Below are positions 1 to 64,000 of a stretch of 64,000 nucleotides of DNA, piece after piece. Numbering within the stretch: the stretch's first letter is position 1; each line of letters starts with the position of its first letter. The translations under genes and the position numbers were made by a program. The notes below the pieces were generated by a model, which saw nothing but the letters and a program-made list of their open reading frames with translations, was not told the origin of the DNA and searched no databases. The DNA comes from Ministeria vibrans ATCC 50519 (lineage: Eukaryota; Protista; Filasterea): the NCBI GenBank assembly GCA_943704425.1, contig CALSCP010001127.1, positions 5,585 to 69,584 on the forward strand, given 5' to 3'.

Positions 1-4
1 AAAG

Positions 5-3000
5 ATGAAGAAGGCGGAAAGTGACCCAGCGGAGGAGGAGGAGGAAGAGGAAGAGGAGAAGAACGCGGATGAGAAGGAGGAGGAGGAGGAGGAGGAGGAA
101 GAGGAGAAGAACGCGGATGAGGAGGAGGAGGAGGAGGAGGAAGAAGAGGATGCGACCGGCTCGGTGGCAACCGTATTGTTGGAGGCGACGCCACCCCCCG
201 CATCGCCACTTTTGTGCCAGGGTGAGAAAGATGACGAGAATATAGATAGTGGCATTGAAAACGACAACGAGGCAGCCATGGCCAAGAAACAGGAAGAAGC
301 GGATTTGGAGGACCTGGAACGATGGGACCAGGGAGCATCTCAGATCCAGCCGCCTCCAAACGACCCCTTCGCCTTTGACAGCCAGACGGTATCACCGCCT
401 GGACATGTCACTACAACGTTGGCGCGTGTCCCACCGCCCTCCGCCATCTCCCATTCCGCTACAACTACCGTTGACCAACCCAGCGCGACGTCCTCGACTG
501 CATCATCGGCATTGAATGGTGCTGCCGCTAAAAAGGTCTCCTTTGCCAAAACTGTGGGACGCGCCACGTCCACGACGCTCACAAGCATCCCAGAATCTCC
601 TCCAATGACTCGCAAAAAGCTCTCCAAGAGTGCTCCGCCGTCGACGGTCACTCTCACGTCGTTGAGTCGAGTAGGGCAATCGCTCAAGTTGTCGTTGACC
701 AAGCGCAAAGGTGCCAAAGCGGCGCCAAAGACAACGAAGTCCAAACATTTACCTGGTTCTTCACGCTTGAGCAACAGCAGAGGTGTGGAACCCGATCCTG
801 AGACATACGCAGATGAGGACGAAGACGACGACGAGGAGGAGGAGGAGGAGGAGGAGGAGGAGGAGAAGGTCAGCATGCGCTCAGCAACTAAGGCGTGGCA
901 GCACAAGCGGAAGGTCACGACAAAGACAAGCAAGCGCAAAGCACCCGAGAGCAGCTCCGAAGACGACGACGACGACGACGACGACGATGATGATGATGAT
1001 GATGATGATGACGACGACGATGACGATGAAGAAGAAGATGACGACTCAGACAACTCCGACGATGATTCCGACGACGACTCCGGTGGTGTCCAACGGCGTG
1101 TTCATACCAAGATGCACCACGAGACCCTCCTCGCCAATGGACCCTACCAGCGTGTGACCACCAAAGTGAAGCGAATTGTGCGATGCATCACGACGACACG
1201 CTACTACAGTGTCAACGAGAAAGGACGCCAGAAACTTCTTGCCGAGAACACAGTGTACGGCACGCCGAAGCGTGACGTAAAGACCTCAGAGCGCATTGAG
1301 CCCCTCTTGGCACCGGTATCGACAACTTCCTCGACGACGAAGGCAGCAGCAGCAGCAGCAGCAGCAGCGGCAGCGGCTGCGGCGGCGGCGGCGGCGGCGA
1401 CCGAGATTGTTACAGGGACATCACGTGGTGGCTCGTCATACAAACGCAGTCGTGTTACTCCGCCCTCGAGCAGCAGCACCGGCGGTGGCGGCGGCGGCGG
1501 CGGCGGTGGTGGTGGTGGTGGCAACGGTGCAACAACACGAAAGCGCCCGACGAGTGTGTCACGCTCTCCTGAACGACTCTATAAGGGCGCTTTCCGCGCT
1601 CCCATCACCCCATCGCCGACACTCACCCCACCCGAGGCGTCTCGTAAGAAGACCAACTCGCCCCCCGTCGTTGCAAGCAAACGAACGCGCACCTCACGTA
1701 GCCCGGCCATTGCCGAACACGATCCTCTTGCCGTCAGCACCAAAGTGTTTGCTTTTTGGGCTTGCGACGACATGTACTACCCGGCGATTGTGCGCGAGCG
1801 TGACCTCATCAACCGTACCCTCCGTGTCAAATTCTGCGACGTTCAGGGCAAAGAGATCAAACTCAATGACGACCAGGTGTGTCCTCTCTCGGCTCTGCAC
1901 GACTCCCTCTCGGCTCTGCACGACTCCCTCTCGGTGATGGTCCTGGAAAAATTTAAGAGCGACTACGTTGCGGCGCGCGTGACTCGTCGTGTCTCTGATA
2001 CTACCTTTTGCGTGGTGCTTCAGGACGGCACGCAAGACAACGAAAAGGAACTTGAGACTGGCTGGGACAGTATCATGCTGGACGAGACCATCTTCGGCAA
2101 AATACGCCCCAAGCCCAAGGCACGACCGGCTGTTCCTCTCAGTGCAACCAATCCTATCGAGGACGGCAACGACTCTGAATCGAGCACACCACGCAAACGA
2201 CGCAAGACAGCAGCAGCAGCGGCGACGGCGGGAGGAGGAGGAGGAGTCTCGGGTGCACGTGGAGTTGTTGCGTCGCCGGCGGCCATGCCAACAAGCTCAG
2301 TCTTTGCCCATTGTGCAGTGAGCAGCAAGACTGGACGGAAGCCATGGATCTTGCCTCACTCAGCGGGCACCACACCACTGCGTTGCGCGACTTTTCTGCT
2401 GTCGGGAACGGCCAAGGACGCAGTGCAGGAGGTGAAGTTACTCGGAGGCTTGGTGATTGAGACACTGGGCGCGCGACTTGACAAGAACCGACGTGTGTTT
2501 CTTGTTGCAGACGAACCGCGTCGCACACAAAAGTACTTTGCTGCACTTGCCGCGGGCGTACCTCGTCTTCACATTGACTGGCTTGCCGACTGTGTGCAGC
2601 AGGGCAAGATGTTGATGCCGTTGGCGACGGACTTTCTCAGCAATGGCACACCAAGCGACGGTGTAGAGCGCATTTCGTAAGTACTTCACGAAATCCTCTT
2701 TTCCTGTTTCTGTTGTTTTTTTCTCAAAGGAGGAGGGATTGAATTTTTCTGAATCCTGTTATAGGCATGACTCGATGGAACCGACGGGAAATACCTTCCA
2801 GGGCACACGAGTACTTGTGACGATGACGCGCACGGCCAAGAAGGTGCGCGGCGCAACACCGCTGGTTACCAAGGACAACCTGTACGTGCACTCCCTCCAG
2901 CTGGCGGGAGCGAGCGTGGTGCTCAACTTACTCGTGCCATCGGAGGAGCTCGCAGGCGAAGACGTCGATGCCGACGCAGCGCACGTCACCGATGGCGTTC

Positions 3001-3308
3001 CTCAACCGGTCAAGTATGTCGTGGTCGTCCACATGAACCATGACAGTACATCGAGTCTCTCGTGTGTACCATCCGACGCCGCTGTTTCAGGTAGAGGAAA
3101 CGTTTGAGAGACATAAAGAGAGAAGAGACTGCGACAAACAAAGACAGACAGAGAATGACTTATATTTTCTCACTCTTTTGTTGGTTTGTGTGACTCAGCT
3201 GCTGAATTCTCCCACTGCCCGATTGTCAATCATATGTGGTTGCTTGACTCGCTCATATGCGAGGAGGTGCTTGAGCCGCAGCCAGAGCACAGACCTGATT
3301 ATATGTAG
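5..3308 (+). CDS. TP53BP1: 53BP1/Rad9/Crb2-like DNA damage checkpoint protein (acidic low-complexity N-terminus, tandem Tudor, tandem BRCT); may start upstream of the window
   Basis: Tudor-like KVFAFWACDDMYYPAIV...VKFCD and BRCT-like VADEPRRTQKYFAALAAGVPRLHIDWLADC. Introns 2677-2764 and 3091-3198 join a second BRCT ending PIVNHMWLLDSLICEEVL...HRPDYM*, resembling the 53BP1 C-terminus. Confidence 0.8.
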
Positions 3309-3368
3309 ATTACTTCAATATTAATATAATAATAATAATAATGATAAATTAATTATAATAAATTTATT

Positions 3369-3404
3369 ACTGTTTCATTAAAAATGGGTTGTATTCTTCT
3401 TCTT
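3369..3404 (+). mobile_element. Degenerate copy of a dispersed element 3' end (...AAATGGGTTGTA(TTC)n)
   Basis: Matches the 63823-63867 copy with about one substitution and one deletion, and the 44258-44302 copy with one further substitution. Confidence 0.55.
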
Positions 3405-3630
3405 GTTATTATTAATTTTATTAATTTTTATTATTATCGCCTTTGCAATACACAAGACTCGCGGGGTTGCATGGGCCAGCGCCAGCGATCAAGGATGTCC
3501 GCAAGCGCAGTCATAGAGCCGCTTTGAGAATGTGACAAAGGCACTCTTGGCTCAGGAGGCAGTTGCGGGCTAGACCTGGATCGCTATGCCGTCGATAATG
3601 CTTACCGTATCGTTGTGTCCATTAATAGTG

Positions 3631-3703
<73 letters not shown>

Positions 3704-3710
3704 TAATAAA

Positions 3711-3796
<86 letters not shown>
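3631..3796. repeat. (AAT)n microsatellite
   Basis: About 165 bp of nearly perfect AAT repeat. Confidence 0.98.
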
Positions 3797-3837
3797 GACA
3801 ATCATTATAATATTATTGTTTTGATTTGTGAACTGAC

Positions 3838-6096
3838 CTGATGTCCCTGTTGGACATTGGCAATGACTTGTTCAAAGCAGGCCTCGTTCATTTGGTTCTC
3901 TTGGGCATTGCGGTTGGTGGCTTTGACGCCAACAAAACGCTGGGCGAGCGGAACGGGACGGAACCGCTGGTCAAAGTAGAAGAGACCCGTCATGGGATTG
4001 GCGCGCAGAAAGAAAGCTGCGTCGACATAGTTCGGGAGGGTCGCCGACAGACCCACAATGCGGATCATGGTCTGAGCACTCTCGACCTGACGGAGTGTAC
4101 GTGCGACGAGTGCCTCAATGACGGGACCGCGCTCGTCGTGCAGCAGATGCACCTCGTCGATGATAAGCAGACGCACCAGCTGCGCCAGTCCCACGTCGCC
4201 GGTGCTCTTGCGCGTCACCACGTCCCATTTTTCGGGTGTTGTCACAATCATTTGCGTCGCTTGAATCTCCGCCTTGGTCATTTGCATGTCACCGGTGAGC
4301 TCGCGCACCGCAATTCCCAACGGCTTGAGCCGTTCGCCAAAGGTACGGACCATCTCGGCGGCAAGAGCCTTCATGGGCGCAACATAGATAATTTTGAATG
4401 CGTCGCGATGGATCACGTCTCCTTGCATGTGCTGCCGCAAACAGCGCGTCACGCACATCATGGCAACGTTGGTCTTGCCTGCGCCCGTGGGAGCGCACAC
4501 CAGCAGATTTTCACCGCTGTTGTACGCTGCGTCGAAGAGGACCGTCTGAATGCGATTGAGTGTCTGGCAGTTGCGAAAGGCAACCTGTCCCACTCGATCG
4601 AGCGACTCAATGCGAATGAGCGGTACGTCAGCGAGCGGCAAATGCGAGACTGTGGGTGCAGGGATGCTCACCGTCTCCGTCTCCTTGGTGACAACGCGCG
4701 TGGTGCCCTGGGGCAGCATGAGGTTGCGTCCGGCGACGAGCACGTCGGCATCGGCGCGTTTGCGACCCCCTTCGCGTCCGTCGTACACGTGCGGGTACGA
4801 CTGCTGTGCCTTGGCAGCCGCCTGACGAGCTGCAGCGCGCTCCGTGTTCTTGATCAGAGGTGCATTGGCGGCGTCGTGAAGCGCCTGTTCGCGTCGTTCG
4901 CGCAACGACAGTCCCGTCGCGTCCACCCCAAAGCCCAGTGTTGCAATCAGTGCGTCTTCGTCGACCGTCCCACCTTGCTCCTCTTGTCGCTGCTGATGCT
5001 GCTGCAGCTTCTTCTCCAGCTTGCGTCTCTCCTTGTCCAATTTCTTTTGCACTGCCGTCTGAATGGTGATTTGCGACGTGACGGGCGGCGCTGCCAGTGA
5101 TAGAGCCGATGAGGAGGAGGAGTCGGCGGTCGCTTTGCTTGAGGTCTCGTTGAGCAGCAGGGTGGAGACGGCAACGCGGTGCTCGACGGCTCCAAGCACA
5201 ACGGCAACGACGCTCTCGCGGTGACGCAGAAGCTCTTCGATGAGATCCATGTGTTCGAAGCCAAGCAGCTCAAAGAGACCATTTTGCAGCTCGGCATCGC
5301 CACCGCTGCGCATGAGACAGTGGAACACGCCGAGTGTGATGCTCTGGAGTTGCGAGTCGTCGCCCTCGGTAGAAGAAGACATCGCCTGTTGCACTTTGTA
5401 GCGCAGCCATTCTGTCTGGTCGGGACGAGGCGGTGGTGCGTGGTCGTTCGACGACGTCTGTTGCTGTGGCGAAGGTCGCGTTGTTGTCTTCGGTCGAAGC
5501 GTCGCCATGTCGACGGGACGGAGCGGCGGGAATCCCTGAGGGCCGGCGATGTCGGGCACGACAAGGTGAAGGTCGGTGCCGTAGGGGCGATCGGCAAGGT
5601 GGGGAGCGCCTGGAGCGAGCGTGGGTGAGGTGGAGGGGTCTTTGAGGGAGTCCGGCAAACTCGAGAGAGTGTCGACAATGGCTTCGACAATGGGTGCGGT
5701 GTTGGTGGATGGCGCAAGAGCAGGTGCCAGCGGGACGGCAGCTTCGAGGTCGTGGCGCAAGTGGCGTGCGCAAAAGGGGCCTGTGGGACCGGTGTGCGTC
5801 GTGCGAGTGCGCGCAACGAGTTCGCACAGCGCATCGTCAACCAACGCAGCGGGCGCCTCGGGATCCCGCAGGATATCCCGGCGCATCATGTCGCGCAGCC
5901 GCTTCATTTGCTCACGTGGCAACGCCTCCGACAGCTGCTGCACGCTGAGTGCGTCGCGAGAGGTGGCGGAAAGACGTTGCGTAACCAAAGAAGTGATTTT
6001 GGGATCGCTCGACGACACGGGCATCGTTTTCGCCGTGCAACTGCGCTCCAAGGGGCCTCCGCCAAGGGCGCGAAGGGCCTCCGTTAACGAGGGCAT
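3838..6096 (-). CDS. ASCC3: ASCC3/Slh1 Ski2-like helicase, N-terminal third only (truncated in this assembly)
   Basis: N-terminus MPSLTEALR resembles ASCC3. Motifs LFELLGFE, APTGAGKT, IIDEVH, GLSATLPNY and FRPVPL are present. The exon ends QQGHQ at a GTCAGT donor (3837), and no downstream helicase exons are visible. Confidence 0.85.
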
Positions 6097-6264
6097 AACT
6101 TGATCACCAAAAAGAAATATTTAAAGTGTGAAATATTTATAATACTCTTTCATAATAAATTTATTGATCATTATTGGAGTGATTGATCTTGGTCTTTAGT
6201 CAAATATAATAATTGTCCGTGTCGGGGGGTTAGTGACACGACGCGAACGAGTGCATTTTGCGAG

Positions 6265-7587
6265 ATGTCTTTAAAAGACCGCACGGGCGAGTTTCGATCG
6301 GCGGTGGCGTCGCTGCGGTCGAGGAAGGGTGTGCAGCAGAGTGCGCGCGCAAACGGACCGACGCGACACACAAAACACCTCGTACAGTTCACGCAGCTGG
6401 CGCGCAGTGTCGGCGCTGACATCACCAAGTCGTTTACCAAGCTCGACAAGCTCACAACGCGTACGTGGACGCTGTGAGATGCGAAAACACAGCTTTTTTA
6501 TTTTTACCCTCTTTGTCGTGCACAACTGCCACGTTGCGGGTGGATCGACCGTCCCCTGTGTGGCGATGTGCACGCTGGTGCGCGTTCATTCCCCGACATT
6601 GCGTGTGTTTGTCTCATTCACTCGTTTTTTGATTTTTTCATTTTGTGACTCTTTTTCGTTTTGCGTTTTGTCACCTTTTTCCGTTTTGACACATTTTTGT
6701 GTCTTTGCAGTTGCGAGAAGCAAGTCGCTCTTTGATGACAGACAACAGGAGATCCAGGAGCTGACATACATCATCAAGCAGGACATAGCGGCGCTGAACC
6801 AGCAGCTGCAGACGCTGCAGTCAATGCAGCGCAATGGCAAGACGACGCACAACGCACAGGAGAACCAGCATTCGACGGGCGTCGTCTTGTCGCTGCAAAA
6901 CCGCCTTCAGTCCATGAGCGGTGACTTCAAGTCGGTGTTGGAACTGCGCACGGAGAATCTGAAGAACCAGAAGGAGCGTCGCGAGCAGTTTTCAACGTCG
7001 ACTGGCGCACAACTCGATTTGAGTAAGGAATGTTTGGTGAAGGAGAGAAGGAATGTTAACATTTGTGTGTGTGTGTAGGATCGAGTGTGATAGACACGGC
7101 ATTGTCAGACGAACTAGGGAGTGGCAGTGGGGATGGGAGTAATGGGACTGGAGGGATGCAGTCGATGGCGGTGATGGTGCGACAGGATGAGACGTACCTG
7201 AGCTCACGCGCTGAGGCAGTACAGGGCATTGAGTCGGTGATTGTGGAGTTGGGAGGGATGATGCAGCAGTTGGCTCATATGGTTTCGGAGCAAGGAGAGC
7301 AAGTGAAAAGGTACTAAAATGCCATTCTCTCTTTTTGTGTCATTATCTGTTGTTACTCATGTGTCGTTCTGTGTTTGTCACTCATGTGCCGTTTTCTGTG
7401 TGTTGCTTATTTGTTGTCTTTTTATTACAGAATCGATGACAATGTGGATGAGATGGAGCAGAATGTCGAGCAGGCGCACGGTGAGCTTCTGAAGTACTTC
7501 TCGTCTGTCTCGTCCGATCGGTGGCTCATGATCAAGGTCTTCCTTGTTCTTATTGTATTCTTTATTGTCTTTGTACTTCTGGCTTAA
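6265..7587 (+). CDS. STX5: Syntaxin-5 (Sed5)
   Basis: KDRTGEF N-peptide, KLTTLARSKSLFDD..EIQELTYIIKQDI, a SNARE motif and a C-terminal TM. Introns 6461-6710, 7023-7078, 7311-7430. Confidence 0.95.
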
Positions 7588-7749
7588 TAAAATCCGTTTC
7601 GCTACTCTAATTTTACATAATTATTTTTAATCAAAACGGAATCAAAACAAAGTCTTTTTTCACATAAACAAGAGTGATTGATATCATTTTGTAAACTCAC
7701 TCAACTCAGCTAACTGACACTTCTTTCATCCATTGTGTCTCAAAGTGGC

Positions 7750-8151
7750 ATGAAACTGATAAGCGGCAGCGTGCGGGCACACGGCGGGGCGGTCTACGAT
7801 GTGGATGGGGTGGTGGACCGCGACGGGCGTCTCCAGGTGTTCCTGACGGCACAGGCGGAGCAGTGGCACGCTGCCTTCCAGCCCGAGTATGTCGAGGAGC
7901 TCACCCGCAAGACAGGAAGTGCTAAGGTGCGTGCGTCTGCTTCTCCCTTTGCAAATTCAATCAAACCCTCTTTGTGTGTGTGTGTGTGTGTGTGTGTGTT
8001 TTTTTTTTTGGTTTGGTAGACGTTTGACACATTCGTTGCAATGCTCGAATCGGCCGTGCAAGGACGAGATTCCTCCTCCGTGTCCCTGGAGATTCTCACT
8101 TCAGTAGATCTTGATCGATTGCGAGCGCAAAAGCGAGGTAGAGTGGCCGCA

Positions 8152-8187
<36 letters not shown>

Positions 8188-9549
8188 CGGTTTCGTCTCT
8201 GACTCTCTGTTTCACTGACAGGCTCTCGGTCAAACAGTCCCGCTTCATCATCTCAGAAGCGCTTTATCATTATGACCTACAGCACCACCTACGATCGAGT
8301 GCACTATCCCCTGCCGCTTGTGTACAGCGGACGACCCGACAGCGTCCGGTTACGACAGGAGTGCAATGCAATGCGACGCGAACTGCTGTCGGCGCGCGGT
8401 GCTGACACCGCTGGCTATGTGCGAGCCGAGCAGCGCGACGAGATGGAGGCTGAAGTGGCTGCATTCAAGCGCATGTGTGTGCAGCTGACTGAAGAGAAGC
8501 GACAGTTGCAAGATGAGGTGCGCGAGTTGACGTCGCAACTGAGCGAAGTCAAGTCTCGCGCCGAATCAGCTGCTGCAGCGTCACCGGACAGTGGCGCCGG
8601 TGTCACACGAAAGGAGCTTCGAAGCATGCGCGAGCTCATTGCGCGTCTGGAACAGGAAGTGCTCGAGGAGAAGATGTCGCATAGGGCGGCACTGCGCAGC
8701 AAAGCGGAAGAGTGTGTGCGCGTAGCGCGGGAACTGGAAGAGGCGCGAGCGGAAGAGCGTCAGTTGCGTCGCCAGTTGTCGCATGTCACCCCAATTCCGT
8801 CACCCTCAGCAACAACAACAACCGCATCTGTTGCTCGAAAGGACGGACCAGTGCGTCGCTCCGCGCGGACTCGCGCTCGTTCCAACTCTCTCGAATCCAT
8901 CACATCCTCTCAATCTCGACACCGCAAGCCCAATCCACATGCAAACGAGACCAGCGCGCCTCGTCAGCACCATCGCGGTCGCAGTCGCACTCCAAAGGGT
9001 CTCCCACCCGCTTCGCCTCGCTTTGATCCGACGCAGTGGGTCCTTGAGCGCGATCAGCGTCGCGACCAGCTGAGACGCGAGAGACGCGAACGCGAGCGCA
9101 GTCGCAGTCGCAGTCGCAGTCGCGAACGCACGGCTGCTACTACCGCTCATCGGCTACCCGCCAGTCGCATCGCTCGCAGACCTGCAAGTGCCAGTGGTTA
9201 CTGGAGTGACGACACATCGAATGCGTCCGACTCCAGTGCTGGTCCTTCCCGCTCCCGCTCCCGTTCTCGCTCTCGTCCGTCTAATACTACTACTACTATT
9301 ACTACTGCGCCGTTGCGTCGCTCTGCCTCTCCTGTCCCATCTCACCAAAGTGACAAGTCTCTCTTTGACTCGCTCTTTCCGTCTTCCTCTGCCAACTCAC
9401 CCCTTCCCAATCAACACCAACAGCGCCATACACAACCCACTCCTTCCACTGACGCACGTCGTGCCTACGAGGACGCTTCAGCCGACATTAGTGACATTGA
9501 CACTCGTCTCAACCGACTTCAGGCGTTTCTCCGTCAAGCCACTTTGTAA
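7750..9549 (+). CDS. CCDC61: CCDC61/VFL3 centriolar SAS6-like coiled-coil protein
   Basis: Spliced head domain EELTRKTGSAK|TFDTFVAMLESA...KRFIIMTYSTTYDRVHYPLPL, then RFDPTQWV and a C-terminal DIDTRLNRLQAFLR. Introns 7927-8019, 8138-8221. Confidence 0.9.
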
Positions 9550-9768
9550 AAATAATAATAATATTGCATCATTTTCTTTATACTACTTGGATATCTTAAA
9601 CTCGTGCTTGTACATCGTTTCCTTGGCTCCGCGTGAGTCGTGATTCGTTTTAAGTCGTTAAACCCATCGCGGTTAATTATTATTATTTATTTTATTTATT
9701 CTTCAATTATTAACTTTCCGTTATTCTTACATTAGTAGTACCAGAAGCATACTGAAGTATTGCTGATC

Positions 9769-10461
9769 ATGCCCGTTGCGCTCGTGACCGGCTTCGAGCC
9801 ATTTGGCATTCACGAAGAGAACCCGTCGCGTTTGATCGCGCGCGCTCTTGACGGCCATACAGTCGGCGATGGGGTGCAAATAGTCAGTGCCGAGCTGCCT
9901 GTCGAGTATGTCCCAGCTCAGCGGATCGTACCGGCGCTGTGGCAGCAGCATGCGCCCGATTTCGTGCTGCACATTGGCGTGGGACGCGACGGACCCGTCC
10001 GGCTGGAAACACTCGCTCACAACGGCGACTACACCCGCTTGGACAACACCAACAGCCCCGCAGCTGGGGCCGAGCACAAGTGCGTGGACGCTGACAGTGT
10101 GAGCGCCTCCACTGTTCTCAGAAGTAAGCGGGAACATAACACCAACAGTGTTTGTTTACATTTTGCGTTTGTGCTCTCCTCTGCTACAGCCACGATCGAT
10201 GTCAAGGCAGCCTCGGCTGCTGTCAAATCAACCAGTGGTGTTCCTTGCGAAGTCTCCGAAAACGCAGGCCGCTACCTGTGTGAGTTTGTCTTCTTTTTGT
10301 CTCTCTATCAGTCGTCAATGGACAAGCGTGTTCCGGTTCTCTTCTGTCACGTCCCCCGCATCTCTGCCGACGCTCCGTACACCCTTCCGCACCTCATCTC
10401 CGCTGTTACTGCACTTCTCCAGCACATCACCACTTGCTCATCCTCACAGTCTGAGAGATAA
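9769..10461 (+). CDS. PGPEP1: Pyroglutamyl-peptidase I (C15)
   Basis: VTGFEPF..NPS, LHIGV, SENAGRYLCEF (catalytic Cys), FCHVP. Intron 10124-10189 is 66 nt, in frame and stop-free. Confidence 0.92.
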   Translation: MPVALVTGFEPFGIHEENPSRLIARALDGHTVGDGVQIVSAELPVEYVPAQRIVPALWQQHAPDFVLHIGVGRDGPVRLETLAHNGDYTRLDNTNSPAAGAEHKCVDADSVSASTVLRSKREHNTNSVCLHFAFVLSSATATIDVKAASAAVKSTSGVPCEVSENAGRYLCEFVFFLSLYQSSMDKRVPVLFCHVPRISADAPYTLPHLISAVTALLQHITTCSSSQSER

Positions 10462-10496
10462 TCGTGAATGAAACTTTTTACATACAAAGTTAAGAC

Positions 10497-13400
10497 TTAG
10501 TAACGAGGTCGCTTAGGCTCGGACGACGCTGGAGACGGAGCAGCGCCCTCGGGAGGGGAAAGTAAGCTGTTGGTGTCGGGCGAGACTGCGGAGTGGGGTG
10601 CACGACGTTTCTTGACACGTTGTTTGTTTGGATCAGTGATGTTGGAGACAAGGCCCTGAAACGAAGTGGGACCGGAGGGAGACGAAGAGGTGCCATTTGC
10701 AGTGCCGTGGGGTGGTACAGGGTCAAGATTGGACGAGGACGAGGCGGACATGGGATGGTCATGAGCAAGATCAAAGTCACTGGTGGCGCCTGGGAGTCCA
10801 ATGGCTTCGTGCAGTAGCCGCGAATTTGGTTGTGCCAGCAACGAGTCCATTCCATCCTGTACGCAAGAGAATGAGAAATGTGAGAGTGTTGATGTGTGTA
10901 ATAAGCGTACGGCCATGATGATGGAGTCCTCTCTGGGGTGTTGATAGTCTGTGGTTGTCGCTGTGGCTGGTGGGGCGACTGTGGGTGGACGGCTCTGGTG
11001 GAGGTGGGTGTTGTTGTGGTGGTGGTTAAGACCAAAGGCGTCTTGTGACGGTTCCATGAGAGGATGGTCTGAGCCGAGAATGGAGACGCGACGCAATCGC
11101 GATGGACTCGCTTTGACTGTGGTTGTGGATGGTGTCGCTGTTGCGGCAGCGGCAGCGGCTGAAAATGCAGTTGGAATGAGTGTTGGCGTGGAGGCGATTG
11201 AGGGAAGGGCAGGAGAGGAAGGGACTGGAGAGAGAAGGGTAAGGACGGTTCTGCGAGGGGGTTTGGATCCAGGTGGTGGGTCAGGAGACACATGGGACGT
11301 TGCAGCTGTTGCTGCTGTTGTTGATGATGATGATGTGATATTGCGGATGGGAAGAGTGGGAGAGGAGGAAGAGGAGGTAGAGGGGGAAGTGAGAGTCTGT
11401 TGTTGTTGTAGTTGCGCTGACAAAGGGTGAGCCCAAACAGCTGTGACGCCATGTGGACCCACCATAGGCACAAGAGTTGCTTCACCATTTGTTTGGTGCT
11501 GCTGTTGTTCAACAGCCGCTGCAGAGGTGATCCAGTCATAGTGGAGTTGAAACAGTACAGGTCGTCCAAGGTGCACAAACACATCGCCAATTGTGCGCAT
11601 CTCTAAGGGTGCCGAGTCGCTCATAGACGGCGCATAAAACTATACCCAAATAGAATGGTCAGGAACTGTCGACTCCAGTTCATACATACTTACTCTTAAA
11701 CGGCCGTGGCAGAGCGACACACCATTGCGTGACCATTTTTTGGTCAAAAAGGTGCGCAGAGAGTCAAAGGTCTTGGAGGATTTGACGGAAAGCTCAAGGA
11801 AAGCATTGTGGCCAGAGGACATTAAAAGTGACTGGACATGGGGACAGCGAGGTATGAGCTGGACGACACAACGAGAATCGGCAGCAGCAGCAGTAGTAGT
11901 AGTGGTGGTGGTGGTGGTGCGAGTGCGGGGGTGGCGTGTTGACGGTGGCGCTGTTTGCGACGTGCCGTCGCGAGGACACACGGCGAGGTTGTGTTGCTCG
12001 AGCCACTGTTTGACGGAGTGCAAATTGAATGCCTTGCTGGTGGGGGCAGATGAGGTTGATGCACCAGTCAATGCAGGCGTTGCCGATTTGGACTTGGCGG
12101 CGGATGATGCTGCGCTTGTGTGTGCGGCGGTGCTACTGTTGGCGTTTGTGGGGATGCCATACGATGATGCACTGCTGCCATTTGTAGTAGTAGTTGGGGT
12201 GTTATGGTACACAAAGGGAGCGCCCGTCCCGTTGGCAGTGACACGCCCTGCGGAGGCAATCCCGGAAGACCCATTGGAGAATGAGGAGGCGGCAGCGGCC
12301 AAGGTGGCAGCGGGCATGGAAGAAGGTGCAGTAGCACTGTTGACGCCGGGAAATGCACCAACGCCATTTGTGGGCGCCGTACGACTTGCTGTGGTCGCTT
12401 TCACACGCACAATGACAGGTTTGCTATCGCGCGATTTGTACTGGCACGAGCCCGTTTCGTACAATTGGCGAAACAGTCGCTGAAAGGTCTTGCGACGTGT
12501 TGCAGCGCCCTTCTCGCTTGCGTTACCCCCATGATGTGCAAGCTTGATCCGCAACGCCAAGAAACTACGTACAGCACGTAATTCATCGTGATGTTTGGTG
12601 GTAGTAGCAGTTGCAGCAGTAGTAGACGTTGCAGCAGTAGTAGCGGTGTTCGTGGTGATAGCAGCATCTCCATCCGTCTCCAAGTCCGAATCGGACGCTG
12701 TCGCCTCGGGAACCGTCACCGCACCGCCAGTCGCAGTGGATGCTGACGAAGAAGTAGTCGTCGTGGTAGTAGTTGCAGTAGCAGCAGCGGTAGCAGCAGT
12801 TGCAGCAGCAGCAGCAGCAGCGGTAGCCGCCGCCGCCGCCGCCGCCGCCGCCGCAGCAGCAGCAGAGCTTTCGTTACTCTCGACATCCTCGACAAGCCAC
12901 CGTCTCGACTTTTTGGCCAGTCGGTAAAAGTAATGGTACACCTGAGCAACGTCGCGCGACGGCACCTTGGCGTTGATCTTCTCAAAGTCTTTGCCATACA
13001 CATCCAATGCTTTCAGGAACTTCTGCTCCTCGTCCGTCGTCCATGGCTTCTTGACAGTGTCTGCAAGAAGTCGACAGAAACAGCCATAAGATGATTCGAG
13101 TGAGTGTGAGCGGATTCAGAGGGCCGGAACGAGCAAGGCGTGCGTCTCAGTCACAGGGGTACAGCTGGTTTTCACCGCCAGAGAGTGTGCAACAGGTAAA
13201 AAAAGCGTCAGACACGCCGTGTGAGGGAAAGTGGTAAAAAAGAAATCCAAGTTTTTGGCGCGACACCAAAAACAGCGCCATTTGCAAGATACAGCTCAAA
13301 CGAGGATCGCGCCGAAGCCATAGTGGCGGAAAGCGTTACACTAAGCCGTACCACATGAAGGCGATACGCAATACGGCCGCGGGAAGCCTCACGAGGTGAA

Positions 13401-13618
13401 GGAAGCAGTTCGGGTTGACAACTTGTCAAAAGTGCAACACAAAAAAAACACACTCTCTCTCACAGACACGAGAGGCAAAGCAACTTGCCGGAGCGCACAA
13501 CCAAGACGCTAGAGATACCTGACTGCGACCGTGTCGACACGCGCTTGGCCTTCTTCTTGGCACCGTTGGCTTGGGTCACGGCTGGCACGGCCGGAAGGGG
13601 CGCAGGGGCGTCACTCAT
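10497..13618 (-). CDS. CRAMP1: Cramped/CRAMP1/TKI1-like SANT-domain chromatin regulator
   Basis: SANT-like KPWTTDEEQKFLKALDVYGKDFEKI...QVYHYFYR plus the family block VQLIPR...GHNAFLELSVKSSK...FLTKKW. Introns 13061-13518, 11640-11693, 10857-10910. Confidence 0.75.
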
Positions 13619-13834
13619 CCCCGACGAAGCAACAGAGACACAGAGAGAAGGGTTGACGAGAGGGGTTGACGAGCAAACGGACCAGAAGCAGTTTCAGACG
13701 AAGATATTTGATGATGGATTTTGGTGTATTTGGCTGATCGCGGAATTCATTGTAATTCTTCGTCACTCGAATAGGTCAATAGGCTTCTGGCTAGACTCTG
13801 ACAATGGTCAGAACTTGCAGGACTACAACTGAAG

Positions 13835-14090
13835 TTGTTTCATCAAGTGTGGACGGTCGTGCGAACCCGTTTTATCGACGATTGGATTTGCGCGACGGTC
13901 AAAGCGTCGCAACAAGAGTATCAGCTTGTGAATGTTGGAGCGGGGCTGGACACGCGTGCCTTCCGCATGAGCTGCCTTGGTGAGTCACCATCCTCGACAG
14001 CCCTGTGGGAGGTCGACCTGCCCGCTGTAAACGACGTCAAAGCGGACATTCTCTCCCGCCTCAAGCCACAGGCGCTCTGCTCCCGCCACG
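13835..14090 (+). pseudogene. Fragment of an LCM-family (YktD/TIGR00027-type) SAM-dependent methyltransferase
   Basis: VRTRFIDD...QLVNVGAGLDTRAFR...WEVDLPAVNDVKADIL. No in-frame ATG start, and similarity ends abruptly after ALCSRH. Confidence 0.65.
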
Positions 14091-14386
14091 GCGACCGAGC
14101 GTGTCGAGCGCGACTGTCTTTTGGTCGTACCCACTTCGTGTGACGATCAGCGCGTACTGCTGGCCCCGCGAGCGGCCGAGCGCGTGCCCTTGTTGTCGCC
14201 CGATGATGATGACATGGCGTTAATGGTAGGTTTGATAGTACTCTGTGAGGTTGTAATGTGAAAGCAAAATAATATTGAATACTATTTATACTAATAATTT
14301 TTAATAATAATAATAATTAATTTTCGTCCACCGACCCAAATAATAAAAACGACACCATTTCAATTTTTTTTGTCACCCGCTTCACC

Positions 14387-15990
14387 ATGACCACTGTTGA
14401 GGGAGTCAAACACGAAAGTACATGCAGAGAGACGCCCAAATCAGTGGTGGAGTTTGTGGAACTTTGCAAGGCAAAATGCAAAGGATACGATCGCCGTATT
14501 CATTCGTGCCGTCTTCGACTCGCGACGTATTTCCTTCTCGAAGCGCTGAAAGAGGGCCACGACCTCTACGGAGCAACCAGGGATGCAGGGTGTCTGTCAC
14601 GCATTGGTCTGTCTATTGAGGAGCTGCAGGGCCAGGCGGAGGGCGGCGAGCCAGAGGGCGTTCAGACGCAGGATGTTGCCGCGCTCGTCCAGTATGGAAA
14701 GTTTCTGGCCGATCTGCTGCTTGAAGCCGACAACAAGACCGTGTCGCTCTTGGCCGAAAAGTTTCCTTCAGTGGTCATTCGCAACATTCTGGCTGCCGAT
14801 TGCCCTTTCAAGGCGGAGAAAGGCCAGGAGAAATTTTTGTCGGAATATCGTGGGTCGGCTGAGCGAGCGCTCGAACGCGTCGCTCTCGTTGCCAACAAAG
14901 ACATCATTGTGACCAGCACCCTTCTGGAGCACCTCTTCCAACTGTGCGCTGCGTCGACAGTGCGCCCGGTCGTCGTGAAAATTTACACGACTCTGATGCT
15001 ACAGTTTCAGGCGGAAAAAGTTCCCGCGCTCGTCAAGCACCACAATATTGCAACTACTCAAGAAGCTGATTTGGCCATGAAGGCGGCGAGTCTACAAAAG
15101 GGTATTAATGGCCTTGCTCCCTCCGCTGTTTACAAGAAATCCGTCACCACTCGTCTCATCTCGAAGTTGATTGAAGTGTTTTTGACATTCCCACCTGGCA
15201 GCAAACGCCGCGACACGATTCTCAAACGGTCCCAATACTTTGTCCCGGTAGGAGAAAAGAGAAAACATGTTATAATCATAGAAAGAGAAAGATTCATAAT
15301 AATAACAAATAATTATAATATAATTATTATTATTATTATTATTATTATTATAATTATTATAATTATTTTGTTATTTATATGGTGACAGAGGAAAAAAATA
15401 ATTCAGTATTAATTTTTTGTTTTCTTTTATCAGCTTCTCAAGGTGGGCATCCGAGTGATTCGCCAAGACCAGCGTCTGGTGGCAACAATGGTGGATTATC
15501 GTTTTATGGCGATGTTGTTTGAGCAAATGTCGTGCTCAATGACTTCTGCCCACGAAGAAATCATTCTTGTCGCTCTACGCCTGATTGACGAGGTGTTGCT
15601 GGTGAATCGGCGGTTGGATTACGAAGATGTTTGGGACGAAGATATTCGGGGAAAAATTTGTTGCTATAGCTCTCTCTTTGGTCTTTCACATCGGCGACAT
15701 TTCCTGCAGCGTTGCTTTGGTCTTATTCTGGCGGTAAAACCCATGCAATAATATAATAATAATAATTAATGGTATATTAATTATTTGTATTATCATATAA
15801 TTATTATGTATCTCATATATAGGGCGTCAAAAAAAATATGCGTCATATGTCGCGCATGCTGAAAGAGCACCTGCGGCACATTTCTTTTGCGATTGCAAGC
15901 TTCTGTGGCCTCGAGCGGAATCGTGCGACAGTCGATGCGATCAACGGAGTATTCAGCGACCATTCGCGATACTGGAGCTATAAGGAAAAT
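14387..15990 (+). CDS. Orphan, probably alpha-helical protein; 3' end lost in a gap
   Basis: Long ORF. Introns 15248-15433 and 15734-15822 splice in frame, and the last exon runs into the N gap at 15991. Confidence 0.65.
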
Positions 15991-16172
15991 NNNNNNNNNN
16001 NNNNNNNNNNNNNNNNNNNNNNNNNNNNNNNNNNNNNNNNNNNNNNNNNNNNNNNNNNNNNNNNNNNNNNNNNNNNNNNNNNNNNNNNNNNNNNNNNNNN
16101 NNNNNNNNNNNNNNTTCAATAATAATTAATTCTAAATAATTAATAATTAATTTATTATTATACTTTACTGAC

Positions 16173-18290
16173 ATGAAACGACATCAGTCGGACAGGTGGG
16201 CGAACGCTATCAAGCGATTGAATGGGCCCCGGCCCGTTCTTTTTTGTTCGTCTCATAGCAACGCAATTTGTGTTCTGAGTAGAGACCGAGAGCGGCGCCC
16301 AATCCGATACACATGCTGTCACTCCAACACTATTGCCGATGTGCTTGAAGCTCGAGGCTGGCAAAGCGTCGGGTGGCAGACTGGGGCGTACGTCGAGATC
16401 TCAAGGAGACAACACCGCACAAGCAACGTTTTAACCATTTTAATGCACTCGTCTCTCGTTATCGCTCGCCTCAGGACCGACTGGGACCTAGGTTGGATGG
16501 ACATTGCATGGATCCGAGAGTCCATGGACAAGACACACTTGCACGAGCACCAGCGAGTCAATCACTTTCGAAACCATTTCGAGCTGACCAAAAAGAATCT
16601 CATGTTTAAAAACATCAAACGCCACCGCCGTCTGGTCGAAAGGGATGACGGCAAAGAGGCCGCTGTCGAGTTTGACATCATCCCCACGACCTTTGAGCTG
16701 CCTGCCGAGTACGCCATGTTTGTCGAGGAGTTCAAGCGATGTCCGTCAACACCGTGGATCATGAAGCCCGTCGGAAGTAGCCAAGGGAAAGGTTGATCGG
16801 TGAAATATATATATTCTTGAAGGAGAACATCTGTTAACCATTTATGTATTAATATTATAGGCATCTTTCTCATCAACAAGCTCAGTCAAATTCAAGAATG
16901 GAAGCGTGACAGTCGCTTCAGTGGACCCAGTTCAACCGCAGCAACCACAACCGCAGGCGCTGTCACATCGCCCGACACACCTCCCGTCCAGCCCAACTAC
17001 ATTGTTCAACGTTACATTCCTCACCCCTACCTCATTGGTAATCCGCAGCAATAATAATTTAATTATAATAATAATATTTTTTGAGTTTTTGATGACCATG
17101 ATCAATAATTAATATTATACTATTCAGGCGGCAAAAAGTTTGACCTTCGAGTGTATGTGCTTGTGCTGTCGTTCACTCCGCTGACGGTCTGGATCCACCG
17201 CTGTGGCTTTGCCCGCTTTACAGGCACTCCTTACTCGGCTGATCTCTCTCAACTTGACAATGTTTGTACGGCGTCGACGACCGTTCCCTCAAAAAAGTTT
17301 AATTTTTGCGTGTGTGTCAACGTCTCATTTTGGTGTCTGCTGGTAGATATGCATTTGACGAACAATGCGATTCAGAAGACGTCAGCGGACTACAACGCAG
17401 AAGGAGCAAAGTGGTCGTTGCACCAGCTGAGACTCTATCTGATGGCCCGACATGGACACAGTAATTAATTATATTATATCAATTCTATTATCTTTCGTAG
17501 AGTTGACATTGATTGGCTTGTGATGGACTGCCAACTATTTTGAATTGATTAATATTGACGTTGGGACTCACTGTGACGGACTGCGCAGATTGAATCAATT
17601 TACACCATACCTAATTACTGTTGTATTGTAGAGAGGACAGTGGAGGTGTTCAATGCTATGCAGGATACCATTGTAGCGAGTCTCAAGAGTGTCCAGCGAG
17701 TCATCATAAGCGACAAGCACTGTTTTGAGCTGTATGGGTTTGATCTGCTGTTGGACTCAAAGCTCAAGTGTTGGCTCATTGAGGTACCAAACTGGAAGCA
17801 AGCTGTGACGTTTTCTATTCTGCTTTGTCGAATCAATATTAACTCGTCTGGTTCTTGTGCCTTCCGTTTCGGATTCATCTAGGTCAATTCGTCTCCGTCA
17901 CTCAGTGCGTCCTCTGCCACTGACTACGCGCTCAAATTTGGACTGCTTGACGACACCTTGCGCGTCATTGATATGGAAGGGCGTTACGCCCACTCCCGCA
18001 CAACGCACTCCCACTCACAGTCCGACTCTGCGTGTGACTTGGAGCCGACGCGCATTGGCTGCTTCGATCGGATGTGTTTCGCGGAAGACAAGTCCATTAT
18101 CGGCGATTCAATGATGGGACTGAAAGAACACCGACCGGACGACGGAGACGTCCTCCAATTCGATCGAGCAAAGATCCAACGGAAGTTTGCTCAAGTCACA
18201 AGTGAGACGACGAATGGGGAGCGTGCAAAGGAGCAAGAAACGAGAAGAACTACTGGGGGTGCCTGTGAAACGACTGAGCCCAACGAATGA
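16173..18290 (+). CDS. TTLL9: Tubulin polyglutamylase TTLL9
   Basis: [87 protein letters not shown]. Seven introns. Confidence 0.9.
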
Positions 18291-18338
18291 CATGAGGGAA
18301 GCAAACGATGTCGAAAAAGGTGTGTGAAAGTGAGCTTG

Positions 18339-19074
18339 TTAGGTTTGAGTGTACAATTGGTCATATTGCGTCTGGGTGGTGTCGGACGGAAAGAAACGCG
18401 AAAAGGGCGCGGACGGGTCGCGCGCAGCAGTCTCATACGCTAGCAGACGCTCAGCATACGATTCATGGTCATACTACAAATAGGAGAGAGAGAAAGAATG
18501 TATGAGAATAAGACAATAAATTTCAAAATAAGTATAATGGGTACATTGTAAGGGATTGTTCCGCCGTATCGCTCTTCCAGCTGATCGCGGTCAATGTACT
18601 TGAGCAAATCCTCGTCGCTTGTACAGAAAAACAGCTTGTCTTTCGTCTTGGGGTCCAGAAACGCTAAATACATATAATAATATTATTATAATATTATTAG
18701 GAACACAAAACACAATACTATCTATCGTACGAGAGACTGCTTTGAAGGCCATTCGGAAGACCCAGGGCGCATTCAAATACAAAGCCTGTGCTCGAAATAG
18801 AAGGGGGTGAGCTTCGGGGGTTCAGACACGAAAGGTATTCTTTACCTTTCCCAGTCGCTCGGGAAAGTGATTTTGGAGCGTCTTGACAAGGTCAATGGCA
18901 AAGGCAATGCTTCCGTTGTAGTGCATGTTGTAACCGCCCAAGTCGCACAACCACGTCATCTTCTCCACACCCTCGCGCTGACTCATAGACCAACTCGCCT
19001 GTTCAATGTTGTATACCATAAAGTGAAGCTAAAGAGAGAGAAAAAAGAAAGAGAAAGAAACGAAGCGACAAAAA

Positions 19075-19173
<99 letters not shown>

Positions 19174-19879
19174 AAGAAACAAAATAAAATTACTATTAGT
19201 GACAAAAGAGGGGAAGAAGGGATGGAGAAAGAAACAACAAAGTGAACCGGGTTTTATAATACCTTTTCTTTGTTGGTCTTCTTCACATCGTGCTGGTGCG
19301 TTCCCAGTACAATGACGGGTCGTTTGTTGCGATCGTATCCATGCGAGTACATCTTCCCCTCGGACATGAGGTCGTTAATGTACTCGTCCTACACACCCAA
19401 ACAAAGCGTGCGCAGTCAACGAGCAACACAACACACAACACACAGCGCAACACAACAACACAACACATCAAACGTACTTTAATTGACAATTCGTCGATTT
19501 TCTCGTCGTCACGCCACTGAAGAGTCGCTCGCAACATACGCGTACTCTTCACCAGATTGTAGTCGCGCGCGCGCAAATAGCGCAGAAGTGTCATATCATC
19601 GCAAAACTTGCGGTCCTACAATCCAATAATAAAATAATTAACATCTCTCTCTCTCTCTCTTTGCGCAAAGCCGCTGCAGCGCACCAAGTCAGTCAAGACG
19701 CGAGTGGTCTGGTCGCTCTCGACAATCCCGTCGTCCTCAGGCGTGCCAGACCCGCCCACCCGCGCAATGAAGGCAGCGTCGTCCGACAGCCGTCCCGAGG
19801 CCACCAGGCGCCGCAGCGCGTCAAACGCCGCAGCTTGCTCCTCCGTCAGACCTTCCCGCGGGTTGAACGCTTCACTCAT
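18339..19879 (-). CDS. CRAL-TRIO/Sec14-like lipid transfer protein
   Basis: DDMTLLRYLRARDYN, LQNHFPERLGK, NAPWVF...PFLDPKTKDK, DQLEERYGG. Six introns. Confidence 0.9.
19079..19170. repeat. (GA)n microsatellite in an intron
   Basis: Seen directly. Confidence 0.97.
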
Positions 19880-20102
19880 GACCGTTGCTTGATTGATATC
19901 AGTTATTTCTGTGATTTTTCAAACTCTTTCGAATTGAATGATCGAAAATTATTATAGGATTTACTCAACACGACTGAAATTATTGCGTCGCTCTGGTTTG
20001 GGTTCTTGGACCTTGCTCAAACATGTGTTTGCTTCTATTGTTGTATTCACTTCGCTCTCTATACAAAAAAATCTCTCTCTCAAAAAACCCAAACAAAAGG
20101 CA

Positions 20103-23100
20103 TCAGGCGAGAAGGGACAGCAGCTGCTGCAGCAGCGCAATGCAGGTGTCGGCGCCGGCTCGCTTGAAGATGAGAGCCTGGCTCTTCATGTAGTTGAGAA
20201 GCTTGCGGTTGCGGCCCATGACGGTGTCGAGGGAGCGGATGTGGGCAATGCGCTCGGGAGTGGTGCAGAGGGAGAGGAGCAGACGGCAGACGCGCGAGAA
20301 AATGTCGGGACGGTCGCGACGCATCTGGAGCACTTCACACATCTTGTTCACCGAGTCGGGCTCGTTGAAGACGGCCTCGGGGCAAAAGCGAGCAAGGTTG
20401 TTAAGGATGTTGATGGCAATCTTGACCACTTCCATGGCGGGCACACTGCGGTTGCTGTTGATCATGAGCTCCAGGATGATCTTTACCGCGTTTTGACGGC
20501 ACACCATACGCTCGCAGCAGGCACGCCAATTGCTCGCAACCTCAAGTGTCTGGCATGCACGCAGCAGTGCCGACATGGTTGTCGTCTTGAGCAGATCATC
20601 AAGCTTGCGCACCTCCTTGCTGGGCGCCAGAACCGTGAGAGCAACACGCGTGCGCTCGCTGAGAGTGTCACAGGGACGCGCCTTGGCGGTGGCGGTCGCA
20701 ATACGCGCGCGGAGCGTGCGCAGCTGCGTCTGTATCTGCTTAGACAGACACGCACGGGCAGCGCGAGCACGCCACCGCGACTGGATGACGATAGCAGCGT
20801 GGCGCACCTGCACGCAGTGGCGATACCATTGCTGAATGCGCGTGGCAGCAGCGACGCGGGTTTGGTGCGACAAAGACTGATCACGGTGGGTGCGGTAGAC
20901 GCGTTGAAGCACCGTCGCCGCATGGCGCAGGGCCAAGAAGCGGATGCGCTGCTGGCGACCACGAAACCATGCCTGGATGCAAGTGGCGGCCGAGCGCTGA
21001 GTGCGCAAAGCGCGTGCGCGAGCATACGCAATGAACGTTCGCAAGGCACTCTGCAGCACAAGTGTGGTGTGCAATTGACGCAGGTGGGCAAGTTCACGGC
21101 GAGCAATGAAACAACGCACAGCACACTGGATGGTCACGGCAGAGCGCACCTCGAGAGCACTGTGGCGCAGTGTTGCAAGCGCACAGCGAGCCCAGTAGCC
21201 GCGCAAAGCACACTGGATGGTCATGGCAGCGCAGACACGACGCGTTTCGCGCAGCGCAGCGAGTTTGCGGTGGGCACAAAGACCACGGAATGCACACTGA
21301 ATAGTAATGGCGGCGGTGAAGCGACGACTGTGGCGCAGCGAGGCAAGTGTCGTGCGAGCCATGTAGCAGCGGAAGGCAGATTGGATGAGCAGGGCAGAAT
21401 GGTGCTCGAGAGCACTGTGGTCGCGTGCCACCTTGGCTGAGCGCAGAGCGGCGAGTTGTCGGCGTGCGATCATGCAGCGGAAGGCGCACTGGATAGTGAT
21501 GGCTGCACACAGGTGAACNNNNNGCAGCGGAAGGCGCACTGGATAGTGATGGCTGCACACAGGTGAGCCTTGGACTGGCGCAGAGCGGCGAGTTGTCGGT
21601 GTGCAAGCATAGAGCGGAAGGCGCACTGAATGATGATAGCGGCTTGATTGCGCATGAGGTGAGTGTCACGCATAAGACGCACTGTGGTGCGCGCACAGTA
21701 AATACGAAAGGCACATTGGATGGTAAGCGCCGCCGTGTTATGAACGAGACGGGCTGCGCGCAGACGGACAAGCTCGCGCTTGGCCGAGTGGACACGGAAG
21801 GCACCCTGGATGATGGTGGCGGCGCAATGCTCGCGACGGAGACGGGTAAGCGCACGCTGAGCCCACCACACACGGAAAGCACCCTGAATGACGGTGGCGG
21901 CGTGATGCTCGAGACGGAGATGGGCAAGCACACGCTGAGCCCGCCACACACGGAAAGCACCCTGAATGACGCTGGCCGAGTGACTCTCGAGAGCAATGCG
22001 TTGTGCCCGCTTGGCACGGAGCAGCGCCACCTGCTTGTGGGCGAGTGCAAAGCGCACGACCGATTGGAGCACTGTTACCGCTTGCACACGTGCCTTTTCC
22101 TGCACTTGTCGCTCACGCACCTGCTCACTGCTCTCCTTAAGTTGCACCAGCTTCTTGACGGCACTGCGTCGTCGCACTGCGCACTGCAAAACCACAACGG
22201 CATCCTCAATCTTCTTCTGCTCGTGCTGCATCTCCTCCGTCTCGCGCGCCTTGCGCTCCTGCTCCGCTTGCATCTCCTTGCGCTGCTTGAGCTCAGCCAA
22301 CAGTCGAGAGCGCAGCAGACGATTGGACTTGCGGCGACGCCATGCCGCCTGGAGGACACTGGCGGCGCGTGTCTCGGCGCTGAGGGCAAGAAGACGCGAT
22401 GCGAGGAAGGCAACACAGGTAATCACACAGCGCTCTTCGGGGAGCTCGCCGTGCGGCGAGTGACGCACCAGGCTGGGCACGCCGCCAAGATGCTTCACGG
22501 CCGTGTTGAGCAGCTTGAAGTTGTGTCTTTCGTTTGTGGCACGTCTCTTGCCGCCCTGGCCACCGGGGAAGTTTGTGCCGGGCGAGTAGGCGGCAAGGTA
22601 GGTGTTCTTGGTAGACGTACAGTGGGTCGGCGTGGACTCGGGTGAAGGCACGCGCGACGTGTTGGTGTCGCTGCGGATGGTGTCGAGAGGCAGCAGAGCT
22701 GGATGGTAGAAGTTGACGAGCAGGCACAGTGCGCGACCGTCGGCAAAACTCGCCGTAAAGTTGTTGATGGCAACGCCACGCACTGCACAAACACTGGCGA
22801 CCCACTGGAGAAGCAGGCCCAGATGCGCATTGCTGAGGTAGAGCATCTCGAGCGTTTCGAGCGTCTCGCGCGCGATGCTGTGGCGCAATTGCAGTCGCTG
22901 CACTTCGCTGCGGAGTTGCTCCACATTGACAAGCTGAGAGAACTGTAGATGAAGCATGGTTCGCCAGAGCAGCTCGAGCGTCACCTCTCGATGGCCCTCG
23001 ACAATGTCAACGCTGCGAATGCCCGACAGGACTACTCCGCTCTGACGCAGTCGCTTCAGCGACACTTCAACGTTGTGCTTGCGACGCTCCTTGTCACTGG

Positions 23101-25071
23101 CAGGCACACGCAGCTCACGTCCAAGCTCACCGGGCGCCAGAGCAAGCAACAGCTCCACCAGGCGACATAGACGCACGCCGTCACGTAGACTCGTCTGTAG
23201 CGACTCAAGCGAGTAGTCATACTCATCCAGGCTTGTCTGCACATGTTCCACGACGTAGCCGCATTGACGACGCAACAAAGCCACCAGATCACCTGCACGT
23301 GCACTCAGATAGTCGGCACAGATGCGACGCAGAACTGCCTCGCTCGACTTGACGGAAGCACGCATGGCAAAGAGACAAGGGTCGCCGGGCAGGAGACGCG
23401 CGCGCTTGGCCCGGTCCAGAAACAGCACCAGCACCAGCATCTTCTTGAGCGCGTGACGGGCACCCTCGTCGGACGACGCAAGCGCAGCACTGCTGGCAGC
23501 ACTATCGCGAGTGGCGGACACGTTTGCATTGGTGTAGGACCAGCCCATAAGAGCGGCGCGCGACACTCGCGAATCGCGCAGGAGATGTGTGTTAATGAAG
23601 TCGACAAGCACTGTTCGCTCTGCTTCGTCTGCATCATCTGCAGTGGCACTGGCGCGAGGGATAATCTTGCCAAAGACAGTTTCGAGGCCGAGACGCAGCC
23701 AGACAGACGCGTAGGAGGTGAGCAAGTTGAGGACCTCGTCGCGTACACGCACGTCGCGTGCAAGACTCATCTTGGGCGACACGGCAATTTTGCCATCGTC
23801 AACATGCGACTCAACATTGCGGCGCACCGGCGCGACTTCGGCCGACTGGAAGAGGGTGCACGCGCGACGGTGGAGCACAGCAAGGTCACGAATGGCAGTG
23901 TAGCCGACGAGGGTATCGTCGCTGTCGCTCGCTGCGCGTGTCGGCGGGCACAGCAGAAACTTGACCCAATTGGTAAAGCCTCGCTCCTGCTTGTCTTTCC
24001 AATCGTCGTCGTAGCAGCTACTGTGAGCAGCGAAAGGCTGTCGTACGGGCGTTGCCGTCGGCTTGCCCCTCGCCGACTTGCTCGCGGTGGGCTGGAGGCG
24101 CAGACGAGTGCCGGCCATCTTGGACTGGGGCAGGGCAATCTTCCGTCGGGAGGGCGACGAGCGCTTGGCTGCGGCGGTTCCTCTGGTGAGCGCAAAGGGC
24201 GTCGTGGGCTTCTTGGTGGTGGTTGCGGGTGCGTTGAGACGCACTATGTTCTTGTTGGCCAGCACCTGTCGCTTGGGCGGCGACTGCGACGGCTCGCCCT
24301 TGCGCTTGCGTGCCCCATCGGCAACTGCTTCGCCCACAAAGAACGCCTGCAAGTGGACGTGGTTGCGCCCACGGAAGCGCGCAAAGTACGCCTTCTTGCC
24401 GGCCTTCTCGGGAACCCATGTCACTGTCAGCTCCAGCGACGCATTCGCCGCGACCGTCATCTTGCGGCACGACCCACAGTCCAGCGGCGCCTGTGTGGGC
24501 TGCGACACCGTCACACCGAAGCCAGCATCAAACGGAAAGGTCTGCGAAAGATTTTGTATTAATTTTTCAAAAAATCGAAATTCAAAAAAACTCAACTTTG
24601 AGTTTGGGGGAAATGCGACAAATGACGGTCTATTTGACCAGGATAGGGGGTGTGATGGAGATATACCAGGGTAATGGAAGTAATGGCAGTGTATGTGTAT
24701 CGGGAAAAAACAGCAGGAGCGACGGACAAACAATTCGCGCGAGATCAAAAAAAAAAAAAAAAAAAAAAAAAAAACGAAGTAGAAATCACCTCAAGTTCAA
24801 GAGGATGGTCTGTGGTGGCGTCGTTGACAATGACAAGGGTGCGGGACGCAGCAGCGCCCACGCGGACGCGGCCAAACTCCAGGGTCGCCTTCTCCTGGAA
24901 GAGACCGATCCGGAGAAACGCCGGCGGAGTGTGCGCGGACGCGTTTCTGGGTGCGGAGGGGGCGACGGAGGGCGCGCAGGGGACTGTGAAGGTCTCTGTG
25001 GGCTGCAGGGTAGCATGGCCGACCGAGGGGGGCACAGGTCGGTCGAGGAGAATGCTGTTTTCCTTTTCCAT
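20103..25071 (-). CDS. ASPM: Abnormal spindle-like protein (ASH domain, CH domains, IQ repeats, C-terminal ARM-like region)
   Basis: KQERGFTNWV, WLRLGLETVFG, LRDGVRLCRLVE, IVEGHREVTLELLW, NFTASFADGRALCLL and many IQxxxR repeats. Intron 24542-24789. The frame break at the 5-N gap (21519-21523) is probably artefactual. Confidence 0.9.
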
Positions 25072-25090
25072 AATGAATAAAAATTAAAAA

Positions 25091-25098
25091 GAGTGATT
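25091..25098 (-). promoter_or_regulatory. Recurrent AATCACTC initiator-like core promoter motif
   Basis: The same 8-mer occurs at 6177-6184, 7672-7679, 25091-25098 and 38983-38990. Three of the four lie in sense orientation 20-90 nt upstream of an ATG (ASCC3, ASPM, glycosyltransferase). Confidence 0.35.
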
Positions 25099-25353
25099 AA
25101 GTTTTAAATTTTTTCGTCTTGAAAATCTGATTATTTTCTTAAAAGTAAATGTGAAACGTGAAAAATCATAAGTAAGAATGGAATTAATTACAAAGTCTGC
25201 AAAGATGAAAGATCACAGATCTCCCTATTCTCCTAGACTCTATTTACTCTAACAAAATAAGCATTGTTAATAAGTTCGTTCTGTAAAATATTATGAATCC
25301 TTTCTCCATATTTTGTCTTCTCCTTTGTTGACCTTTTTTTATAATTATGTTTA

Positions 25354-26734
25354 TTACATCTGTCGTGCTGTAAAACGGAACTCTGTGGAGCGCACATAAG
25401 TCTGGAAGCGATCAATTTTCGTCACAAGCTTGGACACCTCTTTCACCAAGCGGCTTTTTTCACCTATGGTGAGTTCATTGTTGCTGTCGCCCTCCATGTC
25501 GAGCACTTGTTGCTGTTTCTATATGACGTAACGTAGTGAGTCAATAAAAGTAATACAAAGTCATACTATTATTATAATAATAATAATAATTATTATTGTT
25601 ATTAATTATTCTTGTTTAAACGCACTTGCAGAGCGGTGCAGTGCAAGACGTTGCACTCGAGGCGAAACTCCTCAAGTAACTCCTTCAGAGTCGTCTTCAT
25701 TTCTGGTCGTGATTTAGCCTGGTCCTGGTAGAATAAGATAGCTCTGCGCATTCGGTTCAAGTGGCTTTCAATGTTGGTGACGAGAGTGTCGAATACTCGC
25801 AATTCGCTGGAATTGCACGTTCGATACTTGAGCGTCAAGTTTAAGCAACTGCAGCGAATGATTTGGTTCACAACAAGTCTTGTAAGACCATTCCACGGCT
25901 TTTTGTGGCGCATTGAAGCAATCTAAGTTGAGTAATAATAATAATTTATTATTATTATCATTATTATTATTTTAATGTTGATCTTACGTTGAGAGACGCT
26001 GATTTCACTGCGTTCTTCTCGTCATCGTGTGGTAAGCTGGAAACAGCTGCGGTTTCAATCCAATAAACCACTATGTTGTATGCTTGTTGAATGACGGCTG
26101 TTTTCGTTGTGTTGATCTTGGACATATCGATATCGCGATCGATGGCACCGCACGACAGGAGCAGATTCGCAAAAAGACAAATGATGGTCGGATGAATTCT
26201 GAAAATTCGATCAAACAGCACCGTGTCTGTCACGCGTGCTTTTGCTTCCCTTCTTTTGTGGCTCTCAACCAGCCAGGTGCAGCAAAGGACCACAATATTG
26301 ATCTGCTCCTGGCCACTGCAGTTGCGGAAAATTTCGTCAAAGTGTGCCACAAATTCGTCTCTATTGGCGGCCTTCTCGGGGCCCACCATCGTACTGCAGA
26401 GACTCTCAAGAATCACCGAGTGATTTTCGTCAAGCAAGGCGGAGATGGCGGCCTTGTGGGAAGTTTTGAGGAACAGTTGCGCGACCAGCGACATGCATGG
26501 GCCGGAATGCTCCGGCGAGCTAATGAGAGTACAAATATGACCGTTTCGCATAATGTCTGGGGAGTCCTGATCGACCTCCGGTAGGCCCGATGCCAAGGTG
26601 AACAGCGTGATGCTCAACCGATCGTTTTTTTCCGTCCTGTCGACTGCCGGTCGGTTCGCGGCAAATCTGAAAATCAATTCCTGACAGTCGATGTCGTCAT
26701 TTGCTGCCAGAGACAAAACTCCTCTCACAGACAT
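25354..26734 (-). CDS. Orphan helical protein
   Basis: Three exons splice in frame (introns 25923-25987 and 25519-25625), ending ...TEFRFTARQM*. No family recognised. Confidence 0.65.
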
Positions 26735-27152
26735 TGCGGTGTTAGCAAGGGGACACGAGAATTAAAATAATTAAAGAAAAATATAAATCAGTTAAGACTT
26801 GAGAGAATAATAATAAAATCAATAACAAGTCATGTTTTTTTTTTCCGGGTCGGCTCAACCTCAAAAAACATGAGGGCGCCCTCAAAAAACATTCCAGGAG
26901 GAATGTTGCTGGAGAGAAGAGCCGCTCCTACGCCGGCAAGAAGGGATATCACTACCCTAAATTGCATACCTAAGACCACTGATCAACGAAGAGACGGACA
27001 CTCGCGGACAGGACCAAACAAGCCAAAATGATAACTTTCGTGTCGACGCTTTTTTTTTTCCAAAATTAATAATAATAATATTATTCATCTCAAAGTCGAT
27101 TAATCGCCAACTCAAACACTTTTTTTTCACTCTTTATCTTTCAAGACCTCAA

Positions 27153-28911
27153 ATGATTACGCATCCCGACGAATGCTCAACAACCTCTCGCGAAGGAGCG
27201 GTTGAGGAACACGAGAGTAAGGCTTTTTGATATCCACAATTTTCACCCGCATTTTTTTCGTCTCGGACGAAACATTTTAAAGCATTCTGTTGTTTGTCGC
27301 CGTCCTCCCTATATTGGATCTACTACCCCACAAATTAACCCCTTCATTTCCATTCCCTTAAACACTACTCTTTCCAGCGAGATGTCAACATCAGAGTTTA
27401 TTAATTGTTTTTTTTTCCTTCTTTTTTTGCAACTGCAGGTGTCCCCTCGCCTCGCTCTGGCGCTGATGACGAAGAGCCTTGGAAGGCTGATCCCTTGTTG
27501 GCGTCGGTGCACGATGCGCTCACTAAGCTAGAGAAGAAGAGCGCTACGCCGCGGGCGCAAAGGAAACGCGAGCCAGCGGCAGTGAGTGCCGCGGCGCAAC
27601 CCCCTCCTGTCGCCGCCGAGCGCCGCAGTGAACAGGAACTGCGTGAACAAATCAGCTTTTTGGAGGCGCAAATTGCCAAAAGGAACGCAATGTCAATGTC
27701 TGGTCAGACGGTCACACCCCATGTGCCAGTGTCCAGCAGCGACTCGGTGACGACGTTGCAGGAGCAAGAGAAACGACTCGCCGAGCTCACCCTGCAGACA
27801 CGCATGCCACATGCTGCTGCTGCTGCCGCTGCTGTTGCTACCACGCCACCACCTTATGGACACGGATACGCGTATACCTACGACCAGTTTCATCCAGCAA
27901 CGCCGTCGACAGACCAGCGTGCGCCACCACCCCGCTCTCACCCCGTGCCTGTGCCGGCGCAACCAACTGGCGCGCGCCCTCTTGCAGCGCCCTATGGCCA
28001 GACACGTGAACATGGATTGTACCCGAGCACCAATAGCAGTAGTCCCAGTGTCTTTCGTGCATCGCCTGGCTTGCGGCATTCGAGCTTTGGCAGTGAATCA
28101 GCTGCGCCGACGTCCTTTGGCAATGGCTATGGGTACCTTGGCGCCAGCGGCGCCCCAACTGACCCTCGCTACAACGAACCTCAGCGGGAATCACCGGCCT
28201 TTGATTACGGACCGACATCATTCACACGCGGTGGCCATGGGCGTCGCCAAATGCCCTCATCTGGCACCGTCCCTACGCATCCAAGTGCTCTTCCGCCCGT
28301 GTACTCGGGGGCATCCGCATCGCGCACGGACCGGGCAGCGTGGGCGGAGCCTCGACGTACTGATACTGGCAATCAATATAGCTACGAAGAGTTGGCAAGC
28401 TTGGAGGAGTTGGAAAAGGAACTAGAAAACAAAAAGCGAGCACGTGAGGCCGCCGCGCGAAAGAGGATTCAGGACCTTAACGACGCGCAACGTCGCTTCA
28501 AAGAGGTGTCGGATTGCTCGTTTGAGGAAAACGAGCGAATGAGAATGGAGCAGGAGCGGGCCACCTTGCAGACGGCGCAGGAGCAAGTGGAATTAAAAAA
28601 TACGCGAGCGGAGGCCACGAAGAAAACCGCGGAAAGTGTGGTCTTGAAGGAGAAAGTGGAGAGCATATATTCCAACCTCCGGGGGAAACTCTATGGCATG
28701 GATGTTGTCATTCTGATGGACATCACCGGTTCAATGCGTCACTGGTTGCAGGAATGTAAAGACAACGCGGAGAAAATTATCGAGCAGGTGTCTGCCGGAC
28801 TCGTTGCAGCAAACCGTTCAGGAGCCGTGTACAGATTTGGTAAAGACAAAACAAAAACAAGACAAAAAATAAATAATAATAATAATAATAATAATAAAAA
28901 TATTATATTTA

Positions 28912-28948
<37 letters not shown>

Positions 28949-29596
28949 AAAATTAATAATAATAATAATTATTATTATTATATTTATACTCTATTTTTCC
29001 TTGATTTTGTAGCGATTGTTGGTTACCGTGACTACCACTTGAGTGACAGTGACAGTGCGCGCAACATGGACACGTTTGTGATTTGCGACTTTGTCCAGTC
29101 GAACAGTCGTGCGCCGCTCCTGGAGGCCGTGCGCAGCTGTCAGCCCACTGGCGGCCACGACACCTGTGAGGACATTGCGGGTGCCTTTGAGGTGTGCTTG
29201 AAGAAGCTCTCGTGGGAGAGCTCAACCAAACTGATCATTCACTTTGCCGATGCACCCTGCCATGGCACATCGTTCCACGGTCCCCGTTGCAGCGACGACT
29301 TCCCCGAAGGCGATCGCTATGGACTTGACATTTTGGAACAAATGCGGGAGGTACGATAATCCTATTATTTAGACTCATTCACAATTGTGGTTTTGTAGTT
29401 TGCACGACAATCAATTCACTACTACTTTGCGGCGGCCGCGCCCGATTTGACTAACGAAATGGTGGATAAATTCCAGACGGCGTATACGAGTGTGCCAAAC
29501 ACCCGCGCCAAATTCCGCCATTTGCGCATTGGCGATTCCCCCGAGCAGTTTTTCCCAACTGTCCTCAGCAGTGTCATTGAGTCTACTACCAATTAA
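27153..29596 (+). CDS. Low-complexity/coiled-coil protein with a C-terminal vWA domain of the VwkA-associated type
   Basis: DVVILMDITGSM (MIDAS), RFAIVGYRDY, GGHDTCEDIAGA, LSW..STKLIIHFADAPCHG. Introns 27217-27438, 28840-29012, 29351-29398. Confidence 0.8.
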
Positions 29597-29927
29597 TCTC
29601 CTTACAGGGACATATCAAGGGAAACATAATAATAATGAAAAAGAAATTATTAGTGGATAATAATTATTAGTTTTATTAGTTTTAGTACGGAATTTTGTAA
29701 TAGTACTGGAGTTTTACAATTAGTCTTGCAATTCCTATTATAAAGCAGATCAATGCTTCTGTAGCTTAAAATGCACGTACACTGACGTTCCAAGCTGTAA
29801 TAAATAATAAATTTTCTTAAAATAAATTAAATAGTTTGTGCATTTTCACGTTGAAAAGTTGCTGTATTTTCCCTTCTCCTCTCCTCTCTCTCTCACACAC
29901 ACGCATAAAAAGACTGCCCACACATAC

Positions 29928-32900
29928 TTAGAAGAAAGGAAACAATTTATGAGAGGGTTTTGATGTTTTCGATACCCCTCTTGAGGGATTCATTGAATTC
30001 GACTGGCTGCCGTGGTGCGCATTTGTCATATCAACGTGACGTTTGCGTTCCAGCTCGCGCAACGTCTGCAGCCTTTGACGGTCCTTCTCCGCTTGCGCCC
30101 GCTCTTGCATCGCGTGCGACGTGTTAAGCTTGGACCCCTGCAATGTCCAGTAATACTGCTCTTGCTGCTGTCGCTCCAGGCGCAGTCGATGCTGCTCCTC
30201 TGCTTGCTCTCGCAGCTGCGCCTCGTACAACTGGCGCTGGAATTCCAGTCGCGCCTCTGCTCGAGCTTTTTCCGCGGCGCACACGATCTTGCGCATGGGC
30301 AGGCTGTACTTGCGACGTTTCTTGGCCTCGCACTGCGTCACTTGCTGCAGGAGTGTGCGGGACTTGGACACCGAGTTGAGCGAGCGCGAGTCGAGACATT
30401 GGCTTGCCACCAGAATATCGGCGAGCTGCAGGGCCTGACCGCGCATTACACGACGATGCTCGTCGTGACCCGGGCCCACTTTGACGAGGAGATCGAGGTC
30501 AGCCTGGCGCGGCAAGTTGAGAAACTCAATGCACCTGGGGAGCAGTGTGCCGTGCTCGAGCAAGAGGTGCTTGCCAATGAAGCGTTGCGCGACGCTCGTG
30601 TGCACGATGCGAGCCGAATCGGTGCCGTCGTCCTCCTGCGGCAACACCCGCTCAAAGAGCGAGAAAATAACATTGAGCGCGGGCAGACTACCACGCGCCG
30701 CAATGAGCAGGTCGAGCGCCGTCTCGAGCATGCCTGAAGAGTTGATGACGTCGCGACAAAGTGCAGCGTCCTGTTCATTGTCAATGTCGTACACCCAGGC
30801 AAGGAGTGCATGCAGCGCCTTGACGTACTCCTGAGCCTTGCACACAAGCTTACAGAATTCGCGAGTGGGCGTGCTGGAGTAGATCCGCTCGGGAATGCGA
30901 CCCTCGACGCGTTCAAGCAGTAAGCGCAATGACGCCACCATGTTGACAATGACGGGGTCATAGCTGGATGTGCGCGGATGAAGACTAAACGGCGACGAGT
31001 TGAGCCAAAAGTCACGGCGGATGCTGGGGGTGGCGCTGTTGGCGACAGACACGACGAGAGCCGGCTGATTGGTGTACAGTTGGGAGTCGAAGTGGGTAGG
31101 GCGGAGGGGCGCGCGACTGGGCAAGCACATTTCGGCAACAAAGGACGCCTCGTAGGTAGGCGAGGCGGTGTACACGACGGGCTTGAGCTCGCGGCGTCGA
31201 TGACGCGCCTCGTTGATGTAGGTGTACAGCTCAATGAGCTTGGGCGCCGGCGTTGAAATGAACTGAGAGAGGCTGTGCGAGAGAAGGTCATGAAGATTGC
31301 GCTCGACGATTCGCGCCAGTTCGCGCACCCGATCGTTAATACCCTCACGCGAAAAGTTGGGATTGAGACAGCAATCAAGCTGGATAACAAGATGCTCAAG
31401 AGCATTCATGGCGGGTGTAAACATCATGCCGGCGAACTCGACGAGCACGCCACAGAGCGGTGCAGTAGACACGGCCAAGTGCTCAAGGAGCGTCGCCAGC
31501 TCACAGTTCTCAAAGAGAAACACGACACTGTCAAGGTGTTTCTGCGACGAGGCTTTCGCAATGTCAGCAAATTCCAGTGCGTGCAAGAATGACTCGGGAC
31601 TGAACTCACGCTTGGAAAAGTCAACTGTGTAAAAACAAAAAAAAAATTAATCATCTTCCTCGGTGTCAGTGTATGTGTGCTTACGTTGAGACACGAGCAT
31701 GGCATATCCGGCCTTTTTGAGAAGGCCATCTGACACTGATGGAGACGGCAGAGGACCCAGCGCCTGTGAAAGATTGTGGCGCAGCTTGGTCACTCGGGCA
31801 TCGTCTTGCTTGCGCTGCTGCTCGGCAAAGAGCTCACGGTGATGGAGGAGCTGTGTGAGCGACTGGTCGTCTGCGGAAGCAACAGGGGTCTCAAAGTGAA
31901 TGGAAGGATCCGACAGAGGCACAACGGGCTTGGGAGAGCTGGTGTTGCCCTGTGTCGTCTCATGCGCTGCCGGGGTTAAAGTTGGAGTCTCGTGCATTGC
32001 CGGGGTTGAAGTTGGAGAAAGCTTCAGAGGAACTTTGAGTGGGGTGACGGGGGTGTGAGTTGTTGCAACATTGGCATAGGTGGGTGCTGTGGAAGTAGAG
32101 AGTGACGGAGCGGAGACAAGAGGGCAAGTGGGGAGGACGGAGTCGGGCACCATCACTTGCGACGTGGGCTGCTCACCGATAAACGTGAAATCTCCAACAG
32201 AGCGCGTGGGATGGCGCGGCGGTGCGGACGCATGAGCTGACAGAGAAAGATTGGAGTGAGTCGCTGCAGCAATGGCGGTAAAACGGGCGGTGGAATCAGT
32301 TGCAGTTGCCGTTGGACTTGGCGATGAGGGACGAGACGAGCTGGGCGCATGAGGACATGCAGTCGAAGAGCGGCTCGATGTACGAGCAACACGTGCAGGA
32401 GTCGGTGAGGACGGAGGCGCGGACGCGACAGTTGGACTTGGCGACGGAGCACGAGTGGAGCTGGACGCATGAGGACATGCAATCGACGAGCGGCTCGATG
32501 TACGAGCGACACGCGCAGGAGTCGGTGAGGGCGGAGGCGCTGACGCGACAGTTGGACTTGGCGATGAGGGACGAGACGAGCTGGGCGCATGAGGACATGT
32601 AGTCGAAGAGCGGCTCGATGTGCGAGCAACACGTGCAGGAGTCGGTGAGGACGGAGGCGCGGACGCGACAGTTGGACTTGGCGACGGAGCACGAGCGGAG
32701 CTGGACGCATGAGGACATGTAATCGACGAGCGGCTCGATGTACGAGCAACACGTGCAGTAGTCGGTGAGGGCGGAGGCGCTGACGCGACAGTTGGACTTG
32801 GCGATGAGGGACGAGGGAAGCTGGACGCATGAGTACATGTAATCGACGAACGGCTCGATGTACGAGCGACACGTGCAGGAGTCGGTGAGGACGGAGGCGC

Positions 32901-34483
32901 TGACGTGCCAGTTGAAGCGTCGGTTGGTGTCATTGGACAACGGCGCACTGAGGTGGACTGGCGAAGAGAGGGGGGAGGAGAGCCCGACGGAGGCGAGTGG
33001 GATGCGAGACCATTTCTCACCGGGATGGGCGAGACAATGGAACGGTAATCTGAAGTGGTCGCAGTGGAGTACGGTGGAGGACGGGACGAGGAAGGAGCCA
33101 CCTCAGTCGACAAAGCAGGGGACGACAAGTTTGTGAGAGGAGTGTCTGTGGTGGTCAATGGTGGGGCCACACGGGGCGTGTTGTGGCGATGCTTCGTGTA
33201 CTGCGACGAGGAATGAACGGAGCGAGCGTGATCGCGCAAATGAGACACAGACACGACTGTCGTCTCTGTCAGCGGGTACGAATGGTCTTCAGAGCGGACG
33301 GGTTGAGTCACAGAGACCTCCCCATCGTCAATACATTCAAGTTGAGGAGGAGGAGGAGGTAAGGCCTTCTGAAGGGGTTCTTGGAGGTCTACGTCGACTG
33401 CATCACTTTGAAGAGAGGAATGCTGAAGAGGCGATTCGGACAACTGGTGAGCTACCTTGGCCTCTTCCTCTGCCGCGGTGTTTTGCAGAACAGGCACTTG
33501 GTGGTTGTGCAATTCCGCTGCGGCGGTGTATGCATCACGTACTTTGGCTTCGGACTCGTCGGGCGTCTCAGGCTGCTTTCGAAGAATGCGAGAAAAAAAA
33601 ACTCGTGGTAGTTTTATCCCGGACAGCTTGCGTGAGAACGGAGACGAGTGTGCAGCAGGTGGAGGAGTCTTTGGCAAGGCACGAGCAGTATCGCGACGCT
33701 GCACACCTCCGGAGGATAGCTGCATTTCAGAAGGTGTGCCTGAGAGGGTGAAGGAGAGGGTGAGACGTGTCGTGGATGCTGTCATCTCGTGTCACTTACA
33801 TGGTGTGCCATATTGAGTGCGTTCGACGGAGCGCCCTTGGTCGTGGGGACGGACCATCTGCTGCACATCGGTCAGCAATAGGTCCGCTGCCGCTACGTCT
33901 GACGGGCGCTGCTGCTGCTGCTGCTGCTGCTGCGCGGGGTGCGTCTGGGCAGAGTCGGCGGGGTGCGTCTGGGCAGAGTCGGCGGGGGGGCCGTCAAGGG
34001 CGGTTGCGGCCGATGCCATGTCGTGCATCGGGAAGCTGGTGCCGGACGCGTCCTCTGCCGACTGAAGCGTCCCGTACAGCGCCGCGGCGCTTCTGTGCAG
34101 CTCCAGGGGCGACGCGTCGTCGTCCAGCGGCGATTCTTTCATGTCGGAGAGGACTGTTTCGCGCGAGTGAATCTACGGCCAGAGGGCAATTGTGGTGAAA
34201 ACGAGCGTCATGGCGAGGCGGATCCCGCCCATTAATGAGAGTATCGTCATCCGACAACCCCAGCACAATGCGCGACAGACAATGGATATTAATATTAAAA
34301 TAAAAAAAGCGGTCGACTCGGTCGATTAATTAAACGCGAATAGTTAATCTGTGATACCAAGCGAAAACACATGCCAGCCTGGATCGAGGCAGGGTTGCGT
34401 CTTGTTGCTCGTGCACGGCGTCCGTTGTCTTCAAAGAGGCGGGTCGCACGAGGGCTGTCGGAGTCGGAGTCAGAGTCATACAT
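29928..34483 (-). CDS. Large orphan protein: S/P/T-rich repeat region, helical domain and C-terminal coiled coil
   Basis: Four ORF segments join in frame through introns 34173-34357, 33740-33799 and 31625-31684. The start at 34483 is less certain. Confidence 0.65.
32310..32905 (-). repeat. Coding tandem repeat, 120-bp (40-aa) unit, about 5 copies with alternating A/B variants
   Basis: The lines starting at 32401, 32521, 32641, 32761 and 32881 all begin GTCGGTGAGG. Encoded unit is approximately PSSPTPARVARTSSRSSITCPHASSSARAPSPSPTVASAP. Confidence 0.95.
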
Positions 34484-34878
34484 TTCCGTCCGACTCTATA
34501 AGATTATATTCATAATTATGTGGGTCGGAGAGTTGAATAAAAAGATTAAAGGGTCGTACGCACAGGCGATTTGTCAATGGTGACGTTGACGAGAGCTGGG
34601 TCTAGTTCGTAATTTATCAGTGGTGTTCCTTCTTTGAACGAACGAACGGGGAAAAAATTGTTCTGAATTGTACGATTGTAACGAAGAAAGATCAAAAGAG
34701 CAGCGATAAAATGACAGACAGACAGTGATCGAGCTTGACGGACAATCGACAAGGTGACTGAGACTGTCCCTGTTTGCTAGTGCGCACTGTATATAGCATT
34801 CCAAATGACGACTTGGTCAGAAGTTAGACTGATTGATTTATGATTAGTCATTTTTCGCCATCTCTCCTCCTCTCGACC

Positions 34879-36021
34879 ATGTCGCACCTGCTCGCGCACC
34901 CCTACGTGTTATGGTTTGCGCAAAGAACGGAGACCAAGGGCGCGCGGCAGCTGGAGCAGTTCGTCCACCAAGTGCAGCAGGTACGAACGTGAGCGAAAAA
35001 AGGGCTCTGGATTGACACGGGAGGGCTGTGCAGGTGGCCGAGATCGACACAGTAGAGGCCTTCTGGGCGCTGCACACCCGCCTCAAACGCCCCAGCACCA
35101 TGACGCCCATTGCCGACTTCCATTTCTTCCGGAGCGGAATCCAGCCCTTCTGGGAGGTACGGTCCGCTGTGCTTGCTGCGCTCCTCTGCCCTCCCGCCCG
35201 CGCCCCTGCCTCGCTGCGCCCTTGCCACGTGCTGTGCATGCACCGTCCCTCCCGCTGCAACCGCGGTTCGCGTCTACTATTGCGATTTCACGCTGTGCAC
35301 TCAAAGAGTGTGCGCTTCTCTCGCTCATCTTGCTGTGTGGACCACGTAGGACGACCACAACAAGGCAGGCGGCAAGTGGATGTTAAAGTTGCGCAAAGGG
35401 CTTGCTGATCGGTATTGGGAAAGTTTGGTAAGGAGCGCTTGAAGGTGTGGCGTGGACTGTGGTGATAAGTGGGTCTCTGTCTGTCTTGACTGCGTGTAGC
35501 TTCTGTCGATCATTGGCAACCAGTTCAATGCGGTCAGCGACGAGTTTTGCGGTGCCGTACTGTCGATTCGGGCTAACGAGGACATTATCAGTGTGTGGAG
35601 TCGCCATGCGGACAATCGTGAGGCGCGCAATGCCATTTTGTAAGGTGGTTTTTGGCTCTATCCGTTTGTTTTCTTTTCTACCACGACTCACCATCGCCAT
35701 TGCAGAAACGTGTTCCGTGCTAGTGTTGGCGTGCACGAATCAGTGATTATCGACTACAAGACCCACGACGCATCTCTCAAGTACCACTCGTCGTTTCGTC
35801 CGCCTGTCGCTCCCGCCACATCTGCCGCTGCCTCTCCCGCCACGCCTGCTGCGTCGACGCTGCCCGAAGAGCCTGAAGAGGGCGAGACAGAGGCAAAGGC
35901 ATCGGTCAAGGCCACACCAGGATCTACCGCTTTCCAAGCGTCAGCAACAGAGAGCTCTGCAACTGCACGCGACGCAAGCGCAGTGGCGGGTGATGGTGGT
36001 GGTGAGGCGCTTCTTGCATAG
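34879..36021 (+). CDS. EIF4E2: Class II eIF4E (4EHP/eIF4E2)
   Basis: HLLAHPYVLWF (Tyr at the first Trp position), TVEAFW, FRSGIQPFWED, GGKWMLKLRKGLADRYWE, CGAVLSIR..EDIISVW, YKTHDASL. Four introns. Confidence 0.88.
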
Positions 36022-36314
36022 CCTCCCTCCTTTTTTCTATTGTCACCGTGTGTATTGTCCAATAATAGTAATAAACAGCATTATCCTGAACGACAACTGT
36101 GAACTTATAAAACTGGAGAGAGCCGGCCGGGGATGTGTGCCTGACCAAACCGACAGATTTGACTGTGATCGTGACGCATTCGAGAGACGTGGGTTCTCAC
36201 TTCTCCGTTCTGACTTCTGACTGCAGAACACTTTAGTTAGTTTTGAATACTCAGCAATCATACTTGCCGGTACCCCAGGGTGGCTTTGCGTCCCTCCGAC
36301 AGTCAGCGTGGCCC

Positions 36315-37231
36315 ATGAGTGAGCTTCCGAAAGTGGTTGTGGACCATTCGCTCTTTGACTCGCTCGACGACGAGCCCAACGACTACTCCTTCCGCCTAGA
36401 AATGACCCAAGAGTTTCTCTCGGGCCAGGCCGACTTCCAGGAGCGTCTTAACTTTTGTCTGTAAGCGTGTGCGGTCGTCTCAAGCGAAGTCTCTTCGTGT
36501 CCCTTTCAAACTCGCGCGCGAAAACCGCTGTTCGCACTCTGTTGGCGGCGACTCGTGCGCTCCACATTGCAGACGGATACGGCAGTGTGCGCGTGAGCGC
36601 ACCGGCTGCACACACCAGCTTTGCCTTGCTCTGTTGTGGGGAGGGGGGGTTTATCTTTGCGAGTGTGGGATGTGCCTTGTCTCACGCGCCACTGCCGTCC
36701 TCGGCGAGTCTGGCGTCGTGTCGTTGTCGCATGGAGCGAGTCAGCGTGGAAGCATGCCGCAAAAGGGGGCGGGGTATGGGAGCCTGCTGCGTTTTGTGGG
36801 CTCTTGATTTGCAATGCGATCAGACAGGTTGTTTTAGTTGTGGTTGCGCTTGTGTTGCCTTACTCTTCGCTTGTGCATCGCGCTGCTCTTTGCTCACCGA
36901 GCACTTTCACGTGCGTGCTCGTCTCACTGCTTGTTCTCTTTTGGCACATCTTGGCTAACGTGTTCTCGCCTGCGTCACTTGTAGAGGGCAATTGGAGGCG
37001 TTTGGCTTGAAGGAGACAGTACACAAGCTCAAGAGTGGCGCAATGGCTATTGGATTCAACGGCATTGCCATACGCTGCTGCCGCATTGAAGAGCACTGTC
37101 GCGAGCTCCTGGAGGGCCAACGCGCAGCGCTCGATGGCTCCTGGCTCGTGGCCGAGTGTGCGGCCTTCGCCGATGACTATGCGACATTGCGCGCGTACCT
37201 TCAGCCACTCTTTCCCGGCCAAACGTTGTGA
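36315..37231 (+). CDS. Histidine phosphotransfer (HPt, Ypd1/AHP-like) protein
   Basis: Spliced protein (intron 36461-36984) reads LDDEPNDYSFRLEMTQEFL...LKETVHKLKSGAMAIGFNGIAIRCCRIEE, matching the HxLKxxxxxxG HPt pattern. Confidence 0.75.
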
Positions 37232-37359
37232 ATCACAATACTCTTCTCTCTTTTGTACATCGCTATCTCGTTATAAACAAACTATTATTGTCTTATCCCG
37301 TTGCATTTTTATATTCTTTGCATTGCACACACCAGTTGACTGTAACAAGACGTAACAAT

Positions 37360-37396
<37 letters not shown>

Positions 37397-37441
37397 TAAT
37401 TTATTATTATTATATTATTAGTATTATTATTGCTAAAAGAG

Positions 37442-38926
37442 TCAGTAGGTGATGATCTCTCTGCCGGACCAGCGTGCGTCGTCGCTGGGTGTGCGAGGGC
37501 CTCTTCCAAACAGACAGAGCTTGCGCGCGTACGCTTCGACAGACGCTTCGACAGCAAAGGCACGGGCGGCGGCGCGACCGAGGTGAGCAAGACGGGCGCG
37601 TAGGGAAGGCTGGCGGACCAAGCGCACAAGCAGCGCCAGCGCCTGCTCGGGTGTCGCGGCAAACAGGTCGGCGGGTGCAATATGAGCGGCGGCAGCAAGC
37701 TCGACGTAGGGCGTGAACGGGTAGGAGACGACGGGCACGCCGTGGCTCCACCAGTAGATGAGGCGCGTGAGGGGCCGGTCGGTCAGGTCGTGTGGGGCGA
37801 AATGGGCGCCGGGCCACAGGAAGGCAATGTCGACGTCGCGCGTAAATTCGTGGTGACGTCGCTGCAGTAAAGGGTCGTTGGGCGGCCCTGGGTCGGGCGG
37901 GCAGGTGCGACACGAGTCGGTGAAGTTGTGCTTGACATTGTCGTAGTTGAGGATGTGCAGAGGCAGCTGCACCTCAGCAAGCAGACTGGTGTTGAGGAAG
38001 GAGATGACGTCGGGTGCGGGTGTGTTGATAATGGCACCCAGGAAAGCAATGGTGCGCACGCGACGGCGAGGGTTACGGTGCACAACGGAGTTGTTGTAGT
38101 TGGTGTGAAAGTGTGGCAGGACCATGGTCATGTTTGAGGGAATCAGGTTGCCTACGAGGGCTCGCAACCTTTCTGCATGTACAGTCGATCCGGCAAGAAG
38201 CCCGTCGGGCGACTGTCGTGCCATGATCGATGTGACGTTGGCATTGTCCCAGTTGAAATCGAGGACGTCCCAGAGGCACACGCGAGCGCCCAGACGAGTG
38301 CGACAGTTGTCACAGGCGCGCAGTCGCGCCGCCTTGATCACGATGCAGACATCTGTTTGCCAGGGGGTCTCTGGAATACTGGTGAGATACTTGGCGAGGA
38401 CGACGGTGACGGTGTAGCCGCGTCGCTCCATGAGTCGCTTCATGAGAATGCCTCGCAGACGATTGGTGCCCCAAAAGAGATTGTCGACGACAAACATGAT
38501 GCGGGTCTTTCGCTTGGGACACTCCGGCAGGGACAGCCCCGAGTACACGTCGAGATCGCGTGAAATGGTTGCGTCATCGTTACCGTTGCCCTGATCATGA
38601 GGATCATTGTCAATATCTGTCACGATCAGAGGCTCTTGTGGATTCCCTGTCCGTTTTTCGTCGACGCGTTCCACTTCCGCATCAAGAGACACTTTTGCAG
38701 GCATTAATCCATCGCCATTGCGCGGTGCCATCACCAGAGGCGTGTGGACGGCCCCAATGCGCTCGTGGCCTTGGCTGTCGGCCTGGGACCCTCTGCTCTT
38801 CAAATCCGCATTGATATCGACAAGAACATCAGCTTCAGCGATATTTCTCACAAGAAGAACGCCAATGAGAGAGCATGCTATACCCACTGCGAAAACCGTT
38901 CGGCCTTTCCGATAAAAGAAGGGCAT
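37442..38926 (-). CDS. Type II membrane glycosyltransferase, probably GT-B fold; intronless
   Basis: N-terminal TM and stem region. C-terminal RLIYWWSHGVPVVS...PSLRARLAHLGRAAARAF resembles the GT4-like nucleotide-sugar-binding half. Confidence 0.6.
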   Translation of the reverse strand: MPFFYRKGRTVFAVGIACSLIGVLLVRNIAEADVLVDINADLKSRGSQADSQGHERIGAVHTPLVMAPRNGDGLMPAKVSLDAEVERVDEKRTGNPQEPLIVTDIDNDPHDQGNGNDDATISRDLDVYSGLSLPECPKRKTRIMFVVDNLFWGTNRLRGILMKRLMERRGYTVTVVLAKYLTSIPETPWQTDVCIVIKAARLRACDNCRTRLGARVCLWDVLDFNWDNANVTSIMARQSPDGLLAGSTVHAERLRALVGNLIPSNMTMVLPHFHTNYNNSVVHRNPRRRVRTIAFLGAIINTPAPDVISFLNTSLLAEVQLPLHILNYDNVKHNFTDSCRTCPPDPGPPNDPLLQRRHHEFTRDVDIAFLWPGAHFAPHDLTDRPLTRLIYWWSHGVPVVSYPFTPYVELAAAAHIAPADLFAATPEQALALLVRLVRQPSLRARLAHLGRAAARAFAVEASVEAYARKLCLFGRGPRTPSDDARWSGREIITY

Positions 38927-39110
38927 CAATTTTTTTTTTGATTATTTTATTGATTTTATTCCTGAAGATTTTCAATTTTTCAGAGTGATTTGGATTTCAC
39001 TTTATTTAAAAAGGTTCTTTTCACTGAATCTTGAGGAAAAAGCGGTCGTTGTTGGAGGGATCTACTTTTGACTGTATCCTTCATCTAGTCTGCTACTCTG
39101 ATCGTTGGAC

Positions 39111-39956
39111 ATGGCCGAGTATATTGCGCAGAAAAAGCGCGAATTTGCCGATGCCAAGTTTCAAGACTTTCGTGGGCATACAGGGCCCATTCAGTCGTTG
39201 GCATGGAACTGTGAAGGTCGCAGGGTTGCGACATCGTCGGTTGATAAGAGCGCGCGGGTGTGGAATGTCGAGCGAAACGTATGAAACGTATCAAAAGTGC
39301 ACATTGTTCTGACTTGTTCGTTTCGCCTCTCTGCGTCGCTCTTGTAGACGTCCGAAGTGGTCCTGTCGGGCCACACGAATACAGTTGATCAGTTGAGTTG
39401 GGATCCGACGAGAAACGACCGATTGGCGACGGCTTCGTCCGACAAGACTGTGCGTCTGTGGGACAGTCGAAGTACGCGTGTTGTGTTGTGTTGTGTGTGT
39501 GTGTGTGTGTGTGTGTGTTATGGTGAGTGTGTTTATTTTGTTGGGGTGTTTGGAATAGTGGTATTATGTTGTGTTATGATGAATGCTTTCGTAGTGTGTT
39601 GTGTGAATGTCTCCTTTTTTCTGTGTCTATAAGAAGAATAAATGTATATGGGTGTGCGATCAACTCTTCTCATTCTGTCTGGGTGTGTAGCTGCCAAGGC
39701 CATTCAGGTGATCAAAACGCCGGGAGAGAATATTAATGTTGCATGGAGTCCCGACGGCAAGAGCATTGCTGTGGGTGATAAGGTATGTGTGATAAAATAG
39801 GTTGCGAGACGGTCGAAGCTGACAGTTGTGATAGAACGACAACATTTCGTTGATTGATGTGCGAAAAGGATCGATTGCAAAGACGACCAAGATAGGGACG
39901 TCGGAGGTACGGGGAGAAGCAAAGTGATAGAAGAGGGAGAAAGAAACAAAGTGATA

Positions 39957-40005
<49 letters not shown>

Positions 40006-40601
40006 CGAGAGTGTCTTTGTGGTGTGTGTGTGTGTGTGTGTGTGCGCGAAGGGAAGAAATGAATAGTAACCTTGTGTGGTTAGGTCAACGAAATGGCATG
40101 GCACAGTTCGAGCACAATGTTGTTTGTGACCAATGGCAACGGCATTACGACGGTCGCACTGCCGTCGTTCACGGTCACTCCCCTGTTAGACTCGCACACG
40201 GCCATTTGTACGACGGTGGCGCTGGATCCTCGTTCACGAGCGTTTGCGTCTGGCTCGCACGACGCCACTGTGGTCCTGTGGGATCTGCCTGAGCTCATTC
40301 CCGTGCGCTCCGTTACCTCCCTCGACTATCCCGTGCGCTCTCTCTCCTTCAGGTACCTTCAAACCAGCTCTTGCCTAGTCCTCTTTGACTCCTTCCTGTG
40401 CATTGTAGCTTTGACGGTGAGCTCATTTCGTCGTCGTCTGAGGACAAATTTATCGACATTTCGCATGTCAAGACAGGCCAGTGCGTCGCGCAGATCCCCC
40501 ACGACTCGTCGACAAACGCTGCCAAGTTCCATCCCTCCCGTTTTCTCCTTGCCTTTGACCATGACTCCTCAATGCGACTCTGTACTCCCAAAACACTGTA
40601 A
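39111..40601 (+). CDS. THOC3: THO complex subunit 3 (TEX1), WD40 protein
   Basis: GHTGPIQSLAWNCEGRRVAT, GHTNTVDQLSWDP, TPGENINVAWSPDG, LWDLPELIPVR...LDYPVRSLSFSFDG..ISSSSEDKFIDI. Five introns. Confidence 0.9.
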
Positions 40602-40643
40602 TGTGCACATTTCTTTCCTTTTTACATTTATATAATTTATTAT

Positions 40644-42259
40644 TTACATATGCATTTGCATGGTGGAGGGCAGATTGAGTGCTTCAGCAGACTAAGCAAA
40701 AAAGAGGAAAGAATGAACAAAGAAAAGAAGAAGAGAAGAAAGAAAAAAGAAGAGAAGAAGAAAGAAAAGGGGCAATTAAAAGAGACAAAGAAACAGAGCG
40801 AGAGGAAGAGATAGGAGGAACGAAAAAGAAACACAATGATAGAGTGAGTAGGTTGATTACGAGTGTGATGTTGAGCGCGGCCCTGAGACGGGCATCGTCG
40901 TGTGCAGTGAAGAGGCGAAAGGGCGCGAGATGGGCGCATAGGGAGGGCGGAGGGTCGTCGGCAGGAGAAACACTGGTGCGTATGTACTCGCGGATGGCCT
41001 GGTGGAGTCGCTCGTGCGTGTGCGTTGGAAGCAGAGATGCGTGAATGCGCAGGGGTGCCAGGACCCCCGCAAGACTGTACTTGGCAAGAGTACGATTGCG
41101 CTGTGCCTCTTCCGCTGCCCGCGCTGCCTCGTCCTCCACCATATCCCCGTCTGTCTCGGCCACTGCTGCAGTGTACTCCTCCATTCCATCCCCCATTGCC
41201 TCCTCCACCTCTGCCTTCTTCTCGCTTGCTTCCATCCTCTCGCTTGTTACCCCTTCGCTCTTGCTTCCACCTCCCTCCTCATTTAACTTCTCTCGGTGGT
41301 GACCCTCGCCTTCTCGCTTGCTGCGCTTCAGTCTCGATTCCTCTTCGTCGTCGGTGTGGTCGCGTTGCTTCTTGCGCGACACATACGACGACGATGACGA
41401 CGCGGACAAGCGCGCATCACTCGAGCGACCCGCCCGGTAACCCCCACTATTGCTGTCGTCGTTGTTGTTGCTGCTGGTGTTATTGTGACTGTGACGTCGA
41501 TCGCGCTCGTCACGGCGTTCGAGTGCGCGTCGCTCTTCGAGTCTCCCTTGTTCCTGTCGTCGAGACTCTCCGCGTCGCGTTTCAAACATGGACCGAGTGT
41601 GTTCTCGACGGTGATCGCGGGCCGAGTCGGCGGCGGACCGCGTGTTTGCATGCGACGACCAGTGTGAGTCGGTGCTTGCACTGGTTCCCGATGACGACAT
41701 GTGGTCGGGCCAGCGCCTCGAGTCACTGGTGCGAGGGACGCTAAAGTTGCCACTACCCGACGGGTTTGCAGTAAAACGGTCACGACGGTCGTACGACAAC
41801 GAAGACGATGCGACGGGTGGACCTCTTTGAACAGGAGGCATTTCGGACCAGGGCATACGCGAAGAGGAGGCTGACACAGAAGGTGCGGAAGGAGCAAAGT
41901 GAGAAGCGGGCGGCGGAGGTGGAGGTGGAGGCAGCCCGCCGTCACGGTGCCAATACTCTCTCTCACTCCTGCTCTGCTGATTGGTACGACTCGTGTCGCT
42001 GTGCGACGCGTGCTCATCACTCATATCGAATGGAAGCACAACCTCCTTCACAGACGCACTGGTGTGGTGTTGTGGAGGCGCGCTGAGAGGAGCGGTCAGA
42101 AAAGACGACGACGACGACGACGGTGGCAGTTGCCAAATTCCGCCGCCACCGCCACCGCCACCACCACTACTCGTAGTGGTAGTAGTACCGGTGTCGCCTG
42201 GACCTGTCCTCAAAGGATAGGCATTGGCGCCGGTGGTAGCTGTTGCCGGCAGCGCTTGG
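40644..42259 (-). CDS. 3' part of an unidentified low-complexity R/E/S-rich protein; 5' part in or beyond the gap
   Basis: Long open exon 40861-42259 and an inferred last intron at 40692-40860. Confidence 0.55.
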
Positions 42260-42308
42260 CTGCCGCGTTTAGAATAGAAAAGCAAGTTTAGAATAAGGAG
42301 GACAGAAA

Positions 42309-42522
42309 GAGAGAGTTTGAGAGTTTGAGAGTTTGAGAGTTTGAGAGTTTGAGAGTTTGAGAGAGAGAGTTTGAGAGTTTGAGAGAGAGAGTTTGAGAGT
42401 TTGAGAGTTTGAGAGTTTGAGAGTTTGAGAGTTTGAGAGAGAGAGTTTGAGAGAGAGAGTTTGAGAGAGAGAGTTTGAGAGAGAGAGAGAGAGAGTTTGA
42501 GAGTTTGAGAGAGAGAGTTTGA
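42309..42522. repeat. (GAGAGTTT)n/(GA)n satellite abutting an assembly gap
   Basis: Seen directly. Confidence 0.95.
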
Positions 42523-43208
42523 NNNNNNNNNNNNNNNNNNNNNNNNNNNNNNNNNNNNNNNNNNNNNNNNNNNNNNNNNNNNNNNNNNNNNNNNNNNNNN
42601 NNNNNNNNNNNNNNNNNNNNNNNNNNNNNNNNNNNNNNNNNNNNNNNNNNNNNNNNNNNNNNNNNNNNNNNNNNNNNNNNNNNNNNNNNNNNNNNNNNNN
42701 NNNNNNNNNNNNNNNNNNNNNNNNNNNNNNNNNNNNNNNNNNNNNNNNNNNNNNNNNNNNNNNNNNNNNNNNNNNNNNNNNNNNNNNNNNNNNNNNNNNN
42801 NNNNNNNNNNNNNNNNNNNNNNNNNNNNNNNNNNNNNNNNNNNNNNNNNNNNNNNNNNNNNNNNNNNNNNNNNNNNNNNNNNNNNNNNNNNNNNNNNNNN
42901 NNNNNNNNNNNNNNNNNNNNNNNNNNNNNNNNNNNNNNNNNNNNNNNNNNNNNNNNNNNNNNNNNNNNNNNNNNNNNNNNNNNNNNNNNNNNNNNNNNNN
43001 NNNNNNNNNNNNNNNNNNNNNNNNNNNNNNNNNNNNNNNNNNNNNNNNNNNNNNNNNNNNNNNNNNNNNNNNNNNNNNNNNNNNNNNNNNNNNNNNNNNN
43101 NNNNNNNNNNNNNNNNNNNNNNNNNNNNNNNNNNNNNNNNNNNNNNNNNNNNNNNNNNNNNNNNNNNNNNNNNNNNNNNNNNNNNNNNNNNNNNNNTCTT
43201 TGTTTGAA

Positions 43209-44104
43209 ATGCTACGCTTCGTTGTTCTTGTTTCCATTGCACTCGTCTGCGGCTTTGCCAACGCAACGATTCCCATTTGCAGCGACCCCAAGTCGCCGGT
43301 ACACAAATAACAATGAACCGCTTGTTTTCACTGAGCTGTGCGTTCTCGTTGGTTCTGTGAGTGCAGGCTGCCTTTGCAGGTTGCATTGACGACAAGGTGG
43401 CTGGTCTGCAAGGTAATGGCGAGCGCGGGTGCACGACAGCGACGTCAGAGGCGTTTTCATTCATTGCTACTTTCTTCTCTGTCAGGCGCCATCAGCACCC
43501 TTCTTGATACGGACTGCCTCAGTGCCGATGTGTGGAAGAGCGACATGGAGTCGCGGTGCTTCAGTGGCGTAAGCATCGCGGGGCGTTGAAGGGCCCCAGC
43601 ACACTCCCACGTCACCCTAAGCCGCTTGTCTTTCTCTACAGAGCGCAGACGATCTTGTTGTCGACATGTCGCTGTGCTGCATGAAGCGCGTTGGTGCCCC
43701 AGAGAAGTGTGATGTCCACGCGCAGGAGGAAACGGTCCCCCCAGGTCAGAACGAGTCCCTCTTGCAATATATTTTATTATTATTATTATTATAATATCAA
43801 ACTTCCTCCTTTTTTTTTGTTTTTTTTTTTGTTTTGTGTGTTCACAGAGGAATGTCAGGAAGAGAAATGCTTTGCCGAGTCGAAAGATTCCGTCGCGGCT
43901 GCGAAGGCATTGAAGAAATCGTACCGTGCTTGCCTGCAGCAGAACGGCCGCGACAACGACGAGTGCCGCGAAGCGATTGCGGATGCCAACACTCTGCTGT
44001 CCCTGCTCCGCAAAACGGTCAAGGCGGTGCGCGGAGATGCTGCGCCCTGCCGCGACGCCGACTGGAATGACTTTGACTCTGGCTTTGGCCACTTTGAGTT
44101 GTGA
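43209..44104 (+). CDS. Signal-peptide 12-Cys protein, paralog A; C-terminus HFEL
   Basis: Five exons splice in frame (introns 43299-43366, 43413-43485, 43569-43641, 43745-43847). Homologous to the genes at 47512 and 48473. Confidence 0.85.
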
Positions 44105-44233
44105 CTAGCTGTGGACTTTCGCCGCACCTCAGAGGGTGGCAAAGTGAATGATGATGTGGAATAAACAAACAGGAAGCACTCTTCAAAATAATAATTATAT
44201 CAATATTGAGCTCTCGATTTTCTATTTATTTTT

Positions 44234-44297
44234 GCACTTGTGCTTTTGTTGTAGATCTGGTGACTGTATCATGAATAAATGGGTTGTATTCTTCTTC
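44234..44297 (+). mobile_element. Short, probably 5'-truncated non-LTR retroelement insertion with a (TTC)n tail and 14-bp target-site duplication
   Basis: TTCTATTTATTTTT occurs at 44220-44233 and 44298-44311. AATAAA lies at 44274-44279 before the tail. 44258-44302 is 44/45 nt identical to the reverse complement of 63823-63867. Confidence 0.65.
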
Positions 44298-44462
44298 TTC
44301 TATTTATTTTTCTAATTATATCAATATTAATATTGGTTCTGAGCTGTTTGCCTTGCCGCTTTTCGTTTGTGATTGTTAATAAATTGAAAATGTGTTCTTC
44401 TTCTAGATTGTTTTTATTATTATTTTTTTATTATTATTGTTTATAATAAAAGAATTTTATGA

Positions 44463-47278
44463 CTACTCGACAGAGTTGGGCAGAATGGGCACAACGACAC
44501 AGCCCATGCGCTCAAGGGCATGCTGCAGAGCACGCTCGTCCGTTCTGGCGCGTCCCAACAGTAGCACAGCCCCGCCACTTCCGGGGAACTTGGCCCCAGC
44601 ACCAAACGACTGAGCACACTCAATCATCTCCAAATTGGCTTCACCTGGAAACGGATCAGAAAGTCAGCAAGGACAGGGTAAACAAACCAACTGACTGTGT
44701 GCGGCATACCAATAGCTGGGTCGCCGTAGAGTGTGCGGCGCAAGGCAAAGTTCTCGTCCATCAGATCGGCCAGTCTGTCTGCATAATCGGCACTCTCCCA
44801 CTGTGTGCACATCAGCGTGTGTGTGCGCTCGGCCAGTTCCCCAAATGCCTTCATTCCAGCGATGATCTATAATTTTCATACACATGTAATTCTAGTGTGT
44901 GAGGGGATCTGTTGAAGATCAGAAATAAAGAATGTACCGTCTCATCGCCAGCGTGCCATCGTTGCTTCACATTGCTACGAACGCAGCAATACAAGTTCAA
45001 GACACACACATACACATACATATAAAATTAATGATGAAAAGGGTAGAAAAAAAAGGAGAAGCTGACCTGTGCATACGGCCCGAGTCGGAAGGGTCTGCAA
45101 GGAAAGCAAGGAGAAAGCGAAGGGACGCATATGCATGAGGCGGGACGTACTCATACGTCCCGTGCCCCTGGACCTCCATAAGAGAATGCGCAAAGTCCAT
45201 GTACACGCACCCCTGATACGCCTGAGAGAATGGGCGGAGGAATTCGGGAGATTAGGATTGGGGCGGAGAAAGGGAGAGTGTACCTGAATGACTCGGTCCT
45301 GCAGACCCGCCGCAATGTCAAGCTCATCCGACTCGACCGACAGCACCAACTGAGGCCGAAGGGCCAGTGGAATGTCCGCTGTGCAAGACATACATACACA
45401 CACAAAAAAAAAAAAAAAAAAAAAAAAAAAAACGACAAGCGTAAGGAAAAGTAGCAAAAAAAGGAAGGAATGTGGTGTAGTACCCTCAGTGATATGGAAG
45501 AAGTCCATGAGACACGCAAGAGTCGCCGACACAATGGCCGAACTGCCTGCAAGGCCAACCTACACACATCGAGTGACATGAAACAAAAAAAAATGTACAC
45601 AGGCAGTCATTAAGTCACCCTTCTTACCTGTCGCGGAATGTTTGTGTCGTAACTGAGTGTGAAGTTGTGACGTGCAAAGGCAATTCCGCGCTCGGTACAA
45701 TACTGGTAGAACTTCTTACATGTCGCCTGAAAATACCGAGAGAGTATAACACACACACACACATCACATAATGGCCATGCAATAAAAACACACCAGTGAA
45801 CAACCCCACATAACAATGAATACTCATCCATCCAATGACACACACACCTGCATCAGGCGCAGTCCACCCTGATAGCCTTCTTTGCGGCTGATGCCATATA
45901 AATCCGCAAGCGATCCAAACTCGGTCGGATCGTTGAGTGGGTGTGGAATCAATCGTAGTTGCTCACTACGCTCAATGGTCGCCTGAGCGGATACAACGCG
46001 ATTAAGTTACCAAAGAAAAGCAAAAAAAAAAATACACTTCCACCTCACCTTTGCCCAAAAGTTGCGGATAGAAAGCGAAATGGTTTTGCCGTTAAATCCA
46101 TCAGAAGGATTACCCATAAGACCCACTCGCGCAAAGGCCCGTTTGCTCACCCGCGCACCCTCCGCTCGCCCCTCCTCTACACACACGCACATCCAAAAAA
46201 CAAAACAAAAAAGCACACACACACACTGTCAATTGCCTACGTCCCGCCCCCAACATCCACTCCAATCCAAATCCATACGCATCGATCGGCATTCGCTAAT
46301 ACACTCCTCATACTCCTTCAGCCCCACGTTTCCTACAATGTATAACGTTAAAAACACATGTAAAGAATAGATCGTTTAGCAACGGTCCTCTCAGCTGTCG
46401 CGTACCAATGAGCTTGAATTTAGTGGGCAGCTTCATGCCATAAAGCGGCACGTCTTGCGACAGGAGGTGTGCAAGAAAGAGCCCAAAGGGATGTTGCTCG
46501 GCGGCAGCCGACGCATCGAGGTACGTGCGAAAGTGTGCCTTGGCTGACGGCTGGAAGCAGTACAGCACCACCGACGCATTGCGGCTCGTCGTCATGCCCG
46601 CCGAGGGTTTTTCAAAAAACCGCGTCACGCGCCCCGTCGCCGAGTCCAGCTCGACTATGCCGCGTGACGACGCCGACTCGTCCGCACTCAGTTCGTAATG
46701 CACAACAACGTTCGCCGCTTTCCCCTCGAAGAAGGCTGAAAACACAATGCAATCCAAATGAGAGGGCAACACCGACATCGCAACCAAGGCATAACGGTCT
46801 CTCACCGACAACACTGCTCAGGTCGAAGCTGTTCGGGTAGAAGGCCATGTCGCCCGCCACGACAGTGACTGCTTCGCGCGCCTCAATCGATTTCGCCCTC
46901 AGCACCAAATCAACGCTTGCGGCTGCTCCGAGACGCCCCTCGTGGCTCGTCGTTCCATCATTGATGATGTTGGCGATCGGAAAGTGGTGAGCGGACGCCC
47001 ATCGCTCGTAGTACCTGTCGAGGGGACGGGTAAGCGATGAGGCGCACTCGTCGGCACTCCTACTTGTATTTGTTGGCATTGGTCACGAGAAAGACGTCGT
47101 GAAAGACACGCCGCATGTCGATGGCCTCCCACCACATGTCCAGGGCTGATTTGGAGTTTGCGATCGGCAGGAGTGCTTTGGGCACACCCGCCAGTTTCGC
47201 ATATCGGCCGGTTGTGTCGCGCTCCAGCTCTTCTTCGAGCCGCGTTCCATGGCCGGCGACCAGCAAGATGCAAATCAT
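44463..47278 (-). CDS. Bifunctional nucleotidyltransferase + glucuronokinase (GHMP kinase)
   Basis: N-terminal ILLVAGHGTRL...PKALLP, VVAGD, FFEKP. Kinase part has ARVGLMGNPSDGFNGKTIS, NIPRQVGLAGSSA, AGLQDRVIQ, AKFPGSGGA. About 12 introns. Confidence 0.9.
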
Positions 47279-47511
47279 CTCGATCAGCCACTAGTCGAAT
47301 CTCAAGAGGATTATTTCTGATTTCCGAGTGACGACTGACTTGAGAGAGTTGTCTGAGTGTTGAGACGAGTTCACTCTGATTTGGTTCCACAATATTCAAT
47401 AACAACCGATTATTAATTAAAGTTGAAACTATCCAGTAAGTGCAAAGGGGGTTGCATTGCGTCTGCACCCGTCTCCCCACTCATCGATCCGTGCGTTGTC
47501 CTGGACACAGA

Positions 47512-48456
47512 ATGCGTCTTGCCTCTGTGCTTCTCCTTTGTCTTTCTGCTGCTCTGGTGTTCGCCGAGGAGCCTGACAACCAGGACCTTCCGCCGGATGC
47601 CAGCGTAGAAGACATGAAGCCGCTGATGGACCCCAACGGACCGCCTCTCTGCGACGACCTGTCATCGTTTGTAACGAAAACACAAAATCCCATTTTCGAC
47701 AACGTCATCGATTTGCGTCACTGACCCGTACACGCTTAGGAGGCACGCGCGACATGCGTCGAGGACATGATCATCGCCGTGAAAGGTACCACCGTGCTGT
47801 GCCGTGAAGCATGCTCTTCATTCGATTGGTTCTAAATCCGATTCCACTCAATCTGTCAATGTTTTTTTTTTTTTTTTTTTTTTTTTTTGTTCTTATTATT
47901 GCTCAGACATGCTTGAGACATTGGACAAGAGCGAATGTCTCGACCCCACGCTTTGGAGCTCGGACCAGCGGACTGTTTGCCACAAGGGCGTAAGACAACC
48001 CAATCAATCGATGTCATTTTGTTTTGGTCTCTCACTCTCTCTCTATTTCTCTGTGTGTGTCCCTCTGCCGCGCGCAGGCCGGCGACGACCTGGTGACGGA
48101 CATGTCGATGTGTTGCCTGATGCGCGACGACGCGACGCACAGCCACTGCAAGGAACACAAGAAGAAGGACTCAATGCCCACTGGTAGTGCATTGATGGGA
48201 CAGCCATTGCACGCGCACTCACCCGCTTGCGTCGCTCTTTTTCTTAGACGACTGCCTTGATCCACACTGCATGGAACACATCGCCTCGGTTGTCGACGCG
48301 GCACGTCAGGTCGCCGAGGCCTTTGACTCGTGCATTGCGCAGTCGGGTGAGACGCGACAGAGCTGTCCCGCTGCTGTCAGGACTGCCGCTGCTGTTCTCC
48401 TCGCCAAATTAATAATAATTAATTTTTTTAAGAAAATAACGACAATTTTTTTTTAA
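47512..48456 (+). CDS. Signal-peptide Cys-rich protein, paralog B; 3'-truncated (possible pseudogene)
   Basis: Same four intron positions as paralog A. Homology stops at about 48407 and the frame runs into AT-rich spacer, so the last Cys and the C-terminal motif are missing. Confidence 0.75.
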
Positions 48457-48472
48457 AATTAATTCCTTTAAA

Positions 48473-48592
48473 ATGCTGAAACTGCTCGTCCTCACGCTCG
48501 CCGTCTGCGCAATTGCCGCAGCCAAGACCCCCAAGCCGCCCGTCTGCGATGACCCCGCATCGATTGTACGCACAAACACCATTTCCATTTGT

Positions 48593-48623
<31 letters not shown>

Positions 48624-49301
48624 TCTTCTCTTATTCGCCCCCGCTCTTGTCTCCCACTACAGGCTGCACGTGCTGGCTGTGTTGAAGACAAAGTGTCGGC
48701 TCTTCAGCGTACGTTTGGCGCATTGTTTTTTTTTTTCTCTCTCTCTCTTAACATTCATTAAACTTTCAGTTCTGCACACACTCGTCAACACACAACGATG
48801 CCTGGACCCCAGCTCATGGAGCGAAGAACTGCCTTGCTCGGATAAGGTGACGATGGCGTCCAAACGCCCACTGTGGACTGATATCGTTGTGTGTAGCTTG
48901 CGACCGATTTGGTTGCCGATATTCGTCTTTGCTGTATCGATCGCACCAAGAGCGAGTGTCTGCACCACGCCGAGCATGACACCGAGCCAACAGGTATGTC
49001 TCCCCAATACACGATGCGCCGCAGCCTCATCCGTCGTATTCAAGGTGCCTGTGCCGAGCCCCAGTGCGTCAGTCAAACGGCTGCTGCGGTTAGCTCCGCC
49101 TCCAAGCTGCACGCGCTGTTTGCTGCCTGTATCGCATCACCTGCACGCGATACATCAGACTGCGTCAAATTTTTCAAGGTTTCGGCGCAGCTTCTCGCCG
49201 ACCTGCGTAAGGCCGTCGCAATCATCCGGGGTAGTCATGTACGCTGTCGCCACGCCGACTTCGCCTTCCACGACGACGGCTCCTTCCACCTCGATCTCTA
49301 A
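48473..49301 (+). CDS. Signal-peptide 12-Cys protein, paralog C; C-terminus HLDL
   Basis: MLKLLVLTLAVCAIAAA|KTPKPPVCDDP, AGCVED, DLVADIRLCC. Same exon structure as paralogs A and B. Confidence 0.85.
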
Positions 49302-49434
49302 CCACGTTCACGCACCTATTGCACTGCCTGCTCTCCTTTTCGTGCACCCTTCTTTTTCACGTCTCCATCACTTTGTCCGAACTTTGTCCTTTCTGCATTT
49401 TATTCTTTCCCCCTTCTCTCTCCCTCTCTCTCCC

Positions 49435-49484
<50 letters not shown>

Positions 49485-49572
49485 CCTCCCTCTCTCTCCC
49501 ATACTTTTATCTTTTGTTTGTTTACAGCAAAGCATATTTTATATTTATTTTCTACATTAATAATACCATTTT

Positions 49573-50496
49573 CTACACTTGCAAATAATGTGCGTGCGTC
49601 TGACATTTTCCAATGTGAGCGACAAGCGTTGCAAAGCGCGCGTCAAGAGCACTCAGTTCGTCTGGTTTAACTACATCAGATCGTTGATGCCACTGTACGA
49701 GCTGTGCGACCAGTCGTTGCGAGAGGGGTCTGGCTCCGTTGAGTGCACTGAGAGTAGCTTGGTGAAACACACAGATGGGCGTGCGCATTTGCTCTGAAAA
49801 CAGAATCGCATTGGCAAGGGTTGTCGTCGACACACCCACGACAAATGCCTCATCGTTGTCAAAAAAGGCCAGACGATGCTGCGACGAGTCTGCATCGGGA
49901 CACTCGTTGATGTTGGTCGATGAGTAGCGATCGAGATTGCCAGTCAGAAAGTCAAAGAGGTGCATAGCAGCATAGTCACCGACGCGCACTCGCGCCTGGC
50001 TGCTCGCCCCGCGAATGTACTCAGTTGCCTGCAAGGTGGATGGATCGTCCGTGGCGCGAACGACACTCTGCCAGAGTGGCTCGACTGGCCACACCACACG
50101 ACACTGCGCCATGAACGGCGTCAAGGACCCCGTTTGCCTTCTGCCGTCTAGTATCACGTCGGTGCGCATCACAGTCTGCGGCACGTGCGACGACAGACCC
50201 AGCACAGCGGCCAGAGCCGAGGCAGCGACTTCGTGTGCTGGATGGGAGTGCGAGACGGACGGCTGAAGCGGCTTGAACAAATACGTGCGACCCTGCACGT
50301 CGTCAACGAGGCCCACTACGCTCTTTCCGCTCGTGCGAAGACGCCGAGCAGGCTGAATAAGTTCGACATGGACCAGATCCACTGGCTGTGCTGCTCGTCC
50401 GACACGAAACTGTGGGTGAGTGGTAAGAGTGTGCAAAAGCAACACACACCCCACAGCGATGACGCACGCAGCACGTCTACAAGCCACCCTGCGCAT
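49573..50496 (-). CDS. Secretory-pathway kinase of the Fam20/four-jointed-like group; intronless
   Basis: N-terminal signal anchor; LFKP, HEVAA, FDFLTGNLDR, FFDN, CVF..TL, ALDARF..LV.HI..C. Confidence 0.7.
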   Translation of the reverse strand: MRRVACRRAACVIAVGCVLLLHTLTTHPQFRVGRAAQPVDLVHVELIQPARRLRTSGKSVVGLVDDVQGRTYLFKPLQPSVSHSHPAHEVAASALAAVLGLSSHVPQTVMRTDVILDGRRQTGSLTPFMAQCRVVWPVEPLWQSVVRATDDPSTLQATEYIRGASSQARVRVGDYAAMHLFDFLTGNLDRYSSTNINECPDADSSQHRLAFFDNDEAFVVGVSTTTLANAILFSEQMRTPICVFHQATLSALNGARPLSQRLVAQLVQWHQRSDVVKPDELSALDARFATLVAHIGKCQTHAHYLQV

Positions 50497-50751
50497 TAAT
50501 ACACTCCAAATCAACACAACAGCAGCTGCATTCGTTCAGCCCAAACGTGAAATTGATTTAATTGAACTTAAGTCTTAAGCAAACAAACAAACTAAAAATC
50601 AGTCAGAGCGGACATCAATGAGTTACTTGACTGCATTGAAATAAGTATAAGTGACATATTCGTCTTGACGTCGATATCAGTCATGTTGCCCTCGCGTAGA
50701 CAATCATTTTCGTCAACAAGGGGAAGATGTAACGCGTGTGAAGCGTATTTT

Positions 50752-51702
50752 TTACGCGCTATGTTCGATAAGAAACGAGAGTGCCTCGGCAACATGCTCG
50801 CTGGTGTTCTCATGTTCGGAGAAGAGCACATTGAGTTCCTCTTCGAGAGCTGCGTGTGCTGTCGCGGGTACAGTTTGGTAGATGGCATGTGAAGGGCGGC
50901 TGAGCTTGCGCGGCGACATGACCAGCATGTTGTGTGCGTCCAGTGCGTGCGCCTTAACAAGTGCCTCGTATATTGCCTGTGCCATGGCAAAAGTCACTCC
51001 ATCATCTTTCAGACGAGAATGCAGCGTGGCTGCCGTGACGGGTTTCGGGTGACAGGCAAACTGGCGTGAAGCGATGCCGTTGGCCGTGAGCCGCGACACG
51101 GCGGCAGCAATGCCACTGGCCGACGCCCAACGGGTGTCACCTGTCATGTAAATAAATGCGGTTGAAGCCATGGATTTACTGCTGAGTGAAGTGAAATCGC
51201 CGGGTGACACAATGGAGAGGACCCCGGCCAGCTTGAGGGTGGACGACAGTGTTGTGGCAAATGTTCCGCCTGAGCTTGCACCGATGGCGAACACGGGCAG
51301 CTCGTCCAGCCTAGGCACATGCATGGCCTTGAGCGTGTCGACTGCTACACGCACACGGTCTCGCTCGCCCGCCTTCAGCGACCAGCAGCGTGAGCCAGTG
51401 CGATCTTCCGAGCCAACTGCGACTGGCAACAGACCGGCTTCAGTCGCCACTCGGACGATTTGACGATCTTCCGGTAGCGTCATCCAGTCGTCGGGATCAT
51501 GAGAGCAGCCATGGAAGAGAAGCGCAATGCCGCGCAATGGAGAAGGGGGCACAGTGGACGTGACAATCTCGACATTGTCGCCGAGAAACTGTTTGATGAA
51601 TTTAGGGTGTGTGCCATGCAAAACCGTCGAATTTTCGGTGGGCCACAAATAATAAATGCCAGCTGCAAGGAGTAGCAGCATGGCCATGGTTGATTTATTC
51701 AT
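50752..51702 (-). CDS. Secreted or membrane-anchored alpha/beta hydrolase; intronless
   Basis: N-terminal hydrophobic segment, LLFHGCSH, GASSGG nucleophile elbow, C-terminal EH. Confidence 0.75.
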   Translation of the reverse strand: MNKSTMAMLLLLAAGIYYLWPTENSTVLHGTHPKFIKQFLGDNVEIVTSTVPPSPLRGIALLFHGCSHDPDDWMTLPEDRQIVRVATEAGLLPVAVGSEDRTGSRCWSLKAGERDRVRVAVDTLKAMHVPRLDELPVFAIGASSGGTFATTLSSTLKLAGVLSIVSPGDFTSLSSKSMASTAFIYMTGDTRWASASGIAAAVSRLTANGIASRQFACHPKPVTAATLHSRLKDDGVTFAMAQAIYEALVKAHALDAHNMLVMSPRKLSRPSHAIYQTVPATAHAALEEELNVLFSEHENTSEHVAEALSFLIEHSA

Positions 51703-51844
51703 GCTGATAAAAAATGGATGGAAAATTCAAATTTGAAAATTCGAATCAATCATAAGTTCCTTTTCTCTTTCTTCATTCTTGTATCAGTAATTCTGAATTC
51801 AGTATTCAGCTGACACTCTTTTCCCTCTCTTTTGACCCCACCTC

Positions 51845-54800
51845 ATGCGACCACTTCTGTCACTGGTTGCACGACGTGGCCGGCAGTCGTTGATGGTGCA
51901 GTCGCGGCTGCCAAGCGTTGCATTGACGCACAGACGAACTTACTCGACGGAACGGTGGACCTTGGCCATGCCCAACCCGGCGCTGCTGCTCAACAACATT
52001 GCGAAACGCTATGAAAGTCTCGCACGCGTCCTGATGGAGTATATCGACAACTCTTTTGACAATTTCGAACGATGGTATGAGAATAGTGTTTTTCGTCTTC
52101 GTCTTTGTCTTCCCGCCCTCTCACTCTTGTACCGTCGCCACCCCCCTGCCGTGCACCATGCAGCTACGACCCCAAGACGAACACGTACACGCCGACGTGG
52201 CTCCCCCACGGCGAGAGCTGTCGCGTTGTGGTGTCGTACAACCGTCGCGTCCGGTCGATATCCATCCACGACAATGGCATTGGAATGGACCGTGAGACGG
52301 TAAGCGCCATGGCGGCCCCGCCCAGCGCATGCCGCGCCCGACACTGCACGTGCACATGCCTCTTTCTAACGCGTGTCTTTTGCGTCGTGCCCCACAGCTC
52401 AACCGTCTTGTGTCGGGCATTGGCGCGTCCGTCAAGTGTGAAGACAACGCCACCAACGGCCGCTTTGGGTTTGGAATCCACGCCTTCCGCGCCTGCGCCA
52501 AGTACGTGACACTGTTATCGCTACTCTCATTCTTTCTCTCTATCGCTTTCTGTCACTTTGCGTGACATTGTTTCTTCCCTTGCTTCTGTTATTGCCCGAC
52601 TTCGTTTCTCTCTTTGCTTCTCTCTCTTTGTTTCTTCCCCTTCGTTTCTCTTTCTCTTACTTTGGTTCTATTATTGTACGACATTGTTTCTCTCTCTCTT
52701 TGCTTCTCTCTCTTTGTCTCTTTCCCGTTGTTTCTCTCTCTCTTACTTTGGTTTTATTATTGTACGACCACTCTCTCTCAGCTTCTCTCTCTCTTTGTTT
52801 CTTCCCCTTTGTTTCTCTTTCTCTTACTTTGGTTCTATTATTGTACGACCTCTCTCTGTCTTTGCTTCTCTCTCTCTTTGTTTCTTTCCCTTCGTTTCTC
52901 TTTCTCTTACTTTGGTTTTATTATTGTACAACATTGTTTCTCTCTCTTTGCTTCTCTCTCTTTGTCTCNNNNNNTTCTCTCTCTCTTTGCTTCTCTCTCT
53001 TTGTCTTTTTCCCGTTGTTTCTTTCTCTCTTACTTTGGTTCTATTATTGTACGACCTCTCTCTCTTTTGTATTATTGTACGACCTCTCTCTCTTTTGCTT
53101 CTCTCTCTCTTTGTTTCTTCCCCTTTGTTTCTCTTTCTCTTACTTTGGTTCTATCACTCTACTATTACTTTGTTTCTCCTTTGTTTCTCTCTTTTGCGTG
53201 CGTACGTGTTTGTGTTTTCTTGACACTGCGACAAATTTGTAATAGAGTTTTGACCGTGACGACACGTCCAGATATCAACCAGCCTGCTTCAAGGTTCTCC
53301 ATTAGCCGAGCAACCGTAAGGCAATGGTTTGTTTCAATATTCTTACATATATATGGCTTTTGTCGATAGGCTGATCAGCAGATGCCCGAGGAGTTCATCC
53401 CCGAACCCAATCATCCGCTTGAGACACAGACTGGCTCCATTTTCACCCTTCATGAGATTGACCCTCACAGTCTCGACCAGTACAGCCCAACACGTTTGAT
53501 AGGGGAGATTGAGAACCACTTTGAGGTACTGCTGGGTCGAAAGAATGTCTCTGTTGCGGTGCACAATGCTTTTTCTGACGAGGTGAGCAGACGATTAGGA
53601 GAAAAGTAACAAATTGTTAACACCTTGAGAATAGACCAAGGACTGTCTCCCGTTTGACTATGGCACGGTGGGCGGCAAAGTGAGCATCAACGAAACACTT
53701 TCGTCGTCAGACAGTTCAGTTGAGGCGCGTGTGCGTTTGGTGGTACGAAAATAAACCGGAGCGAGACGGGGGGAGTTCCATTTTCTGTCTTCTCTGTAAA
53801 TGCTGATTCGACAGAGTAGGTGTCTGATCATGAGACCATTTCGAGCAACAACCGACCGCGCTTCTTCTACGTGGGCCGTCGCATTGCAGATGTGGGCAAG
53901 GTACGGATGGAGAGCAAAGTGTCAAGTGGGACGTGACTGACAGTGTGCTCGCACAGATGGCGTCGTTCATGAAAGTGTCCAAAGCCAAAGGGTCGCTTTG
54001 GTCGCATCCACATCTGACTGGCTACATTGAGCTGGTGAGTCACAACATTGAGCCCGTCATTACACGCGATGAGTTCCACAACAACAACTCACTTCGCACC
54101 GCCTACAAGCTCATTGCGGACCTCGAGGTATTTTTTGTCTGTTTTTTTTTTCACCTCTTGGAAGTTCTACTTGTTGCGCTTCTTGTGGTTTCAGCTGTTT
54201 GTCTTTTTGGCTTTGTTTGTCTCACTTTGTTGGATTTCGATGTAGCCCAAGTTGCAAGAGAGCGTCGAGAAAGTGATTGAGGAGAGGCGGGTTCATGCAA
54301 TGGACGTGCTGGGCAATGTGCTCAGCAGTGTGCTCAACTCGGTTGCGCGTGTGGACGCCCGTCGCAAGCGTGATCTTCAGGGCGAAGCTGACTCTATTGA
54401 CGTGTCTGAGCATGAACCGGAAAAGCGTCAATATAAGAAATCGACCATGACGGAGGAAGAGAGAGGTCAGGGAAGCATCGTTGCGATTTCAATGCCGATA
54501 CACAACCACTGAACTGTACCTGTAGAAGAGGCCAAGCGCAAGCGTAACTTCAAAATTGCCTTTGTGCGAGACGGATTCCGCCAGACGGGCGAGGCGTTTG
54601 GAAACCGGGCGTACGTTGCCAACGACACTATCCACATCAACACACAACACCCCGACTTTGTCAGTCGCGTCGGTCACAGTACCACCAGGCTCATTTCAGA
54701 GCAGCTCTCGCAGTATGTTGCTTCTCCTGCTCCCCCAATGCCCTCTTACCGTCTTTTTTCCCCTTTTTTCTTTAGCTACCTTTCTCAGCTGGTGGCCTTC

Positions 54801-55007
54801 CATTTCCGCGATGAATCGTACAAGAAGAAGGACGTCCATCCTGCGCGGTACCATTTGCATCACCTTTGCCGCACCAACTCGCTCATTTTGTATCTTTATA
54901 GCGCCGAGTTTGCCGAGGATCTTGTTTCAGCGTCGCTGCTTGTCGAAGAGCATCTCAAGATGATGGCAAAGAAGAAGCGCAAGGGTGCAAAGTCTTTGGA
55001 TGAATAA
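51845..55007 (+). CDS. GHKL (HATPase_c_3/MORC-like) ATPase with putative mitochondrial presequence
   Basis: Spliced Bergerat-fold boxes MEYIDNSFD, DNGIGM, GRFGFGIHA, TGSIFTL. N-terminus is Arg-rich and acid-free, ending RRTYS. About 10 introns. Confidence 0.75.
52600..53170. repeat. Intronic pyrimidine-rich minisatellite (about 80-90 bp unit containing TCTTACTTTGGTTYTATTATTGTAC)
   Basis: About 6-7 imperfect copies with a 7-N gap inside. Confidence 0.9.
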
Positions 55008-55210
55008 TAGTATTATTATTAACATTATTCGTGAATTAATTGGACATCGAGTCACAAGACTTTGTAACATGCATTTGGATTAGTTTGTAGTTGTGGTATG
55101 CGTATGTGCATCACTATTCAGACAATAGATTTGGATCAATCTTTGAGATGATTGAAAATTGACTAAAATCAAAAATGAGCTGAATTCAATCTTTTTGTCA
55201 TCTTTTTGTC

Positions 55211-56368
55211 ATGTCTTCAAACCACAATAACGAAGCGGCAGGGCATGTTCCGTCCATTCCAGCGGAGGGACACATTGCTATTCAATCCGGAGTGTGCGCT
55301 CTCGTCTTCGGCTTTGGCCTGGCCACTTTCTTCTTGAGCGAAACGTAAAACCGGGCGCGGTCGTCGCTCGACCAACGGCGATTGACGTCTCTTCGCGCTG
55401 TGTCTCCTTCTCTCTCGTTCTCCTTTCAGGATGTGGCACGTCGGGGCGTACATGGTCTTCCTGGGCTTCTTCCACTGGTGCGAGTACATGCTTACAGCGG
55501 TGTACAACCATCCGCGCCTCTCCCTCGACTGTACGTTCCTCCATTCCATCTTTTCCCTTCTTCACCAATCCCACGCCATCATCTTCTGTGTGTTCCACTC
55601 TGCAGCGTTTCTTCTCAATCACAGTCCCGCCTACCACGCGGCAGCCGTCGCCGCCTGGGCTGAGTTCGCTCTGGAGTACATGTATGCGCCCGAATGGAAA
55701 CAAGCCTCCGCGCTCGCCTACGTCGGTCTCCTGCTGGCCTTTGTCGGCGAAGCCACGCGTGTCTACGCCATGATCACGGCGAAACACAACTTTTCACATA
55801 TTGTTCAGTTTCAAAAGGCCAAAGGTCACGTTCTGGTCACCAACGGGATCTATGGGTAAGAAGCGACTAGCAGAGGGAATTGGACTGATTGGGTCACACA
55901 CACGCCCACTCACCATAACACACCACAAAGACGCACAAAGACGCACACCACAAAGACGCACACCACAAAGACGCACAAAGACACACACCACAAAGACGCA
56001 CAAACACACACACCACAAAGACACACACCACAAAGACGCACAAAGACACACACCACAAAGACACGTACCGCAAAGACACACACACACACATTTACACACA
56101 CTGTATTAGGCTGGCACGTCACCCTGCGTACATGGGCTGGTTCCTGTTCAGCGTGTCGACACAGCTGTTGCTGCAAAATCCCGTATGTCTTGTGGCTTAT
56201 GCAGTGGTGAGCTGGCGCTTCTTCAACGAGCGCATCCACGACGAAGAGATTGGCCTGCTGAGTTTCTTTGGCAAAGACTACATCAACTACCAAAAGAGCG
56301 TGTGGTCGGGCGTCCCCTTTGTCAAGGGCTACATTCTCTCGGAAGAGGAGGTGCGCAAGCTGCAATAG
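55211..56368 (+). CDS. ICMT: Isoprenylcysteine carboxyl methyltransferase
   Basis: FFHWCEY, FLLNHS..Y, NFSHIVQ...HVLVTNGIYGWARHPAYMGWF, RIHDEE..L..FFG.DY..Y. Confidence 0.95.
55915..56100. repeat. Intronic (CACACCACAAAGACGCACAAAGA)-type minisatellite
   Basis: Seen directly in the last ICMT intron. Confidence 0.9.
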
Positions 56369-56438
56369 AACTTGAGGGAAACAAATGATAAAAAAAAAAT
56401 TGTACGATTGAAATTTACAATGCAATTAAAACAGACCA

Positions 56439-57829
56439 TCAGAGAAACGCCTTGAGGTGGTCCATGATGGCACGAATGCCAAGCGCATAGCCATCACAAT
56501 GCCCATTGTCAAGCTGAGGGAACACATGAGCAAAGTCGATGGCACGGGCCTCGACCGCAGACGGAGGGAGGTCGCACGTAGGGCCAACACTCAAGGGCGC
56601 CCCCTCGTAGATAAGCAGCACCGACGACGAGTAGAAGCGAAACACGCGCTGCTGCTGTGCCCACGCCAGTAAATTCCCCAGACGGCTCAGCAACGCCGGT
56701 ACCACGTCACGCCGCAGCACCGTTCCCGACGCTTCGCACTGGTCAGGGTCACCCCCGCCACTCAGAAACGCTTCAAATCCCGTTCCGACTGTTGCTTCGT
56801 CCAGTGACCGCCCATACGTGCGAGGATACGTCCGAAACGTGTCACTTTTTCGCTCGTGTACTCGCATTCCCACTATTCGAAAGCCCAATCGCTCCTGAGG
56901 AGGGTACTGCAACCGATACACAAGGGAAAACACGATGAAACGCGATGTGAGTTTGTGTACCGTTGCAAAGTGCGCGCATACCTTTGTGCGCTCTCGCTCA
57001 ATCTTCTCAGGCGTGGCCAATTCGTCGTAAGTGCGAGTGCCAATTTTGATGTCCATAATGCAGGGGCGCCGGAAGCGACGTGTGAGGTCCTCCAGCTTGA
57101 GATACAGCGCCTGCTGATACTCGACAACACCATGGAAGAATGGTACAATTTCCTTGGTCCATCGCAGCGCTGTATCCCACTCCTCGGCAGTGACGGACGC
57201 AGTGGACGACGATGTCGACGACAGCGTATACGATGACGACGACGACGAGGCATCGTCGCTCGTCGACAGCGTTTCAAAAGCACTCAGAAGATCGACGCCA
57301 TCAGGACCCGCCTGAACCGTCTCGTGAAACAGCAGCTTGTAAAACTGAAAGAGAAGCGACACGGGGTGAGGAGGAATTGCAACACACGTTGATGCTTACA
57401 TCAGCTTCCTTCTCGCCGCGGCCGCGCGTCTGCAGCGGCTTGAAGACATAGCCTTCGGACGACTGCAACATAGGCAGGCCGGACGACTTGTGCCCGCCCA
57501 CCTGCGACGCAAGCACCTGCAGCGGCTCGCGCTCAACGGGCGGCTCGTCTTCTCCAATGGAGAGCTACTCAAGAATGGTAAGTAGCACACGAGAGTGCGA
57601 GAGAGTGCAAGAGAGGGAAAGAAAAGGAAAAAAGAAGAAAGAAAAAAAAAACACGACAAGACAAAGAAGGAGCGACTGCTGGTCGCACATACACAAAGGA
57701 GGAGTGTCCAATGCCACTTACATGGGCAATGCACGCAGCCGTGTGCGGCACACTCGTCTGCGTGGCCAGGGGAGGAGGGCAGGACGCACACTCAACCATC
57801 CCATCCTGCGGCGCCTCCGTCTCGCGCAT
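56439..57829 (-). CDS. IPMK: Inositol polyphosphate kinase (IPMK/Ipk2-like)
   Basis: QVGGH, PCIMDIKIGTRTY (PxxxDxKxG), FYSSSVLLIYE, IDFAH. The start exon is tentative. Confidence 0.8.
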
Positions 57830-58075
57830 TGCGGCACTGCACACGACCGTACAAGGCCGTACAAACCCCTGAGTGACCGTACAACACCGCACGAGTGCTA
57901 CACGAAACAGAGTGAGACTGTGAGAGAAATCAGAAAAGGAGAGTAGTCAATAGTTCGTATGTCAAGTGTCAACCATTTACCATTCGCATTCTTTAATCTT
58001 TTTGACTTATCTACTGAGTGTAGTCAGTGAGCTGTGAGCAGTGTTCTTTATTCCTTCGTTTAACATCTCTGGTAG

Positions 58076-58935
58076 ATGTCTGACCCTGATAAGGTGGTGG
58101 ATCGGGCGAATGCTGATCGCGAGTGCTGGATTATCAAAGTAAGGGACATTGTGCGCTTGTGTGGTCTGCGCCACGCTCACAGATGCTCCAAAGGTCCCCG
58201 AGTATGTGGCCAAGGTGTGGAATGAGGCAGATGACATGAGTAACGTGGGCGTTCTCCGAACTTACGCGTAAGACAAACGAGAAAAGGAAAAACATTCGAT
58301 GTGAAACGTTTCTTCCTCTCCTCAGAAACCCAACCAATGCAAAGCAGACCAAGGTGAGTTGAGGGCAGGCACTGCAGCGACGTACTATTGTATTGCTTTG
58401 CAGGAGATACTGTATGTGAAGAACTTGGAGGAAGGCCTCAACGGGCTGGGAGTGGAGCAGCGGCCGTCGCGCGCCCCTCCGTCCACGCTCATTGTGTCCG
58501 CCGAGACTGACGGCTGTACGTTCCTCTGTGTGTCGTTCTGTCAGCCGTGCACCGTGCCTTGCTCCTACTCACTTGCCCTCTCCTCGTCCGCCGTAGCGAG
58601 ATTGCGTCTGGAAGGACAGCAGAAGCGCCGACTGGATCTTCAGCCGCAGCGCAACGAACGCTACCGCCAATATATCCAGTATGCATTTTGATGGGTGCCG
58701 TTGCTTCTTTGCGAATGGGTCCTTTTACTTCTGTGTAGGGAACGACGAGCAACCGTAGAGCAAAAGAAAGAAGTGGTTATGATCGACGAGACGGCCAACA
58801 AATCCTTTCGCCCGACCATTGGTCAGACTGTTGAAGAGGTACGCACACGGGGAAAGAGAACAAAGTGGTTAAAGAGACGAGGGGAAAGGAGCAAAGTTAT
58901 AGAGAGTGAGTGTGTGCATGATGACGTGTATGAAT

Positions 58936-58997
<62 letters not shown>

Positions 58998-59362
58998 ATC
59001 TAATGTATATGTAATGTGATGTATGCTGTGGTAGGGTCGCGAGGAGAAACGACGTCGCGTCGAGTCGCGTCGGGATCGAATTCCCGCCGAAGAGCTGCGC
59101 GGAAAACTGTTTGGGTAAGTCTTATCATTGTTGTTATGGTTGGTGTTGTTGTTCGTGCGCGCGTGTCGACTGTCTGACTCGATGTTTCGCACTGTGTAGG
59201 CTCTTCTCTAAGCATGAGTACTACAGTTTCAATGACTTGGCGTCACTGACTGAGCAGCCGCGCGAGTACCTCAAGACCATTACTTCAGTCCTGTGTCAGC
59301 CGGGCACTGGTGTGAACCGCGCGAAACTCATGCTTCGTCCCGAATTCCGCATTTCACACTGA
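58076..59362 (+). CDS. GTF2F2: TFIIF beta subunit (RAP30)
   Basis: CWIIK|VPEYVAKVW at the N-terminus and a winged-helix C-terminus LFSKHEYYSFNDL..LTEQPREYLK...LRPEF. Confidence 0.88.
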
Positions 59363-59570
59363 AGAATCTGATTGTATTTTAATTTGCTATCATAAACGAT
59401 GAAAAAAAATATTGTTACGATTGTGAATTGTCGTCAATCAAAACTCAAAAGAGGAATTATTAATCGTTTTATTCATAATTCACTATAAAATTTAATTCTG
59501 ATTGACTATTCACTTGGAAATGTCTTCTTCAGTCTTCACTTATTTCACTATTGTTTTTTTTAACTCTGTG

Positions 59571-61131
59571 ATGCTTCGCTTAACGACCCTCCAATCGTCG
59601 CCCGAAAGATGGAAGCGGCAAATGGGTGTGCGTATGATGAGCAATGGGTCGATTCGCGACAAATTTGCCGCACTGATCGCTAAAGGCAAACAATACATTG
59701 CGGGCGCGAAAGAAGTCGTCAACAACGGCAAGCTCGCCATTCCCATCCAGCAGCGAATGTCGCGTGGAGAGGTGGTGCCTCTTGCGGATGCTCAAATGGT
59801 CTACGAGAACCGTCGTGATCTCCGAAAACTCATCCCCTTTGCGCTGCTCGCCGTCCTCCTGCCCGAAGCGATTCCGGCCGTCGTCTATGCCCTGCCGCGA
59901 TCGCTCCCTTCCACCTTTGAGTCTGCGGAGGAGCGCGACGAACGCTACTCCAAGCTGATCGACAAGCGCACTCTGCTTGTCAACGAGAGCGCAGACCTCC
60001 GCAAACGCTTTCAAACGACATCAGACGCGAACGCAACGCTTGCCAGCGCAACGCACGCCGAACGAGAACACGCTGAGCGCATTCTTGACTCGCTCCTGGC
60101 CGTACCCTCCTTTCTGCCTGCGTTCTGGCGCAAGCATTCTCGAGGGAACCGTCTGCTAGAACTCAAGATGCACGATGAGGTACGCACGGGTTAACAGAGA
60201 CACGCACAGCCTGGTCATTCATTCTCTTCATTGCAGCTCCTTCGAAAACACATTGTGGACCATGACACAGCAACGCGCGACATGCTCATGCACCTTTGCT
60301 ACCAGCGCGCGCTTCCATCCGTTGACACCGTCCGAGACACCTCATTCTACTTGAGTGAGCTTCGTTCAGTACGACAACATTGCAAAAACCCGTACTACTC
60401 TCTAACTCTGTACGCTTCAGTGGTTGACGAACACACAAGGCGTGCAGGACGCTGCAGGTTTGCAAGGACCTCTCTTGGCCAATGTATTCCGAGTGCGCCA
60501 CCTTCAAAATAACAGCGAAAAGAACGAGCCGCTGATGCAGAGAATGGCACCGTCGCATGCCATGCAAAACGAAGAAGAGAAATCCAACGTACCGCACGTC
60601 GGCCAACTCGACATGCGCGTGGGCATCGTTCAGAATGTCAAGCGGCACCCGGATGCGGATCGGCTTTACGTTGAACAGGTGCCTGGCCAAGGAGCACGAG
60701 ATGCAATTTTCCTCTCAACGCCCACTATGTAGGTTGACGTTGGTGAAGCGACACCCCGCACCATTGTAAGCGGCCTGGTGCAGTGGATGAGCGCAGACGA
60801 GCTGGAGAGGCGCAAAGTAGTTGTCCTGTGCAACCTGCCCGTGTCGTCGATGCGTGGTGTCCCATCGCAGGGGATGCTTTTGTGCGCCGTCTCGCCCACT
60901 GCAGTCGAGCCTATTGCCGTGCCTGACTTTGCCAAGCCGGGCGACCCCGTTGTCTCACCTCTATGGCTTTCCGAACCTCAATCTCCGACAAAAAAGATGC
61001 GGAAGATCTGGCGCGCAGTCGCACCCAGTCTGCGAACAAATAGCGACGGCGTGGTCGAGTACAAGGGCACCCCTCTGCTTGTTCACGACACACCCTGCCA
61101 GTCGTCCCTCTGCGACTCTCCCATTCAGTAG
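59571..61131 (+). CDS. LETM1/LETMD1-family protein fused in frame to an EMAP-II/Arc1p-like tRNA-binding OB domain
   Basis: LETM1 part: RRDLRKLIPF...LP..LPSTFES, CYQRAL, ELRSWL. tRNA-binding part: LDMRVG...HPDADRLYVEQVDVGE..PRTIVSGL...CNL...MRGVPSQGMLLCA. Phase-0 introns 60180-60236, 60369-60420 and 60679-60732, with no stop between the domains. Confidence 0.7.
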
Positions 61132-62244
61132 TTTGGTGAAACACCCCCCGTAAAGTGTACAACTTGATACAATAATTGAGAAGAACTGCAAGAACCAAGA
61201 ATAATTAGAGGGAGATGCGATTGAAAGATACACATTTTCTTCAACAATAATAACCTTGCAAGAAATACGCTAGCAAACTGTCTTGGATTGCTTTTGATCC
61301 TGCGTCCGAACGATAATCATAGCCCTTTCTCAAGATTCAAGACAAAGAAAAGGTGAGCGATTACATTAACGCACATTTAAAATCCCTTTCAAGTTTCATC
61401 TGATTTCAGTTGATACAAAAATATTAGGTTATGTGAGTGAGGCTGGTTGGCGGCTGGCTTATGCCCGCCAAAGTGCTCACGCAGTTGCCGTGTGTGCAAT
61501 GTTCCTGCGCTGACTCGCTCGGCTCAGGCTCGTGACCTTCCCACATGTGAAGCTCAATCACGGCGTCGGTGTGATCGCAGAGGCTTTGCGAGGCTGTGAG
61601 AAGGCTGTGAGCTGTGAGCAGTTTTGCTTCCGCTTTGCTTCGGTGTGCGTCATGCACCAAGCCGCATGTACGCGCACTTGAGCATATATGCGGCGCAGCG
61701 TACCCTACACACTCGACACCGTCGGCTTTGCCAGAAGCACTGGTTCCGACGTCGAGGGTAGTGAGGAGGTTGGCAGGGAGTTGGCAGACTCGTCATAACA
61801 GATCTGTGCCAAATAACCTCAAAGTTGTGAAGGAGAACGATTGCGAGCTGAATAAGCTGATATGTGGTCTGTGTAGAGTGTGGAACCTTCCGATCTGCAG
61901 ACTATAAAGTAGACAGACGTGTATGAGTGAGGGTTATTATCGAAGCTTTCCCTTTTTTTTCACACGGACAACTCTATTTTGGCGAGCTCGCCGTCACATG
62001 CCTGGGGGCAATACTGCGCTGAGTTAAAACTTAAAAGCTCAAATTTTATTAGTTTTTTCTCCAGTTTCATACTGGTCAACCGGCAGATCGGGACTCAGGA
62101 GGGTACTACTACTTATATCTCGCTGTTCACAAGCTTGTTTGATTCGCAACCCTTTTTGTTTGTCTTTTTGTACTTCGTGGTTTTTCTAAGAACAACCATT
62201 AATACGCACCGCAGTCATTTTAGGGTGTGAGATCGCAGATAGTT

Positions 62245-63771
62245 ATGTCCACTGTTCCGGAAAGTGAAACGCCTGTTGTCCCAAAGCCGGCTGAAAAAGT
62301 GAAAGCACCTGGCGTCACTGTCCTCAGCGGTTTTCTGGGCTCAGGCAAAACCACGCTGCTCAAGCGACTACTCGAACACGCTGCGACGAGCGGCACGCGC
62401 CTTGGAGTCATCGTCAACGACATGGCCTCGCTCAACGTTGATGCCGACATTGTGCGCAAGGCGACGCGGGGACAGGGTGTCAAACAGGCCGAGTACAAGC
62501 TAGTGCAACTGGAGAACGGCTGCATCTGCTGCACGCTACGTGAGGACTTGCTCATCGAGATCAAGCGTCTCGTCGCCGAACAACAGCTGGACTACATTGT
62601 GATTGAAAGCACAGGTGTCAGCGAGCCGTTGCCCGTCGCCGAGACATTCACGTTTGCTCCCCTTGACGATGAGGCGGAACACTCGCACGACATCACGGCG
62701 GACCATGCGATCGAGGTGCTCGGCGATGTTGCTCGCCTCGACTGCATGGTGACCATGGTCGATGTTGTGTCGTTTGCGGCGAACCTGTTCTCGGTCGAGA
62801 CGTTGGCCGAGCGATACGGCCGCGACGAGGTGGAGGAGGAGGACAATCGCACGCTGGCGTCGCTGCTTATCGACCAGCTTGAGTTTGCAAACGTCATTGT
62901 GCTCAACAAGGTGTCATCGTTCCCCAGCAGTGGATTTGACGGCGGCAACGTCAAAGGGAAGCCATTGACGATGGATATGGTGCGAGGCATCGTGCAGCGC
63001 ATCAATCCGGACGCACGCCTGCTCGAAACGGACTACTCAGCGATCGACGCGGCCGAGGTGCTAAACACGGGCCTGTTCGACTTTGAGCAGGCGATGCTTT
63101 CGCCCGGCTGGCTCAAGGAGGCGCGTGGTGAGCACATGCCGGAGACGGAGGAGTACGGAATATCGTCTTTCGTGTGGCGCAGCCGTCGTCCACTTCACCC
63201 GCAACGCACAAACAACCTGCTTGGACCGGGCAGTGCAGCGCTCCGACAGACGGGTCTGGTGCGTGCAAAAGGGGTGACCTGGTTTGCGAACGCCCACGAC
63301 GTGTCCTTTTACGTGCAAGGAAGTGGGGAGATGTGGAACGTTGAGCCGTCGGATCCGTGGGAAGCCACACTACCGCCGGAGGAGCGGTTTTACATTGACC
63401 AGCCGGCGGAGGTGAAACAGCGCTTCATGGACGAGGACTGGCTTGAGCCGTACGGTGACAGGCGTCAAGAGCTGGTCATGATCGGGCAGTTTAGCGATGG
63501 AGATCGCGACACAGTGCGGCGTATGTTTGGCGAGGCATTGGTGACCGACGAAGAGTTTGAAGCGGGTCCTGGGGCGTGGGCCAACTTTGAGGACGCACTC
63601 AACTTTAAAGATATGTTTGCAGGCGACGACGACGACATCGACGACGACGACGACGACAGTAAAGACGACAAAGAGGCGGAAGCAGAAGGAAAGCATGCAA
63701 ATGACACGACTGCCAACGACATGAAAAGTGAACAGCCGTCACTAAAACGCATTCGAAAGGAAACAGTGTAG
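62245..63771 (+). CDS. COG0523/CobW-family G3E GTPase metallochaperone (YciC/ZigA-like); intronless
   Basis: LSGFLGSGKTT, IVND, NGCICCTLREDL, IESTG, NK, EEYGISSFV, DRRQELVMIG. Confidence 0.93.
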   Translation: MSTVPESETPVVPKPAEKVKAPGVTVLSGFLGSGKTTLLKRLLEHAATSGTRLGVIVNDMASLNVDADIVRKATRGQGVKQAEYKLVQLENGCICCTLREDLLIEIKRLVAEQQLDYIVIESTGVSEPLPVAETFTFAPLDDEAEHSHDITADHAIEVLGDVARLDCMVTMVDVVSFAANLFSVETLAERYGRDEVEEEDNRTLASLLIDQLEFANVIVLNKVSSFPSSGFDGGNVKGKPLTMDMVRGIVQRINPDARLLETDYSAIDAAEVLNTGLFDFEQAMLSPGWLKEARGEHMPETEEYGISSFVWRSRRPLHPQRTNNLLGPGSAALRQTGLVRAKGVTWFANAHDVSFYVQGSGEMWNVEPSDPWEATLPPEERFYIDQPAEVKQRFMDEDWLEPYGDRRQELVMIGQFSDGDRDTVRRMFGEALVTDEEFEAGPGAWANFEDALNFKDMFAGDDDDIDDDDDDSKDDKEAEAEGKHANDTTANDMKSEQPSLKRIRKETV

Positions 63772-63822
63772 TGTGTGTGAACTAAAAATGCATGAGATAA
63801 AAATTAATACTAAAATAATAAT

Positions 63823-64000
63823 TAGAAGAAGAAGAATACAACCCATTTATTAATGATACAGTCACCACGCGAAGACACAGCCAGACCGCCTTGCAAACTC
63901 GACCGAAACTCTAGAGGTAACATGGGAGAACAGTGGCAGGTCATAGTGCTGTGTCGACGCTATCCAGTGAGGCAATCGCAATGGTACGCCATACCCCCAG
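63823..64000 (-). mobile_element. 3' end of a probable non-LTR retroelement running off the window edge
   Basis: On the minus strand an open frame (...VEFARRSGCVFAW*) is followed by AATAAATGGGTTGTA(TTC)4. The terminal 45 nt are shared with 44258-44302. Confidence 0.55.

Follow-up and report, generated by a model that had tools for sequence, protein, structure and literature searches.

The window analysed here is a stretch of 64,000 nucleotides from the filasterean Ministeria vibrans ATCC 50519 (assembly GCA_943704425.1, contig CALSCP010001127.1, positions 5,585 to 69,584 of the forward strand), and positions given without a contig refer to it. We found that the region from 59571 to 61131 holds four exons without internal stops, which together form a 465-codon frame closed by a single terminal stop at 61129-61131, as determined by translation and codon counting (Table 1). 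The exons are separated by three introns, all of the GT..AG type and each located between codons. All exon searches were run one exon at a time, and the concatenated exons were used only for counting codons and stops. Our exon translations and splice-site check bear out the three phase-0 introns and the single open frame described in the initial annotation, and the ...ELRS|WL junction that it reported is found as the C-terminal ELRS of exon 2 followed by the N-terminal WL of exon 3.

Table 1. Features of the locus in window coordinates, with amino acid (aa) numbering of the predicted product
Feature	Position	Strand	Description and basis
Exon 1	59571..60179	+	aa 1-203; start codon, presequence-like N-terminus, LETM1-type TM helix and most of the LETM1-like module; ends at the family DD motif (here HDE); translation, Pfam, family HMM
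Presequence-like N-terminus	59571..59660	+	first 30 aa with 6 Arg/Lys, 2 Asp/Glu, 6 Ser/Thr; composition count
Predicted TM helix	59829..59897	+	aa 87-109; top hydropathy window; LPE.IP and P..LPST just after
Intron 1	60180..60236	+	57 nt, GTACGC..CAG, phase 0; codon scores low in all frames
Exon 2	60237..60368	+	aa 204-247; LETM1-like module to the residue preceding the conserved Trp (..L-R-S)
Intron 2	60369..60420	+	52 nt, GTACGA..CAG, phase 0; CTAAC 14 nt 5' of the acceptor
Exon 3, head	60421..60501	+	aa 248-274; W-L and predicted tail of the LETM1-like module
Linker	60502..60606	+	approximately 35 aa with a net charge near -2; three ATGs in frame (60535, 60544, 60562)
Exon 3, end	60607..60678	+	start of the EMAP-II-type OB fold (first strand, L12 loop HPDAD); Pfam, alignment
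Intron 3	60679..60732	+	54 nt, GTGCCT..TAG, phase 0
Exon 4	60733..61131	+	aa 334-465 and stop; remaining OB fold and EMAP-II-specific C-terminal subdomain

Exon 3, which spans 60421-60678 in full, is divided in Table 1 by content. With intron 2 removed, the first stop encountered is at 61129. Since the length of intron 2 is not divisible by three, its retention changes the frame and leads to a stop at 60512; this stop and the in-frame ATG at 60535, both named earlier as possible signs of two separate transcripts, are indeed present in the sequence. The GC content is high throughout the gene (0.51-0.62 over 59700-61100) and falls in the flanking spacers alone (0.30-0.40), and therefore no AT-rich spacer lies inside the gene. 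The frame scan and the GC profile thus agree with the earlier statement that neither a stop nor an AT-rich spacer separates the two halves. A linker is likewise present between them, but its length had been put at about 55 residues; because the first approximately 27 residues of exon 3 appear to belong to the LETM1-like module, the part without family similarity shortens to about 35 residues.

We found that the N-terminal part of the product belongs to the LETM1 family. The Pfam model LETM1_RBD (PF07766) matches exon 1 above its cut-off of 25.3 bits, with a score of 30.4 and E 3.7e-7, over model positions 6-78 of 229 only, and this match above the gathering score backs the proposed LETM1-type transmembrane (TM) and ribosome-binding region. 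A HMMER search with exon 1 against 1.84 billion representative proteins returned 85 LETM1-like relatives, and a family profile of 313 positions was built from the 56 relatives that are 250-460 amino acids long. Exon 1 aligns to positions 48-236 of this 313-position profile, reaching the DD motif. The best relatives are proteins of 320-380 amino acids from chytrids, Zoopagomycota, and ichthyosporeans, with identities of 38% or less; among language-model clusters, 'LETM1 domain-containing protein 1-like' lies closest (0.92). The composition of the first 30 residues suggests that the N-terminus may target the protein to mitochondria. Hydropathy peaks at residues 87-105, and the LPE.IP and P..LPST motifs that follow the predicted helix are invariant columns in the homologue alignments.

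Similar to LETMD1 and the short LETM1-like proteins of opisthokonts, the product combines a presequence-like N-terminus, a single helix, and what appears to be a common motif order (LPE.IP, P..LPST, DD, RG, L..W). With the exons tested separately, the order of the motifs of the module, DD..(E)RG..L-x-x-W-[LI]..LL..SR, is kept across exons 1-3, with DD replaced by DE (in HDE) and RG by RA. These two replacements distinguish the product from its short LETM1-like relatives, as does a 190-residue extension, made up of the linker and the EMAP-II domain, beyond the normal C-terminus of the family. Besides the fused gene, the only LETM1-family match of the assembly is the canonical LETM1 encoded on contig C2457; no unfused LETMD1-like copy was found in the assembly, where the fused gene is the only LETMD1-like gene. 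The yeast protein Mrx10 is probably LETM1-like as well; no supporting paper was found for it and it is not used as evidence here.

Since exon 3 carries both the sequence that follows the LETM1-like region and the start of the OB fold, intron 2 is the critical point for the question of one gene or two. In a fragment alignment with 56 homologues, exon 2 aligns onward from exon 1 and stops one residue short of a conserved Trp. This Trp, part of the motif L-x-x-W-[LI], is the most conserved C-terminal column of the family (45 of 50 homologues have it), and exon 3 opens with codons for W-L, in agreement with the W-[LI] of the motif. The fused frame is thus a direct result of the splice that restores the conserved L-x-x-W-[LI] motif. 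Against an HMM of the family tail, the initial 34 residues of exon 3 gave an in-register match of 4.4 bits; 3 of 1000 shuffles and 2 of 493 windows of real proteins from the window score at least as high (empirical p of approximately 0.003-0.004). These data suggest that the LETM1-like soluble module extends to about residue 274.

Codon usage was scored with a model trained on five stretches of the window that Pfam confirms as coding. Positions 60421-60534 score +0.13 per codon in the spliced frame compared to -0.35 in one alternative frame and -0.59 in the other, which is the frame used if intron 2 is retained, and only 0.8% of out-of-frame windows reach +0.13. Positions 60535-60600 score +0.17 in frame. 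We consider it likely that the locus is a single gene encoding a LETM1-like protein fused to an EMAP-II domain, with the splice-site and frame evidence suggesting that intron 2 is spliced out and that the whole is expressed as one mRNA.

The two halves of the locus are also contiguous in DNA from another source. A metagenome scaffold (ENA ERZ23497388 scaffold_31010) that was assembled independently, from another sample, spans 60093-60783 with 98.8% identity. It differs from the window by eight substitutions and no indels, and it has intact splice sites and an open frame. This confirms contiguity, and the locus is not an assembly chimera. Since the scaffold carries the locus at 98.8% identity, a close strain or haplotype of this organism is present in public environmental or culture data. 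Three of the eight differences between the scaffold and the window are clustered at the scaffold end, and their number is too small for a selection test.

The protein collections were also searched for transcript-derived proteins of this gene. The HMMER search with exon 1 gave none near-identical among the 1.84 billion representatives, the best reaching 38% identity. A word search with exon 3 gave a single near-identical match (P0087), which is a genomic ORF running into intron 3, and a word search with exon 4 gave no match above 53% identity among those covering the full domain; the few matches above 53% each cover less than 40% of the query. A bacterial promoter and terminator scan carries no meaning for a eukaryotic gene.

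The C-terminal half is an EMAP-II-type tRNA-binding domain. The Pfam model tRNA_bind (PF01588) is collinear over two exons, with the end of exon 3 corresponding to model positions 1-22 and exon 4 to positions 23-95, and the exon 4 match reaches 66.1 bits (cut-off 27). Exon 4 also matches human EMAP II/AIMP1 (E 5.5e-28), with exon residues 1-118 corresponding to residues 33-150 of the 166-residue EMAP II chain, and this alignment places the EMAP-II-specific C-terminal subdomain downstream of the OB fold. The full Pfam model together with the match to human EMAP II uphold the claim of a complete tRNA-binding OB domain. Across 46 homologues, 55 columns reach a conservation of 80% or more; the fused domain keeps 42 of these and the AIMP1-like paralogue of the same genome keeps 39.

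A co-crystal of Trbp111 has demonstrated that this class of OB fold captures the 3'-terminal CA of mature tRNAs, with a CA pocket formed by K73, R75, I77, F78, S82, and M85, which correspond to K269, V271, M273, R274, S278, and M281 of Arc1p (PMC11286949). When mapped by motif spacing, the equivalent residues here are P, S, M, R, S, and M. Four of these positions match Arc1p (M273/R274/S278/M281), so that the M-R...S..M core appears to be kept. The equivalent of K73/K269 is Pro here and Gln in the AIMP1-like paralogue, while the R75 position is variable, being V in Arc1p and A in the AIMP1-like paralogue. In Arc1p, a basic region beside the OB fold adds contacts to the tRNA body, and the EMAP II domain loses tRNA binding once cleaved from AIMP1 (PMC11286949). 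The linker upstream of the OB fold is slightly acidic here and lacks an Arc1p-type basic region. Given the pocket residues and the overall conservation, we hypothesize that the fused domain binds tRNA.

The assembly contains two further EMAP-II copies, one in an AIMP1-like gene (contig C2083) and one in TyrRS (contig C1696). In the AIMP1/p43-like gene (C2083:15722-15949, minus strand), a Lys-rich linker connects an N-terminal part resembling a coiled coil to an EMAP-II domain. In the TyrRS gene (C1696:3256-3390, minus strand), a C-terminal EMAP-II-like domain is spread over several short exons, as in human TyrRS. The presence of these two genes and the range of relatives of the LETM1-like half are both consistent with a holozoan. 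The fused domain is 47% identical to the AIMP1-like paralogue, which is about equal to its identity with human EMAP II, and a recent duplication of the AIMP1-like gene as the source of the OB domain is ruled out by this value. Intron 3 of the fused gene (LYVEQ|VDVGE) and the 46-nt intron of the paralogue (LYIEE|IDVGE) lie at the same codon boundary. The common intron position points to an origin of the OB domain from an AIMP1-type gene at the DNA level, and not a recent one.

We found no second instance of this domain pairing. A Pfam scan for tRNA_bind in 84 LETM1-like relatives drawn from the 1.84 billion representatives gave none (0/84), metagenome scans with exon 1 and exon 4 as single proteins gave no relatives, and no mention of a LETM1 and EMAP-II pairing was found in the literature searched. 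A length-restricted word search with the profile gave no protein of the same architecture among 29 relatives; since these are so few and nearly all from Kickxellales, mostly Coemansia, that search is a poor survey. The statement of the initial annotation that the combination is not known from model organisms therefore holds among the relatives, metagenomes, and literature searched. The architecture is a new combination of two well-known modules and is so far known from one organism only.

Comparison with known EMAP-II proteins places the product apart from each of them. It has in common with AIMP1/p43 and Arc1p a complete EMAP-II-type domain (OB fold and C-terminal subdomain), whereas its partner is a LETM1-family membrane protein, and its expected compartment is the mitochondrial matrix in contrast to the cytosolic multisynthetase complex of AIMP1 and Arc1p. 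The N-terminal helical, GST-like, or leucine-zipper scaffold domain found across AIMP1/p43, Arc1p, and Plasmodium tRip is missing here, as is a basic or Lys-rich region before the OB fold. The synthetases TyrRS and MetRS carry the same OB domain as an appended tRNA-capture module, while the partner here is a non-catalytic membrane protein that is ribosome-associated by homology. The closest functional analogue is tRip, a membrane protein that displays a C-terminal EMAP-II-like tRNA-binding domain (PMC9136112). Both combine a membrane anchor with a C-terminal EMAP-II-like domain, but tRip has a GST-like N-terminal domain, resides in the plasma membrane, and serves host tRNA import and synthetase scaffolding, whereas the anchor here is LETM1-like and presumably lies in the mitochondrial inner membrane.

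Mouse LETMD1 spans the mitochondrial inner membrane and lies mostly on the matrix side, and mitoribosomal proteins are among its proximity partners (PMC11467678). From the capture of the CA end by Trbp111, together with the topology of LETMD1 and its proximity to mitoribosomes, we propose a matrix-facing role in holding tRNA. The predicted product would be a LETMD1/LETM1-like protein with an N-terminal presequence, one TM helix, a soluble module, a linker of about 35 residues, and an EMAP-II-type domain. Homology to LETM1 and LETMD1 would place it in the mitochondrial inner membrane, with the entire portion beyond the helix on the matrix side. The OB fold would then keep mature mitochondrial tRNAs, bound by their single-stranded 3' CA end, beside membrane-bound mitoribosomes, and the protein might serve as a local tRNA holder or chaperone. 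Location, topology, and the link to mitoribosomes are predictions from homology. We assign a probability of roughly 0.6 to this proposal as a whole, that is, a single gene for an inner-membrane LETMD1/LETM1-like anchor that holds tRNA in the matrix near mitoribosomes.

We found that the mitochondrial contig of the assembly (C1523, 55.9 kb) has 25 genes for tRNAs, which between them serve all 20 amino acids. Its cox1 reading frame contains 13 TGA codons, with TGA read as Trp. A tRNA-Asp(GTC) lies near both ends of the contig and may reflect circular overlap or a terminal repeat. With tRNAs for every amino acid encoded on this contig, tRNA import is unnecessary and hence an unlikely role, and as the main function of the fused protein it was rejected. 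The membrane-tethered tRNA-binding factor suggested in the initial annotation, as coupling tRNA supply or import to mitochondrial translation, thus stays plausible as a tether through LETM1/LETMD1 homology, while its import component is unneeded.

Three other readings of the locus were weighed against this proposal. The locus might yield two products, namely a LETM1-like protein that ends at 60512 through retention of intron 2 and an EMAP-II-like protein made from an internal promoter and the ATG at 60535, with the fused frame being coincidental or a minor isoform. The in-frame ATGs in the linker would allow for a stand-alone EMAP-II-like protein of about 160-180 amino acids, such proteins of 150-230 amino acids are widespread, and no transcript-derived protein of the fused gene was found in the protein collections searched. 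However, retention of intron 2 would forfeit the Trp motif, the most conserved C-terminal one of the family, in exchange for a frame with a codon score of -0.59 per codon; the gap between the two genes would be just about 20 nt and free of AT-rich sequence, and the head of exon 3 resembles a LETM1-like tail. We consider two separate products unlikely, and an EMAP-II-like product from an internal start could exist alongside the fusion.

If the fusion is real, its OB domain could still be without a tRNA role, either as a protein-interaction or dimer-mimic module or as a recent neutral read-through that followed the loss of a stop. The missing basic flank and the Pro at the K73/K269 position would fit this, as would the loss of tRNA binding by EMAP II freed from AIMP1 (PMC11286949) and the restriction of the fusion to one organism. 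Yet conservation on par with the AIMP1-like protein of the genome (42 versus 39 of 55 columns) and the preservation of four positions of the 3'-end pocket argue against this reading, and an identity of 47% to the paralogue marks an old copy whose frame is still intact. We therefore regard an OB domain without a tRNA role as quite improbable. Still further from our expectation is a mitochondrial tRNA import factor, in which the fused protein would act as a membrane receptor for tRNAs from the cytosol, much like tRip on the surface of Plasmodium. An intact EMAP-II domain would suit such a receptor, but the 25 mitochondrial tRNA genes for all 20 amino acids speak against it, and homology puts the portion beyond the helix on the matrix side and not in the cytosol (PMC11467678); we judge this reading very improbable.

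In a more specific version of our proposal, a LETM1-family anchor associated with mitoribosomes would carry a membrane-tethered receptor that binds tRNA 3' ends on the matrix side. It would then be the first EMAP-II domain in mitochondrial translation, and the gene would be a Rosetta stone fusion that argues for placing short LETMD1-like proteins, as a group, at the interface of tRNA and mitoribosome. We offer this version tentatively and regard it as more doubtful than the general proposal. The LETMD1-like proteins are still little understood, and in mouse they are tied to mitoribosomes and mitochondrial protein synthesis solely by proximity labelling and the phenotypes of knockouts. If true, a natural fusion of this kind, with a domain for which the capture of tRNA 3' ends is the one biochemical activity established, would be independent evolutionary evidence for a part of the LETMD1-like family in mitochondrial translation, and it prompts the question whether LETMD1 homologues lie near tRNAs. 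It would also add a second membrane-anchored EMAP-II domain after Plasmodium tRip, in an organelle that has no need of tRNA import.

Elsewhere in the window, a (GAGAGTTT)n/(GA)n satellite at 42300-42525 runs into a stretch of N from 42524, which is either a scaffold gap or withheld sequence. A long (GT)n microsatellite (58935-58995) lies within an intron of the gene (58077-59362) that is located upstream of the predicted fusion gene, and similar (GT)n/(CA)n runs occur in the TyrRS locus on contig C1696. Downstream of the predicted fusion gene, after a spacer of about 1.1 kb, positions 62224-63768 hold an ORF of 515 codons that is free of introns; its domains, CobW/HypB/UreG and CobW_C, are those of a COG0523-type GTPase.
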